Origin: a virus
Taxonomy: Duplodnaviria > Caudoviricetes
DNA length: 64,000 nt
Strand: one strand, 5' to 3'
IMG/VR virus record: IMGVR_UViG_3300029288_000095
Location: 51,732-115,731 of that record
Below the pieces are notes generated by a model. It was not told the origin of the DNA. It worked only from the letters and a program-made list of their open reading frames with translations, and searched no databases. Made by a program: the position numbers and the translations under genes. Shown here in pieces: positions 1 to 64,000 of this stretch; the stretch's first letter is position 1; every line of letters starts with the position of its first letter.

Positions 1-174
1 TATGATGTCAAAAATAAGAATAAAAAGTTGAAAACAAAGCAAGTTGTGAACGAAGAAAAGCGCCCGTGTCAGCTTCTGCCGGCGAAAGGCGCACAGCCAG
101 AAATGGCGGAAATAGATCGGATTAACGCTGATCCGAATTCAAACGCGGGACATTTCTTTTAATCGGAGTTATTT

Positions 175-1209
175 ATGCATGAACAGCTTGCACAATATGC
201 CAAGCGCTATTCTGAAACAGACCTTGAAATTCTGTTGAAAGGCGGGCTTGAAGTTACGCATAAAATAGCTTCCAACATAGCCATCTATGAAGATAAAGTT
301 CCGGTTGAAGAAGCAAAAGCACAGATAGAAAATGCCGATCTTATGTCGGCTGTTTTAGCGTGTATACAGGAAGAAGGTTTCATAGCTGAAATAAACGGCG
401 AACATCTTGTTGTCGCTCAATCTTCCAAGTTTGAAGAAAAGCTTGCGAATAAGGTTTGGGTTGGCGATCACGTTGGACAAGAACTTGTTCGTCAGGCAAA
501 GAAAGCAAAAGAAAAGATGGTCAAGATACAACGTGTGCCGTCTAAGTTCGCAAAGCCGGCAGAAGAACTCGGCTGGGGAACACCTGGCTATACCTATTGT
601 TCTGTTTGGAGAATACCAGCAACTCATACGATTGAAATAGGCGGATATGTCGTACCGGCATATATGGTTGGATATACACAGAAAATCATGCCGCGCTCGA
701 CGCAGTGGGGAACGAAGGAAAACGAAAATAAGCAGATCGTTCCTGACCGCGCAAAGATTTCAAAGCTTGAATCGGTGAACAGAATTCTCACAGCTATGGA
801 AAGCTCGGCGCGTCTTGTTCAGAAAGAAAATCCCAAGACGGGCGAAAAGGAATGGGCGCTTGTTTCTACGGATGATTCGGCTAAAACACTTAGGTATTTT
901 GGACCAGATAAACCGTCAAATGAAGCTGTAGAAAAAGAAGAAAAGCGCGTTAATTATTTTAAGCATAATGCACATTATCTTGGTTCTGAAAAATCAGTTA
1001 AGACATTCATAGAAATTGATGGAAATGAAAAAGACGTAGAAGTTTTTTTTGATTATACGCCAGCGGAAAAAGAAACTGGAACTGGCGAACAGCTTGTCAT
1101 AAATCGGGTTATTGATGTTGCCACTGGTGATAAACTTGATCTGAATGAAGCGCAGATTGACGCGCTTAAAGAAAAGGCATTTGAGTCTCTTGAAAATGGC
1201 AAAGAATAA
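175..1209 (+). CDS. Hypothetical protein, probably head-associated
   Basis: 344 aa ORF with GGAG RBS, downstream of the late-promoter-like motif at 24-50; contains K-x-A motifs (HKIAS, EKLAN). Confidence 0.55.
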   Translation: MHEQLAQYAKRYSETDLEILLKGGLEVTHKIASNIAIYEDKVPVEEAKAQIENADLMSAVLACIQEEGFIAEINGEHLVVAQSSKFEEKLANKVWVGDHVGQELVRQAKKAKEKMVKIQRVPSKFAKPAEELGWGTPGYTYCSVWRIPATHTIEIGGYVVPAYMVGYTQKIMPRSTQWGTKENENKQIVPDRAKISKLESVNRILTAMESSARLVQKENPKTGEKEWALVSTDDSAKTLRYFGPDKPSNEAVEKEEKRVNYFKHNAHYLGSEKSVKTFIEIDGNEKDVEVFFDYTPAEKETGTGEQLVINRVIDVATGDKLDLNEAQIDALKEKAFESLENGKE

Positions 1210-3915
1210 ATGGCGAAACACACGGATTATGATTGGCTAACAACACGCGAAAGGAACTTGAAGAAGACGAAGAAAGATACGCGTCGGGAAATGGACATTG
1301 ATATCGATGGACTTCCCCAAGAAAGCAACGGCGGTTACGATATGGTCGGGAAGCAAAGCCCGTCCGATAAGAATATAATAAGCCCAGTGGCGCATAGGAC
1401 GAACAGGAGTACGACAATGAATATGCCAAAATGGATTGAAAAGGCGGCTAACATCTTCGTTGGCAAGAAGATAGGCGAAGAAAAGATAGTTACCGCATCC
1501 GAAAAGAATCCTAATCTGTCCGCCGTTGATGCATACCTTGACAAGAACAGAATTCATCTTAATGAATTTATGTATACAAGCCTTTTGAAAAAGGCGGAAG
1601 CGGTTACGGTTAATTTGGCTTCTGACTTTAATACAATCGGCAAAATGGTCAAAGAGGTTTACGATGAAGCACTTCACCAAGCGCAGACTCCACAGCCAGT
1701 TGAAAAAACGGCTGGAAAATATGACTACACGTTTACCGCGAATATTGCGAAAGCGCAGAAATCGCAAGTCAAACAAACCGCTAGTGGATATACTACACTT
1801 GCTGAATGTATCTCTGATATCGCTGCCAAAATGAAAACAGAAGTAACATCTGACGAAATACAGGATGTTACTAAACAAGTACAGAATGAAATAAGCAAGC
1901 GCCGCCATGCGTCTAATGACGATATAACTTCTCTGGTCGTAAAAGCTGTTGAAGTAATCGCGGCTAAGAAGACGGGCGTTAAACTTGCGCACAATGGTAT
2001 CCGCACTACCGTTGATCAGATAAAACTTGAAGCGGCGCAAAAAGTGGCGATAGCCTCTACGCTTGAACAGAATAAAGTGACAAAAGTCAAGGCTGAAGCA
2101 CTTTCAGAAGCGGCGAAAAAATCGGTGAAAGAAGCCGCTGAAAGAATGACATTTCCTAAAAATAAAGTAACAGTTCAAAAGCAAGTAAATCTCCCCGAAG
2201 GTTATCAAAAGAAAGAAATGGATGAAGGAAAGGAAATTTCTACTCCAGCCACAAAACAAGCTGAAAAACTTTTCCAAAAGATCGTCGATCAGTTTTCTGT
2301 CATTGCTGAAATAGAAGAAAAAGTGAAAATAAAGATAGAAGAAATAAAAAAAGAGGAAGGACTTCAGAAAGAAGTTGAAAAGATGGAAGCTGCCGTTACG
2401 GATCTTGCTACCCTCGCTGGAACAGCTCACAACAATGCAATACAAATTCAAAGCAAAGCTACGGCAGCATATAATTATGCAGTTCTTGTTACGCACGAAA
2501 AGCAAAAAGAAGAACCTACTGAAGAAGAAATTGTTGCAGAGATGAAAAAGAAGATTCCATTTTTTGATCTTCAACAGTATAATGAAATGTCGAAAGCGCT
2601 TTCTGAATCAATAAAATCTATTAAAGCGGCTAAAGGATTTAAGCTTGTTGAAAAGTCTATGCCGGAACTGAAAATAGTTACGAAGGGTTCGCTGAATGTT
2701 ACCGCAGAAGAATATGTTGATCTTGTTTCTGCTATAGAAACACTTTCGGCACAAGTATCTGAATTTAATTCAGTTATGGAAAAAGATCTTGCGGAATTTG
2801 AATCCGTTGATCTCGGTGAAGAAGTAGCAGAAGAACAGATCGCGGCTTCAGCTAAACCGAAGCTTGAAAAGAAGGCTGAAGCTGATGATACGTACTATGT
2901 TGAAGTATCACTACAACCATCTAGCGGAGGATTTGGTGAATGGGCACGCCACGCAAATTCACATGGCCCTTACACAGAAAATGAAGTATACGGAGATATT
3001 TTTGATATATTAAATATGGCTAAAGAAAATATCGATAGAGAAATATATCAACTGGGAGAAGCTGATGTCCCAAAAGAAATTGATGATATCCGTGGTAAAA
3101 TACATAATGAGCCAACTTTTGTTTTCGGTTATTTGGACGAAAACAATGAGCCAAAATATTTTGGCGTAGATGAAATTGGAAAAAATGAAATCAAAGGTAT
3201 GGAAAAAGAATCTTCTTGGAAATCCACTAAACCGCCCAGGCAGTGGTTCAATGAAAAAGCCAACGAAATCAGCAAAGGAAATCCAGATTATACCGACGAA
3301 CAAGTAAATGCTACCGTTGGTAAAATTTGGTCAGACATGAGCGAAAAGGATAAGGCGGCAAAACGCCACAGCGAAGGCAAGGAATACGGTACGCCGAAAA
3401 AGGCTTCGCTCAACAAGCTTGGCAATGACTTCATGCTGCGCAAAGCTGGGTTCCCAGATCGTTACCCATACATCGACAAATGCCGTAACTGCGCATTCTT
3501 CTATAGCGGTCTTGGAACGGTATACGACAAGTGCGTAGACTGTATCCACTTCTACAGTGAACCTGAGTTGAAAGATATGGCAAAGGAAGATATCAGCGGA
3601 TTGGGGGACTATTTTTATGATAAGAGCAACAAGTTCAATGTAGGGACGCCCGTATTCAATACGAAACACGCTTCGCTTAAAGTAGACGCCACACAATATA
3701 ACAAGCTTGATGAAGATTCAAAAAAGCTTGTAAAAGAAACCATTGCTCTTGAAAATGAGATATCTAGTCTAATGGAAAAACCCGGCAATAGGGATATTGT
3801 GAATAAAAAATATCAAGAGTACAAATCCCAAAGAGCATCTTTATCTGGAAAATATGGGTATCAAAACGAATCGTTTAATGAAGCGGTTAAACAATATATG
3901 AAAAGTAATTCTTAA
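1210..3915 (+). CDS. Large K-x-A-motif-rich protein, putative internal head polyprotein
   Basis: 901 aa; many K/R-x-A motifs separate a coiled-coil part, an acidic domain, an HMG-box-like segment and a CxxC..CxxC segment. Confidence 0.55.
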   Translation: MAKHTDYDWLTTRERNLKKTKKDTRREMDIDIDGLPQESNGGYDMVGKQSPSDKNIISPVAHRTNRSTTMNMPKWIEKAANIFVGKKIGEEKIVTASEKNPNLSAVDAYLDKNRIHLNEFMYTSLLKKAEAVTVNLASDFNTIGKMVKEVYDEALHQAQTPQPVEKTAGKYDYTFTANIAKAQKSQVKQTASGYTTLAECISDIAAKMKTEVTSDEIQDVTKQVQNEISKRRHASNDDITSLVVKAVEVIAAKKTGVKLAHNGIRTTVDQIKLEAAQKVAIASTLEQNKVTKVKAEALSEAAKKSVKEAAERMTFPKNKVTVQKQVNLPEGYQKKEMDEGKEISTPATKQAEKLFQKIVDQFSVIAEIEEKVKIKIEEIKKEEGLQKEVEKMEAAVTDLATLAGTAHNNAIQIQSKATAAYNYAVLVTHEKQKEEPTEEEIVAEMKKKIPFFDLQQYNEMSKALSESIKSIKAAKGFKLVEKSMPELKIVTKGSLNVTAEEYVDLVSAIETLSAQVSEFNSVMEKDLAEFESVDLGEEVAEEQIAASAKPKLEKKAEADDTYYVEVSLQPSSGGFGEWARHANSHGPYTENEVYGDIFDILNMAKENIDREIYQLGEADVPKEIDDIRGKIHNEPTFVFGYLDENNEPKYFGVDEIGKNEIKGMEKESSWKSTKPPRQWFNEKANEISKGNPDYTDEQVNATVGKIWSDMSEKDKAAKRHSEGKEYGTPKKASLNKLGNDFMLRKAGFPDRYPYIDKCRNCAFFYSGLGTVYDKCVDCIHFYSEPELKDMAKEDISGLGDYFYDKSNKFNVGTPVFNTKHASLKVDATQYNKLDEDSKKLVKETIALENEISSLMEKPGNRDIVNKKYQEYKSQRASLSGKYGYQNESFNEAVKQYMKSNS

Positions 3916-4202
3916 AACAACGGATTACCATCTTCATCATACGGCAAATCGAAAATAATATTTAGATTTTCACCGACAAATATTCGCCACGATGATTCCA
4001 TATCAAACAACGTTTTTGTTGTTTCAAAAGCAAATTTATAATATGGCATTATATTTATAAATTTCGTTGTGAAACTTATTGCGTTGATAAATATGTGTAC
4101 AAGCAAGAAACGCATAGGCATAAAGAATATATTGAATAAAACGTCAGTAATCTTATCCCGCGTATGCGCATTCGGGATCAGCATCGTTAATATGTTTTTC
4201 AT
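3912..4202 (-). CDS. Hypothetical early protein
   Basis: 96 aa ORF with AAGGAG RBS and its own sigma70-like promoter. Confidence 0.6.
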   Translation of the reverse strand: MKNILTMLIPNAHTRDKITDVLFNIFFMPMRFLLVHIFINAISFTTKFINIMPYYKFAFETTKTLFDMESSWRIFVGENLNIIFDLPYDEDGNPLF

Positions 4203-4220
4203 ACGTTCAACTCCTTCAAG

Positions 4221-4251
4221 TATAATATAACATATATCCAGAAAAAGTCAA
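4221..4251 (-). promoter_or_regulatory. Sigma70-type early promoter
   Basis: TTGACT-N16-TATATTATA on the - strand; same layout at 6725-6755 and 15226-15256. Confidence 0.7.
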
Positions 4252-4259
4252 GCGGAATA

Positions 4260-4458
4260 AATACTGCGGATCGCTGAAAAACATGTGTGAAATACCTTTC
4301 GTGCCACCTATATAATAGGTCACGGAGTTACCACCGTTGCCGGACTTCCACGCATCGCAGATAGGCGTGGACGGAAAACGGGCAGTAGCTTGCTGCCCGC
4401 GCCGAGTTGTTAGATCACACATGTTTGTTTTTTAACATTTTCAGCGATCCGCAGTATT
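4260..4458 (-). ncRNA. Structured element closed by a 21-bp perfect inverted repeat (candidate ncRNA or MITE)
   Basis: aatactgcggatcgctgaaaa 4260-4280 pairs with 4438-4458; aaacatgtgtga 4279-4290 pairs with 4415-4426; GC-rich hairpin core with a GCAA tetraloop on the - strand. Confidence 0.55.
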
Positions 4459-4484
4459 CACGTCCAAGATTATATAGTAAATCA

Positions 4485-4679
4485 CTAAAAGTGCTTCATG
4501 AAAAACTTGTCTATTACTGCCTCAAATCGCTTTTCCATTTCTGAATTAATACCAATTCCCTCGCCATTATTGATACTTAAATACAGTCTGCATCCATATA
4601 TGTTTTCATCAGAAATAACATACTTCCCGACACGAATGTTCGTAATTTTTTGGTCTTTTTTAGTGTTCGATGTATCCAT
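4485..4679 (-). CDS. Small hypothetical protein
   Basis: 64 aa with AAGGAG RBS. Confidence 0.6.
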   Translation of the reverse strand: MDTSNTKKDQKITNIRVGKYVISDENIYGCRLYLSINNGEGIGINSEMEKRFEAVIDKFFMKHF

Positions 4680-4694
4680 AAAAACACTCCTTAT

Positions 4695-4991
4695 TTACGT
4701 CCAAGATTCTACCGTATTTATGAGATCATCAATCCTATGTATTTGGTACGCGCTATTGAATGACGGGCGACCGCCATACATAGGTATTTCAAAAAGGAAA
4801 AAACAATCATTCTTTTTCCAGATTTCTGCTTTGCCGTAGTCGCTTTCAGGGATTACGTATACTTCGCCGTCTTTAAGATTAAGAATTTGTTCTTTATCAG
4901 TCATTTTATTTAACCTATCGTACTTTACGCCGATATTCATTGTTGAATTCAGCAACTTTTTTAAATGTATTATAGTTAACAACCCATCCAA
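4695..4991 (-). CDS. Hypothetical protein (true start probably the internal MTDKEQ)
   Basis: ORF track; co-oriented with its neighbours. Confidence 0.5.
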   Translation of the reverse strand: MDGLLTIIHLKKLLNSTMNIGVKYDRLNKMTDKEQILNLKDGEVYVIPESDYGKAEIWKKNDCFFLFEIPMYGGRPSFNSAYQIHRIDDLINTVESWT

Positions 4992-5157
4992 GCCCAGCAG
5001 AATAAACTTGATCTGTTTTATTAACTTTTTCTCCGATATTGAGATATCTGTAACCGTCCATGCTGTCTGAATATTTTTTGAAATAAATATAATTAGAATT
5101 TTGGCATATATTCCTTATCGCATGTGTGCAATCTCGATAACATTTATTACATTTCAT
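4915..5157 (-). CDS. Small Cys-rich hypothetical protein
   Basis: 80 aa with N-terminal CxxCxxxC. Confidence 0.55.
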   Translation of the reverse strand: MKCNKCYRDCTHAIRNICQNSNYIYFKKYSDSMDGYRYLNIGEKVNKTDQVYSAGLGWVVNYNTFKKVAEFNNEYRRKVR

Positions 5158-5821
5158 TTTTTTTATCTACCTTCTTCATTCTAAAATCAGATGTATAACG
5201 ATGTGTAGGACCGAATAGTTTTTCTTCAAAACCGCAATGTGGGCATTTTCCTTTATAATATCCGCCCATCATTGCGGGAAGATCTTCAAATTCGCTCTTA
5301 TATATCGGATAACCGCATTTCCAACAGATTTGCATGTCATCTTTAACATACATGGTTTTATCTTTATTATTGACAAGTTGAATCTTTAAATCATTTTCAA
5401 GTATATGTTTTTCAATTCGATTAACAATATCATATTTTTTTTCACAGTCCATGCAAATATCTGCCGTATTTGTAAATATAAGACAGCCAGTATTAAACTG
5501 ATAGCCGCGATAATACAAGGGCTTATCCATATTTTTTTGCCCTTTATAATGACGCCGAGAACTTCGGGAATATGTTTCATAATCGTATTTTTTATCACAA
5601 TAAGAACATGATCTCATTCTATCTATACGGTAATTAAATTGTCCGCTTGTTAATGATTTTGATATAATCTCATTCATTAAGGGCAATTCAAATCCTATAC
5701 TTTTTTCATATTTTTTTTTATTTATTATTTCTTGTACTCCATGCGACACCTTCCCATCAAGAAGAAGAAGCTCTTCGTACTTTAATGAAACATTCGTAGT
5801 GTTAATCATTTTTCGGCTCAT
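5147..5821 (-). CDS. Multi-CxxC zinc-binding hypothetical protein
   Basis: 224 aa with four CxxC pairs (CSYC, CMDC, CWKC, CPHC). Confidence 0.65.
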   Translation of the reverse strand: MSRKMINTTNVSLKYEELLLLDGKVSHGVQEIINKKKYEKSIGFELPLMNEIISKSLTSGQFNYRIDRMRSCSYCDKKYDYETYSRSSRRHYKGQKNMDKPLYYRGYQFNTGCLIFTNTADICMDCEKKYDIVNRIEKHILENDLKIQLVNNKDKTMYVKDDMQICWKCGYPIYKSEFEDLPAMMGGYYKGKCPHCGFEEKLFGPTHRYTSDFRMKKVDKKNEM

Positions 5822-6071
5822 ATTCTTTTACGTAGTTATCTATCCCACCACAAGCGATTACTTTATCAATGCGCGTACCGCGATCCTTATAATCAAGTTT
5901 ATGACCTATTATAATTTCGATCATACCTTTAGCAATTGCCTTATGTCGGATGTATTCATTTTTTGGTTTGCTTTTTTTCATAGCCATATCTATAAGTGTG
6001 GCAAGTTCGCAATCTGTGTAATACAAAAATGCATCATCTACGCTACGGATATTGTGTTCGGTTATTATCAT
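5802..6071 (-). CDS. Hypothetical protein
   Basis: 89 aa with AAGGAG RBS; first ORF downstream of ncRNA array 1. Confidence 0.6.
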   Translation of the reverse strand: MIITEHNIRSVDDAFLYYTDCELATLIDMAMKKSKPKNEYIRHKAIAKGMIEIIIGHKLDYKDRGTRIDKVIACGGIDNYVKEYEPKND

Positions 6072-6097
6072 TTTACCACTCCTTTTTATTTATAAAC

Positions 6098-6267
6098 AAT
6101 TTTGCGCTCACTAGGAGCGGCCAATAACAGGGCTGATATCTATCCCTACAATTTGGCAGCATGGCGGCAACCACACCCATTGCTAATCCATTCATTCTTG
6201 CCAGAGAATTGTAGATATAGCCATTGAAGTCGTTTCAGACTCCGCTACCCCCAGTCAACGCAAAATT
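6098..6267 (-). ncRNA. Array 1 unit G: rod-shaped RNA with central bubble (6S-RNA-like shape)
   Basis: Terminal stem AATTTTGCG/CGCAAAATT, nested AGCGG/CCGCT, GGCT/AGCC, CTACAATT/AATTGTAG and GGCA/TGCC; preceded by boxA-like 6271-6281. Confidence 0.55.
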
Positions 6268-6270
6268 TTT

Positions 6271-6293
6271 TTTCAAAGAACAATAAGAAAAAA
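6271..6293 (-). repeat. U-tract plus boxA-like linker repeat
   Basis: tttcaaagaacaataagaaaaaa is 22/23 identical to 6518-6540; the core also occurs at 6710-6720, 10654-10664, 10852-10862 and 11004-11014. Confidence 0.8.
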
Positions 6294-6297
6294 GGTA

Positions 6298-6516
6298 GCG
6301 CAACTTCCTTCATGACAACGATAGCCTTTATCCCACGATAACGGGAGGCTAAATCATGTTTTATTTGTTTCTACTTCTTAGGTTCTCAACACCGCTTCAT
6401 TGCCTCTGGTAACAACGGAGGTCCTAGACGCTCCGTAAAGGTATCTTTCAACCTGAATAATGAACGGGTAAGTTTCCTTAACCCGCAGGCTCCGCGATGC
6501 ACCGTAAATAGTGCGC
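6298..6516 (-). ncRNA. Array 1 unit F: multi-hairpin structured RNA
   Basis: Ends GCGCA/TGCGC; hairpins CGGGT..AAG-GAAA-CTT..ACCCG, CGGAG/CTCCG and CATGA..AGCCT/AGGCT..TCATG; no ORF of 60 aa or more; preceded by boxA-like 6518-6528. Confidence 0.5.
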
Positions 6517-6540
6517 TTTTCAAAGAACAATAATAAAAAA

Positions 6541-6708
6541 TCCTTCCTATCTACGCCTTCAGCCGTAAGGCACTAATGGATTCCTCTTTCGAGGCTATCC
6601 TCACATAGCGGAGAAGTATGCCTAATCCTGTGCCAGGCTTGACACTTTGAAACATCTTTACCATTCAAGGAATAGTGTTCTGGCTCTAAAGGCTCCTTCT
6701 CGGAAGGA
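6541..6708 (-). ncRNA. Array 1 unit E: multi-hairpin structured RNA
   Basis: Closing stem TCCTTCC/GGAAGGA, nested GAGAAG/CTTCTC, GCCAG/CTGGC and ACACT/AGTGT, plus a CCTC-GAAA-GAGG tetraloop; preceded by boxA-like 6710-6720. Confidence 0.55.
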
Positions 6709-6724
6709 CTATCAAAGAACTACG

Positions 6725-6755
6725 TATAATATACTATAAATCGTAAAAAAGTCAA
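6725..6755 (-). promoter_or_regulatory. Sigma70-type promoter of ncRNA array 1
   Basis: TTGACT-N16-TATATT, immediately followed by GTTCTTTGATA. Confidence 0.7.
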
Positions 6756-7012
6756 GCGTTATTTATCTTATTAAGTTCGTCTATAAGCCTTTGATTTTCT
6801 ATAGATACGGAATCACATATTTCTTGCATTCTTTCTTTTTCGCGTTTTAGTTCTTCAAACTGCAACAAGAGTTGGCGATAAGCCGCATCACCATCTTCAT
6901 TTTTCTTTTTAAGATTATCTATTGCAATGTAAGCGGCAGTAAGTGCAAAAATAGCGTCTAGTCTTGGTTCTTCTGAATGCTGTATGTCTTGAATGTCTTC
7001 TTGAAGGCTCAT
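6752..7012 (-). CDS. Coiled-coil hypothetical protein
   Basis: 86 aa with heptad pattern. Confidence 0.55.
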   Translation of the reverse strand: MSLQEDIQDIQHSEEPRLDAIFALTAAYIAIDNLKKKNEDGDAAYRQLLLQFEELKREKERMQEICDSVSIENQRLIDELNKINNA

Positions 7013-7015
7013 GTT

Positions 7016-7597
7016 TCACCATCCTGTAAATAATAAATAATTTTTATCGAAATCGAATGTCTTGTATATTCTTACAAGATCAAACACTTGATATTCGTAT
7101 GCATCTGATTTTACCAGGTGTTCAGATTTTTTATCAAGGTTGTATGGCGTAAAGCCGTAATCACTTTTCCAATTACACTTCAGACGATTATTTATAAAAC
7201 CATATAAATTAGATTTGCTTATCGCGTCAAAATCTTTATTTTCCAGACCAGTGATAAGCGCATCAAATATTTCTTGTAGATAATCGCCCATTTCTTTGTG
7301 GATGAATTCTATTTGCACTTTGACAAATTCATCATCTACCATCCAAAAATCATATTCGCGGGTCATGTATTTATGGGTATCCATGTTGAGAAAAAAACAT
7401 CTTTTATACTCTTTACCGTCACCTCCCCAATATTTTCCAAATTCATATAATTCTTTTGTAGGGATATCATGCGGTGAAACATAATATCCTTCACCATCAT
7501 ATTCCCCATATTTCTTTTTCAATTCATCTACGGTAAGAGTTCGTATCTTATCACCTTTTTTCTTTGAAATGCACTGAAGATATTGTCTGTAACCCAT
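7016..7597 (-). CDS. Hypothetical phage protein
   Basis: 193 aa with AAGGA RBS. Confidence 0.65.
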   Translation of the reverse strand: MGYRQYLQCISKKKGDKIRTLTVDELKKKYGEYDGEGYYVSPHDIPTKELYEFGKYWGGDGKEYKRCFFLNMDTHKYMTREYDFWMVDDEFVKVQIEFIHKEMGDYLQEIFDALITGLENKDFDAISKSNLYGFINNRLKCNWKSDYGFTPYNLDKKSEHLVKSDAYEYQVFDLVRIYKTFDFDKNYLLFTGW

Positions 7598-7599
7598 TT

Positions 7600-7737
7600 T
7601 TATATTCCTTTTTTAATTCTTGCGCGTCTTGTATTATAATCAATAATTTCTGTTATTATGGCAAATATAATTTCTAGCATTGGTACAAGAAATATTGATA
7701 TACAAAAGAAAATAAATAATATGGGTAAAAATTTCAT
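7600..7737 (-). CDS. Small membrane peptide (not in ORF track)
   Basis: Hand translation MKFLPILFIFFCISIFLVPMLEIIFAII...RIKKGI, 45 aa; ATGA overlap with the upstream gene. Confidence 0.45.
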   Translation of the reverse strand: MKFLPILFIFFCISIFLVPMLEIIFAIITEIIDYNTRRARIKKGI

Positions 7738-7886
7738 TTCTTACCAACCTTGCGCGGCTTGCGCTTTGGTTTTATAACCATAAGTATCTTATGGCAGTCG
7801 CATTCACATAGCCACTGTGCTAAAGGTACTTGATTGATAACTCTGCCCTTTTTATGACCGCACTCTAAACATTTTGACATCAGCAT
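7734..7886 (-). CDS. Small Cys-rich basic peptide (not in ORF track)
   Basis: MLMSKCLECGH...CECDCH...KPKRKPRKVGKK. Confidence 0.45.
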   Translation of the reverse strand: MLMSKCLECGHKKGRVINQVPLAQWLCECDCHKILMVIKPKRKPRKVGKK

Positions 7887-8054
7887 TCACCATTTCACCT
7901 TAGACTTACGTTTAAGCGGCTTGCGCTTGGGTTTCCAATTTGTACATACAACATAATCATATAGGCATCTTTCTGGAATACCGTTTTTTGTTTCAGAAAT
8001 GCACTTTGTGTTCCCAGCATCGCAAGCATCGCATACATACTTTTTATATTTCAT
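7887..8054 (-). CDS. Small Cys-rich basic peptide (not in ORF track)
   Basis: MKYKKYVCDAC...CTNWKPKRKPLKRKSKVKW; ATGA overlap with the upstream gene. Confidence 0.45.
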   Translation of the reverse strand: MKYKKYVCDACDAGNTKCISETKNGIPERCLYDYVVCTNWKPKRKPLKRKSKVKW

Positions 8055-8287
8055 TCTGCATCCACCTTCACCGCTGACGGTACTGCAGCGCGTTTCAAGT
8101 GTTGTTTACAAAATAATTCACCGGTAACAGGTTTTCGTGAACATTGCTTAAATAACAACCCTGACGGTATTTCCATCGCGCATTTATTTTCTTGATACGC
8201 ACGTCCATTCGGCATACCTGGCCATGATCCGTACCTATAAAGTCGCGCTTCATCTTTTGTTTTCGGTAGATTTATCATATACATCAC
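8051..8287 (-). CDS. Small C3H zinc-finger-like protein
   Basis: C..QCSRK...FCKQH pattern; AAGGAG RBS. Confidence 0.6.
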   Translation of the reverse strand: MMYMINLPKTKDEARLYRYGSWPGMPNGRAYQENKCAMEIPSGLLFKQCSRKPVTGELFCKQHLKRAAVPSAVKVDAE

Positions 8288-8514
8288 TCCTTATCGTTAG
8301 CTGACGGGGCGGTAGTGCGCTCAACGCTGTTGTTTGGAAGTTCAAAAAATGGCGTTTTGTCTTTTTTATCAGTGAAAGCCTTCCCATTGCAACTACAGCA
8401 CCCGTAAGTATTACCTGAATATAAATAAACCACATCTCCTTTTTTATAATCCCTTTGTAGCCAAGAGCATTCGCTTTTCAATACATCCCGTATCAATATA
8501 TATTTATTTTCCAT
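8284..8514 (-). CDS. Small hypothetical protein
   Basis: 76 aa ending SANDKE. Confidence 0.6.
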   Translation of the reverse strand: MENKYILIRDVLKSECSWLQRDYKKGDVVYLYSGNTYGCCSCNGKAFTDKKDKTPFFELPNNSVERTTAPSANDKE

Positions 8515-8517
8515 ACA

Positions 8518-8754
8518 TCACTCATTATCGTTAGCTGACGTGGCGTCAGTGCTCTTCAAGTGTTTTTCTATTGCGCGTATACACGCTTTTACTTTTGGTA
8601 TGTCAGATATTAGCAATTCAATTGTACCGCCATTGCCATGACCTGCATTTGGGTATAAGTACATTTCTGAATCTGTAGATATATAAACTGATTCCCTGCG
8701 TATTTCAGCCGAAAAACTCCCCATAGATTTAGTTTGATTCAAACATAGCCCCAT
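8518..8754 (-). CDS. Small hypothetical protein
   Basis: 78 aa ending SANDNE; AAGGAG RBS. Confidence 0.6.
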   Translation of the reverse strand: MGLCLNQTKSMGSFSAEIRRESVYISTDSEMYLYPNAGHGNGGTIELLISDIPKVKACIRAIEKHLKSTDATSANDNE

Positions 8755-8757
8755 ACA

Positions 8758-9042
8758 TCACTCCTTTGCGGCTTCGGCGTTAATCTTTATCATTGCCTCA
8801 CATAATTTTGTGCCGATACAAGGCGATTTGTAACCACACATTTTACATATTTCAACAGACGCAACTATAAGCATGTTAAGCTTAACCTTCCGGAGTGCGG
8901 CGGCGTGGTCGGATTTAAGTTTTGCAATTTCTTTCTTCATCTGCTCGTTGTTATACTTTAATTGGCAAGCGGTTGCATGATATTTATTACGTTCAAGACT
9001 TATTTCAGTGATTTTATTTTCAAGTTTTTCAATCATTTTCAT
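8758..9042 (-). CDS. Small coiled-coil/Cys protein
   Basis: 94 aa with GGAGG RBS. Confidence 0.55.
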   Translation of the reverse strand: MKMIEKLENKITEISLERNKYHATACQLKYNNEQMKKEIAKLKSDHAAALRKVKLNMLIVASVEICKMCGYKSPCIGTKLCEAMIKINAEAAKE

Positions 9043-9048
9043 TAGTTT

Positions 9049-9258
9049 TTATCCTCCTGTTCCTGTGCTATTTATACACGATTTTTTTAATTCAGTGCTC
9101 ATAGTGAACCGCTGGAGATACGTACACGTTTCCGCGCATTTATCCACTTTCGTTTTTGAATAAACGCCCCATCCAGCATCGCAGTATTTACATGGCAATA
9201 TTCCAAGTTCAAGCGCACCTTCCGGATTCAGAGGTACAATTTTTACATTTTCGCTCAT
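9049..9258 (-). CDS. Small Cys-rich protein
   Basis: 69 aa with CxxC and CxxxC. Confidence 0.5.
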   Translation of the reverse strand: MSENVKIVPLNPEGALELGILPCKYCDAGWGVYSKTKVDKCAETCTYLQRFTMSTELKKSCINSTGTGG

Positions 9259-9701
9259 TTGTTTGATCCCAACAGAACTTCACCGCCAGGTCCAGTTTTT
9301 GTTCTCATTTTTAAACTTTCTGTATGATGCAATGGTATAGTCATAAAATTGAATTCTAATTGTTTTTCAAGCGTGTAGATAGTCTGGTTATCGCATTTCT
9401 CTTCGCGGATTATATGACCGTCATGCCGCAATTTTTTTATTATCTGCGACATCTTTTCAGATACTTCGCCGCAGACATGGATCGGATTATTCTGAAGCGT
9501 AAAAAGCACATTCACTTCATCAATTTCAAGCGCATGATCCGTATAAAAATCTTCATCATGCTCAATATACTCTTCGCCCATGATCTGCTTACAAAGCTTA
9601 ACGACTTCGCCAAGTGTATAGTTTTCAAGATTAGCATATTCATCTAGTATATGAATCGCGACTGATTTACGTCCAGCGTAATAATTTTCATTCTTTTCCA
9701 T
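9255..9701 (-). CDS. Hypothetical protein
   Basis: 148 aa with GAGG RBS. Confidence 0.6.
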   Translation of the reverse strand: MEKNENYYAGRKSVAIHILDEYANLENYTLGEVVKLCKQIMGEEYIEHDEDFYTDHALEIDEVNVLFTLQNNPIHVCGEVSEKMSQIIKKLRHDGHIIREEKCDNQTIYTLEKQLEFNFMTIPLHHTESLKMRTKTGPGGEVLLGSNK

Positions 9702-9845
9702 CAGTCTTAACCTCGGTTTTTATTTTTATTTGATGCGCCTTCTCGAAGCACGGGCGGCATAAAACTCCAATAAAAGGTACATCCTTTTTCGTATTGTTAC
9801 ACCACAGCCCGAATTGATGGCATTTTATATTTTTTTCTTTTTTAT

Positions 9846-10226
9846 TTACTTCCATTCAAAGTCCCTTGAAAGTTCTTCGGCTGTAAAACCAGTTGACGGG
9901 TCATTCATATCTATATCCTTACTACTTTGATATTTAAGAAAATAAATTATACCGCGTGTAAGCCAATCTGAATATGCTTCTACCATTACCCATGTAACTG
10001 CTCCACGCTTCTTAAACCATTTTTTAAGAATTTCTCCGTGTGACAATATTTTATAATCTGGTGCAACCCTATATTCATAGTCGTTTCTCAAACATAGTTT
10101 AACTACATCAATCCACTTATCATCAGACCCTTTTCTACGGCTTTGTATCCTTGTACCTTCACCAAATTTTTTTGCAATATATGATGCTGCTAATGCCATA
10201 TCCCTTGACATACAATATAGTTCCAT
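9846..10226 (-). CDS. Hypothetical protein
   Basis: 126 aa with AGGTGG RBS; first ORF downstream of ncRNA array 2. Confidence 0.6.
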   Translation of the reverse strand: MELYCMSRDMALAASYIAKKFGEGTRIQSRRKGSDDKWIDVVKLCLRNDYEYRVAPDYKILSHGEILKKWFKKRGAVTWVMVEAYSDWLTRGIIYFLKYQSSKDIDMNDPSTGFTAEELSRDFEWK

Positions 10227-10373
10227 AATTAACCACCTATTAGAAATAATAACCCCAGATTTTCATACTGAGGCGCTATGCGCGGTGGAATTCGTAGCCG
10301 CGACGACTTAGGCGATTTCATCCTAGGATTAGCCTAATCTTTTGGTCCGCAGGATTGTATCAAGCAGACCGTG

Positions 10374-10427
10374 CGCCACCCAAGGGGTTGAGCCTTGCGA
10401 ACACTTTGTTCGGAACCGTCGGTGGCA
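10374..10427 (-). ncRNA. Array 2 unit D: D-armless mini tRNA-like fold
   Basis: 7-bp TGCCACC/GGTGGCG stem, CGAAC/GTTCG hairpin, and 5-bp CAAGG/CCTTG stem with a 7-nt loop stacked on the closing stem. Confidence 0.4.
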
Positions 10428-10435
10428 ATATAAAC

Positions 10436-10650
10436 TCTGGCTATGCGGGTAATCCCGCTATTCTTTCGCGCTTGTTTCGTGATTGAGGTCCGTAAGCAAT
10501 AATTTGCAAACTTAATACATCTATGCCATTATTAATTATTTATATATGGATTAAAATGTACTTACCACTAACTCCCGCCATAGACTACGGCAGACGGCTG
10601 ACCAACCGAACCTTTATTGCCTGTGTTTCAAAACAACACCGATAGCCAGA
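10436..10650 (-). ncRNA. Array 2 unit C: tRNA-framed RNA, 215 nt
   Basis: P1 TCTGGCTAT/ATAGCCAGA, then CG, GTGTT/AACAC hairpin, variable middle, TA and GCGGG/CCCGC hairpin. Confidence 0.6.
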
Positions 10651-10674
10651 TTTTTTCAAAGATCAAAAAGAAAA

Positions 10675-10850
10675 TCTTGTGGGTAGGTCGTTAATCCTAC
10701 TATGCGCACATGCCACCACATTTCTGTGATAATACCTGTTATTATCGCCCAGTACCTTTACGGCATATGATACTACTTAGCTGGAACGAATCTGCGCATG
10801 ATACAGTTTACTTTCAAATCTGCGTGTCTACTTTCCACGCCGCCACAAGA
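10675..10850 (-). ncRNA. Array 2 unit B: tRNA-framed RNA, 176 nt
   Basis: P1 TCTTGTGG/CCACAAGA, then CG, GCGTG-GAAAGTAGA-CACGC, variable middle, TA and GTAGG-ATTAACGA-CCTAC. Confidence 0.7.
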
Positions 10851-10870
10851 CTTTCAAAGAACATAAAAAA

Positions 10871-11003
10871 GCTGTACGGCAAATCGTTACTTTTGCTAGG
10901 CTGTTTCCACCTTCTACGGATACTATGTATCAGCCGGTTCGGGGTGTGCAAGCCAAGTCCGATCCCATCTTTGCGTGTCTACGTTTTCCACGCCGCGTAC
11001 AGC
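10871..11003 (-). ncRNA. Array 2 unit A: tRNA-framed RNA, 133 nt
   Basis: P1 GCTGTACG/CGTACAGC, then CG, GCGTG-GAAAACGTAGA-CACGC, variable middle, TA and GCAAA-AGTAACGA-TTTGC. Confidence 0.7.
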
Positions 11004-11022
11004 TTTCAAAGAACTGTTATAC

Positions 11023-11050
11023 ATTGTACATCAAAATATAAAAATGTCAA
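11023..11050 (-). promoter_or_regulatory. Sigma70-type promoter of ncRNA array 2
   Basis: TTGACA-N16-TACAAT followed 8 nt later by GTTCTTTGAAA. Confidence 0.75.
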
Positions 11051-11068
11051 GACCGAAAATGCATAAAA

Positions 11069-11096
11069 AAAGTTGATATTTCGGCAAAGAATAGAA
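11069..11096 (+). promoter_or_regulatory. Candidate phage late promoter AAAGTTGA-N16/17-GAA
   Basis: Same motif at gene boundaries 24-50, 15256-15282, 38772-38798, 43731-43758 (AAAGTAGA), 44550-44576, 47204-47230 and 60112-60138. Confidence 0.65.
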
Positions 11097-11118
11097 CATC
11101 AAACAGGGCAATAGAACC

Positions 11119-11961
11119 ATGCTTTTATCCTTTCGAGATGAGATTAATATGCAAAAAAAAGCCGACACTTCGCCGACTATATATAAAGTAAAAACGCCGT
11201 CTGGCAAATGGAAGATTCTTGACAACGCCGAAATGATGTTTAACGGCGTTGGGAAAGTTACCGACCCCGATACGAATAAGATCTTTGATCCGAAGGAATA
11301 TGTTCCGATCAGCTCGCGGGATTTTGCTATTCAGCCGCCAAAGCGCCAGAAAAAAGCCGAAGAAATGTCCACTGTAGAAATTGATCAGATCGGTTTCCGC
11401 GATACGGACGAACGCCCAGCGGGTAAACGCCGGCGAAAGAAAACGCGCAATATGTACACCCAGGAAGAAGGCGTGGATGACGTGACCTATGAAGGCACTG
11501 GCGGCAAGCGCAATCAGTTCAAAAACGTATTGAATAAAGATGATATTTCGGAAGTGTCTATTAACGGTTTGCCGCTTGTGAACTTTCCGACTTCGGATAT
11601 CGTTCTTTCCATGCTTGATAGAAAGGCATTTCCGCGGTTTGAGGTTAAAGGAACAACAATAGATATAGAACTTGAAAAAGTTCCAGAAGAAAATCGGCGG
11701 CAGTTTCTTAAAGATTTTATCGACAATAAAATATCAATCGGCGGTGTTCAGTATAAAGATATGGATGTCTTGGATAAGAAATCGATCCATGATCTTTATA
11801 TGAAGTTCAAAATGCGCCCCGTGAAAAAGGTAAGCAAGATAAAAACGAAGCGGAAGACTTCGATGCTTCCAGAAGAAAAGCCTGACGAGCAGAAGGACAA
11901 AGAAGAACAATACGACTACCCGATGCTGCACGATCAGATGAATATGATGCAAGAACGCTAA
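11119..11961 (+). CDS. Hypothetical protein with KKA motifs, probably head-associated
   Basis: 280 aa; QKKAD and QKKAE; lies upstream of the portal gene. Confidence 0.55.
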   Translation: MLLSFRDEINMQKKADTSPTIYKVKTPSGKWKILDNAEMMFNGVGKVTDPDTNKIFDPKEYVPISSRDFAIQPPKRQKKAEEMSTVEIDQIGFRDTDERPAGKRRRKKTRNMYTQEEGVDDVTYEGTGGKRNQFKNVLNKDDISEVSINGLPLVNFPTSDIVLSMLDRKAFPRFEVKGTTIDIELEKVPEENRRQFLKDFIDNKISIGGVQYKDMDVLDKKSIHDLYMKFKMRPVKKVSKIKTKRKTSMLPEEKPDEQKDKEEQYDYPMLHDQMNMMQER

Positions 11962-11986
11962 AAAGTTGATATTAAGGAAGTAATAC

Positions 11987-12235
11987 ATGGAACAAGACAA
12001 AGAGCAAATCATTTATAATAAAGGCATTCTTACATCGACGCTCGGCGCGGTTGTAGCAAATATTGAAAAAATTAAAAGCGAAATCTTTTTCCTTTATGAC
12101 GAAACGCTTCCGGATGATGAAACTAAGAATGACCTTGATATGGTTTTGATAAAGCTCGCTGAAGCGCAAGAGGAAATTCTTACTATTGTAAAAAAGAATA
12201 GCGCGGATTCTGATTCATACATGTCATACATGTGA
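11987..12235 (+). CDS. Small acidic helical protein
   Basis: 82 aa with AAGGA RBS. Confidence 0.55.
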   Translation: MEQDKEQIIYNKGILTSTLGAVVANIEKIKSEIFFLYDETLPDDETKNDLDMVLIKLAEAQEEILTIVKKNSADSDSYMSYM

Positions 12236-12246
12236 GTTAAAAACAA

Positions 12247-13914
12247 ATGAAAAACGAACAACCAACACTACCTTTAGGAAAAACGGCGATGAAAAAAGGC
12301 GGCGAAAGTCTTTCTGATGGGCTTGTGAAAAAAGCTAGTTCAATGGCGGCAGCTTCATCGTCGTCTGGAACGGGCGTACAGCCGACAAGTACGTATCATC
12401 CGCTGTATCAGGCGACTTCGCTGATATTGCCTACGAGAATTCGTGAAATAAATCAATGGACAAGATCATTTTATAAAAAAGAACCTCTTGTTTACACCGG
12501 AACAAATTTAAATGCCGAATTTCCTATAACTGGTTTTAGAAATCTTTGTTCGGATAAAAAAGTACAAGACTATTTTGACCATATGGCATTTGATGTTTGG
12601 AATATTAACAAGCTGCTAAGTTTTGTATCCCTTGAACACGAAAAAATTGGAAATGTTTTCGTTACAGGGACGTGGGATGAAGAAAATGGAACTTGGAAAA
12701 AATTCCAGTGTCTAAATCCAGATTATGTTGAAGTCGAATCTACACCATTTGCAGATAAACCAATACTCAGCCTTGACCCCGATGATGGTCTTCGTCGTGT
12801 AGTAAAAGAGCGTTCTCCAAAAGCGCTTTATGATCAGCTTGATCCAGTAATGATAGAGTATATATCCAAGGGCAAGAAAGTACCTTTGTCTGATATCCAA
12901 ATTGTATTGCAAAAAAGCCGACAGCGCGAAGACGGGGCTGAAGTAACCGAAGAAAAAGAATACTCTTTTCCGCAAGTCTGGCATTTGGCAAATAAAAATT
13001 CTCCATACGAAGCTTACGGCACTTCTCCTATTTATGCTTGCCTACAAGCTTTGATATATAAAGACCTTATACGCCAGACACAGTTTTCTATCGCTCGCCG
13101 GCATTGGAAGCCGATTAAGGTTGTGAAGGTTGGCGATCAGAATAATCGCGCGAATACAGCCACGTTGAAGGCTGTACAGCAAAAGCTTATGGAAGCTTCT
13201 TCCACGAATGATGGATGGCTTATTTGGCATAACTATCTTACGGTAGATTATATCGGATCTTCGGGACATCTTGTACCGATGGATCGCGAGTTAGAGTGGG
13301 TTAACAGTGAAATTTACGCCGCGCTCGGAATAAATAAAGCAATGATCATGGGCGAAAGCGTGAACTATGCTTCGGCGAACGTAGGGCTTAAAATATTGAT
13401 TGGGCGCTACGAACGCAGACAGAAAATGTATACTGAATTCATAAAAGAATTTATTTATAAGCCCGTTGCGCGTGTGCAAGAGTTTTATAAGACGACCGCC
13501 GATGGACATCAAGAACTTATCATACCCGATATTGAATGGGGAATGATGCGTATGTTTGATGACGCACAGCAAAAAACGCTTCTGCAATCGCTTCAGAAGG
13601 CGGGTCTTGTCAGCAAACGTTCGCTGCTTACTTTCTGTAATATTGACTTTGATCGCGAAAAGGAACTTATTTCAAAAGAAAAAGAAGAAGAACGCCAAGC
13701 CAAGACGAAAGAAAAGTTTGAAGATAAAAAGACAAATACCAGCCTGAATAAAACAGACAAGGGTGGTGATACTGGTGGCGATAAACAATTGGAACTCGAT
13801 CTCGGAGGCGGGGGTGAAGCGGGTGCTGGAGGTGGCGAAACGCCAGCAGAAGCACCGAAAACACCGCCAGCGGAAACCGCGCCAGCAGAAGCACCGTTAG
13901 AACTTAACATCTAA
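12247..13914 (+). CDS. Portal protein
   Basis: 555 aa; IGNVF, CLNPDYVEV, YGTSPI, EIYAALG and NYASANV motifs typical of phage portals; low-complexity C-tail; position ahead of protease and capsid genes. Confidence 0.85.
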   Translation: MKNEQPTLPLGKTAMKKGGESLSDGLVKKASSMAAASSSSGTGVQPTSTYHPLYQATSLILPTRIREINQWTRSFYKKEPLVYTGTNLNAEFPITGFRNLCSDKKVQDYFDHMAFDVWNINKLLSFVSLEHEKIGNVFVTGTWDEENGTWKKFQCLNPDYVEVESTPFADKPILSLDPDDGLRRVVKERSPKALYDQLDPVMIEYISKGKKVPLSDIQIVLQKSRQREDGAEVTEEKEYSFPQVWHLANKNSPYEAYGTSPIYACLQALIYKDLIRQTQFSIARRHWKPIKVVKVGDQNNRANTATLKAVQQKLMEASSTNDGWLIWHNYLTVDYIGSSGHLVPMDRELEWVNSEIYAALGINKAMIMGESVNYASANVGLKILIGRYERRQKMYTEFIKEFIYKPVARVQEFYKTTADGHQELIIPDIEWGMMRMFDDAQQKTLLQSLQKAGLVSKRSLLTFCNIDFDREKELISKEKEEERQAKTKEKFEDKKTNTSLNKTDKGGDTGGDKQLELDLGGGGEAGAGGGETPAEAPKTPPAETAPAEAPLELNI

Positions 13915-13925
13915 GGAGAAAAGCC

Positions 13926-14087
13926 ATGATGATAAAAACTGGAACAGTCGTTCAAGATTCAATCACGAAGGTTGAAATTGACGGAAATAGTGAAATAATA
14001 ACCGAAACTGTTATCAAAGCGAAAAAGAGAAAAGATTTTCTTGACGAAGAGGAACTAAGTTATGATGTGTGTACTATTGATCAATAA
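13926..14087 (+). CDS. Small hypothetical protein (53 aa, not in ORF track)
   Basis: AAGGAG RBS; MMIKTGTVVQ...CTIDQ; overlaps the tnpB stop. Confidence 0.5.
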   Translation: MMIKTGTVVQDSITKVEIDGNSEIITETVIKAKKRKDFLDEEELSYDVCTIDQ

Positions 14088-15207
14088 AATCAATTTTACG
14101 GGTATGTAACATGGTTTTGTATACCCGTGTAGCCGTACCAGCCATTAAAATATTTCTTGCTGCGTTTAAATCTCTGTCAAGGACTAACCCGCAATGATTG
14201 CAACTATGGATTCTGACATTAAATGCTTTTGGAACCATAGCCCCGCAACCAGAACAGATTTGAGAAGTGTTCTTGGGATTTACTTTAATAAGTTCTTTAC
14301 CAGCGTATTCTGCTTTATAACGAAGCATATCAAAGAATTGGAACCAAGCGACATCTTTCATACTCCTATTCAGAGCCGTATAAGTATTCCACGATTTCAT
14401 GCCTTCAATGCAAATCACATCATAATTTTTAATGTAATGATTTGCAACTTTATGTTGAAAATCTCGACGTTGATTTGCAATGTATTCGTGGATTTTCGCA
14501 ACTTTTATTCTTTGTTTTTCCCTCCTTTTAGATTGACGTTGCTTCTTAGAAAGTTTTTTTTGTTCTTTTGCCAATTTTTCTTGACTACGATTCAAAAATC
14601 TTGGATTTTCTATTTTCATTCCATCGCTATCTGTTATAAAAGATTCACACCCAACATCAATTCCAATAGATTGATTAGTTTTTTTAATCATATTTTTTGG
14701 AACATCGCTACAAGATATGCATACAAACCATTTTCCAATTGTGTTTTTGCATATAGTAATTGTTTTTATTCTACCGATTATATTTCTATGGAATTTTATT
14801 TTAAATGTACCAATTTTTCTAATAACAAGTTTATTGTCTACAATTTTCCATCCAGCTTGGGACAAAGTAAACGAATTATATCTGTTATATTTTTTAAAAC
14901 GAGGATATCCTGGTTTTTCGCCGCGCTTGATTCTATTAAAAAAACCATTAAATGCTTTTTCAACTCTATCGGTAACGTCATAAAGCGTTTGAGACGGTAC
15001 TTGTTTATATTCAGGGAATTCGTTTTTCAAGTCTGGAAGTTGATAATTTTGGTCATAGCTAGAAATATTTTTTTTCGTGTGAGCATAGTAATTGCGTCTT
15101 TGTTCAAGACAAAGGTTATACACCAAACGACAAAGTTCAAGAACGGTGTTGGCTTTCTTTTCAGTCTCTTTATTCAGATATGCTCTGAATTTGAAGGTTT
15201 TATTCAT
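14074..15207 (-). CDS. tnpB: RNA-guided endonuclease TnpB (IS200/IS605 family, solo, no TnpA)
   Basis: N-terminal TFKFRAY..CRLVYN HTH, GYPRFK, RuvC residues GIDVG / CIEGM / DRDLNAARNI, Zn ribbon CSGC..CNHC. Confidence 0.95.
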   Translation of the reverse strand: MNKTFKFRAYLNKETEKKANTVLELCRLVYNLCLEQRRNYYAHTKKNISSYDQNYQLPDLKNEFPEYKQVPSQTLYDVTDRVEKAFNGFFNRIKRGEKPGYPRFKKYNRYNSFTLSQAGWKIVDNKLVIRKIGTFKIKFHRNIIGRIKTITICKNTIGKWFVCISCSDVPKNMIKKTNQSIGIDVGCESFITDSDGMKIENPRFLNRSQEKLAKEQKKLSKKQRQSKRREKQRIKVAKIHEYIANQRRDFQHKVANHYIKNYDVICIEGMKSWNTYTALNRSMKDVAWFQFFDMLRYKAEYAGKELIKVNPKNTSQICSGCGAMVPKAFNVRIHSCNHCGLVLDRDLNAARNILMAGTATRVYKTMLHTRKIDFIDQ

Positions 15208-15225
15208 TTATTTCCATGTTACTTC

Positions 15226-15256
15226 TATAATATAATCAATATTTCAAAAAAGTCAA
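15226..15256 (-). promoter_or_regulatory. Sigma70-type promoter of tnpB
   Basis: TTGACT-N16-TATATTATA, same layout as 4221-4251 and 6725-6755. Confidence 0.7.
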
Positions 15257-15302
15257 AAGTTGATTTTAGGGTAAAAGCTGAATCATCAATAAGGATCTCA
15301 TA

Positions 15303-16220
15303 ATGATGTACAAAACAGCATCCTGGGGAGATAACGTAACTTCATACGAAGTGATTGAGCGCGATCATGCGAAATCACGGGGTAATGAATATTCGTTAAG
15401 TGTCTTCGGGAGCAAATCGCGGTTTCAGAAAAAATATGCTTATGTTCTTGATGATTATCGTAGCCGTATTGCTTCTAAAATAAAAGCGCAGAATCTTACA
15501 ATCGGAAATTACGATCCAGAATTTCATTACTTTCGTGTTATAGCTGTCCACGGCGACACGCCGAATGATAACGGTGATATGTTTCGTTGGGGTAGCATGG
15601 ATGATAAAAATTCGCCTGAGCTTATGCGCTTTGATAAGCAAACTGAAAGATATGTTTACGAAAGTTTTGTCGGTCGTGGCAACTTTAAAAACCACGCCAA
15701 TGATGATGTATCAAAAGCAGTCGGTATCGTTCTTGATTCTGTGCCTAATCATAATGGTCGCTTTATTGAATGTCTGCTTGCGGTGGACGAGGTTAAAGAT
15801 CCTGAACTGGTAAGGTCGATCAATAAGGGCTACATCAACGCCGTTTCGATGGGCGCTGTTGTCGGGCATTCGTATTGCAGCGTCTGCAACAATATGGCTA
15901 AAACCGAAGCGGATTTCTGCGATCACGTTAAGTTCCATAAGGCGCAGAAGATCCACATCGGTGGGAAAGAACAGCACGTCTACGAAGATAACCGCAATGT
16001 GAATTTTATAGAATTGAGCTGGGTTACGGTTCCCGCAGATAAATCGGCGCTTCTTCTTGAAAAAGTTGCAAGCCGCGTCCAGCGCGGAGAACAGATAGAC
16101 CTTGGCGATGAAAAGATGGTTAATGCCGTAGCGACGTGGATATATCTCTACGGCGAAGAACATACAAGAAATCTTCTCGGCGGTATTGTTGATGCCGTGC
16201 AAGACATAAAAAACATCTAG
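15303..16220 (+). CDS. Prohead maturation protease
   Basis: PNDNGDMF, FKNH, VSMG (putative catalytic Ser), CSVC..FCDH insert, FIELSWVTVPAD; lies between portal and capsid genes. Confidence 0.8.
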   Translation: MMYKTASWGDNVTSYEVIERDHAKSRGNEYSLSVFGSKSRFQKKYAYVLDDYRSRIASKIKAQNLTIGNYDPEFHYFRVIAVHGDTPNDNGDMFRWGSMDDKNSPELMRFDKQTERYVYESFVGRGNFKNHANDDVSKAVGIVLDSVPNHNGRFIECLLAVDEVKDPELVRSINKGYINAVSMGAVVGHSYCSVCNNMAKTEADFCDHVKFHKAQKIHIGGKEQHVYEDNRNVNFIELSWVTVPADKSALLLEKVASRVQRGEQIDLGDEKMVNAVATWIYLYGEEHTRNLLGGIVDAVQDIKNI

Positions 16221-16230
16221 GAGTATTACG

Positions 16231-16773
16231 ATGGGATTTTCAAGAAACAAAATGTCTATTGGAATGAGCGAACGCCAACGCGCAATACAGGCTGATCTTA
16301 ATGCTCGTTCACAGCAAAAGGGCGGTAATGTTAATCCAGAAGTTCTTGGCGCTATAAATACTGAAGAATTTTCTTTTGCTGGATCTCTCGGGATACCGAA
16401 TGAAGCGGTTATCACGGCGGCGACTAAAGCTGGTGGCAATTCTGTTCCAGGAATGGGTATGAAGCTTAACCCCGAAATAGAAGCTATCGTTGCGAAGGCA
16501 AAGAATCGGCTTACTTCGGTTGCGGGTATGGTTCCACAGCAAACCACTAGTGATGTTTTTGTAACTGATCCAAGTCAGTCCGCTGTGCCGCGCATTGCTA
16601 TGAATAAGCAAGCCGCGAAAGATGAACTTTCTACGCGCAAGGCGAATCTTATTCTGAAACGCAACGCCAAAATGAAACAGATGGAATGGTCACAAGACAA
16701 GAATCTTAAAGTTGAAGTGGCCGATATGAACCGCGAAATTAAGAAGATCGATTCACAGCTTCAAGGACTCTAA
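16231..16773 (+). CDS. Hypothetical head-module protein
   Basis: 180 aa with AGGAG RBS and K/R-x-A motifs. Confidence 0.55.
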   Translation: MGFSRNKMSIGMSERQRAIQADLNARSQQKGGNVNPEVLGAINTEEFSFAGSLGIPNEAVITAATKAGGNSVPGMGMKLNPEIEAIVAKAKNRLTSVAGMVPQQTTSDVFVTDPSQSAVPRIAMNKQAAKDELSTRKANLILKRNAKMKQMEWSQDKNLKVEVADMNREIKKIDSQLQGL

Positions 16774-16775
16774 TT

Positions 16776-17585
16776 ATGTTTACAACCTATGCTTCCCGAG
16801 CAAACCTTCTGGTCGAAAAGATTAAAATTACGGCAGAAGAACAAGCCATACTGGACCTATTCAAAGAAAGTCAATCAATTGAATTGGATCAGATACCTTA
16901 CCGCATGGCGAATAAAGATTTTCAATCGCTTATGCAGAAGGGCTACGTGCGGACGGCTGGGAACAACACGGTTATTCTTTTGAAGAAGGCTGAAGAAAAA
17001 AACGATCCTATTATGGTCGATTCTGCCGGTCAATATATTATAACAATTACTTTTGAAAAACCGATATCAAATGAAATAACGCATAATATAAGTCAAGATT
17101 TTATTGCGCCCGTTATTGAAGCACAAGACGGCGAATATCCTTTACCGCGAATAGAAGTTGACGGTAATAAAATGCATATTATCGTTCCAGAAAATGTTGA
17201 TGAATATGAATATAAAAAAATTCTTCAAAAACCAATTGATGATTATGTTGCACTTGCTGGATATAAACCCGTGAATGCATCATTCAATAAAAATATTTAT
17301 GAAAAATCTAAACCAAGTATCATTGCTTTGAAACAGAAGCAAGCCGAAACTCCTACAGAAATTGAAATGGAACATAAAAAAACGTTTGATAAAATCAGAA
17401 AAGACGTTAAAGAAGATGGCAAGCTTGACATGAAGGATAAAGATATCGCCAAAAGCATTTCTAAAGATCATGGCAAAGAACTTGATCCGAAGAACCCCGC
17501 CGAAGGCGTAAAAGAATATTATGATGAAAAGACGGGACTGCCGGCATTTGAAAAAAAGCTTGAAAAGAAAGAGGAGAAGAAATAA
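16776..17585 (+). CDS. Hypothetical head-module protein
   Basis: 269 aa with VRTAG, LKKAE and QKQAE motifs. Confidence 0.55.
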   Translation: MFTTYASRANLLVEKIKITAEEQAILDLFKESQSIELDQIPYRMANKDFQSLMQKGYVRTAGNNTVILLKKAEEKNDPIMVDSAGQYIITITFEKPISNEITHNISQDFIAPVIEAQDGEYPLPRIEVDGNKMHIIVPENVDEYEYKKILQKPIDDYVALAGYKPVNASFNKNIYEKSKPSIIALKQKQAETPTEIEMEHKKTFDKIRKDVKEDGKLDMKDKDIAKSISKDHGKELDPKNPAEGVKEYYDEKTGLPAFEKKLEKKEEKK

Positions 17586-17998
17586 TGGAAAAGCAAGCGC
17601 TTGACGATGAACCTAAAAAGCACAAGAAAGATAATTATACTTTCTATCCAGAACTGTCTGGAGCTGGTGATCCAGATCTGATCAAGAAACGGATCACCGA
17701 ACTGAAAGGCGCGATCAAGGCTTTGTCTAAAGACGCCGAGTTCTTTTCAAAGGAAATCCAGAATCTTCAGTCTTATGTTGATCTGTTTGAAAACATGATA
17801 GGTAAGAAGAAAGAAGAAGGATCTGAAAAGCAAGCCGGCGTTCTTCCTAAAAAAGCCAACCAGCTTGACGTTATGGATTTTAAGAAAAAGAAAGAAAACG
17901 AAGCGGCGTTTTATTCCAAAGCCTACGGCGACAAAGGCTTTGCGTCTAAACTGACTAAAGACTATAAACCGTCTGGGCGGTCATTCCCGAAGGTTTAA
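17585..17998 (+). CDS. Head-module protein sharing a repeat with the scaffold
   Basis: C-terminal ANQL..FYSKAYGDKGFA..LTK.Y..GR.FPK also present in 18038-20908. Confidence 0.6.
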   Translation: MEKQALDDEPKKHKKDNYTFYPELSGAGDPDLIKKRITELKGAIKALSKDAEFFSKEIQNLQSYVDLFENMIGKKKEEGSEKQAGVLPKKANQLDVMDFKKKKENEAAFYSKAYGDKGFASKLTKDYKPSGRSFPKV

Positions 17999-18037
17999 TT
18001 CTTTATAAACTATGAAAGCAATTTTAGGAGATTTCTA

Positions 18038-20908
18038 ATGAAATATTCAGCCACCTTTAATAGACTTCCTACCAAAACTGCGTCTTTTTGGCAAGTCACC
18101 GATGAATCTGGAAAGGAAGTAATAAAGGCTTCTGTCGCCCAGCTTTGGGGTAAACAGGCTTTCAAGATGTATGATAAGGTTGCTACTGAAGATTATGGTA
18201 ATGCGATCCTTGCGCGTATAGAAAAGGATGGTCTGGAAAAGGTTGCGGCAACGATGGGCGTTGAGCCGATGATCGGCGGCGATGCGCCGAAGGCAAAGCC
18301 GAAGTTTAATTTTAATAAACCGAAATCTGATGTTCCGGCTGTAGACAATTCGGCAAAAATTCCCAAAGAACTTCCGAAAGCAGAAGCGCCGAAAGCGGAT
18401 GCTGAAAAGAAACCTGAAGCGCCGAAAAAGAAATCAGTCAAAGACTATGCAAAGGAACTTGAAGCCTTCGTAACCGACATTGAAATCGACGAGAAGAAAA
18501 ATGAATACCAGTTCAAGACCGAAGATGGCGGCGAAGTCGTTGTGAAGGTCGAAGCTAAAAAAGCGGACAAAAAAGAGGACGCGCCGAAGTCGGAAGATGC
18601 GCCAAAAGCCGAAAAGAAAGAGGAAAAAGAAGCTTCACTTGTCACCGCAGAAGCGGACAAAAAAGAGGACAAAGGCTTCAAGATCGAAATAACCAAAGAA
18701 GGCAAGAAGGGCATGTGCAAACAGACTTCTGAAATCCTTACCAAGTTTATGACTGATCACGAAAAAGATATGGAAAAACTCGTCAAAGAAATTGAAGGCG
18801 AAGACGAAAAGCCCGAAACGAAAAAGGAAGAAAAGAAGGAAGATAAGACTGAAAAGAAAGAGCCGAAAGAAAAAGATGAAAAAGAAACGCCGAAAGAAGA
18901 AAAGATGGAGCATAAGAAAAGCGCTTCCGCATCTCATTCTAAGGCGTTTGATGTTTTTCTCGACGGCAAAAATATTGATACCGTGTTCTATTCTATTGAT
19001 GAAGTGGTAGATGCCGATGAAGTTAAGAAATCTCTTATTGAACATGACGGATATGACCCAAATATTGAAGTGGAAGAAGTGATTTCTAATAAAAAAGCAT
19101 CGCTTGAAGTGGAAGAAGATATTCCCGAAAAACACGCCAATCAGTTGAATACCATGTCCTTCAAGAAAAAGACCGTGAACGAAAAAGACTTCTATTCAAA
19201 GGCTTACGGCGATAAGGGTTTTGCGAATGGTCTTACGAAGAACTACAGCGGAAAAGATGGTCGAGCATTTCCGAAGATTGCTGCTAAGAATAAAGTCGAT
19301 TATCCTTTCGTTGTAAATCCAAAGGCATCCAAGCCCGAAGGTGCGAAAGAATATTTCGGTAAAGAATACGGCGATGAACAGTACGGTAAGAAACTTACCA
19401 AGAAATATAATCCAGGTAAACGGGCATACCCCGCCGCGCTTATTACCAAGATGATGCAAAAGCAGGCTTCGCTTAAAAAGGAAGCGCTTGAACTGTGGAA
19501 GTCTGCGCCGAATTATGGCGGAGAAGATTATAGCGATTATTACGTAGTCGCTGTTCGCACTCGCGATTCTAACGCTGTTGAAGAAAGTAATTTCGAATCG
19601 GCTTTGAAAAAGCTCGGCGGTGAAAAAGATGGCGTTATGGTTGCCCGTGCAAATCATTGGGCTGTCGGATGGGTTGAATATCTTCTTGTACATAAAGGTG
19701 CGGCTGAAAAGGTTGCTATTGCGCAAGATATCGAAGCCAAGCTCGCCGAATATCCTATTCTCGACGAAGACGATATGTCACAGCGCGAAATACAAATAGC
19801 CGATCAAGCCTACGAAGATTATATAAAAGATGAAGCGATAGAACATCTTGGTCTGAATGCGGATGAACTTTCCCCAGAAGATTTTGAAGCATTGAAAGAT
19901 GCGGTTATGCAAGGTATGGAATATGGTGAAGAACCAACGGTAGCTTCGTGGAATATTGTTGAAGAAGCTTGGAATAACTACAAGGTTCAGCAAGAAACTG
20001 GTTCTAAACATACTCCCGATCTTCCTGGGGTTGAAGCGCGTAAGAATAAGTTCCGCGAAATGAAAGCCAAAAGGATTGCATCAATGGAAAAGAAAGCTGA
20101 ACAGAAGAAAGTGGCGTATGATTTTACTGCTAATCAAGATATCGCTGTCGGCGATAAAGTTGAGGGCGGTACAGTAGTTGAAGTTAAGCGCGTACAGGAT
20201 GTTTACGCTAACGAAGAAGAATTTAATCAATGGCAAGAAACATACGGGCAAGAAGGGCTTTCTTGGGAAGGTAATGAAATTGTCACCGTTGATATTGATA
20301 AAGAAGGTATTGTCGTTGAAAAGTTTATCTACGAAATTGAAAAGGATGAACCCGTGGAAACTGAAAAGCAAATACCAATGGCTACTGAAACCAAAGTAGA
20401 AGATAAGCCAGCGGCTATGGCGGCAGCGAAAGAAAAGCTTCTTCTGGCTGAAAAAGATAAGCAAATCAAGTATCTTGAAAAGAAGGTCGCAAACACCGAA
20501 TTGAAAGTTGAAAAGTTGGCAAATGATAGAAACGAACTGATCGACGAAAAGGTTATTCGGATCAAAGCTGAAAAATCGCTTGATCTGTATAAGTTCGCAC
20601 TGTCGAAAGGTTTGGTTGAAGAAACCGAAAAAGATGAGTTCATTGAACAGACTATGGATATGGACGATAAGTCTTTTGCGCTTTTCGATGCTAATATAAA
20701 GAAAATGGCATCAAAAGTGGTTACTGCGTCGAACACTTCTACGGAAGTTACGAATAAGAACGGTTCGAGAATTATTGTCAAGAACGCTGGCATGAAAAAG
20801 ATTCCAAATCTCGCGTCCGAAAAAGTAGAACTGGGAGACTTTAAGAGCGCGGATTTGAAAGACAAGATTGCTAGTATCTGGACAGTTACAAAACGCCCAC
20901 AAGAATAA
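18038..20908 (+). CDS. Scaffold-like polyprotein
   Basis: 956 aa, K/E-rich, C-terminal coiled coil, directly upstream of the decoration and MCP genes; about 15 K/R-x-A motifs. Confidence 0.65.
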   Translation: MKYSATFNRLPTKTASFWQVTDESGKEVIKASVAQLWGKQAFKMYDKVATEDYGNAILARIEKDGLEKVAATMGVEPMIGGDAPKAKPKFNFNKPKSDVPAVDNSAKIPKELPKAEAPKADAEKKPEAPKKKSVKDYAKELEAFVTDIEIDEKKNEYQFKTEDGGEVVVKVEAKKADKKEDAPKSEDAPKAEKKEEKEASLVTAEADKKEDKGFKIEITKEGKKGMCKQTSEILTKFMTDHEKDMEKLVKEIEGEDEKPETKKEEKKEDKTEKKEPKEKDEKETPKEEKMEHKKSASASHSKAFDVFLDGKNIDTVFYSIDEVVDADEVKKSLIEHDGYDPNIEVEEVISNKKASLEVEEDIPEKHANQLNTMSFKKKTVNEKDFYSKAYGDKGFANGLTKNYSGKDGRAFPKIAAKNKVDYPFVVNPKASKPEGAKEYFGKEYGDEQYGKKLTKKYNPGKRAYPAALITKMMQKQASLKKEALELWKSAPNYGGEDYSDYYVVAVRTRDSNAVEESNFESALKKLGGEKDGVMVARANHWAVGWVEYLLVHKGAAEKVAIAQDIEAKLAEYPILDEDDMSQREIQIADQAYEDYIKDEAIEHLGLNADELSPEDFEALKDAVMQGMEYGEEPTVASWNIVEEAWNNYKVQQETGSKHTPDLPGVEARKNKFREMKAKRIASMEKKAEQKKVAYDFTANQDIAVGDKVEGGTVVEVKRVQDVYANEEEFNQWQETYGQEGLSWEGNEIVTVDIDKEGIVVEKFIYEIEKDEPVETEKQIPMATETKVEDKPAAMAAAKEKLLLAEKDKQIKYLEKKVANTELKVEKLANDRNELIDEKVIRIKAEKSLDLYKFALSKGLVEETEKDEFIEQTMDMDDKSFALFDANIKKMASKVVTASNTSTEVTNKNGSRIIVKNAGMKKIPNLASEKVELGDFKSADLKDKIASIWTVTKRPQE

Positions 20909-20948
20909 CGCTACGAAGTACGAAATTTTTTTATGAGAGGTATCGCAA

Positions 20949-21470
20949 ATGCTTAAACCTGTGAAGCAATCCTTCCAAGGTGCATCAAGTCTCCCTCTCA
21001 CCGCCGCTGCTATCGCGACGATCACTGCAACTCTTAGTGATCTCTTGAAGCTCGGCGCGATGAAACTTCAGCTCCCGTATGGCACTGGCACATTCGGCGC
21101 GGGACTGATAGTGAAACTTTCAAGCGAGTCTGGTGAAACCAAACTCGACCTTGCAAGTGGGAGCAATACTGCTTATGGGGTAACGGCTGATAATTATGCC
21201 GATTACGCTCAGAGCGGTAAAATGTCTTTTTTCCCCCTTACGGACGGCCTTGAAGCCGATGTGCAGGGCAACTACGACACGGGATATACTTATTCCGTGG
21301 GCGCAAGACTTACCTATGTCCCTTCGGGAGCAAACCAAGGCAAGCTGATTCCGGCAACCGCTTATACGACACAAGAAATTGTGGCGATAGTGGTTACTGC
21401 TCCGGCTAATGCTGCTAATGACGACATCATGCGCGTCAAGTTCTGCTTTCAAGCGGAAGCGGTAGCATAA
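20949..21470 (+). CDS. Capsid decoration/cement protein
   Basis: 173 aa, A/G/T-rich beta character, immediately before the MCP gene. Confidence 0.6.
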   Translation: MLKPVKQSFQGASSLPLTAAAIATITATLSDLLKLGAMKLQLPYGTGTFGAGLIVKLSSESGETKLDLASGSNTAYGVTADNYADYAQSGKMSFFPLTDGLEADVQGNYDTGYTYSVGARLTYVPSGANQGKLIPATAYTTQEIVAIVVTAPANAANDDIMRVKFCFQAEAVA

Positions 21471-21476
21471 GGAGCA

Positions 21477-22412
21477 ATGAACATGGAAAATCTTAATGCT
21501 CAGGAAAAGTCGGCGCTTGTTGATTCAATGTTTGAATCGACTGAAGGCCGCATGGCTCTCGCCGCTTCTATGGCGAACCCAATCCGCATGGACATGGACT
21601 ATCAGGGCATTTCCCGTAAGGTGCTCGTGGTAGACGCCATTCCCCAGGGCGAATTGGTTGTTTATGACCGTGACGTTCGTCTCCCAGCGAAAGTTATCGG
21701 TATGCGTGGACGCATCGAAGATGGTATCCTCGAAGGCGAACGCGTGACGGTCCCGACGTTCAACGTCGTGTCCTATCCGCAAGTACCCATCGACCAGATC
21801 CAGACTCGTAAGTTCAATATCGTTGACCGCGCACAGCAACGTGCGAAGAACGACATGATGGCGACTGAAGATACCTTTCTGTTCACCGCTCTCGAAGCGG
21901 CTGCGGCAAGTGGTATCAACGGTATTGCTACCGTGGCGGGAACTGTGGATAAAGACGCACTGCTTAACGTCTACCAAGAAGTAGGTAAGTGGCCGCTGAA
22001 TCCCGCGAAGATCGTTATGAACTTCGTCAATTACGTTGACCTGCTCCGCTTTACTCGCGATGAAATCGATCCAGTGACGCAGCGCGAAGTCTTGATGACT
22101 GGCCTGTGGGCGCATATCTGGACGACTGACATCCTCGTTTCTAACCTTTGCCCCGTGAACCGCGTGTTCGTGATCGCCGAACCGGAACAGACTGGTGTGC
22201 TCCCGATCCGTCAGGACATCACCGTTACTCCGTCGGATATCATGCCGCGCCTTACGCTCGGCTGGGTTATCTACGAAACAATCGGCATGGGTATCCTTAA
22301 CCCGCGCTCGGTTGCGAAGCTTGAAGTTTCGGGTAAGACGACTTTCACGCCTTGGTATCTCAGCAATACCATCGGTGAAGCTATCTACACTCCGAACGGC
22401 TCTATTTCGTAA
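21477..22412 (+). CDS. Major capsid protein (HK97 fold)
   Basis: LAASMANPIR..DYQGISRK..V..IPQG...YDRD, MATED, and GWVIYETIGMGILNPRSV ending; C-ending codon bias; followed by a strong terminator. Confidence 0.88.
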   Translation: MNMENLNAQEKSALVDSMFESTEGRMALAASMANPIRMDMDYQGISRKVLVVDAIPQGELVVYDRDVRLPAKVIGMRGRIEDGILEGERVTVPTFNVVSYPQVPIDQIQTRKFNIVDRAQQRAKNDMMATEDTFLFTALEAAAASGINGIATVAGTVDKDALLNVYQEVGKWPLNPAKIVMNFVNYVDLLRFTRDEIDPVTQREVLMTGLWAHIWTTDILVSNLCPVNRVFVIAEPEQTGVLPIRQDITVTPSDIMPRLTLGWVIYETIGMGILNPRSVAKLEVSGKTTFTPWYLSNTIGEAIYTPNGSIS

Positions 22413-22425
22413 TCACTTTGATACG

Positions 22426-22457
22426 AAGGGAGGGGATATTTTGTCCCCTCCCTTTTT
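22426..22457 (+). terminator. Rho-independent terminator
   Basis: aagggaggggat/gtcccctccctt stem followed by a T-run. Confidence 0.85.
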
Positions 22458-22505
22458 ATCTTAATTAACAAACAACAATAACAAAAACATTTTAGGAGAA
22501 ACACA

Positions 22506-22901
22506 ATGATTCTGCAAAACGTATCCCGTAAGACACACATTCTTTCATTTCTTCGCCGGAAACAATCTGATCCGGCAATCACACTTACAAGCGGACAGGC
22601 AATCGACTTGGCTACGAAAGGGTACAAGGACGAAGAGCTTAACAGCAATCCGCAAATTCAAATGCTACTTCAGAGTGGCGAAATCAAAGCGCTCACCACA
22701 ATGCCGCCAGTTACGCCGGCGATGGTGCATCAAGCCGAACAAGCAAATACCGCACTTGAACGCGAAAGAATTATTGAATTCGTAAAGAATCATTTCGCTG
22801 TTACGCTGATAGAATATCATCGTGATAAAGCACGCGATACAAAAGACTTTGAGCTTGAAACAATTTGCAAAGATCGGCTTTCTGAAATAGGCTATCGTTA
22901 A
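22506..22901 (+). CDS. Hypothetical protein
   Basis: 131 aa with AGGAG RBS. Confidence 0.6.
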   Translation: MILQNVSRKTHILSFLRRKQSDPAITLTSGQAIDLATKGYKDEELNSNPQIQMLLQSGEIKALTTMPPVTPAMVHQAEQANTALERERIIEFVKNHFAVTLIEYHRDKARDTKDFELETICKDRLSEIGYR

Positions 22902-22925
22902 CTAAGAATATTATAGGCTTTTGAA

Positions 22926-23414
22926 ATGATAATCATTAACAAAGCTGTTGGTAGTCTACGCATATCAGATATACAATATACCTTGACTACAAAACAAATG
23001 GTAAAAATATCTGACTACGTGGATAAACAAGTTTTGGAAAGAAGTTTGTTAGCCCCTCGCGGCAATCTTTACATGGCAAAAAAAGACGGTCTTGTGCAAA
23101 TCGTTCACGAATACGACAACGAATATAAACGTTATGAAGAACGTATTTTGGCACAAGCGAATTTTTATGATCCGAATACAAGAGTTGTAAAGATGCGCGA
23201 GGGGTTACTTAAATTTCATTCACTTAAAACGCATAAAGAAAAAGAAGATTTCATTGAAGGACTTGGTTTCCTTTACTATGATTTCTTCATTGAATTGCGC
23301 AATAAGTTGATAAGTCCAGAACATATAGAGATAAAAAAACTCGTAGAAAGAAAAATCAATTCGTTCAAGGACCAGAAGATTGCGGAAGGATTTGTTCTTC
23401 TTGATTTTTCATAA
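22926..23414 (+). CDS. Hypothetical protein
   Basis: 162 aa ORF. Confidence 0.55.
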   Translation: MIIINKAVGSLRISDIQYTLTTKQMVKISDYVDKQVLERSLLAPRGNLYMAKKDGLVQIVHEYDNEYKRYEERILAQANFYDPNTRVVKMREGLLKFHSLKTHKEKEDFIEGLGFLYYDFFIELRNKLISPEHIEIKKLVERKINSFKDQKIAEGFVLLDFS

Positions 23415-23443
23415 CATACAATAATAACGCATCAGGATAAAAA

Positions 23444-24592
23444 ATGTCTTTAGAAGTCATATGGCATGCGCCTGTGTACGATCCTTCGGGTTATGCTTCT
23501 TGTGCCAGAGATTACATCTTCGCACTGCATGAGGCGGGTGTGAAAGTTCGCGTTCAGCCAGTAACATTTTGGTCGCCGATAGCAACTCCGGCAGTCAGCG
23601 GAGAAAAGCTAGAACTGTTGAAGTCATTGGAAAATACTGAAGTATCTCCAACTTGTCCGCGTGTATGGCACATGGTTCCAGACCTTTATAAAAAGCTTGA
23701 TCCGCAGCGGAATGAACTTGGCTATACTGTATTTGAAACTGACGGTCTGCCGGCTCATTGGGTAGAACAGATGAACAAAATGGCTGGTATATTAGTTCCA
23801 TGTTCTTTCAATCTTGAAACTTTCCAGAACGGAGGTTTCAATAAAAACAGAATGACGGTAATACCACATATCGTTGATACCGAAACGATGAACCCAGATA
23901 ATTATAAGCCACTTGATCTAACAGCAAATGGCGCTATGCCAAAGAAAGATTTTTATTTCCTTTCAGTGATGGACGTTACGCACAGAAAGGGATGGGATAT
24001 TATGCTACGGGCATATCTGCGCGAATTCGACGGCGATCAGAACGTTGGCCTTATATTCAAAGGATACTTCGGCGGCGTCACAGAAAATCATAAAAAGAAT
24101 CTTATCAATCGTCTTCAAGACTTTGGACGTAAAATGATGCTTAAAAGGCCGCCATCGGTTATTTTCTATGGAGATATTCTTGACCAATCCGATCTTCCGC
24201 GTCTTTACAAGTCATGCGATTGCTTCTTATCGCCTCACCGTGGTGGTGGCTGGGAACTCGGATGTAGCGAATCTATGGCTATGGGATTGCCATGTATTGC
24301 TACGGGATGGTCAGGAAATATGCAGTTCATGAACGAAAATAATGCCTACCTAATCGACGTGGTTGAATTCAAGACGATTGATGAAGAAATGACCAAGATC
24401 ACGCCTAATTATAAAGGTCAGAAATGGGCAGAACCTTCGGAAGCTCATCTTCGGAAGCTTATGCGCCATGTCTATGAAAACAGAGCAGAAGCAAAAGCGA
24501 AAGGCGCATTGGCGCGGAAGCATCTTATGGAAAACTTTAATAAAAAAGTTATCGCCGATAAGCTGATCGAAGTAATAAAAAAATATAGCTAG
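23444..24592 (+). CDS. Glycosyltransferase, GT4-like (GT-B)
   Basis: SGYASCAR, TVFET, RKGWD, LSPHRGGGWELGCSESMAMGLPCIAT. Confidence 0.9.
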   Translation: MSLEVIWHAPVYDPSGYASCARDYIFALHEAGVKVRVQPVTFWSPIATPAVSGEKLELLKSLENTEVSPTCPRVWHMVPDLYKKLDPQRNELGYTVFETDGLPAHWVEQMNKMAGILVPCSFNLETFQNGGFNKNRMTVIPHIVDTETMNPDNYKPLDLTANGAMPKKDFYFLSVMDVTHRKGWDIMLRAYLREFDGDQNVGLIFKGYFGGVTENHKKNLINRLQDFGRKMMLKRPPSVIFYGDILDQSDLPRLYKSCDCFLSPHRGGGWELGCSESMAMGLPCIATGWSGNMQFMNENNAYLIDVVEFKTIDEEMTKITPNYKGQKWAEPSEAHLRKLMRHVYENRAEAKAKGALARKHLMENFNKKVIADKLIEVIKKYS

Positions 24593-24601
24593 AGTATAAT
24601 C

Positions 24602-24862
24602 ATGAATGAAATAAAAATTGTTTCTCCTGATGGCAAATCAACAAGCGCTTCCATAGAAAAGGATGGAATAAAATTAAAAAAAATACAGCACATTGTTGCA
24701 TATATAAATTATGATGAAGTAATCAACTATATGTATTTTTATGATTCGGATGGGAAACAATATAAATGCATTTTGAAAAATTACGAAATAAATGGATTGC
24801 TTTCTGAAATTAAAGAAAATAAAAAAGAAATTGATAAGGAGAAAATTAATGGCTCGCTATGA
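24602..24862 (+). CDS. Hypothetical protein
   Basis: 86 aa ORF within the operon. Confidence 0.5.
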   Translation: MNEIKIVSPDGKSTSASIEKDGIKLKKIQHIVAYINYDEVINYMYFYDSDGKQYKCILKNYEINGLLSEIKENKKEIDKEKINGSL

Positions 24863-25070
24863 TTTTACTTGTACAAAATGCACACACGCCGTTGAGGTCA
24901 ATGTTTCTATAAACGATATAGAAAAACACGAACAGAAATGCGAAAAGTGCGGCGCAGATATGCAGCGTTTGTTTAACATGCCGTTTGTAAAATATGTAGG
25001 CCCCGGTTTTTACAAGACCGAGTATGCCACTCAGCATCTCGGCGGCGGTATGGAACTTAGGCATAAATGA
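24849..25070 (+). CDS. FmdB-family zinc-ribbon protein
   Basis: MARYDFTCTKC...CEKCG..MQR.F......GPGFYKTEY; AAGGAG RBS favours a start at 24849. Confidence 0.8.
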   Translation: MARYDFTCTKCTHAVEVNVSINDIEKHEQKCEKCGADMQRLFNMPFVKYVGPGFYKTEYATQHLGGGMELRHK

Positions 25071-25076
25071 AAAACA

Positions 25077-26018
25077 ATGAACATTCTAACATTTTCTACA
25101 CATGAAGGGTATCAATATAATCTGTGTAAGACAGGTCATAACTTTGACATCCTTGAATCTGATAAGCTTGGCGGCGTGAAAGGCTGGGACGAAAGGCAAA
25201 GACCGCTTCCACCAAACGCTCACGTCATAAGCGCTGTAGATAATTACGATAGGTACGATCTGATCTTATGTCAGAAGATAGAAGATTGGTATCGCGTCAA
25301 AGATATTCAAAAGAAAAAAATCATTCTATTTCATGTTCTTTGGAGTAGGAACTGGGATATATCTGAAGAAGACGACTTTAAGGGTCGCGATGGTTTAATA
25401 GCGCAGATGAAAGATGATTACAAGGTTTATATCCTTGAATCAAAACGGAAATCGTGGAATAGTTTTGACGATAAGTCGGTTATTATAAACCACGGCGTTG
25501 ATCTGAACGATTATAATAAAAAATTCAATGGAAACACGCAATCGGTTCTACGCGCTTGTCACTTCTTCCGTGATCGCGATTGGTGGTGCGGCTATGATAA
25601 ATTCCTAAAAGTCTTGCGCGGATCGCCGCACATGATACTTGGGAACAACCCAAATACGCCGAATAGCTTCTATCCAGAAAACTTTGAAACGTATAAAGAT
25701 TTCTTTTATGGGTTTCGCGTGTATTTTAATTCAACTACGAATGATGATTATCCTTTGAGTATGCTTGATGCTTTCGCGGCGGGTATGCCTGTAGTATCAA
25801 CATGCGCCAAGAACGAACCGCAATATATCTATCACGGTTATAACGGCTATGTGTCAGACGATGACGAATGTTTGCATGAGTCCATAAGCATGATGCTACA
25901 AGATCGTAGAAAGGCGCGGCTAATAGGCAAAGCAGGCAAAGATATCATTGACGAACATTTCAATCTAAAGAAATTCATAGACAAGTGGAACGAAACATTT
26001 GAGCTTGCAAGGAAATAA
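25077..26018 (+). CDS. Glycosyltransferase, GT4-like
   Basis: INHGVD, PLSMLDAFAAGMPVVS, HGYNGY. Confidence 0.85.
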   Translation: MNILTFSTHEGYQYNLCKTGHNFDILESDKLGGVKGWDERQRPLPPNAHVISAVDNYDRYDLILCQKIEDWYRVKDIQKKKIILFHVLWSRNWDISEEDDFKGRDGLIAQMKDDYKVYILESKRKSWNSFDDKSVIINHGVDLNDYNKKFNGNTQSVLRACHFFRDRDWWCGYDKFLKVLRGSPHMILGNNPNTPNSFYPENFETYKDFFYGFRVYFNSTTNDDYPLSMLDAFAAGMPVVSTCAKNEPQYIYHGYNGYVSDDDECLHESISMMLQDRRKARLIGKAGKDIIDEHFNLKKFIDKWNETFELARK

Positions 26019-26020
26019 CT

Positions 26021-26716
26021 ATGAAATACATAACCATACCCGCAACGCGCCCACAGTATCTTGAACAAGTAATCGAATCGCTGAAGCCGAATAAGAACCT
26101 TGATCAATATACGCTATTGATCGTGCTTGAACCGTGTTATAAGAAAGAATTGCCGGATCTGTCTTGGATAAAGCATATCGTTGTACGCAACGAGCAGACA
26201 CGCGGAGTGGATAACAATCAACATTTTATTTTGGATTATGCTTTCAGCCGTGATGCGGAATATGTTATTCGCCTTGAAGACGATCTGTGTGTTAGTCCAG
26301 ACGTTACGGAATTGGCTGAATGGTATGTCAGTCAACCGTTGCTGGAAGACCAAGTCTGCATGATACTTTGGAGCGGAAGCACGACCGAAGAAAATCCAAC
26401 AAAAATAATTATGCACGATTATTTTTGTCCGTGGGGGAATGTTATTACTAAACCGCAATGGGAAAACCATTGGAAGAACCAAATGCAAAACAAAGATAAT
26501 TGTTCTGTGTTTGATTGTGAACATAATTTCGGATGGGACTGGATTTTAAATGGATACTTTATTAAATATAAAAAGCACTCAATGGTTCCGGCACTATCTC
26601 GTATAAAAAATGTAGGCGTAGATGGTGTATATTCTAACGAATGGGTTTGGAAAAAGTCATTTAATGGCAAAATCAACAACACGAAAATTTATAATCGTAC
26701 AGACTATTCACTATGA
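26021..26716 (+). CDS. GT-A glycosyltransferase
   Basis: RPQYLEQVIESL, LEDDLCVSPD, GWDW, PALSRIKNVG. Confidence 0.75.
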   Translation: MKYITIPATRPQYLEQVIESLKPNKNLDQYTLLIVLEPCYKKELPDLSWIKHIVVRNEQTRGVDNNQHFILDYAFSRDAEYVIRLEDDLCVSPDVTELAEWYVSQPLLEDQVCMILWSGSTTEENPTKIIMHDYFCPWGNVITKPQWENHWKNQMQNKDNCSVFDCEHNFGWDWILNGYFIKYKKHSMVPALSRIKNVGVDGVYSNEWVWKKSFNGKINNTKIYNRTDYSL

Positions 26717-27552
26717 AAATAGGATTTATCAACCAATCTCAAATCGGATACGGCGCATGGGAGACCACAATAAATCTTATCAAAGAAGCCAAAAATCGCG
26801 GACACGAAACATATCTGAATGAATACCGCGACGATCTTGATTTTTATGTCATAGGTATGTTTTATGACTCCGATGGTGTTGCTAAGATAATCAAAAATAA
26901 GCCGTATGTTTATATCGAACATTCTATTGAGATGATACTGCACGAAAAAGAAATCATTCGTAAACACATATTGCCAAACGCAAAAAAGATTTATTTCTTT
27001 TCGCCACGGCAACGGGAAAACATATTATATAATTTAAATTCGGCAAGTCAAAAAATTATTGAAAACAATCATGCTTATTTAGTCGTTCCTATTGACACAG
27101 AATTCTGGAAAGCAATAGATATTGAACGCGAATTTAACTTGAATATATTCGTTGGGTTAATCCATTCTAACAAAGGCGTGTGTCAGATACTTCAAGAAGC
27201 CAAACAAAAACCAAACCAAAAATTTGTATTTATAGGTTCTGGCGGTGGAGATATTGACGTAAACACATTTATAAACGGATATCCTAATTGCCAATATATC
27301 GGTCATCAAAACAAAGAACAGCTACGCGAATGGTATTCACGTGCGTCTAATCTTTATATTCTTGCATCAAATGGAGCGGTTGAGAGCGCAAGTCGTGTCG
27401 TTTTTGAAGCGGTTCTATGCGGATGTAATCCAATAGTTAATAAAAATGTTGGTAATTCCAGTTATCCATGGTATAACGACCGTTCAAAAATAATAGAAAA
27501 TATAAAAGAATCAATCAATAACTTTTATTGTTTTATAGAAAGCGCAAAATGA
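26713..27552 (+). CDS. Glycosyltransferase, GT4-like
   Basis: FVGLIHSNKG, ESASRVVFEAVLCGC. Confidence 0.8.
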   Translation: MKIGFINQSQIGYGAWETTINLIKEAKNRGHETYLNEYRDDLDFYVIGMFYDSDGVAKIIKNKPYVYIEHSIEMILHEKEIIRKHILPNAKKIYFFSPRQRENILYNLNSASQKIIENNHAYLVVPIDTEFWKAIDIEREFNLNIFVGLIHSNKGVCQILQEAKQKPNQKFVFIGSGGGDIDVNTFINGYPNCQYIGHQNKEQLREWYSRASNLYILASNGAVESASRVVFEAVLCGCNPIVNKNVGNSSYPWYNDRSKIIENIKESINNFYCFIESAK

Positions 27553-28577
27553 TAAAATATTTATTTTATTCGGGACCATATACCTATGCTGAATGGATAC
27601 TGCCGATATATTATAAGTTAGACGAACCAAAATTATATATAACCAACTGTGAATACACCAGAAAAGAAATCGAAAGCAGAAATATGCCGTGCTCTGATAT
27701 ACCGAACAACGAATACATAAAATCAATATATGAAAATAACAATATTGAATGTACCGTTTTTGGCGACGAAGATATGTCCCAATATATATATCAATACGTT
27801 ATTCTTAAAAAAGCTAGAAGTCTTTGCCTGGGTCATGGCTTTAATTTTTATGAAAGAAATAGGATAGAACAAAAAGTCGATTGGAATTCATATTGTTATA
27901 ATAACGAAAATATAAACTGGCTTATTGACAAAGGACTTTCCCCAGATAAATTCATATTAACCGGATCGGCAAAACATGATATTTTATACGACAAACAATG
28001 GTTACATGAAAACAGAATAGAAAAACTATATAAACAATACAATGTTATTGACAAAACAAAAGAAATGATTCTTTTAGCCCCACACACATTTGGGGAAATA
28101 ATAACAAAAGAAAACTCTTATGAATTATTATTCGCCGCCTTATCAAAAACAGGCTATAATGTTTTTATAAAATTACACCCAAGCGAATATTACGGTGAAC
28201 AAATTATAAAATTGAAAGACTTATGTAAAAAGCATAGTAATATATACATAGCAGATGATCCGGGCATATTGAAATTCATGGTTGCCGCAAGCTGTTATGT
28301 TGGTAACAAATCTTCGTCTATATTTGAATTTTTGTTTTTTGAGAAACCCATAGTCCTTATTGGCGATCATAAAACATATCTTGGCGACAATGAACCTTTT
28401 CGCAGAATTAACCTTAACGAAATTACAAATATATGTAATGTAATCGAAGAAGAAAAAAATAATTCATTCCGAAAAAATATTTTAAAGTTTTATAAAGATC
28501 AGTATTTCACAACTAAGGACGGAAATGCGTCTGAAAGATATATTGATATTATAAAAAAAATTGGTAAATCAAAATGA
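27549..28577 (+). CDS. CDP-glycerol glycerophosphotransferase-like GT-B protein
   Basis: LGHG, TGSAKHD, LLAPHT, IKLHP, SSSIFEFLFFEKP; adjacent to a cytidylyltransferase. Confidence 0.65.
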   Translation: MIKYLFYSGPYTYAEWILPIYYKLDEPKLYITNCEYTRKEIESRNMPCSDIPNNEYIKSIYENNNIECTVFGDEDMSQYIYQYVILKKARSLCLGHGFNFYERNRIEQKVDWNSYCYNNENINWLIDKGLSPDKFILTGSAKHDILYDKQWLHENRIEKLYKQYNVIDKTKEMILLAPHTFGEIITKENSYELLFAALSKTGYNVFIKLHPSEYYGEQIIKLKDLCKKHSNIYIADDPGILKFMVAASCYVGNKSSSIFEFLFFEKPIVLIGDHKTYLGDNEPFRRINLNEITNICNVIEEEKNNSFRKNILKFYKDQYFTTKDGNASERYIDIIKKIGKSK

Positions 28578-28963
28578 CACGCATAGGATTTACAGTCGGA
28601 GTATGGGATTTACTACATAAAGGACATACCAATTTTTTTGATGCTTGTTATAATTATTGTAATTATCTTATTGTCGGGATAATGAATGATTATTGGGTTA
28701 GGGTACAAAAAGGGCATAGTGGTAGGCCTGTGCAGTCATTACAACTAAGAGTAGAAAAATTAAGATCAATTCAAAAAATAAATAAAATAGTTGTATTAGA
28801 CACGCTAGATATGACACAATATCTTCAAATGGTTGATGTATGGATAAAAGGAAAGGAACAAAAAAATATGCGTCCAGAAGATTTTGCAAATTGTATTTAT
28901 ATTGATAGGACTCCAGAAATATCAACCACAGAAATAATAAACAAGGCAGAAACGCAAACATGA
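28574..28963 (+). CDS. Cytidylyltransferase (TagD/RfaE-like)
   Basis: GVWDLLHKGH (HxGH) and RTPEISTT. Confidence 0.9.
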   Translation: MTRIGFTVGVWDLLHKGHTNFFDACYNYCNYLIVGIMNDYWVRVQKGHSGRPVQSLQLRVEKLRSIQKINKIVVLDTLDMTQYLQMVDVWIKGKEQKNMRPEDFANCIYIDRTPEISTTEIINKAETQT

Positions 28964-29571
28964 TAAAAGATGTATTTGAACGTATTTATAAAAATAATTT
29001 GTGGGATAGTCCCGAAAGTAGATCTGGAATAGGAAGCGAAAAAAGACATACTACGGAAATAATAAATGCAATTTCATATTTATACGAAAATTATAATATC
29101 AGAAATATATGTGACGCTGGATGCGGTGACCTTAATTGGTTCCCAGAAATTTTATCAAAGTATAAGGATATAAAATATACAGGAATAGATATTGTATCTA
29201 ATTTAATTGAAAACCATAAGATAAAGTACCCCGAGCATAGTTTTTTCTGTTCAGAATTAGATTCCTTTAACTATAGTAAATATGATTTAATCGTATGTCG
29301 TGACGTACTTGTACACCTTCCAAATGAAATGATATTAAAAATAATAAATATGTTTAGGCAATCTAAAACAAAATATTTACTTACTACATCATTTATAGCC
29401 GAATACGATAATAGTAATATACCCGTAGGGAATTGGCGTCCAATATCGTTAAGTGAAAATCCTTTTAATTTTAAGAAAGTAAAAAATATGTTTAGTGAAA
29501 CGTATTTGGAAAACGGCGAGCCAATCGTTAAATATAAAAGAACTTATCTGTATGATATGGAGGATATGTAG
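28960..29571 (+). CDS. Class I SAM-dependent methyltransferase
   Basis: SRSGIGS, DAGCGD, YTGIDIV, CRDVLVHL. Confidence 0.88.
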   Translation: MIKDVFERIYKNNLWDSPESRSGIGSEKRHTTEIINAISYLYENYNIRNICDAGCGDLNWFPEILSKYKDIKYTGIDIVSNLIENHKIKYPEHSFFCSELDSFNYSKYDLIVCRDVLVHLPNEMILKIINMFRQSKTKYLLTTSFIAEYDNSNIPVGNWRPISLSENPFNFKKVKNMFSETYLENGEPIVKYKRTYLYDMEDM

Positions 29572-29573
29572 AC

Positions 29574-30299
29574 ATGTCGTCATACTTTTCAATATGTATA
29601 CCGGCATACGAAATGCATGGAAAGGGATGCGAATATTTATCGTATCTGCTACATACGATATCAATACAATCTTTTAAGGATTATGAAATAATAGTGTCTG
29701 ATCATTCCATCAACGACAATATAAAAAGCATCTGCGCTTGCAGCGCGTTAGCTGAAAAAATAAAATACTTTAGGTATGAACAAGATCGCGGTAATAGCCC
29801 TAGTAATGTTAATAATTGTTTGAATCGCGCAACTGGTGAAGTAATTAAAATAATGTTTCAGGATGATTCTTTTTGCGGATCTGAAGCTCTGGCTGATATA
29901 AAAAGGGTATTCGATTCCAATGTCGTTCAATGGTCGTTATCTTCTTTTTATAGAACTGATTCAAAATCAAATACATTTGGCGAATATACACCTATAATGC
30001 AGACGGTTGGAAATGGAATATTGTATTTTGTGGATCACATGAATACGATCGGATCTCCTAGCGTTATGGCTTACCGTAATAACAATTTACGTTTTGACAC
30101 AAACCTTGTAATGTGTATGGATATAGATTTCTATTATCGCATGGGAATAGCATCCGTTCCGTGTATCCTTACACGCCCCATGATTGGCGTAAGGGAGTGG
30201 GAAAATTGTATATCGGCTATAGTTGATCGATCACAAGGTATATCCAATGTAGTCCAAAAAGAAAAACAATATCTGGTCAACAAATATGCAGTTAAATGA
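29574..30299 (+). CDS. Glycosyltransferase family 2
   Basis: SICIPAY, EIIVSDHS, MFQDD. Confidence 0.88.
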   Translation: MSSYFSICIPAYEMHGKGCEYLSYLLHTISIQSFKDYEIIVSDHSINDNIKSICACSALAEKIKYFRYEQDRGNSPSNVNNCLNRATGEVIKIMFQDDSFCGSEALADIKRVFDSNVVQWSLSSFYRTDSKSNTFGEYTPIMQTVGNGILYFVDHMNTIGSPSVMAYRNNNLRFDTNLVMCMDIDFYYRMGIASVPCILTRPMIGVREWENCISAIVDRSQGISNVVQKEKQYLVNKYAVK

Positions 30300-30918
30300 A
30301 ATATTTGACAGAATATATATAATCAATCTTGACGAAATGAAATACAAATATGATCGTAGTCTATTAGAATTAAAAAAAATAAATCAAGATAACGTTATTA
30401 GGTTTTCCGGTATAAAAATAAATGATGGTAAAACAATAGCAGATCGGCGCAATGGATGCCGGACGAGCCATATAAATATTATTAAAGAATGCAAACGTGA
30501 TGGATTGCACAATGTACTTATTTTTGAAGATGATATAGAAATAGACGAAAAAATAATTTCATACTACGAAAAAATTAAAAACTTTCTTACGAATAACGAA
30601 TGGAATTTGTTTTATCTTGGTGGAAACCATAATTATAATAGTTCCGTTAATAGAATATATGATACAAGTTATCCATACATCAAAATGACAAAGGATACTC
30701 TTACCACTCACGCTTACGCTATTAACGCAAATGTTTTTGATGATCTTATCATAAGCGCCGAAAAGCATGAATACATTGATGGATTTTTAAGAGATTCAAT
30801 ACAACAGCGCGGCAAAAGCTTTTGTATCTATCCGCGTATGATTTCTCAAAGAACTGAATTTAGTTACATAGAAAATTCAGATATAGATTATAATAATTTG
30901 TTAAAGGACAAGATATGA
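30286..30918 (+). CDS. Glycosyltransferase family 25-like
   Basis: IYIINL, GCRTSH, LIFEDD, THAYAIN. Confidence 0.85.
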   Translation: MQLNEIFDRIYIINLDEMKYKYDRSLLELKKINQDNVIRFSGIKINDGKTIADRRNGCRTSHINIIKECKRDGLHNVLIFEDDIEIDEKIISYYEKIKNFLTNNEWNLFYLGGNHNYNSSVNRIYDTSYPYIKMTKDTLTTHAYAINANVFDDLIISAEKHEYIDGFLRDSIQQRGKSFCIYPRMISQRTEFSYIENSDIDYNNLLKDKI

Positions 30919-31730
30919 TTTCTGTTGATTGCATAATATTTTCAAAAGATCGCGCTGCGCAATTAGACCTTGCGATAAGAAGTTTACGAGATAATTTCAA
31001 TGGGTATGGGAATGTAATAGTTTTATATAGATATTCTAATGATGAATATAAGAAAGGATATGACATTGTGCGTAATACAGATTACGGCTTGTCAATACAA
31101 TATGTAGAAGAAAAAAATCTTCGTATAGATGCTTTACATTATGCTTACCATGCTACAGCACCATACATAATGAATTTCTGCGACGATGATGTATTTATAA
31201 ATAAAGTGGATCTTTCTGGAATTAACAGTGTGATCGATAATGATACGCATGGCATATCATTAAAGGTTTCCAAGGCAATAACGTATTGCTATACATCGCG
31301 CAACCCGAACATACTTCCAGATTTCGTTTATGATGACGGTAAGTTTATTTCATGGAAATGGGCTACACGAGAATTATATAGTGATTGGGGATATCCTGGT
31401 TGTTTTAACGCAAATATATATCAGAAAGATTATTTCTTATCTATAATGAAAAATGTAAATTTTTATAGTATTTCTACATATGAAGATGGTTTCTTGTCAC
31501 AAAGGGATAAATTTAAAACAAAAATAATAGGATTTTGTGAAGCAAAAGTTATGAATACCCCAGTGAATAAAGTACAAACAGAAGTACAAAACATTACGGG
31601 CGAGCAACACTATTTTTCTATAGAAGTTTTAAACAATCTTTTTTTACAAGGTAAAAGGATATCTACAAAAAACATATACGGCATAAAATGTAATTCATGC
31701 AATTGTGAAATAGATTATAGGATCGAATAG
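30915..31730 (+). CDS. GT-A glycosyltransferase-like protein
   Basis: IIFSKDRAAQL, FCDDDVF, WGYP. Confidence 0.7.
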   Translation: MISVDCIIFSKDRAAQLDLAIRSLRDNFNGYGNVIVLYRYSNDEYKKGYDIVRNTDYGLSIQYVEEKNLRIDALHYAYHATAPYIMNFCDDDVFINKVDLSGINSVIDNDTHGISLKVSKAITYCYTSRNPNILPDFVYDDGKFISWKWATRELYSDWGYPGCFNANIYQKDYFLSIMKNVNFYSISTYEDGFLSQRDKFKTKIIGFCEAKVMNTPVNKVQTEVQNITGEQHYFSIEVLNNLFLQGKRISTKNIYGIKCNSCNCEIDYRIE

Positions 31731-31731
31731 A

Positions 31732-32523
31732 ATGCTAATAACCTTAGTTGATTCTAATTTTGGTGGAAGACATGGACGTGGGAATGCTTTCTTTAAATGG
31801 GATCAGGGTGAACAAGATATCATGGTTTTTACAGATAACCATCTTGGAGAAGCTGCGAATCACAAAAATAAAAAAATGAAAATTGGGTGGCTTGTTGAAC
31901 CGATAAGTATATCGCCTAATATATATCAGAATATTCCGAGCATGAAACACGATTATGATTATATATTTTCCAGTAATAAACAATTTATCAAAAGACAAAA
32001 CGATAAAAAGTTTATGTATGTCCCGTTTGGAACATCTTGGATATTGTCACCGCAAATATATAAAAAGACTAAAAACATATCTACGATTGTTTCTGAACAA
32101 CGCCAGACCGAATGCCGCAGGATGCGCCATGAAATTGTAGCTAAATATAAAAATGTAATTGATGTCTGGGGTAGGGCTTATAAATTTTGCACTAAAAAAG
32201 AAGAAGCTTTATCGGACTATAGATTTTCTATTGTTACCGAAAATGAAATAACTGGCGGGTGGTTCACGGAAAAGATTGTTGATTGCTTTATGACCGGTAC
32301 TATACCTATCTACAAGGGAGATCCAGATATAGGAAATATTTTCGATATAAATGGAATAATAACTTTTAACACTATGGAGGATTTAGATAAAATAATTACC
32401 ATGTGCAACGAAGAAGAATATTCTAAAAAAATATCGTCAATAAATAAAAACCTTGAAACGGCAAAAAAATATGCGTTACCAGAAGATGTAATCTGGGATT
32501 GGGCATTGAGTAAAATATTATGA
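31732..32523 (+). CDS. Glycosyltransferase family 10 (fucosyltransferase-like)
   Basis: YRFSIVTEN..FTEKIVDCFMTGTIPIYKG. Confidence 0.82.
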   Translation: MLITLVDSNFGGRHGRGNAFFKWDQGEQDIMVFTDNHLGEAANHKNKKMKIGWLVEPISISPNIYQNIPSMKHDYDYIFSSNKQFIKRQNDKKFMYVPFGTSWILSPQIYKKTKNISTIVSEQRQTECRRMRHEIVAKYKNVIDVWGRAYKFCTKKEEALSDYRFSIVTENEITGGWFTEKIVDCFMTGTIPIYKGDPDIGNIFDINGIITFNTMEDLDKIITMCNEEEYSKKISSINKNLETAKKYALPEDVIWDWALSKIL

Positions 32524-33353
32524 ACCATCCTATCAATAAGAATTATAAGCTTACCGTTGAAGATATTGCAAAGTCGTTTCCATATTTTACAATTGTCATC
32601 GGGTGTTATAATAAGCAAAACATTATTGGAAAGTGCGTTGAACTATTGCAATTGGCCGGATTGAATCAAAAGATAATACTTATTGATGATGCTTCCACTG
32701 ACGGAACATTTAACGAAATAAAAGAAATACCGAATGTTCATGTTATAAAGAATGATACAAATATCGGATGGGGTGCTTCAAATAATAAGGCGCTTGCATT
32801 AGTTGATACAAAATATGTTGTTTTTATGGACGCGGACTGTTTCGTTGGATCGTTCGGCTGGCTAATAAACTGGTATTTGCTTGCTCAAAATAAAAATAAT
32901 ATTGGCGAAAGCGGGGAATTCCATTACTGCAAAAGCTTATATGATATGCCGTATATTTATGATCATTTAATAATACAGCCATGGAATAAAAAGATAAATA
33001 AGTCAAAAAATAGCATAGAAGACATCGGGCATATCGGTGGTAATTACAAAATATTTGAAACTGATATTATAAAAAAATTAGGTGGTTTTTCAGATTCAAG
33101 AGATGCAGCATGTGTTGAAGTTACCGTGAGCTTAAAAATAAAAGCAAGCGGGTATGAACTTATGCCATACCGTATGTCTGATCGTCTTACGGTGTTAAAA
33201 GGTGACCCAATAAATGTTATAAATCAAAAATATGAACAAATGAAACATTCAATTATTAAACAAAAATCAATATTGATTGATAATGGTGTAATAAGTGGAT
33301 TCATAAATAATCCAATCAATTTAGTTTTTGATAAATCAATTTATTCATCGTGA
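32520..33353 (+). CDS. Glycosyltransferase family 2
   Basis: ILIDDASTDGT, NIGWGASNN, FMDAD. Confidence 0.88.
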   Translation: MNHPINKNYKLTVEDIAKSFPYFTIVIGCYNKQNIIGKCVELLQLAGLNQKIILIDDASTDGTFNEIKEIPNVHVIKNDTNIGWGASNNKALALVDTKYVVFMDADCFVGSFGWLINWYLLAQNKNNIGESGEFHYCKSLYDMPYIYDHLIIQPWNKKINKSKNSIEDIGHIGGNYKIFETDIIKKLGGFSDSRDAACVEVTVSLKIKASGYELMPYRMSDRLTVLKGDPINVINQKYEQMKHSIIKQKSILIDNGVISGFINNPINLVFDKSIYSS

Positions 33354-33359
33354 GGTAAC

Positions 33360-33857
33360 ATGCAAGTAGTGCCTGTATCCAAAGAACATCTTGAAGATTT
33401 AATGAACATTCGGAACAACCTTGAAGTCAAGCCGTTTCTGCGACAGGTAGAATTTTGTTCAATTGAAGGTCAATTGAAATGGTATGACCGTCTGATAAAC
33501 AGCAATACTACATACGCATTCGCGATCTTTGACTGTGGAACTGTTGCTGGATCATGTTCGATCATAGGTATAGACCGCGTGTACGGAAATGCCGAAGTTG
33601 GTTGGTTCTTACATCCAGAACATCACGGCAAAGGGCTTTGTTCTGCTGCCGTAAGACATATGTTTGATTTCGCATTTAATCATCTTCAGTTAAATAGCTT
33701 ATTTGCGTATGTTTATTCGGATAATGACAAAGGGTTGAAGTTTGCCGAAAAGATGATGAAGAAGGTCGGTATCCTTCGGAATCGGCGCTGGCGCAATGCC
33801 GGCTTTGTTGATGAAGTCGTTTTTGATCTTACAAGGAAAGACTATTATGAAAATTGA
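33360..33857 (+). CDS. GNAT N-acetyltransferase (RimL/PseH-like)
   Basis: AEVGWFLHPEHHGKGL, FDFAFNHL; adjacent to a sugar aminotransferase. Confidence 0.85.
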   Translation: MQVVPVSKEHLEDLMNIRNNLEVKPFLRQVEFCSIEGQLKWYDRLINSNTTYAFAIFDCGTVAGSCSIIGIDRVYGNAEVGWFLHPEHHGKGLCSAAVRHMFDFAFNHLQLNSLFAYVYSDNDKGLKFAEKMMKKVGILRNRRWRNAGFVDEVVFDLTRKDYYEN

Positions 33858-34938
33858 TTTTATAGACGTAAAGAAAAACAACAAACGGTTCACGGGTAAA
33901 ATACTGAAAAGTATCAAGTCGGTTATCAAGTCAGGCAATTATATTCTTGGTAAAAACCTTGAATCGTTTGAACAATTATTCGCGAAGTATTGTGGTGCGA
34001 AATACGCCGTTGGCGTAAATTCTGGTACAGACGCATTGAAGTATTCACTATTGGCTGCTGGCGTATCTTTTGGTAATGTGGCTACGGTAAGTTTCACATT
34101 CCCCGCAACTGTTATGAGTATACTTAGCGCCGGCGCAATTCCGCAATTCATAGATATAGATCCCCAGACGGGATTGATGGATATAGAAGATCTGAAAAGA
34201 AAAATAAATAAAGATACGAAAGCCATCATGCCTGTTCACTTCATGGGGCATCCATGTGATATGGATAGCATAAATAAGATCGCGCATAAATACGGTATTC
34301 CCGTAATTGAAGATGCTTGCCAAGCAGTGGGATCTACGTATCACGGACGCCGCGCTGGTGCGCTTGGCGATTTTGGTTGCTTCAGCTTTTTCCCGACAAA
34401 AAATCTTAGCTGTATCGGTGATGGCGGCGCAATAACTACGAACGACGAAAAGATGTATAAACGACTTCTGCTTCTTAGAAACTTTGGACGTAAAGATCGT
34501 GAAGAGTTTGATTCGCTTGGTTACAATAGTAGATTAGATGAAGTGCAAGCAGCCGTATTGAATATTAAATTACCGTTGCTTGATTATTGGAATAATATCA
34601 GAAACGACAATGCGGATTATTACAATAAGAATATGGTGAACGGCATTGTTCCCGTTATGCCGTTACATGATACGCGAAGCGCATATCATATCTACGCGGT
34701 ACGGGTTAAAGACAATAAAAGTTTTGAAAAGCGGATGAATGAAAAAGGCGTTGATTGCCGGACGCATTATTCAATACCAGTGCATAAACACAAGTTCTGT
34801 AAATCTTTCTATGAAAAATTGCCGGGGACTGATCTGCTTAGTAGCCAGACGCTATCTTTACCGATGAATGAAAATACAAAACGGCGTGAACAAGCCTATG
34901 TACTCAAATGCCTTATGGAGTGTCGGAATGAACTATAA
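33847..34938 (+). CDS. DegT/DnrJ/EryC1/StrS nucleotide-sugar aminotransferase
   Basis: NSGTDAL, IEDACQA, SFFPTKNL (PLP Lys), GYNSRLDEVQAA. Confidence 0.93.
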   Translation: MKIDFIDVKKNNKRFTGKILKSIKSVIKSGNYILGKNLESFEQLFAKYCGAKYAVGVNSGTDALKYSLLAAGVSFGNVATVSFTFPATVMSILSAGAIPQFIDIDPQTGLMDIEDLKRKINKDTKAIMPVHFMGHPCDMDSINKIAHKYGIPVIEDACQAVGSTYHGRRAGALGDFGCFSFFPTKNLSCIGDGGAITTNDEKMYKRLLLLRNFGRKDREEFDSLGYNSRLDEVQAAVLNIKLPLLDYWNNIRNDNADYYNKNMVNGIVPVMPLHDTRSAYHIYAVRVKDNKSFEKRMNEKGVDCRTHYSIPVHKHKFCKSFYEKLPGTDLLSSQTLSLPMNENTKRREQAYVLKCLMECRNEL

Positions 34939-35857
34939 GATTGATTATGCGATGATCGAACCGACTACAGCATGTAATCTAAGATGCAAGACATGTACAC
35001 GCGATTCTATGGTAAGAAGCGATGGGCTTCCAATAGGACACATAACAATAAAAAATCTTGAAACGATAAAACAACAATTGCCTGATCTAAAGCACATAAG
35101 GTTTCACGGTATGGGAGAAATATTCATTATACCGAATCATATGGAATTACTTGAAAAGCTTCGCCAGCTTTATCCAAATGCATTTATTGAAATAGTAACC
35201 AATGGTCAATATAAAGACATTGATACGAAAAAAGTTACGAAGCTTGTAAACCATATAACGTTTTCAGTTGATGCCGCCGATAAGAAAAAATATGAAGAAT
35301 TGCGTACTGGAGCAAAATGGGAAGTTTTACATAATAATATAAATCAACTTGTACCGAACAATACTACTGCAAACATAGAAATCAATTTTGTCTGGAGTGG
35401 GCTTAATTTGTATTCAATAATTGATATGCCGCCACTTGTAAAAAGATTCGGTATCAATACTATGCGCGTAAATCTTGTGCAAGATTGGGATAAAGTTTTG
35501 ACTTCTGATATTTTATTTTATAAGCAAAATTTAAAAGAAATATTTATAAGGGCAAAAGAAAATGCAGACAAGCGTGGCGTTAAACTTATTCTTATGGGAA
35601 ATCCAGATTTTGAAATGACATCGTGCGAATGGATGAATAATAGAATATTTATAACGTTTGATGGTGAAATTCTTCCATGCTGTATGAAACAAGATAGAAA
35701 AATGTCATTCGGGAATATATATAAAGACAGTATAAACAACATATGGGATTCGGATAAAATAAATATGTCACGCCAGTTTAAAAGCGCTGGGTCATACAGA
35801 ATTTGTGCTGATTGCCCATACATTGAAAATAAACAATACCTAAAGGATATTTTATGA
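34928..35857 (+). CDS. Radical SAM/SPASM protein
   Basis: CNLRCKTC, GMGE, C-terminal C..GEILPCC..GN..CADC. Confidence 0.9.
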   Translation: MNYKIDYAMIEPTTACNLRCKTCTRDSMVRSDGLPIGHITIKNLETIKQQLPDLKHIRFHGMGEIFIIPNHMELLEKLRQLYPNAFIEIVTNGQYKDIDTKKVTKLVNHITFSVDAADKKKYEELRTGAKWEVLHNNINQLVPNNTTANIEINFVWSGLNLYSIIDMPPLVKRFGINTMRVNLVQDWDKVLTSDILFYKQNLKEIFIRAKENADKRGVKLILMGNPDFEMTSCEWMNNRIFITFDGEILPCCMKQDRKMSFGNIYKDSINNIWDSDKINMSRQFKSAGSYRICADCPYIENKQYLKDIL

Positions 35858-37110
35858 AAATACTTATACTTGGCGGCGGATTATCTGGATGTACGCTTGC
35901 ATATTTGTTAAAACAAAAAAATGCAAATAATGAAATCACGATTATAGAACAAGACGATGGGCTTGGCGGTCTATGCCAAACGAAGAACAAAGACGGGATC
36001 AATTATGAACTTGGTCCGCATATTCTTTTTACACATCGTGAAAATCTGAAACAATTCTTTCAACAATTCATTTATAGTAAAGAAAAACAGTTCTATCAAT
36101 ACATCAGCATTGACGGCAAACTTGATAATCTCAGGCACTTTCCCGTGACGATTGATGATGTTGTTGATCTTGACCGAAATGCCGCTAAAGAATTGTACCA
36201 CTTAGAACTTTCTAAACCAGATTATTCGTCATTGGAATCATTTCTTCTTTCGCAAGTCGGTCGAACGGCATACGAATATTTCTTTAAGAATTATAATATC
36301 AAACAGTGGGGTATCCATCCGCGAAAGATGGAAACCGACTGGGCCAAACAGCGGAGGATGTTCTTGCGTGATACAGTGTCTACCGTATTCGGAGAACGCT
36401 GGCAAGGACACCCAGGTTCATATAATAAATTATTTGAATCGCTGTCAAAAGACATAAAGATAATTAACGAACAAGTCACAAGCATTGATTTCAATAACCA
36501 ATGCGTGTTGACAAACAAAGACACCCATAAGTATGATTTTGTTTTCAATACAACGCCAATCGATTATCTTATACATCGAAAAAGTCTACTAAAATATCGT
36601 GGCATATTTTGGGTTTATGTCGTGCTCGGAGCTGAATATGTATTACCGACGTATCTGACCTCGTTTCCGAATAACCATAATTTTACACGCATCATGGAAT
36701 ACAAACACGCATCACAGCAGATCGTAGATGGCAAGACGATAATAGGGTTTGAATTTCCTTATGAAGCATCGGATCAATCCGAACCATCATCTGCTACATT
36801 TATCACGGAAGCTTTAGATTTCGTTAAACAGTATTTTCCAGACAAGTATATATCTCATTTTGTAGATGATCGCCGGCTTGCATATCCGGTTTCTGAAAAA
36901 GCGAATAATGATGTTTTCTGGAAAATTATAAATGAAAGCTTAGAAAAGAATTTCATAACGCTTGGTAGGCTTGGTCTGTATTCTTATATATCCATGGATA
37001 CTTGCGTAGATCAATGTCAACAAGCAATGGACATATTTGAAAAATGGAATAATCTTTCTAATGATGAAAAGATAACATTTTATAAAAATCTAAGGTCACA
37101 ACAGACATGA
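35854..37110 (+). CDS. FAD-dependent UDP-galactopyranose mutase-like protein
   Basis: ILGGGLSG, GGLC, GPHILFT, YNIKQWG, FTRIMEYKH, GRLGLYSYISMD. Confidence 0.8.
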   Translation: MKILILGGGLSGCTLAYLLKQKNANNEITIIEQDDGLGGLCQTKNKDGINYELGPHILFTHRENLKQFFQQFIYSKEKQFYQYISIDGKLDNLRHFPVTIDDVVDLDRNAAKELYHLELSKPDYSSLESFLLSQVGRTAYEYFFKNYNIKQWGIHPRKMETDWAKQRRMFLRDTVSTVFGERWQGHPGSYNKLFESLSKDIKIINEQVTSIDFNNQCVLTNKDTHKYDFVFNTTPIDYLIHRKSLLKYRGIFWVYVVLGAEYVLPTYLTSFPNNHNFTRIMEYKHASQQIVDGKTIIGFEFPYEASDQSEPSSATFITEALDFVKQYFPDKYISHFVDDRRLAYPVSEKANNDVFWKIINESLEKNFITLGRLGLYSYISMDTCVDQCQQAMDIFEKWNNLSNDEKITFYKNLRSQQT

Positions 37111-37826
37111 ACGCATTTTATTATTGGAAGTCAAAAGAATTCAATCTACTGAATGTATATTCGGTGTTAACTCTTTCATTTAATACGAGCGTCGAAAATA
37201 TTTATATATACCATGATATAAAAATATTTCCAAATAATATTTACTGGTATATGCTAAATTATATACCCAAAGTTATTATTACTCCAGTTCAGTCGGCAAC
37301 AAACGGAATGGCGCATATAGGTCAACCGTATGATATGAAATCTGTATTTGAATATTCTGCCATTGCTGAATTTCTTTTGATGCAGCAAAGCCCATGTTTG
37401 GCGGTAAGCTTTGACAGCTTATTCTTGAAAGACATCTGCGATATAAACCGTATGCAGCCATTTTTTGGAAATGGCGAAATCTATCCAAGTCTATTTTATT
37501 TTAGGGAAAATAATTGGAATTTGAAAAAAATAGTTAAACGCATAACAAAAGAAAATTACACGTATGATAAGCTATTTGAGTTTATAAATAAGAAATTTAA
37601 ACATAAGAAAAACGGCGATACGGTTTGGCTACATACGGCGAACTTCGCTATGCCTAAAGGATTATATGTAGCAAGCATGAATGGCGAAGATGGATTCGCG
37701 CTATTTGATGAAGATGATTTCTATTTGAAATTACACGTCAATTTATTCAAGGCGCTGGAAACGCTATTAAACAAATGCCAAAAAAAAGAAAACTACAAGC
37801 AGATCGTCCAAGCCATATCACTTTAA
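37107..37826 (+). CDS. Possible degenerate glycosyltransferase
   Basis: FYYW start and DSLFLK motif loosely resemble GT32-type proteins; operon context. Confidence 0.4.
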   Translation: MNAFYYWKSKEFNLLNVYSVLTLSFNTSVENIYIYHDIKIFPNNIYWYMLNYIPKVIITPVQSATNGMAHIGQPYDMKSVFEYSAIAEFLLMQQSPCLAVSFDSLFLKDICDINRMQPFFGNGEIYPSLFYFRENNWNLKKIVKRITKENYTYDKLFEFINKKFKHKKNGDTVWLHTANFAMPKGLYVASMNGEDGFALFDEDDFYLKLHVNLFKALETLLNKCQKKENYKQIVQAISL

Positions 37827-38629
37827 GCGCCGTTATGATCGTTCAGAACGCCGAAGACATAGTAGGCTATTCTGTAACAAGCCTATTGGCTGAATGCGAT
37901 GAAGTCGTTATCGTAGACGGTATCGGTCATGATAGAACAGAACAGATTATCCGCGATAAGGCTAAAGAACTTAACGCCGAAAGTAAGCTGAAGTATTTTA
38001 AGAATAGGTTTGTTACTTTCAACGAACAGCGTAACTTTTATCTAAAACATGCCACATCTTCATACGTGTTATACTGTGATAGCGATGAAGTAATCACCGT
38101 AGAACACCTTAAAAACATACGCGCCAAGATGGGTAAATACGATCTGATTTTGGTGCATTCAAATCACTTCTATATTGACTTCCATCATATCATAACGGGC
38201 GGCGGATGGGATAGTAGCTACCTTATGCCCAGATGCTTCAGAAACCTTAAAGGAAGGCTATCTTATGCGCCACACGCGCCTAATGCCGGCGACCACGATC
38301 TTATGGTAGATGCCACGCAAGGCTGTAGGGGCTTCTGGCAAGCGTCACAGTGCGTCTGTAGCAAGTCTGAAGCGGTTGTATACCATTATGGCTATGCGCT
38401 GTCTAAAGATCGTTCTATGCGCATGATGCAGTTCTTTTTGAAGTATAATTCTCCTGAAATACCTAAAGAACAGTACATTGATATTATTAATAAGCATCCC
38501 TATTTTAATCCGAAAACGTGGGAACAGGGAGCTAACCCGAACGACAAGATAATATGTAAATATGCGGGATATCACCCAGATATTATGAAGACGCACCCTA
38601 TGTATAATGTGGTTGTTATCAAAGACTAA
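37775..38629 (+). CDS. Glycosyltransferase family 2
   Basis: LSAVMIVQN, DEVVIVDG, QRN, CDSDE, HYGY. Confidence 0.85.
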   Translation: MPKKRKLQADRPSHITLSAVMIVQNAEDIVGYSVTSLLAECDEVVIVDGIGHDRTEQIIRDKAKELNAESKLKYFKNRFVTFNEQRNFYLKHATSSYVLYCDSDEVITVEHLKNIRAKMGKYDLILVHSNHFYIDFHHIITGGGWDSSYLMPRCFRNLKGRLSYAPHAPNAGDHDLMVDATQGCRGFWQASQCVCSKSEAVVYHYGYALSKDRSMRMMQFFLKYNSPEIPKEQYIDIINKHPYFNPKTWEQGANPNDKIICKYAGYHPDIMKTHPMYNVVVIKD

Positions 38630-38699
38630 AAAAATAGGGTGGCTAAACGGTGTGGAGGGTTTTGGTGGTTGGAAGGAGTGTCACCGTTTAGCCACCAGA
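38628..38699 (-). ncRNA. Candidate small RNA: 15-bp stem, 29-nt C-rich loop, U-tail
   Basis: ggtggctaaacggtg 38638-38652 pairs with caccgtttagccacc 38682-38696; TTGACT-N17-TATACT promoter at 38706-38734. Confidence 0.6.
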
Positions 38700-38818
38700 A
38701 ACTATAGTATACATCAAAAATATGAAAAAGTCAACATGCACGTTGACAGATAGTAAATAAAAGTCAACAAGAAAGTTGAAAAACATCAAAGAATAGAAAC
38801 CAATAATCAGAGGTTATC

Positions 38819-39196
38819 ATGTCAAAAGTATATCAAATTCCAGACGTTACGCAGACTATTACTACGACCGAAACAGATGTTATTTTTATTGGAGTTCAGG
38901 ATGTTATCGGGCGTAGCTTCTTCCTGATCAATGACGGCGCTGTAGACCTTACTTATAAGGTCTATGCAAGTCCTTCGGGTGTTGTAACTGGCGACAAGGA
39001 TAATGTTGGAAATACACTCACGGCTGCGCAGATCGCAAAAGAATGGGAAGTCCAGACGGCGATTACGGGAACGGTTGCTGCCGGCGTGTCGGCTTCAGTC
39101 AATGTGTCAAGCGTAATGTTAAAATATATAAAGCTTTCGGCATACACTTCTTCGGGATCGACTACGCTGAAAGCATACGCACAAAAGATAATCTAG
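38819..39196 (+). CDS. Virion protein, paralog 1 of a ~120 aa beta domain
   Basis: FF.NDG...TY.VY.SP.G...GDKD..GN...A..IAK.W shared with the next two ORFs. Confidence 0.65.
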   Translation: MSKVYQIPDVTQTITTTETDVIFIGVQDVIGRSFFLINDGAVDLTYKVYASPSGVVTGDKDNVGNTLTAAQIAKEWEVQTAITGTVAAGVSASVNVSSVMLKYIKLSAYTSSGSTTLKAYAQKII

Positions 39197-39206
39197 GATG
39201 TGAACA

Positions 39207-39584
39207 ATGTCCGCACCATATCAGATCGGAATACCGTTTACGGCTACTGTTGCAGTGCAGACTGCGCTGACTGTTCCGTATGTGAATTCTTTTTTCATTG
39301 TTAATGACGGCGACAACGCTGTTACATATACCGTCTACGGCAGCCCCGATGGGAAAAAAGCCGGCGATAAAGATAAAGATGGAAATATATTAACGGCTGC
39401 CGAAATAGCTAAGAGATGGGTTTCTGTAGACACGGGTTCTGTGACTACAAATAAAAGTATCAATGTTTCAGCAAGTCCATATCAGTTTTTCAGAGTAGAT
39501 GTATCAACGAGTGCCGCTACTTCGGCGATAAGGATTTGGTCGAACACAATAACTAAATTGTATGCGTTCTTGGTCACACCATAG
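39207..39584 (+). CDS. Virion protein, paralog 2
   Basis: Closely similar to the N-terminus of 39595-42549. Confidence 0.65.
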   Translation: MSAPYQIGIPFTATVAVQTALTVPYVNSFFIVNDGDNAVTYTVYGSPDGKKAGDKDKDGNILTAAEIAKRWVSVDTGSVTTNKSINVSASPYQFFRVDVSTSAATSAIRIWSNTITKLYAFLVTP

Positions 39585-39594
39585 GAAATAAAAT

Positions 39595-42549
39595 ATGGCG
39601 CAAAAATTTGAAATAGGAATACCGTTTACCGCAACGACATCGGTTCAGACGTTGTTAACTGTTCCTTATGTCAATTCTTTTTTCTTGGTTAATGATGGAG
39701 CTACCGCAATAACGTATAACATCTACGGTAGCCCGAATGGAATGAAAACTGGGGATAAAGATTCAATTGGTAATTCTTACAGTGCTTCTGAAATTGCAAA
39801 GAATTGGGAAGAGCTTGAATCGGGTTCGTTCACTACGAACAAAAGCATTAACGTATCGATCTATCCGTATAGATATTTTCGTCTTGATGTAAGCACGGCT
39901 TCAGGATCGTCCGCTGGAAGATTTTGGACAAATACAATAACAAAAATCTTTGGGCTTAATAATTCACGCGCCGATATTGACTACAAGGGATATTTTGCTA
40001 CTTCTGCTGCATTATCCGCCGCCTTCCCCACTTCGACCAACGGTGCTTATGCAATTATAGGATCCACAAAAACAATTTGGATATGGAACGATACAACGTC
40101 CGCTTGGAGCGATACAAGTGTAGCACCATCGCCAAGCACATATATAGTTGGCGCAGTTGTCGCATATGCAGATCTACCGACTGTAAGTGATCATACAGAC
40201 GAATTGTGGTTAGTAAAAACGACAACAGGATTGTTATTTTCAAGAAAAGCAAAAGGTCTTTATCTTAGTGATGGATCTTCGTGGACGTGGATGAGTGATT
40301 ACCAAATTCTTTACGATGATACGCAAACTACTTTTTACGACGATGGGGATAACACAAAACGCGCACAGTTCCAGCTTAACGGGATCACACCGAATAATAC
40401 TCGTGTACTTACTTTTCCAGATAAGGACATAACTATCGCTGGCGTTGATGATGTAGAAACATTAGAACAGCGGTTTGATACAGTTGCTAGTGACACGCTT
40501 TTTGCCACGGGTATAAATAACATCAACACAAGCGACCTTTTACAGCGGGTGAACACCACTTTATCTTTTAATGATAGTACCCATGTGTTCTCAATTGCAC
40601 CAGCGGGTGGGTCATACACCACATTTGATGTGTACCTTAGTGGTATAAAGTACACTTTTAATTCTGCACAAACTGTAGATTTGGATGACTTTTCTTTAGC
40701 AACTGATACACAATATTTTATATATTTCCACCTTAACGGAAGTAGCTGCGAGCTAACCGCAAGTACAACACCGTGGGAAATAGACAGCAATGCCGCACCT
40801 ATAGCGACTTTGTTTTGGAATGGAGTTAAAGGATTTTTGGGGGAAGAACGGCACGGCGCACGTAGGAATATAGCTTATCATAAATGGGCGCACAAAAATA
40901 TAGGTACAAGATGGACTTCTGGGTTGCTTGGAACATTCAACGCAGATGGTACGTTCAGCTTTGCTACCGGACAAATATCGGACGAAGATATAGTTCTCAA
41001 CATCACCGGTGCAGTCACAACAGCTCGGGTATGGTACACAACAACTGGTCCTAAACCAACAGTTAATGGGGATGCTACCGTTTCAGCTTATGTAGACACG
41101 GGAGTGTTAAAGTATAATTCATTATCATCTTACACATTGGAACCTGTAACATCTGGATATTTTGTAAGAAACTATTTTTATGGTACGAATGATATTGAAT
41201 TACCTATAGCAATGATTGTTGGTGAGAATGAATATAGCAATATTGAGGATGCTCGTAACGACCCGTTCCCAATTGCACCAACATACATCAACGCAGAAGT
41301 AAGACTTTTATATACTACAATTTGGGCTAATGTCGGCGGAACACCTACTTACGTAGAGAACACAGATTATAGAACGTCCCCGACACAATCAAATGGAACA
41401 CTGGCAGAAATTCCAGTTTTTCTTAGTGGTTTAGAGGATGTGTATGTTCCTACCCCACAGCTTGACCAGGTTTTAAGGTGGAACGGTTTACAGTGGACTA
41501 ACGGAGCACCAGTAGCAAGTAGTGCTTCTTCGGGGATACAATTCTTCAATTCCAGCCCAACAATAACTGGCGCAACTACGGATAATAGTAACCCTATTCT
41601 TACCTTGTCAAAAACGCCAGTAACAACTGCTGAACAAACCCAAGCTGCAACTGCAACTAATAACACAGTGCTAAGCGCAGCATGGTTATATGACACGGCT
41701 TTAGGGAGAACCAGCATAGATGCCGGGACATGGAACTTTAACAGCTATGCATATGTCAATTCTGTTATCGGTGGACGCGTAACTTATATGCAGCGTGGGA
41801 TTTATTCCGTCTTACCGCAAGACGGTGGTTCCATTACTGTTACATTTACGGGTACAGGGACGACGCGTACTGTGACTGCAAGCGGCGGTACGCCTTTCGC
41901 CACTACGAAGATAGATGCAAGTGCTACAAATACAATAGCGTCTTACATTCAAACGCCGAATGGGTTGTACCAAATCACGGCTAGAACGAGCGACACTGTA
42001 GTGTCAGTAACAACTTTGACAACCTATACGAATGAAAGTGCTGTTACCTTTAATGTGTGGAAGCGGCTATTCATCGCATCTTCGCCGACAGTAACGGCAA
42101 CCAGTTTAGCCACAATTGGGACGTATACATGGTCAAGTGTGCAGGCGGCGTTCACCATAACCGCTTTACACAAGTTCGGCGCAATTTCATTCGTAACAAG
42201 CAACAATACGACTACCCTTACGACTACATATGATGGGACTACGCATAACACCCATTTTGATACACCGCTTATAACTCTGCATAACAATCTTGCTGGGCTA
42301 CAAGGTGGTACTACCGGGGAGATGTACCACCTTACACAGGCGCAAGCTACTGTCGTAGCAAACACTTCTGGAACGAATACGGGCGATGTCACGCTTGCCG
42401 CAACCAATAATGGTTTAAGTTTGACTAATCAAGTGTTAGCACTTGGTACTCCGTCTACGCTTACCAACGCTACGACAAATGCCGTTACTGGAAGTTCTCA
42501 TACACATGCGGTTGAAATTGATTATTTAGGTCTACAAATATTTTCTTAG
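39595..42549 (+). CDS. Fibre/spike protein with paralog 3 domain at the N-terminus
   Basis: 984 aa, T/S-rich; fibre-type motifs LSGLEDV..DQVLRWNG..W.N, HNNLAGLQGG..YHL, HTH; ends DYLGLQIFS. Confidence 0.75.
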   Translation: MAQKFEIGIPFTATTSVQTLLTVPYVNSFFLVNDGATAITYNIYGSPNGMKTGDKDSIGNSYSASEIAKNWEELESGSFTTNKSINVSIYPYRYFRLDVSTASGSSAGRFWTNTITKIFGLNNSRADIDYKGYFATSAALSAAFPTSTNGAYAIIGSTKTIWIWNDTTSAWSDTSVAPSPSTYIVGAVVAYADLPTVSDHTDELWLVKTTTGLLFSRKAKGLYLSDGSSWTWMSDYQILYDDTQTTFYDDGDNTKRAQFQLNGITPNNTRVLTFPDKDITIAGVDDVETLEQRFDTVASDTLFATGINNINTSDLLQRVNTTLSFNDSTHVFSIAPAGGSYTTFDVYLSGIKYTFNSAQTVDLDDFSLATDTQYFIYFHLNGSSCELTASTTPWEIDSNAAPIATLFWNGVKGFLGEERHGARRNIAYHKWAHKNIGTRWTSGLLGTFNADGTFSFATGQISDEDIVLNITGAVTTARVWYTTTGPKPTVNGDATVSAYVDTGVLKYNSLSSYTLEPVTSGYFVRNYFYGTNDIELPIAMIVGENEYSNIEDARNDPFPIAPTYINAEVRLLYTTIWANVGGTPTYVENTDYRTSPTQSNGTLAEIPVFLSGLEDVYVPTPQLDQVLRWNGLQWTNGAPVASSASSGIQFFNSSPTITGATTDNSNPILTLSKTPVTTAEQTQAATATNNTVLSAAWLYDTALGRTSIDAGTWNFNSYAYVNSVIGGRVTYMQRGIYSVLPQDGGSITVTFTGTGTTRTVTASGGTPFATTKIDASATNTIASYIQTPNGLYQITARTSDTVVSVTTLTTYTNESAVTFNVWKRLFIASSPTVTATSLATIGTYTWSSVQAAFTITALHKFGAISFVTSNNTTTLTTTYDGTTHNTHFDTPLITLHNNLAGLQGGTTGEMYHLTQAQATVVANTSGTNTGDVTLAATNNGLSLTNQVLALGTPSTLTNATTNAVTGSSHTHAVEIDYLGLQIFS

Positions 42550-42559
42550 GAGAAAAATT

Positions 42560-42919
42560 ATGTCGAAAGCTACTAAAAGAAAGTTATCCGGATCTACGGA
42601 TGGGAAAGCAATAAAGGTCACTGGGACTGATACTGCTGGCGCAGTTACGGTGCATACAGCCGTTTCGGGGACTACGCCCGGTACGTTTGACGAGGTATGG
42701 ATATATGCCTATAATGGTCATTCGGCGGCTGTTGTTGTTACTATTGAATGGGGTGCGGCGGATGCTTGGAATGTAGTAAAGGTATCCGTGCCAAATCAAT
42801 CTGGTCTTGTTCCTATCATACCTGGTTTCTTGCTACAAAATGGAACTGTAGTAGAAGCCTTTGCTGCAACAGCGGATGTAATCGGAATACACGGTTTTGT
42901 AAATAGCATAACTGATTAA
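42560..42919 (+). CDS. Small fibre-associated (adaptor-like) protein
   Basis: LSGSTDGKAIKV..HT..DEVWIYAYN..GFVN, a pattern I recall from phage proteins that follow fibres. Confidence 0.6.
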   Translation: MSKATKRKLSGSTDGKAIKVTGTDTAGAVTVHTAVSGTTPGTFDEVWIYAYNGHSAAVVVTIEWGAADAWNVVKVSVPNQSGLVPIIPGFLLQNGTVVEAFAATADVIGIHGFVNSITD

Positions 42920-42940
42920 AAATAATACTGGAATTCTAAA

Positions 42941-43729
42941 ATGGCTACTTTGATCGCATGGTGGAAATTTAATAATAATCTTACGGCTTCACTAGGATCT
43001 GATGGTACTTTAGCTGGTGGTTATACTGCCGTATATGGCACTGGAAAGTTTTTTGAAGCAATTGATATGACTACGCAACCCACATTTGGCGAAAAAATAA
43101 ACGTATCTTTTACGATACCCACAAATGGGACAATTGAATTTTGGATTCAGCCTTCTGGATGGAGCTGGGAAAATACTACATTGACTGGTGATGCGAATTA
43201 CCACGTTCCTTTTGCATTGAATGCTTCGGGAAATCCGTATATGTATATACAATATGAACCTGGTATCGGAATAATACTCCAAATGGGTGATCAGGCTGGA
43301 AATGTTACAGACACATATACGACCAATGCAAAATTTGATGACGGTGTGTGGCATCATTTTGCATTTACATGGGGATCTGGCGGATTGAATGTATATGTAG
43401 ATGGGGTATTAAAAAAATCAGATAGCATGCATTCTTGTTCCCATAATGGAAGTACTTCATTCACGGCCCAAATATGTACAGCACCGTGGAGTGGAAGATA
43501 TTTCAAAGGTTATTTTGATAATTTAAAAATATACAATGGTGAAAAAACAGATTTTTCTGATAGATTTTATGAAAGTGGTGTTCCTCCTGTTACAACCTAC
43601 TTAAAAGATAAGTTAAGAAATCGTTTAGATTTGGCTGGTGTTTCATCTGGGCATGTTGCGAGCACTACCAATTATATAAAAACAAGATCACGAACTCGCG
43701 TTGAATTAACTGGAATATCAGCAGGTTAA
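42941..43729 (+). CDS. LamG/concanavalin A-like lectin-domain protein
   Basis: AWWKFN, GTIEFW, WHHFAFTW, YVDGVL, GYFDNLKIYN. Confidence 0.85.
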   Translation: MATLIAWWKFNNNLTASLGSDGTLAGGYTAVYGTGKFFEAIDMTTQPTFGEKINVSFTIPTNGTIEFWIQPSGWSWENTTLTGDANYHVPFALNASGNPYMYIQYEPGIGIILQMGDQAGNVTDTYTTNAKFDDGVWHHFAFTWGSGGLNVYVDGVLKKSDSMHSCSHNGSTSFTAQICTAPWSGRYFKGYFDNLKIYNGEKTDFSDRFYESGVPPVTTYLKDKLRNRLDLAGVSSGHVASTTNYIKTRSRTRVELTGISAG

Positions 43730-43786
43730 AAAAGTAGAAAATGATACAATATGTAGAAAATTATTTAGCCTAATTAAGGAATTTGT

Positions 43787-44557
43787 ATGCCCACGGAATA
43801 CTATTATATTGTAATTGGAATTGTTGCACTTTTCTTTATTATGGTTCTTGCAAGTATCTTTTTTAAAAAGGTAAAATTTACAAAAGATTCTATTGAATTA
43901 CAAAAAGACGATATAAAAGATAATTCTAAAGAGCTAAAAGAAAAATTGCGTAAATTCTATGAAGTTTATGCAATAATTGAAAAAAAATCATATGAAGCTG
44001 GATATGAAGTTGCAAAAGTAAAATATAAAACTATTTTAGACGCACAGCGCGGAACCGCCGAAGAACAAATGATACCATTACGAGAAAAAGTTATGAACGA
44101 ATTGTGCATTCTTTCTCGGAGCAAACATGAAACAGATGGAACTATTTTTTTGGGTATTGTAACTATATATTTTAATATATTTATGGCAAGTGTAAAAACT
44201 TCTTTTGAATTAAATAATTGGCGAAGAATGACACAAATTGAATTCGATGATATGATTAATAGAAAAATAAATCTTCTTTTATCTGAATGGAAGCGTGTTG
44301 TGAATATTTATTACATATCTAAATTCGCATCTGTACCACAAGATATTGTTTTAGGTTTGCTTGAAAACCCAAACGATATAGGGCTAAACGAATTATTTAT
44401 AAAAACAATAAAAACAATTTTTATTAGTGCAAAAAGTATGAAAATAAATGCTGAAGATAAAACGGTAGAAATAGAAAAGCAAATGCACGATTATAATAAT
44501 TCAATTATTAAAGCTAGTCTTGCTGATGAAAATGATGAAAAATCAAGCAAAAGTTGA
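43787..44557 (+). CDS. Membrane-anchored protein (holin-like candidate)
   Basis: Single N-terminal hydrophobic helix followed by KKVK; has its own late-like promoter. Confidence 0.45.
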   Translation: MPTEYYYIVIGIVALFFIMVLASIFFKKVKFTKDSIELQKDDIKDNSKELKEKLRKFYEVYAIIEKKSYEAGYEVAKVKYKTILDAQRGTAEEQMIPLREKVMNELCILSRSKHETDGTIFLGIVTIYFNIFMASVKTSFELNNWRRMTQIEFDDMINRKINLLLSEWKRVVNIYYISKFASVPQDIVLGLLENPNDIGLNELFIKTIKTIFISAKSMKINAEDKTVEIEKQMHDYNNSIIKASLADENDEKSSKS

Positions 44558-44596
44558 TTTTTTCGCAATAGTTGAAGAAGAAAACGGCGGTTACAA

Positions 44597-45403
44597 ATGT
44601 TAATTTATAGTTACAGTAGCGTTGTTCCACTGCAAATAACCATTTACAATTATAGTGGCGGACAGATAGTTGATCCAGATCAATATCCTTCTTCTACGCC
44701 AACTGTAACAATTTATGATTCTGGTTCAAATGTTATCGCTACGGGGCTTCCGACAATACGGCTTGGAACGGGCATATACGCTTATAATTATACTGTTCCC
44801 GCAAATGGTCCACAGGGGTATTGGCGTGTCGAATGGTATTTTACCATTGGAAGCTTTTTGCCTGGTGTTGAAAATCGAACTGAATATTTTAAGGTCGTTG
44901 AGCCTGGTGTGATAGAGTATGATCTTGATAATCTTGTAAACATACTTCGTATCCGCTTGAAGGATACGCACCCCGATTATCGCAAGCGTAAATGGACGGA
45001 TGTAGAATTGCAGACTTTTCTTGAAAATGCGCTTTGGGATATAAATGTTACGCCGCCCGAAACGACTTATTTTCTTTACAGCGGTCCGACTTCTTATTAC
45101 CAATATGTCCCAGATTGGAAGGGTTTGATTATGGAGGGTGCAGTAATATTTTCACTAATTGCCCAAAGTATTTTTGAAATGGGTAAAGAATTTTCTTTTT
45201 CAGATAATGGTATTTCCATGACGCTTGATCGCGGCGGGAAGTATCAAGGCATGGCTCAGATGATTTTATCACAATACGATCTACATAAAACAGCCGTAAA
45301 AAACAACTATTCATTCAATTCAGTTAGGCCATTCAGTATTATTGATTCAGAGTTGGTAGCGAAATTTTCGGCGATGGCTCCAATGTCATATCGATTCAGG
45401 TAG
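44597..45403 (+). CDS. Head-tail adaptor/neck protein with N-terminal Ig-like domain
   Basis: GTGIYAYNYTVP..G.WRVEW then helical LRIRLKD..WTD.EL..FL..AL.DIN..PP and FSFSDNGIS. Confidence 0.7.
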   Translation: MLIYSYSSVVPLQITIYNYSGGQIVDPDQYPSSTPTVTIYDSGSNVIATGLPTIRLGTGIYAYNYTVPANGPQGYWRVEWYFTIGSFLPGVENRTEYFKVVEPGVIEYDLDNLVNILRIRLKDTHPDYRKRKWTDVELQTFLENALWDINVTPPETTYFLYSGPTSYYQYVPDWKGLIMEGAVIFSLIAQSIFEMGKEFSFSDNGISMTLDRGGKYQGMAQMILSQYDLHKTAVKNNYSFNSVRPFSIIDSELVAKFSAMAPMSYRFR

Positions 45404-45407
45404 TAAC

Positions 45408-46304
45408 ATGTTGGTTTACGGAAGAACAGACGTTTATCGAAGTCCATGGGTGGCAGATGATCCAAATTTAGGCCAAGAAATTTTTTCGCCAAAAGATGCC
45501 ATGGATATTGACTATACTCTTGATGCTGTACTTCATATGGATTTTAATATTCTTAATGCAAAGGGCGAAACATTTCAGCTTTGGACGGAACGAAAGTCTG
45601 GGCTTAGATGCGATAACCCGCTTTGTCCTGCGAGTAAAGATAATCGTGAAAATCCTAATCCAAATTGCCCGACATGTCTTGGAACTGGATTCAAAGGAGG
45701 ATATGATAAACAGGGAGAAATACTTATTAGCGTTGCACCGCAATTAGATCAGATAACTTATGAACTTGGTGGGCAAGCTTATTTTTGGAAGCCGCAAAAT
45801 TGGACAATGCCTGATCCAAAAATATTTGCGGGCGATATTCTTTTTGCCATAGATCAAGAAAAGTTTGTACAAACGAAACTGGTACAAGATGAAGAATTAA
45901 CGCGCAGAACAGATAATAGCGCTGACTTTGATGCTCTATCTAGTAATAGTGTTACGCGAATCATTAAAATATCAAACAACGCAAATTCATCTGAAGATTA
46001 TCAGAAAGGCGCAGATTATGTTTTGTCGAACAACGGCGTTTTATGGATTAGTGATAAGCGCCCAGAAGGGTTTGATTCTTACTTTGTTACATATGAAATT
46101 AGCGATACTTTTTTTCAAATGTACCGAGTAGGTAGTGTTAATCATGCGACAATGCGCGGAAAGAGATTGCGGCAGATCGTAGAAATGACAGCGCTTAATC
46201 GTGGCGATGCAATGTATGAAATGCTTCAAATGGATACTGGTTACGAATCTTATAATTATCCATATGCTTTCCCGTATAGCGATTGGTACGAGCGGGACAG
46301 ATAA
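45408..46304 (+). CDS. Neck/head-closure protein
   Basis: GLRC..C..CPTCLGTGFKGGY; position in the neck module. Confidence 0.6.
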   Translation: MLVYGRTDVYRSPWVADDPNLGQEIFSPKDAMDIDYTLDAVLHMDFNILNAKGETFQLWTERKSGLRCDNPLCPASKDNRENPNPNCPTCLGTGFKGGYDKQGEILISVAPQLDQITYELGGQAYFWKPQNWTMPDPKIFAGDILFAIDQEKFVQTKLVQDEELTRRTDNSADFDALSSNSVTRIIKISNNANSSEDYQKGADYVLSNNGVLWISDKRPEGFDSYFVTYEISDTFFQMYRVGSVNHATMRGKRLRQIVEMTALNRGDAMYEMLQMDTGYESYNYPYAFPYSDWYERDR

Positions 46305-47204
46305 ATGGCTAATCCAATAATAGATATTTTTCTTGAAATGGACGATGACGCGATCATGTCCGATCAAAAAGCGGTTATTGCGGTTAATTGTTCCGTAAAG
46401 GGTAAAGTTGTAAGCGGTATTGTTATAACTACAACGGTAACTGGCGGTACGCTCACGCCGGCGACTGCAACTACCGATATCTATGGAAATTGTAAACTTG
46501 TATTTGCGCCACCAGCCGCTATGACGGCAAAGGCATCCTATGATATAGTCTTTACGGCTACGAAAACGGGTTTGACAACTTCAACTAAAAATCTTACCAT
46601 TTATGTTGATATACTTCCCGATGATCTAAAAACCGGTAATCTTGAACATTCAATAATGCTGTATCGCATTCGCGATATTATACTAAATTCTTTAAAAAAA
46701 ATACTTCTTAACGATAGGGAATTGTATACTTCTACGGGTCTTACTTCAGCGCCAGTTTTCTATAATGGGTGGAATTATTCTTCAAAAGAATTCCCGCAAA
46801 TTATCATATCTGGTTCTTCTATGACGCCACGCGAAACTGGCATAGGAAATAATATGTTGGGGGAAGGGCGTGAAGTAGGACAACCAGATTATGAAATGCT
46901 CGGCGGATGGTTTGATATGAATCTAAGCTTAAATTGTGTCGCTGAAAGCAAAGCTGTACAAGAAAAACTTCTAAGCAATTCAACGTATGCTTTATGGGTC
47001 AAACAGAGATCTAATTTGTGGCGGAATAACGTTCTTTTGCTATCAATTGATACAGGAAATGAAGTAGTGGAACCATACCAAGATCAAAAATATCGTTATC
47101 TTTATGGCGGTTCTGTTAATATAAAATTGGCTACGGAATGGTTCTATAAGAATACTTATGATTATACGATTACAGATGTCATTCCAACGCAAACAACTAA
47201 TTAA
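46305..47204 (+). CDS. Tail completion/terminator-like protein with N-terminal Ig-like domain
   Basis: ATTDIYG Ig-like motif; FPQIII; immediately upstream of the sheath gene. Confidence 0.55.
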   Translation: MANPIIDIFLEMDDDAIMSDQKAVIAVNCSVKGKVVSGIVITTTVTGGTLTPATATTDIYGNCKLVFAPPAAMTAKASYDIVFTATKTGLTTSTKNLTIYVDILPDDLKTGNLEHSIMLYRIRDIILNSLKKILLNDRELYTSTGLTSAPVFYNGWNYSSKEFPQIIISGSSMTPRETGIGNNMLGEGREVGQPDYEMLGGWFDMNLSLNCVAESKAVQEKLLSNSTYALWVKQRSNLWRNNVLLLSIDTGNEVVEPYQDQKYRYLYGGSVNIKLATEWFYKNTYDYTITDVIPTQTTN

Positions 47205-47251
47205 AAGTTGATTATGCGCAAATATCAGAATGAAAAGATAGGAGCAATTCT

Positions 47252-48607
47252 ATGCCATATGTAAGACCAGGCGTATTCGCGCAATATCAAAAATCAGTTG
47301 GTGATGTTCTTTTGACATCTGGACTGCGAGTACCAGCTATTATTGGTACGGGCGTAAGTTATTATACTGCGCAAGATGAAGGTGTCATTCGCGGTCAGAC
47401 GGGTTATCCTTATTCGGCTACTGATCTTGACGTTTTGGCGCATGTTGCTACTGAAATTATAGGTGTCGGGGATTTTCCTGGTGATATTTCATATGTTGAA
47501 AATACCGACTATGTTCTTTCAAATGGCGTGATTGATTGGATAGGTACTGATAAGCCCGTCACGGGGGAAGTATTCTATATAACTTATCGCTATGCGAAAG
47601 ATTCTACGGCATTTGTTCCAAAGCTTTTTTCAAATATCAACGATGTTATCACGGAATATGGAATTCAAGACGAAAACAACACTGTTTCGCTTGGGGCTGA
47701 AATAGCCTTTCAGAACGGCGCACCTTTCGTTATCTGCGTTCAGGTGGAAGCTGATGCCGATGCTCATTACCTTACAGCGATTGACGCGCTTCAAGTTTCT
47801 GTCGATGGTATTGACGCAAAAATCATAGTCCCGATAACCACTTCGGCTACGGTTCAGTCTTATCTGAAAACGCATGTTTACTATATGTCGAGCAAGCTTA
47901 TCGGAAAACGGCGTATGGGTATATGTGGTATGCCTATCGGTTCTACCCAGGGTGACATTATAGCGAAAGCCACTGCGCTTGGTACTCCTACCACGCAGGA
48001 CGATGGCGGACGTGTGGTGCTCTGCTACGACGAAATGACACGCGACATAGTTCAATCTGACGGTTCTTTTGTTGAACATACACTTGATAGTACGTTTCTT
48101 GCTTGTGCAGTCGCCGGAGCGATGGGGCTGTACACGGTTCAAGTTCCACTCACTCGTAAGCCATTGCAGGGTTTCAAGACGGCAATAAAAGCCCGTGCGT
48201 GGCTTGAAAAACAGAAAGACATTTACGGTACTTATGGCGTCCTTATCCTTAACGATAAGGGCGGCGTGATAAGCGTTCGGCATCAGCTTACGACCGATAC
48301 TTCGGCTTACAATTATTCTGAAATATCGATCACGCAGATTCGCGATAATGTTACTGAAGATGTTATCGGCGGATGCGATACATTTATCGGAGAATACGAA
48401 ACGCCAACGACGAATGCGAGTATATATGAAAAGGTCAATGCGATTTTGACCGCTAAGATGAATGAAGGTATTCTTGTTAACTTCGGTGGTATATCTGTTA
48501 CGACAAGCCCGACAGTTGCTTCTGACCGGCTTGTTTCGTATTGGATAGACGTTGCTGATCCGATTAATCGTATTTACATTACGTATACTATCAAGCAGAC
48601 CGCATAA
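47252..48607 (+). CDS. Tail sheath protein
   Basis: YVRPGVF start, PAIIG, AFQNGA, ACAVAG, PLTRK, VRHQLTT..EISI..RD, PINRIYIT. Confidence 0.9.
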   Translation: MPYVRPGVFAQYQKSVGDVLLTSGLRVPAIIGTGVSYYTAQDEGVIRGQTGYPYSATDLDVLAHVATEIIGVGDFPGDISYVENTDYVLSNGVIDWIGTDKPVTGEVFYITYRYAKDSTAFVPKLFSNINDVITEYGIQDENNTVSLGAEIAFQNGAPFVICVQVEADADAHYLTAIDALQVSVDGIDAKIIVPITTSATVQSYLKTHVYYMSSKLIGKRRMGICGMPIGSTQGDIIAKATALGTPTTQDDGGRVVLCYDEMTRDIVQSDGSFVEHTLDSTFLACAVAGAMGLYTVQVPLTRKPLQGFKTAIKARAWLEKQKDIYGTYGVLILNDKGGVISVRHQLTTDTSAYNYSEISITQIRDNVTEDVIGGCDTFIGEYETPTTNASIYEKVNAILTAKMNEGILVNFGGISVTTSPTVASDRLVSYWIDVADPINRIYITYTIKQTA

Positions 48608-48618
48608 GGAGATAAGTT

Positions 48619-49209
48619 ATGCCAATCGACGGAGATATCGTATCTAATAAGCTTGACGTTCAAGGCGTCATACCGACAAACAGAACAGTAACTACTCCTG
48701 GCATTTATATGCAAGTGGGCAATTTCATTGTCGGCAGAATACAGTCGATCAATGAAGGGCAAGCCCGTGGTGCTACGGAAGTGTACGAAGTCGGCAGTGT
48801 CGGCCCGGTTGATATCACTTTCGGGCAGCCGAAATATACGCTGTCAATAAATAAGCTGAAGATCTATCGGCAAAGCTTGGCGCAAGTGCTTAGTGTTGAA
48901 TCACAGAAATCTAAAAACAACACGCTTTATACCAAGCTGCTTACGGCGCTTAAAGATGGCGCACCGAAGGTTCCGGATGAAGCTGTTTTTCGTAATCTTT
49001 CGCACTTTGCATTTCCGTTTGATATTAAAGTTATTGAAGTCGATCCTAGTTCCAATAAGCGCGACATCACGATCTATGAAGGCGTGGTGCTTACGTCTTA
49101 TTCTCGCGCGATCACGCTTGGCGGCGGATTGACCGTAACGGAATCCGCAAATGCTTCGTTCCTTAATATTCGTTATCAGATCGAAGATACGAATACTTGG
49201 ACTGCCTAG
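48619..49209 (+). CDS. Tail tube protein
   Basis: Follows the sheath gene; VGRIQS..E..R....VYEVG, PFDI, TIYEG..LTSYS. Confidence 0.8.
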   Translation: MPIDGDIVSNKLDVQGVIPTNRTVTTPGIYMQVGNFIVGRIQSINEGQARGATEVYEVGSVGPVDITFGQPKYTLSINKLKIYRQSLAQVLSVESQKSKNNTLYTKLLTALKDGAPKVPDEAVFRNLSHFAFPFDIKVIEVDPSSNKRDITIYEGVVLTSYSRAITLGGGLTVTESANASFLNIRYQIEDTNTWTA

Positions 49210-49283
49210 TACTGTTCACTGAAAATCGCTGTTCATAAAAACTGAACTGCGGTAAAACATAACTTCCCCAAAGGAGAACATCC

Positions 49284-49730
49284 ATGCCTACGCTTGAAGA
49301 AGCACTAAAGATCAAAATCCCGCAAAAAACTTTTACATTCCAAGGCTATTCGTTTACGCTGAAACTTTTGAATTCGCGTGAAACGGAAGAATGCTGGGAA
49401 GCGGTACGGTTTCTTGATGATACATCAAAGACTTATGCTTTTCCGAAACAAGTTCTTGCCCGCGCTATCATTGAAATAAATGGACAGAAAATATCTTGTA
49501 ATGTAAATAAAGAAGAAGAAGAAAAGATAACAGTTTCTGAAATGAAAAGCCGAATTATAAATGAAAATATTCGTGTTCTTGATGCATCATCGGCTGTTGT
49601 TATTGCGCATATTTATGAAAAATATAACGAAGTCAAAAAAGAAGCAGACTCTATTCTTGAAGAAGTTAAAAAAAAAGAGAAAACGGTGAAAGCCGATATC
49701 TCTGGAAAATCGCCAAGTCTGTTGGAATAG
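49284..49730 (+). CDS. Tail assembly chaperone (gpG-like)
   Basis: Between tube and tape measure genes; LARAIIEING; A9 slippery run near the 3' end. Confidence 0.75.
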   Translation: MPTLEEALKIKIPQKTFTFQGYSFTLKLLNSRETEECWEAVRFLDDTSKTYAFPKQVLARAIIEINGQKISCNVNKEEEEKITVSEMKSRIINENIRVLDASSAVVIAHIYEKYNEVKKEADSILEEVKKKEKTVKADISGKSPSLLE

Positions 49731-49984
49731 AAAAAGTATTTGATGTAACATATCCGCTCACGGAAATTGAACAGTATTGGATTTACATTAACGAATGTGA
49801 AGATAAATCTGAATCAATAAAAGATATACGCGAATGGATAAAAATTATCAATATGCGATTACGCCCGGAGACTTCACCAGAGGTTGAAAAAGCAACAAAA
49901 GAAGAGAAGGGAAAACATCACGCCACGGATGATGATACCTTCAATCAACCCCTCCCTACTATTGAAGAACAAATGGGCGCATAA
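49668..49984 (+). CDS. -1 frameshift extension (gpGT-like)
   Basis: After A9 (49668-49676) the -1 frame reads RENGESRYLWKIAK...EEQMGA to TAA 49982-49984, ending 2 nt before the TMP start. Confidence 0.75.
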
Positions 49985-49986
49985 AA

Positions 49987-52008
49987 ATGGCTACAGTACC
50001 AACATCTGACATGGAAGATATGATGAAGAACATGGATACCAGTTTGCGTACTGGTGTGTCCAAGGCTTTAAATACTCTTGCTGGTGCGGGTGATGGAACA
50101 CTTGATCTTGCCGCAAAAGTAGAAAAATATTTCAAATCTTTGAAAGATAGCGCTGATCTGATGAAGGATAGCAAGACTGAAGAAGCTTTAGATAAACTAA
50201 CGTCTATATATAAAAGCCAAAAAGATTTAATCGGCGAAATCGGTCAAGTTAGCGGTCTATCAAAAAAAGAACAATCCGCATTAAAAGATGCAATAAAAGA
50301 AACCGCGACTGAAGCTAAAGATATGACTAAGGTCATTGATGGTACTAAAAAAGCTATGGCTGCGATGAAAGAAACCATGGCTTCTGTTAATCAAATTGGT
50401 GGTATGCTTAATAAATCAATGGGGGATAGTTTTACTGCGGCTTCGGCATTAAAAGGAGCAATGGCGGGAGTAGCTTTCGCAACGGGAGATATTAAGGGTG
50501 GGGTTATAGCTACGCTTGAAGCTTCAGAAATGATGATTGAAGGTATTGGTAAGGTTCAATCTGGTTTCCGAGATACAGCGCTTGCAATCGTAACAGCTGG
50601 AGTTTCGGATAATATAAAACAAGACTTTGATAAAACAAAAGGTTTTGTTTCTACTGCCATACAAGAAATGAATGCAGATTTTGCAGAAACAGCAGAAAGC
50701 ACAGAAAGGATTATGATGGAACTTTCTGGAGTTGGTTTTAAAAATCTTAATGTTGATATGGTTGCGGCGACACGAGAATTATATCTTATGGGTAAGTCGC
50801 TTAATATGTCTACTTCACAAGTAGCAAGCATGGCTGGGACATTGACAAAAGAATTTGGATATACATGGAATCAATCTAAAAATATTATTATGAGCGTAGC
50901 TGAAGCATCTAAAAATGCAAATGTTACACAAGCAGAATATGCTCAAACGCTTATAAGCACGGCTGATAGATTGAAAGATTATAATGTATCGTGGAAAGAT
51001 ATTGATAAAAACATGAAGGATGCTACTGAAAAAGGATTGGGTTGGAGCAGATCTGTAGCATATGCGACCGAAATGTCTAGCGGATTGGCGCGTCAAGATT
51101 TAGGTAGACGTGCCTTTATGTCAAGAGAGCTTGGTTTTGGTCAAGGTGATATTCTTGGCGCTGCGGCAATGCGTAAATATGAACCAGGATCAGATGATAC
51201 ACGTAAGTTTTTAGAAAAGATGTTGGAAAAAACTGGTGGTAGCGCTTCAGAAATAACTCGCTTAAAAGGCGGATCAATTGAAGATCGTGAAAAAGCTTTT
51301 GGTATGGCGCAAAAGGCGGCAATGGCATCTGGATTAGATGAACGTGTTGTTATGGAAGCACTTGGTCTTGTAAAACAGAAACAAGATCCAACTCTTGAAG
51401 AAATGAAAGGCGTAAATAATAAACTATCAAGTATGGGTAAAATGTATTCTGACGCTTTAACAACTAATGAGCAAATGAAAAAACTTGGTAGAATGGCTGA
51501 TTATGCTACATCTAGTATAGGTATAACTATATCTGATAAAGATAAAAGTGTGTTAGCATTATCGCGTGAGATGAAAGAATTACAAGCAAAAATATTAGCA
51601 AAAGAAAGTGAACTTGAAAAAGAAAAATCATCTAAAACTAATATATTTCATACACAAGAAAATAAAGAAGCTAATATTGCGGCATTAGAATTTGAACTAG
51701 AATCTCTGGACACAAAAAAAGAAAATCTCGAAAAGAAAATAAAAGAAACAAAACATTCTGGCGGAGAAATAAGAAAATTTCATGGCGGCGGTGAAGTACC
51801 AGCGATACTTGAATCCGGAGAATTTGTAATAAACAAACGCGCATCACAAGAAATAGGATATGATACACTTAGTAGAATGAATAGCGGTGGATCGGCTGGC
51901 GGTAATACATTCAATGTCAACGTTGATCTTAATGTAAACAGATTAAAAGAACTTGTCAATATGTGGTTTGAAGAAACGTTTAGAAATGGAATGCGGAGTT
52001 TCAGATGA
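49987..52008 (+). CDS. Tape measure protein
   Basis: 673 aa, A/M/K-rich helical; C-terminal FHGGGEVPAILESGEFVIN motif. Confidence 0.85.
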   Translation: MATVPTSDMEDMMKNMDTSLRTGVSKALNTLAGAGDGTLDLAAKVEKYFKSLKDSADLMKDSKTEEALDKLTSIYKSQKDLIGEIGQVSGLSKKEQSALKDAIKETATEAKDMTKVIDGTKKAMAAMKETMASVNQIGGMLNKSMGDSFTAASALKGAMAGVAFATGDIKGGVIATLEASEMMIEGIGKVQSGFRDTALAIVTAGVSDNIKQDFDKTKGFVSTAIQEMNADFAETAESTERIMMELSGVGFKNLNVDMVAATRELYLMGKSLNMSTSQVASMAGTLTKEFGYTWNQSKNIIMSVAEASKNANVTQAEYAQTLISTADRLKDYNVSWKDIDKNMKDATEKGLGWSRSVAYATEMSSGLARQDLGRRAFMSRELGFGQGDILGAAAMRKYEPGSDDTRKFLEKMLEKTGGSASEITRLKGGSIEDREKAFGMAQKAAMASGLDERVVMEALGLVKQKQDPTLEEMKGVNNKLSSMGKMYSDALTTNEQMKKLGRMADYATSSIGITISDKDKSVLALSREMKELQAKILAKESELEKEKSSKTNIFHTQENKEANIAALEFELESLDTKKENLEKKIKETKHSGGEIRKFHGGGEVPAILESGEFVINKRASQEIGYDTLSRMNSGGSAGGNTFNVNVDLNVNRLKELVNMWFEETFRNGMRSFR

Positions 52009-52193
52009 TAGAAGAAAAAAAAGAAATTGAAGTCGGCGAAGTGAAAATAGCCAATGTAGCTATGCATTGCATGAATTGCCGATCCGGTAGCCAATTCGAT
52101 CTTCAGAATGTGAAAACGCATCCAGATTTTATTTTTTGCAAGCTTTGGGGAGAATTAAAGTTCCACAAGGGCGTCTGTCCGAACTTTGGTTGA
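52005..52193 (+). CDS. Small Cys-rich protein
   Basis: 62 aa, CMNC..C..C; ATGA overlap with the TMP stop. Confidence 0.45.
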   Translation: MIEEKKEIEVGEVKIANVAMHCMNCRSGSQFDLQNVKTHPDFIFCKLWGELKFHKGVCPNFG

Positions 52194-52205
52194 ATGGAAT
52201 AAAAA

Positions 52206-53147
52206 ATGGGATTACTTACAAATTTTGCTAATTCTTTGGGTGTCGGTGGCGGTGTTAATTTCGATGCTCAACTTGAAAATGAACTGTTCGGTTTGCAGAA
52301 TAAGGGTTTGCTGGGGCGTAAAAATAATAAAATGTATTTTACCGATCTTTCGCGTCCAAGATATATAACGCCGCAAGGTATGCAAGAACCGCAAGTGGCA
52401 AAAGTAAAAAAACAATCAATGCCGGACGTAGAAGTATATATTGACCCGCAAAGCGTAAAAGTCTCAAAAAAAGTTTTGTTCAATAAGAAGCAAACTAAGG
52501 GTGGCTGGGTTCTTCAGTTTTGGGGGCATGATCTCACAACGCTTTCCGTAAATATGAAAAGCGGATTTTATGGTTATACCAAGGGGCAGAACATTCTTAC
52601 AATGTCTTATGACGCGCTAAAGCCTTTTGATCTTAAAGGTAATTGGGGTAAGCAACAACTCGGCGCTGTAGCAGTAGATCCGCTGAAGGTTTTCCAAAAA
52701 CTTAAAAACAATGCGTACACAAAACGTTTCGATGAATCTTATCCTTCTACGGGATTTCCGTTGATAACGCTTGTCTATGAAGGTACGCCGTATACTGGAT
52801 TTTTCAATAATTTTGATTATGACATTTCTGCGGATAATCCTTTCAATATAAATTTCAGTTTTAATTTTACGATTGTTCCGACGAATAACAAACTGATGTT
52901 TGAACAGGCTATGCAGAATGCATCGCGTATTTTGACTACGGGATTGAATAGTAGTGATGTAGCTAATCTTACATTGTTTTCTGCAAGTGCTATTACTAAT
53001 CCGAACGGCACTGCGCAAAAACTTTTCCAAGGCGGAGTTGATTGGGCGCTTAAAACCATGGAATCAAGTCTTAATGATCTAACTGGAAATCTTGGAGTGG
53101 AAAGCTTATTTGACGATCTATTCCCATCTAAAGAAGAACTTAACTAA
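52206..53147 (+). CDS. Baseplate/tube-initiator-like protein
   Basis: IDPQS, QTKGGWVLQFWG, YTGFF..F....ADNPF; follows the TMP gene. Confidence 0.65.
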   Translation: MGLLTNFANSLGVGGGVNFDAQLENELFGLQNKGLLGRKNNKMYFTDLSRPRYITPQGMQEPQVAKVKKQSMPDVEVYIDPQSVKVSKKVLFNKKQTKGGWVLQFWGHDLTTLSVNMKSGFYGYTKGQNILTMSYDALKPFDLKGNWGKQQLGAVAVDPLKVFQKLKNNAYTKRFDESYPSTGFPLITLVYEGTPYTGFFNNFDYDISADNPFNINFSFNFTIVPTNNKLMFEQAMQNASRILTTGLNSSDVANLTLFSASAITNPNGTAQKLFQGGVDWALKTMESSLNDLTGNLGVESLFDDLFPSKEELN

Positions 53148-55642
53148 TGGCAAAATTTGTTGAAAAACAAAACTATGCGGCGATGGTTCTTGTTTGTAAA
53201 TACAAGGGCGCAACGGATATTAATACGCCAGAAACATCGGCTACCGCATATGAATCTTGGTTTTATGAAATAAATCGCGGATTGACTGCGATCAATACTT
53301 CGTATCAAATAAATGGACAAGGGTCTGGTTCTGTGACGATCAATCTTCCAATTGATAGTATAACCGAACAATCCAATAAAGCAATATTTGATCAAGTATT
53401 GAATGTGTATACTGCGGGACAAGTAAAATCTTCTTTTTTTACATTAGACCAAACCACAAAATCATATATAAATCAAGATGGTAGTTATAAGTCTGGCGGA
53501 AAGGCAATTCAGAATTTAAATATTCAAGTTGAAGATGTAACTGTTACGAACAATTTGAATAAAGAAGTTACATTTTACCCAATACTTGATAAAACAAAAA
53601 CTCAATGTGTATTCAGCCCAAATGATAAGATACGCATTTATCTGGAAGGTCGGTTTTCCACAAATCTCTATAAGGTATTTGAAGGATTGATACAATCTTC
53701 TTCTGTCAATTATGATGGAATGGGAATAACGATATCAATACAGTTTACAGACAATACAAAATGGCTTGATATGAGTGAATATAATATCAATCCAGCGGTA
53801 GCTCAGTCAATGATTGCCAGTAGAACCGGCGCAACTGATGTAACCGTATTCAGCACAAATCTTGCAGGCATGTATCCGCAAGACGTTATCCGTAAAATGA
53901 TTCTTGGTGATACTAAGCCAGAAAAAAAATTGATTGACAGAACCATATATGGCAGATTATATGATGATATAAATACCAGATCAAAATTGTGGGCTTATAT
54001 AAAAGTAGTGGACGCTGCTAAAGTAGTAGATAAAGATAAAAGTCGATGGATTCAAGGTGAGTCCGTAGCAAAAACAGTTAACGGAAAAACAACAAATGGC
54101 TTTATAGAAAAAACAGAAGCCGACATATCAGGGAAATTACCTAAAGGATACACGTACACGACTGAATTCTATGTTGACATAATAGCCATACGTGGTTGCG
54201 GATATTTTTTATTGCAAAAAGGTTATCTTAAAACAGAAAACGGGAAGCTTACAGAAATAATGCAGAATACGGCATTCGGCGAAGATAGTCTTTGGATTGA
54301 TCCGAACATATTCACGGTTCCATCTTTTGTGGCGCAGTTTGGATCATTTGATTTATGGAATCACCAATATGTAAAACGCTATCAAATATGTAAAGATGTT
54401 GCAGATAGAATTGAAGGAGAGTTCTTTGCCACGCCTGATGGTACGCTTGTTTTCAAAATGCCGTATTATAATTATAATCCCGGCGTTGTCTGGAAACATT
54501 ATCCGATGAAAGATGATGGAACTTTAGATAAAACTAAGCCACAACCATTCATGCCGAACGGAGATTTTTATCTTATAGAAGATAAAGATATAATGGGATA
54601 TAATTTCAGCGAAGACGATTCTGATATTGTAAACTTTATATGGGTAACTGGTTCACCAGATTATAGACCAGGAATTAACATGGTCGGTGTAGATCGTACA
54701 TATGTTTTTAATGAAAACCTTATTGCTAAATTTGGTGTTCGCGAGAATACGATTGTAGTTCCATTCGCCGCCGAAGAAAAGGATGAAGAAAAAAGACAAA
54801 ACTTCGGTCAAGCCTACATGAACAGACGTAACGCTAGATACAAAAAAGGGAATATGACCATACCACTTCGCCCAGAAATAGAAATAGGAAAAACAATGGC
54901 AATGATTCCCGGAGTTGTATCGCAAGCCTTTGGTAATAATCCAGTATATAAAAGTTATGAGCAATGGAGCGCACCGTCTATTGTAGGTGGGAGTATTTTT
55001 TCAAATCTTGTTGATTCTATAGTTAATTCAAATGATGCTATACAGATACCAGTTTATTATATTCAAGGGTTAGGTCATTCTTGGGCTATAGGATCACAGC
55101 CGACATCGTCTTTACAATTAGCTTATGGTAGAACTTGGAAAGATAGTTTTGGCGCAAGTTTATTTGAACCAGAACCATATGTTGCCGAAGATGCTGGAAT
55201 ACTTAAAGATATAATGGCTGATATAAATAGAGTACAGACAAAAATAAGAATGGGTTTTGATAAGGAGTCTGAATTAGCGGCATCTATTTCAGCGCCTTCG
55301 GTAGTATACAAGAACATACAAATATACGTGTATGCGAATGCAATTTTGAATTCATTGCGCGACCTGTATATTAAATATGTAAATTCTTTCGATGATTATA
55401 AAAATATAAAGTCTGAACTTATGAAAAAGAAATTTAGCTTTCAACGCGAAATAGTATTTGAAGTCGATCTGTCGCCGTATGGATCAGATTTTAATTGGCT
55501 GAGAATGAAAAGCCAAACGCCCGAGTTGTTATACCCATTACAAGAAAATATTAGTAATGCGTTGGGCAGGTCAAAATATATTTGGCGTGATATAACAAAA
55601 CCACTTCAAATAATAGATATGCCCGTAGGGATTAAAGCATAA
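53147..55642 (+). CDS. Baseplate hub protein
   Basis: 831 aa; VFEGLI, EFFATPDGTLVFKMPYYN, KFGVR, IPLRPEIEIG. Confidence 0.7.
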   Translation: MAKFVEKQNYAAMVLVCKYKGATDINTPETSATAYESWFYEINRGLTAINTSYQINGQGSGSVTINLPIDSITEQSNKAIFDQVLNVYTAGQVKSSFFTLDQTTKSYINQDGSYKSGGKAIQNLNIQVEDVTVTNNLNKEVTFYPILDKTKTQCVFSPNDKIRIYLEGRFSTNLYKVFEGLIQSSSVNYDGMGITISIQFTDNTKWLDMSEYNINPAVAQSMIASRTGATDVTVFSTNLAGMYPQDVIRKMILGDTKPEKKLIDRTIYGRLYDDINTRSKLWAYIKVVDAAKVVDKDKSRWIQGESVAKTVNGKTTNGFIEKTEADISGKLPKGYTYTTEFYVDIIAIRGCGYFLLQKGYLKTENGKLTEIMQNTAFGEDSLWIDPNIFTVPSFVAQFGSFDLWNHQYVKRYQICKDVADRIEGEFFATPDGTLVFKMPYYNYNPGVVWKHYPMKDDGTLDKTKPQPFMPNGDFYLIEDKDIMGYNFSEDDSDIVNFIWVTGSPDYRPGINMVGVDRTYVFNENLIAKFGVRENTIVVPFAAEEKDEEKRQNFGQAYMNRRNARYKKGNMTIPLRPEIEIGKTMAMIPGVVSQAFGNNPVYKSYEQWSAPSIVGGSIFSNLVDSIVNSNDAIQIPVYYIQGLGHSWAIGSQPTSSLQLAYGRTWKDSFGASLFEPEPYVAEDAGILKDIMADINRVQTKIRMGFDKESELAASISAPSVVYKNIQIYVYANAILNSLRDLYIKYVNSFDDYKNIKSELMKKKFSFQREIVFEVDLSPYGSDFNWLRMKSQTPELLYPLQENISNALGRSKYIWRDITKPLQIIDMPVGIKA

Positions 55643-56676
55643 TGCCAGACAATTATTTTAGAAAAATGGTAGACGATGTATTTAATGACCCGAAGTTTAA
55701 ATACAAGATGTCTAACATAGACGTTTTTACTGGCGTTATCACAGACGTTAATCAAAAAACAAATGTTGCGGTTGTAAAAACTGGCGATAATGTATACGAA
55801 AATTGTGTACTACCTTCACCGCAAGTTAATCAGTTTATAGATTCCTACGGCAACAGTAGGATATACGGACAATTTAATAATTACAAAAATGATGCATTCG
55901 TTGTCGGAATACATTTCAAGACAAATCAAAGGAATGTTATACTTGCGTCATTCCCTACATTTACGCAAGATCAATATCAATTATTTATTGAAAATAATAA
56001 AAAGGGAATTGATCGGCTTCCAGTTAAAGATGCTGATAAGCGCGATTTTGACCCAGATACGCAAACTGATCTGGTAGACTCCGAAATAATTAAATGGGGT
56101 GAACATCTTTTATATTCATCTGGTTTAGCCGCTATCCTTATGGATTACGCTGGAAATATACTTTCTGAAACGGAAAAAGAATTTCATGTGCGCGTTGGCG
56201 ATAGGGATACTTTAGGAAAAATATCTGCGCCAGAAATGCATTGTACCATGGGGCGTATCGTTGATTCAGTAGGTGATCCAAAAGTAGACGCTGACGATAA
56301 GAAAATAAAAGCCGAATTTGAATTGACTGATAAACTTATAATTACAATCAATGAAGACGGTAAAGTAAAGTTAGATTTAATTGATAAAACTGAATTAAGC
56401 ATAGACGCCGATGGGAATGTATCAATAAAAAACGATAATACTGAAATGCAAGTTAATGTTGACGGTACTATCAATCTCGGTGAAGCTAGTTTGGAATCCA
56501 TGGTGCTTGGCGATTCATTAAAGACATATATTGATAATACGATTGTAGCTACATTTAATTCGCACTTACATAATTATATAATGCCTCTAATGCCTTTAGC
56601 CACTGGTCCGACACTTGGACCTTTGACGCCAATGACTTCTGGTTCATATTTATCACAAAAAAATAAAACAAAATAG
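55642..56676 (+). CDS. Baseplate central spike (gpV/gp5-like)
   Basis: N-terminal OB-like region, beta-repeat (I..DG.V) and terminal FNSHLH (HxH) motif. Confidence 0.75.
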   Translation: MPDNYFRKMVDDVFNDPKFKYKMSNIDVFTGVITDVNQKTNVAVVKTGDNVYENCVLPSPQVNQFIDSYGNSRIYGQFNNYKNDAFVVGIHFKTNQRNVILASFPTFTQDQYQLFIENNKKGIDRLPVKDADKRDFDPDTQTDLVDSEIIKWGEHLLYSSGLAAILMDYAGNILSETEKEFHVRVGDRDTLGKISAPEMHCTMGRIVDSVGDPKVDADDKKIKAEFELTDKLIITINEDGKVKLDLIDKTELSIDADGNVSIKNDNTEMQVNVDGTINLGEASLESMVLGDSLKTYIDNTIVATFNSHLHNYIMPLMPLATGPTLGPLTPMTSGSYLSQKNKTK

Positions 56677-56687
56677 GCGAATAAAAT

Positions 56688-57218
56688 ATGACATTAGATT
56701 TAAATAAAATAAAATCGCTTGTTGAATATAACCTTACAAGTAACAACTTTGGAAATCCCCCAGGCGATTTGCCACCGGGTTTTACTATAACGAAACAACA
56801 AGTTTGGACGATGAACGATGTAAAAATACCATTTACTACAAGGCAGATGCGGGATATGATTGCGCAATGCCTTTATGATATTTTAACGGATGCAACTAGT
56901 GACGGAACATCTTTATCTCAACCGCTTCCTGTCGGCGGCGATCCAAATGTATATTATAGTGGCGGTAACAAAACCGCCGGTACTGGAATTATAAAATTAC
57001 AAAAAGATAATAGTATTATACAAGCCGACACTACAGACGCCAGATTGCAAAACGGTACGACTATCGTAAAGGCAGACGGAACAGACGCTAGACTCGAAAA
57101 AGGAAATACATACATAAAGGCAGATGGAACGCACGTATATGCTGGAGATGGTGTAACCGAAGTTGATTTATTGGGATTGCTTGGCGAAGATTATTTATCA
57201 CACCAGATATTTTCATAA
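56688..57218 (+). CDS. Baseplate-region protein with 17-aa repeats
   Basis: Three repeats of the (I/V)(K/Q)AD(G/T)T type; ends DYLSHQIFS. Confidence 0.55.
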   Translation: MTLDLNKIKSLVEYNLTSNNFGNPPGDLPPGFTITKQQVWTMNDVKIPFTTRQMRDMIAQCLYDILTDATSDGTSLSQPLPVGGDPNVYYSGGNKTAGTGIIKLQKDNSIIQADTTDARLQNGTTIVKADGTDARLEKGNTYIKADGTHVYAGDGVTEVDLLGLLGEDYLSHQIFS

Positions 57219-57254
57219 TAGTTGAAAAACGTACAAAATGTATAGGTCAAAAAA

Positions 57255-57674
57255 ATGTCACAAGAAATAAAACTTAAATACGGAGACATAGAGTTTTATG
57301 CGGGTGAACCACGCCTTATTGACGGAAATACTAAGCTTGAACAAGACATCGGTAAGATAGTTTTGACTGAAAAACTTGGTGATTTTCACCCAGATTATGG
57401 CTGTGATATTTATGATCTTATTGGTAGATACGAAGATGTAAACACCCTTTCGGTTTTGGCAAAAAAGAAAATACTTGACGCATTGAATTATTTCGCAAGC
57501 ATACAGTATCGCCAAGGGCTTCAGCAAGATCAAACTCTTCCAGAAATACTTGCGAAGATTGATTCTATGCAGATTGTAAGATCGCCGACTGATCCAAGTT
57601 CGTATTATATAAAAGTAGATATTCGCGACGGTACGGCTAAAAATATAAGTCTCACGCTTCCAGTACAAGTGTAG
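57255..57674 (+). CDS. Baseplate wedge gp25/GPW-like protein
   Basis: KLEQDI.KIVLT, FHPDYG; precedes baseplate J. Confidence 0.8.
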   Translation: MSQEIKLKYGDIEFYAGEPRLIDGNTKLEQDIGKIVLTEKLGDFHPDYGCDIYDLIGRYEDVNTLSVLAKKKILDALNYFASIQYRQGLQQDQTLPEILAKIDSMQIVRSPTDPSSYYIKVDIRDGTAKNISLTLPVQV

Positions 57675-57682
57675 GTAATAAA

Positions 57683-59167
57683 ATGGCAAAGAAAACATTT
57701 GATGAAATAGTACAAGATATACGAGATTATATTCTCGCTAATAGACCGCAAGTAAATACGGAAGAAGGTTCTGTTACGCGGGATCTTTTCATTGAACCGC
57801 CAGCAAACGAAATACAAAATATCTATATAGAAAATGACCGAATAAAACTTATCCATTCATTGTACTATCAAGAATTTATGACTGAAGATGAATTGGATAT
57901 GTTAGGGTTTAACTATAATATCGCGCGTAAAGACGCTACCGAATCTTCTGGGACGATTACACTTTATCGATCGGCGGCGATTACGCAAGATATTTTGATT
58001 CCTTCTGGTTCTGTTTTTTCTACGCAAAAAGACGTAAATCTTAATTCATATTCTTTTGCTACTGCGGCTGATACAACCATGTACGCCGCGCAATCGGCGA
58101 CTTATTATAATACGACTACTGGTTATTATGAAATAGATATTGATGTTACTTCGACTACGACTGGCATAGAAACAAATGTCGGCGTAAATACCGTTAGAGT
58201 TATTTCAAGCGGAACAAATGATTTTCTCGGTGTGAGGAATGATGCGGTATTCACTGGCGGAACTGATTCTGAAACGAATCTTGTTTATGCACAAAGAATA
58301 TTGGATGCACTTGCGGGGAACAATGTCGGAACTGAATATGGCTATAAACGCGCTGTGCTTACTTCTACTTATGTTAACGATGCGGTAGTTATACAACCAG
58401 GCGATACGCTTATGACGCGGGATAATGGTTATGGTGGTAAAGTCGATATTTATATTAAAGTGGACACAACAAATGCAAATACCTACACCACAGCAACAGA
58501 TGTTTTTGTTTTCGCTGATGCTAGTGGCGGCGTCGGTGCAAGCGATCCGTCAAATGATTATATTCTTCTTGAACGTCCAGTAAAATCAATTACAAGTGTG
58601 ACTGGAAGTATTTCTGGCGCTTTAGTCGCTGGTGTTGATTATAATTTTGTTCCAGATACTACTTCGGCTTATTCGGATAGTACTAGATCAAACGATAAGA
58701 TACATTTCTTGAAAACGAATGTTCCTATTTTTGGAGAAACGCTGACGATAGTGTATGTATATTATAGTATCGTTGAAGATGTAAAAGATATTATTGATAC
58801 TGAACGGCAAAAAATAGTTACCGCTGATGTTCTTATCAAACTCGCTAAAAAAGTTCCAGTCAATGTTGCTGTTACGGTTTATGCGGATGATACAATCACT
58901 GATGCGACTGTGTTCCAAGCTTCGGTTCAGACGGCTATTGAAACAGCTCTGAATTCTGCCGTGCTTAATAATAAAATAGAACAATCGGATCTTGTAAATA
59001 CAATTTATACGGTTGATGGTGTTGATCGCGTTAATCTTCCATTCACTACGCTTAATGCTCCTTCAAAGGCGGCGTATACTGTTGGACCTTATAATCAAAT
59101 CATATTTGACGGGAATGAATATTCTTGGACGGGAACTGTTACGGTAACAGTCGTGTTGGCGGTGTAG
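57683..59167 (+). CDS. Baseplate J-like protein
   Basis: GSVTRD, LDMLG.NY.IARK.AT, IPSG, GGTDSET...AQR, GKVDIY. Confidence 0.9.
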   Translation: MAKKTFDEIVQDIRDYILANRPQVNTEEGSVTRDLFIEPPANEIQNIYIENDRIKLIHSLYYQEFMTEDELDMLGFNYNIARKDATESSGTITLYRSAAITQDILIPSGSVFSTQKDVNLNSYSFATAADTTMYAAQSATYYNTTTGYYEIDIDVTSTTTGIETNVGVNTVRVISSGTNDFLGVRNDAVFTGGTDSETNLVYAQRILDALAGNNVGTEYGYKRAVLTSTYVNDAVVIQPGDTLMTRDNGYGGKVDIYIKVDTTNANTYTTATDVFVFADASGGVGASDPSNDYILLERPVKSITSVTGSISGALVAGVDYNFVPDTTSAYSDSTRSNDKIHFLKTNVPIFGETLTIVYVYYSIVEDVKDIIDTERQKIVTADVLIKLAKKVPVNVAVTVYADDTITDATVFQASVQTAIETALNSAVLNNKIEQSDLVNTIYTVDGVDRVNLPFTTLNAPSKAAYTVGPYNQIIFDGNEYSWTGTVTVTVVLAV

Positions 59168-59168
59168 G

Positions 59169-60113
59169 ATGCCATCAAATTGTTTATGTGACTGCACAAC
59201 TTATCTGGACGAAATGATTCAGAAAATTTCTGAAAAAGTCTACAAGGCTAATGATCCAGATACTTTTATTTATCAAATGCTGAAGGCGATCAATAACGAA
59301 TTGTGCGAAGCGCATGACGATCTTATAAAAGCAAAAAATGATATTTATCTTTGGAACGATGTTGTAGCCGAACCAGTTATCAAGGGTGTTGAACATGGCA
59401 TAGACTGTCTTCAAAATCGCGCCGTAGCTGAAATATTGAGTGTCGGTTTAACACCTGGCGCGAGTGATTATTTTGAAAACATTGACTTTGTTCGTGTTGA
59501 ATGTGGTGTGGCTTGGTACATTCCTACACAATATTACGGTAGCTATTACGGCTACGGATACGGCGGCGGTACATACCAATATGGATTCAATCAGTATTAC
59601 AATCAATACTATCCTTGGGGTAGAGCTGAACCGCCGATGGGAACAACATATTATGTAACATACCGTTATGGTGTACGTGATGAAAATCTTTACAACAATT
59701 TTGGTATGTTGGTTAAGCTTAGAAAGCAAGACTTGTGGGATTATCCACAATATAGAAAAGCAATAAAGACATTGATACTTTCATTTCTCGGCGGACCAGC
59801 GGTTGAAAACATTAAAGATGCCTTATCTGTTTTCCATAACCGCGATTATATAGAAATACAAGAACTGTATTTGAATGGATGGATATTAGATCAAAGTATC
59901 CTTTATACTGAAACGGAATATAACGACCCAACATTAAATACTTCCAATGGATGTATCTTAATCGGCGAACAAGAATCGCTTTATACTTTCGTTATACGAT
60001 TCCATTTTTCTGAAACAATGTCAGCGCAGACAAAGGCTATTCTGAATGAGATCATTGCAATCATAAAGCCGGCTCATACTAAAGTAATTGTACAATATCT
60101 TATAGGTTATTAA
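59169..60113 (+). CDS. Baseplate wedge protein (gpI-like)
   Basis: LYNNFG..V, YRKAI..L...F.GGP, IKPAHT ending. Confidence 0.7.
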   Translation: MPSNCLCDCTTYLDEMIQKISEKVYKANDPDTFIYQMLKAINNELCEAHDDLIKAKNDIYLWNDVVAEPVIKGVEHGIDCLQNRAVAEILSVGLTPGASDYFENIDFVRVECGVAWYIPTQYYGSYYGYGYGGGTYQYGFNQYYNQYYPWGRAEPPMGTTYYVTYRYGVRDENLYNNFGMLVKLRKQDLWDYPQYRKAIKTLILSFLGGPAVENIKDALSVFHNRDYIEIQELYLNGWILDQSILYTETEYNDPTLNTSNGCILIGEQESLYTFVIRFHFSETMSAQTKAILNEIIAIIKPAHTKVIVQYLIGY

Positions 60114-60161
60114 AGTTGAAATATAGTAAATTATAGAATCCCCAAAAATAGGTAAATAAAC

Positions 60162-63100
60162 ATGTCGTTTACAAAAACCACAAAAGCCACGAAATTTTAC
60201 AGCGGTCAACGCGTTGATGTTGCGGATATGCAGACGAATCTTTTGCAATATCTTATTGACAACGGGCGTCATATGCAGATCAAGGCGCTCGGCGATGGAG
60301 TTATTTCTGGTCTGACTGTTACCGACAATAGCCTTGCAATATCACAGATTCTTTCTGGAAGTGAAATTGCTACGCTGAAGGGGAACACGGCTAACAAACT
60401 TTGCCAAGTATTTCAAGCAAAAACTTCAAATATACAAAATATTATTTTAAGCATTAAGCGGACTAATACTTGTACTGGTTCTCTTACGATGTCTATCTGC
60501 CCGTTGACCGATACTACTGATCCGACTTCTGTGATTCAATACACTTCTACTGTCGCGCAAGCATCTGTAACTGAAAGCGGAATCGGAACTAGCCTTGGCG
60601 ATATAACTTTTAATTTTATGGCAACAGCAGTTGGCGCTTATGGTGCGTTGACTGTTGGACATTATTACGCAATTATGTTGCAGAGTAGCACGACCGATGT
60701 TGGAACAAGTGGAACATTATCTTTTGCTTATAGTTCAGCAAATCCATACGCATACGGATTTATTCGCGAAGTTACGTCAAGCGTGACTACGGATCACGCA
60801 ACTTGGGATTTATATTTCAAAATATATTCTGACTGTGTTTCTCTTTCAACTGGTTTTGGTTACAAAGAAGGGCAGCCAATAATTGTTGATACGGCTGTAT
60901 CTGAAGTAGAACTTATTGAAACAACTGGCTCTGATAACTTTCTTTGTGTGCGTTATGTAGGAACTTTGACCGATCTTGAAGTTAATCCAACGTGGGGTAC
61001 GAACGAATATTCGCGAACTTTGGACGATTATGAAATTGAAGTTTTTAACACCGCGTTTACGTCAATTGATTCGTCATGGCTGATACTTTATAAGATCAAT
61101 CACAACAACGGTCTGTCTTTGACGATCAGTGATATGCGCCCATATATGCCGCATAGCAATCTTTTGTATCAAGTCTATCTGCAAGATGAACTTGCTCCGT
61201 ATGTTGCAACCGCGCTTCAAAGAACGATGGCAAATATTCCATACAATGACGATTACACCACCGTTCTTACAGACGTTACTAAAATAAAAATATATCGCGA
61301 AGACGATGAGTTCACTTCTAAGGCAATCGCAACAGGGACGCCGGCAAGTTCGGGTACAGTAAATATCAATCCAGCGACGAAAGAATTATATTTTCACGCA
61401 AGCGATGTAACCGCAGATACAAAAATTTATGTAGACTATTACGCTGTTCTTTCGGCGTACAGAAATGTTTTCACAATTCAAGATTTGGAAGTTCTTGGTA
61501 ATGCCGTTTTCAGCGGCAACATAAAACTGACAGGTAATATCAGTTTTGACCAGAAAGCGATTGATTCTTCTTCGGATACGGAAAATGATGATTATGTAGG
61601 CGCGGAAACAAATCTTAAAGAAGATTTGGATAGAATTAAACACGAAATAAAACAAATCAAAGGATTTACCGCGTTAAATACTTGGCGGACTGCATCATCA
61701 AGTTCTCTGCTACAATCTGATTTTGACTTAGCCGGGTATACTGGTGATGGCATAGTAAAAAATGTAAAAGACGGCGCATTGAATAAATTAGATTATGATG
61801 TAACTACTGGATATAGTTTTACAATTGACACTGGTAAAGCTATCATAAATAAGAAAACAACTGGTTTTGATTCAGTTACTACTTTAACAGTAGTCGCGCC
61901 TACAGTTGGCGACGGACTAGTTCAAGTAGCTTCTGAATCAAAAGCGTTAACGGGAAACTTTGGTAAAAATACTTTGACCAATGTGCATAAAATACTTACC
62001 ATTTCAAATGTCTTGGGTGACATAATTCGTTATGGCGTTGACGGATGCACGTTCGCTGTTGACGGAAGCAATGTTGTTGTGACAAAAGCGAACCATCATT
62101 TTCTTGAAGGCGATTATATTACTATCGTACATACGCAAGATAAGGATACTACAGCTCCGACATTGATAAATTCGGGTTCAATTACAAAAGATACATTTAG
62201 TGTTCCATCCGCGTCTTTGGGCGCTGGAACTGAAGCCAATAATCTTGACGGTTATGTCGTGCTTGATACCAACGGTGGCGCTACAACCGAAATCGGTTGC
62301 GATCTTTATGGATCGGCAAAAATATTCCGTGTGATAAATGCGACGACACAAGACGCAAATACATGGGCTTATACATATGCCCTTCCAAGATACGATATTG
62401 TTGAAATGGGTAATGATGCGGCAATTACAATTACAAAAGGTACTGCGGCGGCATCGCCAACAATACCAACTGTAACCGACATCAATCACCAAAAGCTTTA
62501 TGAAATCTACGTGGAAGAATTGTTGGACAATGTTGCGGGAACTAATTATTCGGCGTATATGTCAGGCGTACATAATGGGCGTTTGAAAACTATTACAACG
62601 GCATTTACGGATAGAAGAACATGGCTTGAAAACACATGGGAAAAAATTTATGCGGCCAGCATGGACGTATTTTCTTCTGCGCAAGCTCATTATGATGATC
62701 GAATAAAAAGATTGTACCGTTATAAATCCGATGCGCGGATATCAAACATAGACGTGATTGACGTAGAGCATGGCGATCTGCACGTTGAATTTTTATATAA
62801 CGACGATATCGGTTCAAGCGATACGAGCAAAATATCTACGTTCATGTATTCGCACCAAGAAGAAAAGGTTTATGTAAAAAATCAATCATATCACGCTACG
62901 GCTTACTACATTACTGGCGAGCAACATTTAACATCTTTGGCACAAAAAACACGCGGCGTGATTTTTGTTACTGAAGACGCCACAGAATATCTTATGGCGG
63001 TCAACGCCGTGAACACTATATCATTAGCCGTCAGCGGTATTGCTTCAAATATCACTGACGTTGATCACGATATAGATTTCCAGATTTGGGGAAATGGTCT

Positions 63101-63344
63101 TGTTCAAAAAGATTCGGCTACAGAAGTTCTGCATAAGATCGCGCTCCATGGTAGCGGGACTGTTTTTGCTACGTCTTTGAATGCTGACTATATCTCCGAT
63201 GGATATTCTGGTACAAGCCTAAGCGCGGAAAATTATATCAGACTTACGAATTGGAAAACGGGTTTGATATTCAAAAACGAGTCGGGAACCGCTTATCGCG
63301 TGTCGGTATCTAACGCGGGTGCATTTGTAGTTAATGCGATCTAG
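60162..63344 (+). CDS. Baseplate/tail fibre attachment protein
   Basis: 1060 aa; FYSGQRV...D start, GVISGL.V, PRYDIV..KGT....P..P modules; T-rich. Confidence 0.65.
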   Translation: MSFTKTTKATKFYSGQRVDVADMQTNLLQYLIDNGRHMQIKALGDGVISGLTVTDNSLAISQILSGSEIATLKGNTANKLCQVFQAKTSNIQNIILSIKRTNTCTGSLTMSICPLTDTTDPTSVIQYTSTVAQASVTESGIGTSLGDITFNFMATAVGAYGALTVGHYYAIMLQSSTTDVGTSGTLSFAYSSANPYAYGFIREVTSSVTTDHATWDLYFKIYSDCVSLSTGFGYKEGQPIIVDTAVSEVELIETTGSDNFLCVRYVGTLTDLEVNPTWGTNEYSRTLDDYEIEVFNTAFTSIDSSWLILYKINHNNGLSLTISDMRPYMPHSNLLYQVYLQDELAPYVATALQRTMANIPYNDDYTTVLTDVTKIKIYREDDEFTSKAIATGTPASSGTVNINPATKELYFHASDVTADTKIYVDYYAVLSAYRNVFTIQDLEVLGNAVFSGNIKLTGNISFDQKAIDSSSDTENDDYVGAETNLKEDLDRIKHEIKQIKGFTALNTWRTASSSSLLQSDFDLAGYTGDGIVKNVKDGALNKLDYDVTTGYSFTIDTGKAIINKKTTGFDSVTTLTVVAPTVGDGLVQVASESKALTGNFGKNTLTNVHKILTISNVLGDIIRYGVDGCTFAVDGSNVVVTKANHHFLEGDYITIVHTQDKDTTAPTLINSGSITKDTFSVPSASLGAGTEANNLDGYVVLDTNGGATTEIGCDLYGSAKIFRVINATTQDANTWAYTYALPRYDIVEMGNDAAITITKGTAAASPTIPTVTDINHQKLYEIYVEELLDNVAGTNYSAYMSGVHNGRLKTITTAFTDRRTWLENTWEKIYAASMDVFSSAQAHYDDRIKRLYRYKSDARISNIDVIDVEHGDLHVEFLYNDDIGSSDTSKISTFMYSHQEEKVYVKNQSYHATAYYITGEQHLTSLAQKTRGVIFVTEDATEYLMAVNAVNTISLAVSGIASNITDVDHDIDFQIWGNGLVQKDSATEVLHKIALHGSGTVFATSLNADYISDGYSGTSLSAENYIRLTNWKTGLIFKNESGTAYRVSVSNAGAFVVNAI

Positions 63345-63352
63345 GACAACCA

Positions 63353-64000
63353 ATGTTCGACTATATCCAAAACATTTTAAGTAAACTGCTTGATACGGCG
63401 GATAATCCGATTATCAAAGCCGGCAGTAATCTTCTTGATAAGAACGGCGTTTCTATTCTTGATGAGAATGGCAATTATCGTTCTACCACTGGCGCGGTGA
63501 TGAAGACGCAAGTTTTCACTTCTAACGGAACTTGGGTTAATCCAAATGCTTCTACGGTGGTTACGGTTTTATGTGTTGGTGCTGGTGGTGCTGGTGGCGC
63601 CGGAGAATATCTTGGTGGAAATGCAACTGGCGGCGGCGGCGGCGGTGCGGGATGTGTAAAATTAGCAACAATTACTTCTTCTGGAGATGTTACTGTCACT
63701 GTTGGACCAACTGGAAATACAAGCTTTGGTGCATATTTAATAGCCGCTGCCGGTTCTAGTGGTATTAACGGTGGTGGTGTAGGTGGAGATGGCGGCGCGG
63801 GAGCTGGGTTCGGCGCGGGCGGAGGCGGAGCAGGCGGCGGATATGGAGGGACTAATGGCGGTGCTGGTGGAGCGGGCGGAGGATATTCAACCGCTGGAAC
63901 CAACGGCACGGCTGGTTCTGGTGTTGGAGCATCCGCTGGCGGCACGGGTGGTGTTACCACTGGTACGGGCGGTTTCACAATGTTTTCTGGTGGTGCAGGC
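63353..64000 (+). CDS. Glycine-rich tail fibre protein (partial, runs off the window)
   Basis: Hand translation MFDYIQ...QVFTSNGTWVNP..VTVLCVGAGGAGG followed by poly-Gly repeats; no stop seen before the window end. Confidence 0.75.
   Translation, partial: MFDYIQNILSKLLDTADNPIIKAGSNLLDKNGVSILDENGNYRSTTGAVMKTQVFTSNGTWVNPNASTVVTVLCVGAGGAGGAGEYLGGNATGGGGGGAGCVKLATITSSGDVTVTVGPTGNTSFGAYLIAAAGSSGINGGGVGGDGGAGAGFGAGGGGAGGGYGGTNGGAGGAGGGYSTAGTNGTAGSGVGASAGGTGGVTTGTGGFTMFSGGAG

Follow-up and report, generated by a model that had tools for sequence, protein, structure and literature searches.

Bacteriophage T4 encodes two RNAs, RNAC and RNAD, within its tRNA cluster and matures them together with the tRNAs. 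The function of these small, stable RNAs, also called species 1 and 2, is still not known (PMC9697503). GOLLD and ROOL are phage-encoded, highly structured RNAs, also of unknown function, and are co-located with stable-RNA genes (PMC12286853). On the bacterial side, the rrn leaders of Bacillus subtilis carry a boxA with the consensus AUGAUCUUUGAAA and a small hairpin 5′ of it, and binding of B. subtilis NusB to AUGAUCUUUGAAA has been seen by NMR; rrn-type antitermination has, unlike NusB binding, not been demonstrated for the B. subtilis rRNA operons (PMC13753749). For rRNA, a tethering role has been proposed for boxA and the leader-trailer helices (PMC10250234). Here we describe a phage locus, array 1, in which a promoter is followed on the − strand by three RNA units, E, F and G, each preceded by a boxA-like element (658 bases, 6098–6755).

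Array 1 lies in a window of 64,000 nt, by which we mean the whole stretch of DNA analysed, corresponding to bases 51,732–115,731 of the 115,731-base IMG/VR virus record IMGVR_UViG_3300029288_000095 (CheckV completeness 62%); coordinates are those of the window. The DNA was obtained from a landfill metagenome, and the phage sequence is known from landfill DNA metagenomes alone; a second landfill DNA run contained only small pieces of a relative, none of which covers array 1. The + strand of the window carries the portal, prohead protease and major head protein genes, and the − strand carries, from ~11,060 to 3,912, a 7-kb block of small orphan ORFs that contains array 1. Searches of ten small ORFs near array 1 against Pfam and PHROGs gave nothing above cut-off. 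We think that array 1 is probably an accessory, tRNA-operon-like operon of orphan structured RNAs, carried by a large phage of a probable Bacillota host. What is new here is the per-unit punctuation with a Firmicute boxA together with three orphan RNAs. Orphan structured RNAs in phage stable-RNA islands were already known, as was the use of a host boxA by phages, and an earlier note on this DNA, which did not recognize the locus as a described system, put the matter too strongly in this respect.

Array 1 resembles the rrn operons of Bacillota in its boxA, whose core is identical and which stands just downstream of a strong promoter and then in front of every further RNA (16S and 23S in the rrn operons), and in the predicted terminal helix that encloses each RNA over a long range, comparable to the leader-trailer helices (PMC10250234). 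The difference lies in the cargo, which in array 1 consists of three RNAs of 170–221 nt of no known family, and in the phage-borne, accessory nature of the array. The same boxA motif also precedes GOLLD in two phage contigs, but E, F and G match neither the GOLLD nor the ROOL model and are 3–5 times smaller, and array 1, in contrast to the GOLLD and ROOL islands, is without a canonical tRNA and lies apart from the phage tRNA operon. T4 RNAC and RNAD belong to another host phylum, show no sequence relation to the units and have no boxA punctuation; they were detected experimentally, whereas E, F and G are known here from sequence alone. As in lambda nut (boxA plus boxB) and HK022 put, boxA or structured RNA would in array 1 be part of a nascent early transcript and would make polymerase resistant to termination. 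However, those systems use a 15-nt boxB or 65-nt put hairpins, as against mutually unrelated units of 170–221 nt, and the array 1 units are absent altogether from the relatives of the phage. In the literature searched, we found no description of a Firmicute-type boxA punctuating phage arrays of tRNA, tmRNA, GOLLD or orphan RNAs.

The array begins with a sigma70/sigmaA-type promoter (6728–6755, − strand) that has TTGACT at −35 (6755–6750) and TATATT at −10 (6733–6728), a 16-nt spacer and a match to consensus at 10 of 12 positions. The predicted transcription start, ~6721, falls at the first base of boxA1 (GTTCTTTGATA, 6710–6720, − strand), which matches the Bacillota rrn spacer boxA. The second and third boxA-like elements (6518–6528 and 6271–6281, − strand) both read GTTCTTTGAAA; all three copies point the same way as the promoter, and the units start 0–3 nt past GTTCTTTGAWA. 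Linker 1 (6529–6540, − strand) consists of T6 and ATTATT, its first T being common to the closing helix of E, and linker 2 (6282–6296, − strand) of ACC, T6 and CTTATT. Counted over T6, NTTATT, boxA and A, these two internal U-rich linkers are identical at 23 of 24 positions, close to the 22 of 23 claimed before. A 5-bp hairpin (CCUUC-CGA-GAAGG) can form directly after boxA1, in competition with the terminal helix of E, and a check for a nut-like boxB found no such hairpin after boxA3. The longest ORFs within the array are 40–50 aa, with TTG starts and no RBS, which agrees with the claim that the ~650 bp hold no ORF of 60 aa or more, and all elements of the proposed order of promoter, boxA copies and units were recovered on the − strand within 2 nt of the places first given for them.

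On the upstream side, the −35 element overlaps the stop codon of an 86-aa ORF. Downstream of unit G, an RBS (AAGGAG, 6084–6079) and an 89-aa orphan ORF with its ATG at 6071 occupy 5802–6084 on the − strand. Because no terminator is found between unit G and the RBS at 6084, this ORF is probably co-transcribed with array 1. A search of 5.8 billion proteins with the 89-aa protein returned only the protein itself, and the neighbour proteins of array 1, used as queries, led to no related loci.

By sequence, the array 1 11-mer can be assigned to the 16S–23S spacer boxA of Bacillota, with putative binding of NusB-S10. We scanned one genome per prokaryote species for a 16S 3′ end followed 90–120 nt later by GTTCTTTGAAA and obtained at least 120 loci, nearly all of them, among the matches listed, from Bacillota (Bacillus, Neobacillus, Priestia, Paenibacillus, Lysinibacillus, Clostridium, Sporosarcina, Spiroplasma, Dialister and others). 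This bears out the suggestion that the motif is the rrn boxA of non-enteric bacteria. In a single Clostridium genome the extended 14-mer TTGTTCTTTGAAAA occurs 16 times, compared with once for the control. The 11-mer of array 1 is also near-identical to the B. subtilis leader consensus, and the third copy in array 2, a second such array in the same phage, is GATCTTTGAAA. The boxA of array 1 is of the Firmicute type, the E. coli-type boxA being GCTCTTTAA.

The motif is more frequent in this DNA than expected. At up to one mismatch there are 16 matches in the window compared with 4.8 expected, a count reached by 0 of 100 shuffles, and in the 116-kb record as a whole the exact motif occurs seven times, compared with none for the reversed control. 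Six of the seven exact copies precede a folded RNA or a tRNA. It could be argued that the 11-mer acts at the DNA level, as an operator bound by a phage or host regulator, or that it is an AT-rich repeat arisen by chance, and that the units are ordinary intergenic DNA, given that the motif adjoins promoters and is also present, in unrelated contexts, in CRISPR repeats and coding repeats. We regard this as very improbable: all copies are co-oriented with transcription, the match to the rrn spacer boxA is exact, copies abut the 5′ ends of tRNA and tmRNA genes in other phages, no shuffle reaches the observed count and, as described below, the ends of the units pair significantly better with each other than with those of other units.

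Each unit is closed by a helix built from its own first and last bases. In unit E (170 nt, 6540–6709, − strand) this is an 8-bp terminal helix of 6709–6702 with 6547–6540 (GTCCTTCC/GGAAGGAT), and the predicted interior is multi-helix, with CCUC-GAAA-GAGG and CUUG-loop hairpins. Unit F (221 nt, 6297–6517, − strand) has a terminal helix of AGCGCA (6517–6512) with TGCGCT (6302–6297), inside which two domains are predicted, one with a perfect 9-bp GAAA-capped hairpin. Unit G (170 nt, 6098–6267, − strand) has terminal helices of 11 and 9 bp, and its predicted fold is a long interrupted rod leading to a three-way junction. The sizes are close to those of 168, ~220 and 170 nt proposed earlier, and the proposed terminal stem of each unit is present as a closing helix in the minimum free energy (MFE) folds of all three. 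The GAAA tetraloops said to be read on the − strand do cap hairpins in E and F, but G has a UGAAAC loop instead.

Compared with dinucleotide shuffles, unit G is strongly stabilized (z = −5.1/−4.6), whereas E (z = −2.2/−2.6) and F (z = −2.1/−1.9) deviate only modestly. The support from predicted folding may thus be called individually convincing for G only and is suggestive for E and F, and the expectation that the units fold better than shuffled controls is clearly borne out in G and modestly in the other two. The strand that would be transcribed is also the one that folds better, with −66.7 kcal/mol on the − strand compared with −55.1 kcal/mol on the + strand for F (11.6 better) and −65.0 compared with −48.5 kcal/mol for G (16.5 better), a predicted bias that is consistent with an RNA read from the − strand. 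All three structures are single-sequence predictions, and no base pair has covariation support because no homologues turned up in the searches made, so that the collection of homologues proposed earlier for this purpose came to nothing for E, F and G. A separate line of evidence comes from the pairing of unit ends, for which the 25 nt at the start of each unit were compared with the final 45 nt, taken either from that unit or from other units. In a set of 14 units delimited by boxA, from this and other phages, cognate ends pair better than non-cognate ends (Mann-Whitney p = 8e-5), and the same is seen for five units from this phage and one of its relatives, L065 (p = 9e-4). The helices of the 14 units begin 0–5 nt after the 11-mer.

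No known RNA family accounts for the units. At gathering scores, Rfam has no match in the whole window, and permissive scans gave noise only, both for 5900–6900 (at most 22 bits, far under the cut-offs) and for array 2. GOLLD, ROOL, riboswitches, 6S, ribozymes, pRNA and Y RNA were considered and rejected, given that E, F and G match no Rfam model; by the same check, which the earlier note had called for, they match no known cis-regulatory family of Rfam. With default settings ARAGORN finds nothing in the window, and its intron-tolerant and relaxed runs find nothing in array 1; with Rfam equally silent there, tRNA and tmRNA were set aside as identities for the units. A retron or Y-RNA module was likewise rejected, since the RVT_1, TROVE and RtcB profiles have no match in the 116-kb record (62% complete), which is to say that genes for reverse transcriptase, Ro/TROVE and RtcB are absent from it.

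Homologues were sought in several ways, all of limited scope, so the results below do not prove that relatives are absent. None was found by blastn ('distant') of the array against 50,697 INPHARED phage records, by exact 20–21-mers of G, F and E in IMG/VR or of F in GTDB genomes, or by short-word blastn between the loci compared. Against the records of 13 portal relatives and 11 boxA-array phages and against 401 Bacillota genomes, blastn found no homologue of E, F or G; in these 24 phage records and 401 genomes it matched the boxA linker and, once, a 33-nt stretch by chance. Covariance models built from single sequences (R1 for G, R2 for E and R3 for F) found no homologue in 26 phage records, the best foreign match to R3 being partial, with 16 bits and the 5′ domain deleted, and judged to be noise. 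In metagenome contigs, a scan for triple boxA picked up CRISPR arrays, tandem repeats and a single eukaryotic repeat, but no orthologous array.

The layout itself, as opposed to the units, is found again in the same phage and in others; a scan for more boxA-led units had been proposed earlier. About 43 kb before the window start, a TTGACA/TATATT promoter is followed by a 7-bp hairpin and GTTCTTTGAAA, and then, 1–2 nt after boxA, by a tRNA-Ser-like gene and genes for tRNA-Pro, Gln, Thr and Gly. The hairpin-boxA leader of this tRNA operon has the form described for B. subtilis rrn leaders. In array 2, which holds units A, B and C, the succession of promoter, boxA, terminal-helix unit and U-rich linker recurs. 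To look beyond this phage, we scanned IMG/VR for two motif copies 165–195 nt apart and obtained 28 loci. Coding or tandem repeats make up more than half of these, and about a dozen represent real stable-RNA arrays of large phages. The motif lies 4–9 nt upstream of tRNA genes in L015, L033 and L037 and 4 nt upstream of tmRNA in L014. In L031 and L033 it lies 400–460 nt before the Rfam GOLLD 3′ domain, a position at the start of the variable 5′ half of GOLLD. Motif-led units in L019, L028, L036 and L039 have no tRNA or Rfam match. Across 11 array records there are 55 motif copies, clustered and co-oriented, compared with 8 for the reversed control, a comparison that is illustrative and biased because these records were picked for having a doublet. 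Because the same layout heads tRNA, tmRNA and GOLLD genes, we take it to be a likely mark of stable-RNA transcription units. It is not general among phages, given that the tRNA array of the cultured Bacillus phage PBC2 is without the motif; more distant portal relatives show no motif enrichment.

Array 1 is accessory, being absent from both close relatives. In the closest IMG/VR relative, G001, whose head protein is 89% identical, the 193-aa gene is followed by a homologous TTGACT/TATATT promoter and then directly by an RBS and gene, with no RNA units. In the second, L065, whose portal is 75% identical, the 193-aa and 223-aa genes abut, without the 86-aa ORF, array 1 or the 89-aa ORF. L065 retains array 2, with a near-same promoter, GTTCTTTGAAT, a replacement unit, a T-rich linker, boxA and unit C. 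The replacement unit is unrelated to units A and B and has its own 7-bp terminal helix. Unit C differs between L065 and this phage by 2 changes in ~230 nt (99% identical), and just past it the two sequences diverge completely. Because unit C was kept while its array 2 neighbours were swapped, the units behave as cassettes that are gained, lost and swapped at the linkers. The geometry of the elements, the identity of the rrn boxA, the reuse of the layout and the cassette-like, accessory character of the units are all directly supported.

Cassettes of this kind need not be useful to the phage. The units could be RNA cassettes that are decaying or selfish, such as degenerate genes for tRNA-like or other stable RNAs, and that hitch-hike between phages on boxA linkers and have no present function, which would fit with the failure of the searches made to find a homologue of E, F or G, with the modest fold z-scores of E and F and with closest relatives that do without array 1. 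Yet the linkers are intact and near-identical, the strong promoter has been retained, the fold of G is very stable (z around −5), and the 99% conservation of unit C between fully diverged flanks points to selection or recent acquisition, and we consider a functionless array quite improbable, if less so for E and F.

The relatives also bear on a different possibility, in which the 650 nt form one cis-acting untranslated leader of an early operon. Its boxA would keep the polymerase termination-resistant for the 89-aa ORF and later genes, much like nut and put, and the folds would serve as spacers, pause sites or protection and not as trans-acting RNAs. Given that no terminator follows G before the RBS at 6084, the whole stretch could act as a 5′ leader; phages are known to place boxA downstream of early promoters, and the 5-bp hairpin directly after boxA1 is nut-like. 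However, G001 and L065 run the same early genes from a homologous promoter with no leader, array 1 is divided into three independent units with a terminal helix and a boxA apiece, the very same layout is found in front of true tRNA, tmRNA and GOLLD genes, and the units of array 2 are exchanged as cassettes. On balance we find a single leader unlikely, and continue with the operon of separate structured RNAs as the preferred reading.

In such an operon, host RNA polymerase would start at the TTGACT/TATATT promoter, almost exactly at boxA1, and the nascent boxA RNA would recruit NusB-S10 with NusA and NusG. The modified elongation complex would then resist Rho and hairpin-induced termination over ~650 nt of untranslated folded RNA. 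Situated 0–3 nt from the 5′ strand of the terminal helix, boxA would keep it close to the RNA exit channel until its 3′ partner has been made, the part suggested for boxA in rRNA. Cleavage by host RNases within the U-rich linkers would yield the three units as individual RNAs, a step for which the terminal helices and the linkers themselves offer indirect support. In this proposal every unit has a fresh boxA in front of it, just as 16S and 23S each do, because cutting would sever the boxA tether and the next boxA would reload the complex. Transcription would proceed to the 89-aa ORF and, beyond it, to the early genes downstream. Antitermination, Nus binding, processing and RNA stability are inferred for array 1. 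As to what E, F and G do, our guess, and the role we judge most likely, is that they are host take-over or decoy RNAs, because the early block around array 1 is hypervariable and made up of small orphan genes.

A wider proposal can be made, although we advance it tentatively and as the less probable case. It holds that large Bacillota phages carry exchangeable cassettes of boxA, terminal-helix RNA and U-rich linker that use the host antitermination and folding machinery for the early mass-production of processed RNAs. On this view E, F and G would represent three new classes of phage RNA that act in trans, for instance as decoys for host defence or for RNA-binding factors, and the reloading of boxA at each unit would be a general rule that applies also to phage tRNAs, tmRNA and GOLLD. 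If this is true, the boxA of host rRNA is a portable 'stable-RNA signal' for the tRNAs, tmRNA, GOLLD and orphan RNAs of Gram-positive phages, and boxA with a terminal helix provides a simple sequence handle to find unannotated phage RNAs. Such arrays would also offer a natural setting in which to ask if Bacillota possess an rrn-type antitermination and chaperone complex at all, such a complex being as yet undemonstrated. The locus adds three candidate structured RNAs without known relatives, and the swap of cassettes in array 2 suggests that RNAs of this kind are traded between phages like accessory genes.

The host of the phage is probably a Bacillota bacterium, because the motif is the rrn boxA of that phylum. 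The sigmaA-type promoters and strong AAGGAG sites also fit a Bacillota host.

The layout of array 1, the window's first series of boxA-led RNA units, recurs in a sister array, array 2 (window 10300-11060, - strand), which has a counterpart at 8060-8610 (-) of L065, a relative phage with a 75% identical portal. Unit C of array 2 shares 99% identity with its L065 counterpart while the flanks are unrelated, and one unrelated unit occupies the place of units A and B in L065. The difference between array 2 and L065 looks as if cassettes had been exchanged at the linkers that carry boxA. The same type of promoter (TTGACT, a 16-nt spacer, TATATT, plus a TG extension) occurs a third time at window 4224-4251 (-), at the distal end of the early block on the - strand. 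A 96-aa ORF comes immediately after it, and boxA and an RNA unit are both absent there.

Outside the window, the phage's own tRNA operon (about 8830-9460 of its whole record, G000:C1; 1420-2050 of locus L001) has the boxA motif GTTCTTTGAAA at its head, preceded by a 7-bp hairpin and, before that, by a TTGACA/TATATT promoter. Its first gene, 1-2 nt past GTTCTTTGAAA, is a 92-nt tRNA-Ser-like RNA called by ARAGORN under relaxed or intron settings only. A 121-nt tmRNA-like element sits between tRNA-Gln and tRNA-Thr of this operon.

Motif scans of other phages placed boxA ahead of both recognized and unmatched RNAs. In IMGVR_UViG_3300042261_001186 (130 kb, CheckV 100% complete), the locus L014 2008-2605 comprises a boxA, a 172-nt unit of no known identity with an 11-bp A/T closing helix, a second boxA and, beginning 4 nt past it, a phage tmRNA with the tag GKNQIL*. 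GOLLD RNA was found in L031 (IMGVR_UViG_3300008267_011103) and L033 (IMGVR_UViG_3300015214_001139), with Rfam scores of 315 and 170 bits, respectively; in both, boxA lies 400-460 nt upstream of the conserved GOLLD 3' domain, at the start of the variable 5' half, and in L031 two more promoter-plus-boxA repeats precede it. Three further boxA-led units, at L039 3917-4600 (IMGVR_UViG_3300029288_000077, 184 kb with terminal repeats), gave no match in Rfam or ARAGORN. The second has an 11-bp closing helix, and the third is a predicted tRNA-like RNA with a large insert, because its terminal hairpin bears a canonical GGTTCAATTCC T-arm.

Any search by motif alone is swamped by CRISPR repeats: many arrays in metagenome contigs (L042-L064), with periods of 66, 77 and 92 nt, have repeats containing GTTCTTTGATA (for example, GCTGTGATCTGATACCGAGAAGCGTTCTTTGATAGC), which is probably a coincidence.

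The window's own portal (555 aa) has no intein/LAGLIDADG-type Pfam domain. Several portal homologues of 900-960 aa in related phages carry such domains, and a neighbouring L065 gene likewise contains an intein-splicing domain (loci P0013-P0015, P0021, P0030, P0031 and L065 11811-13931).
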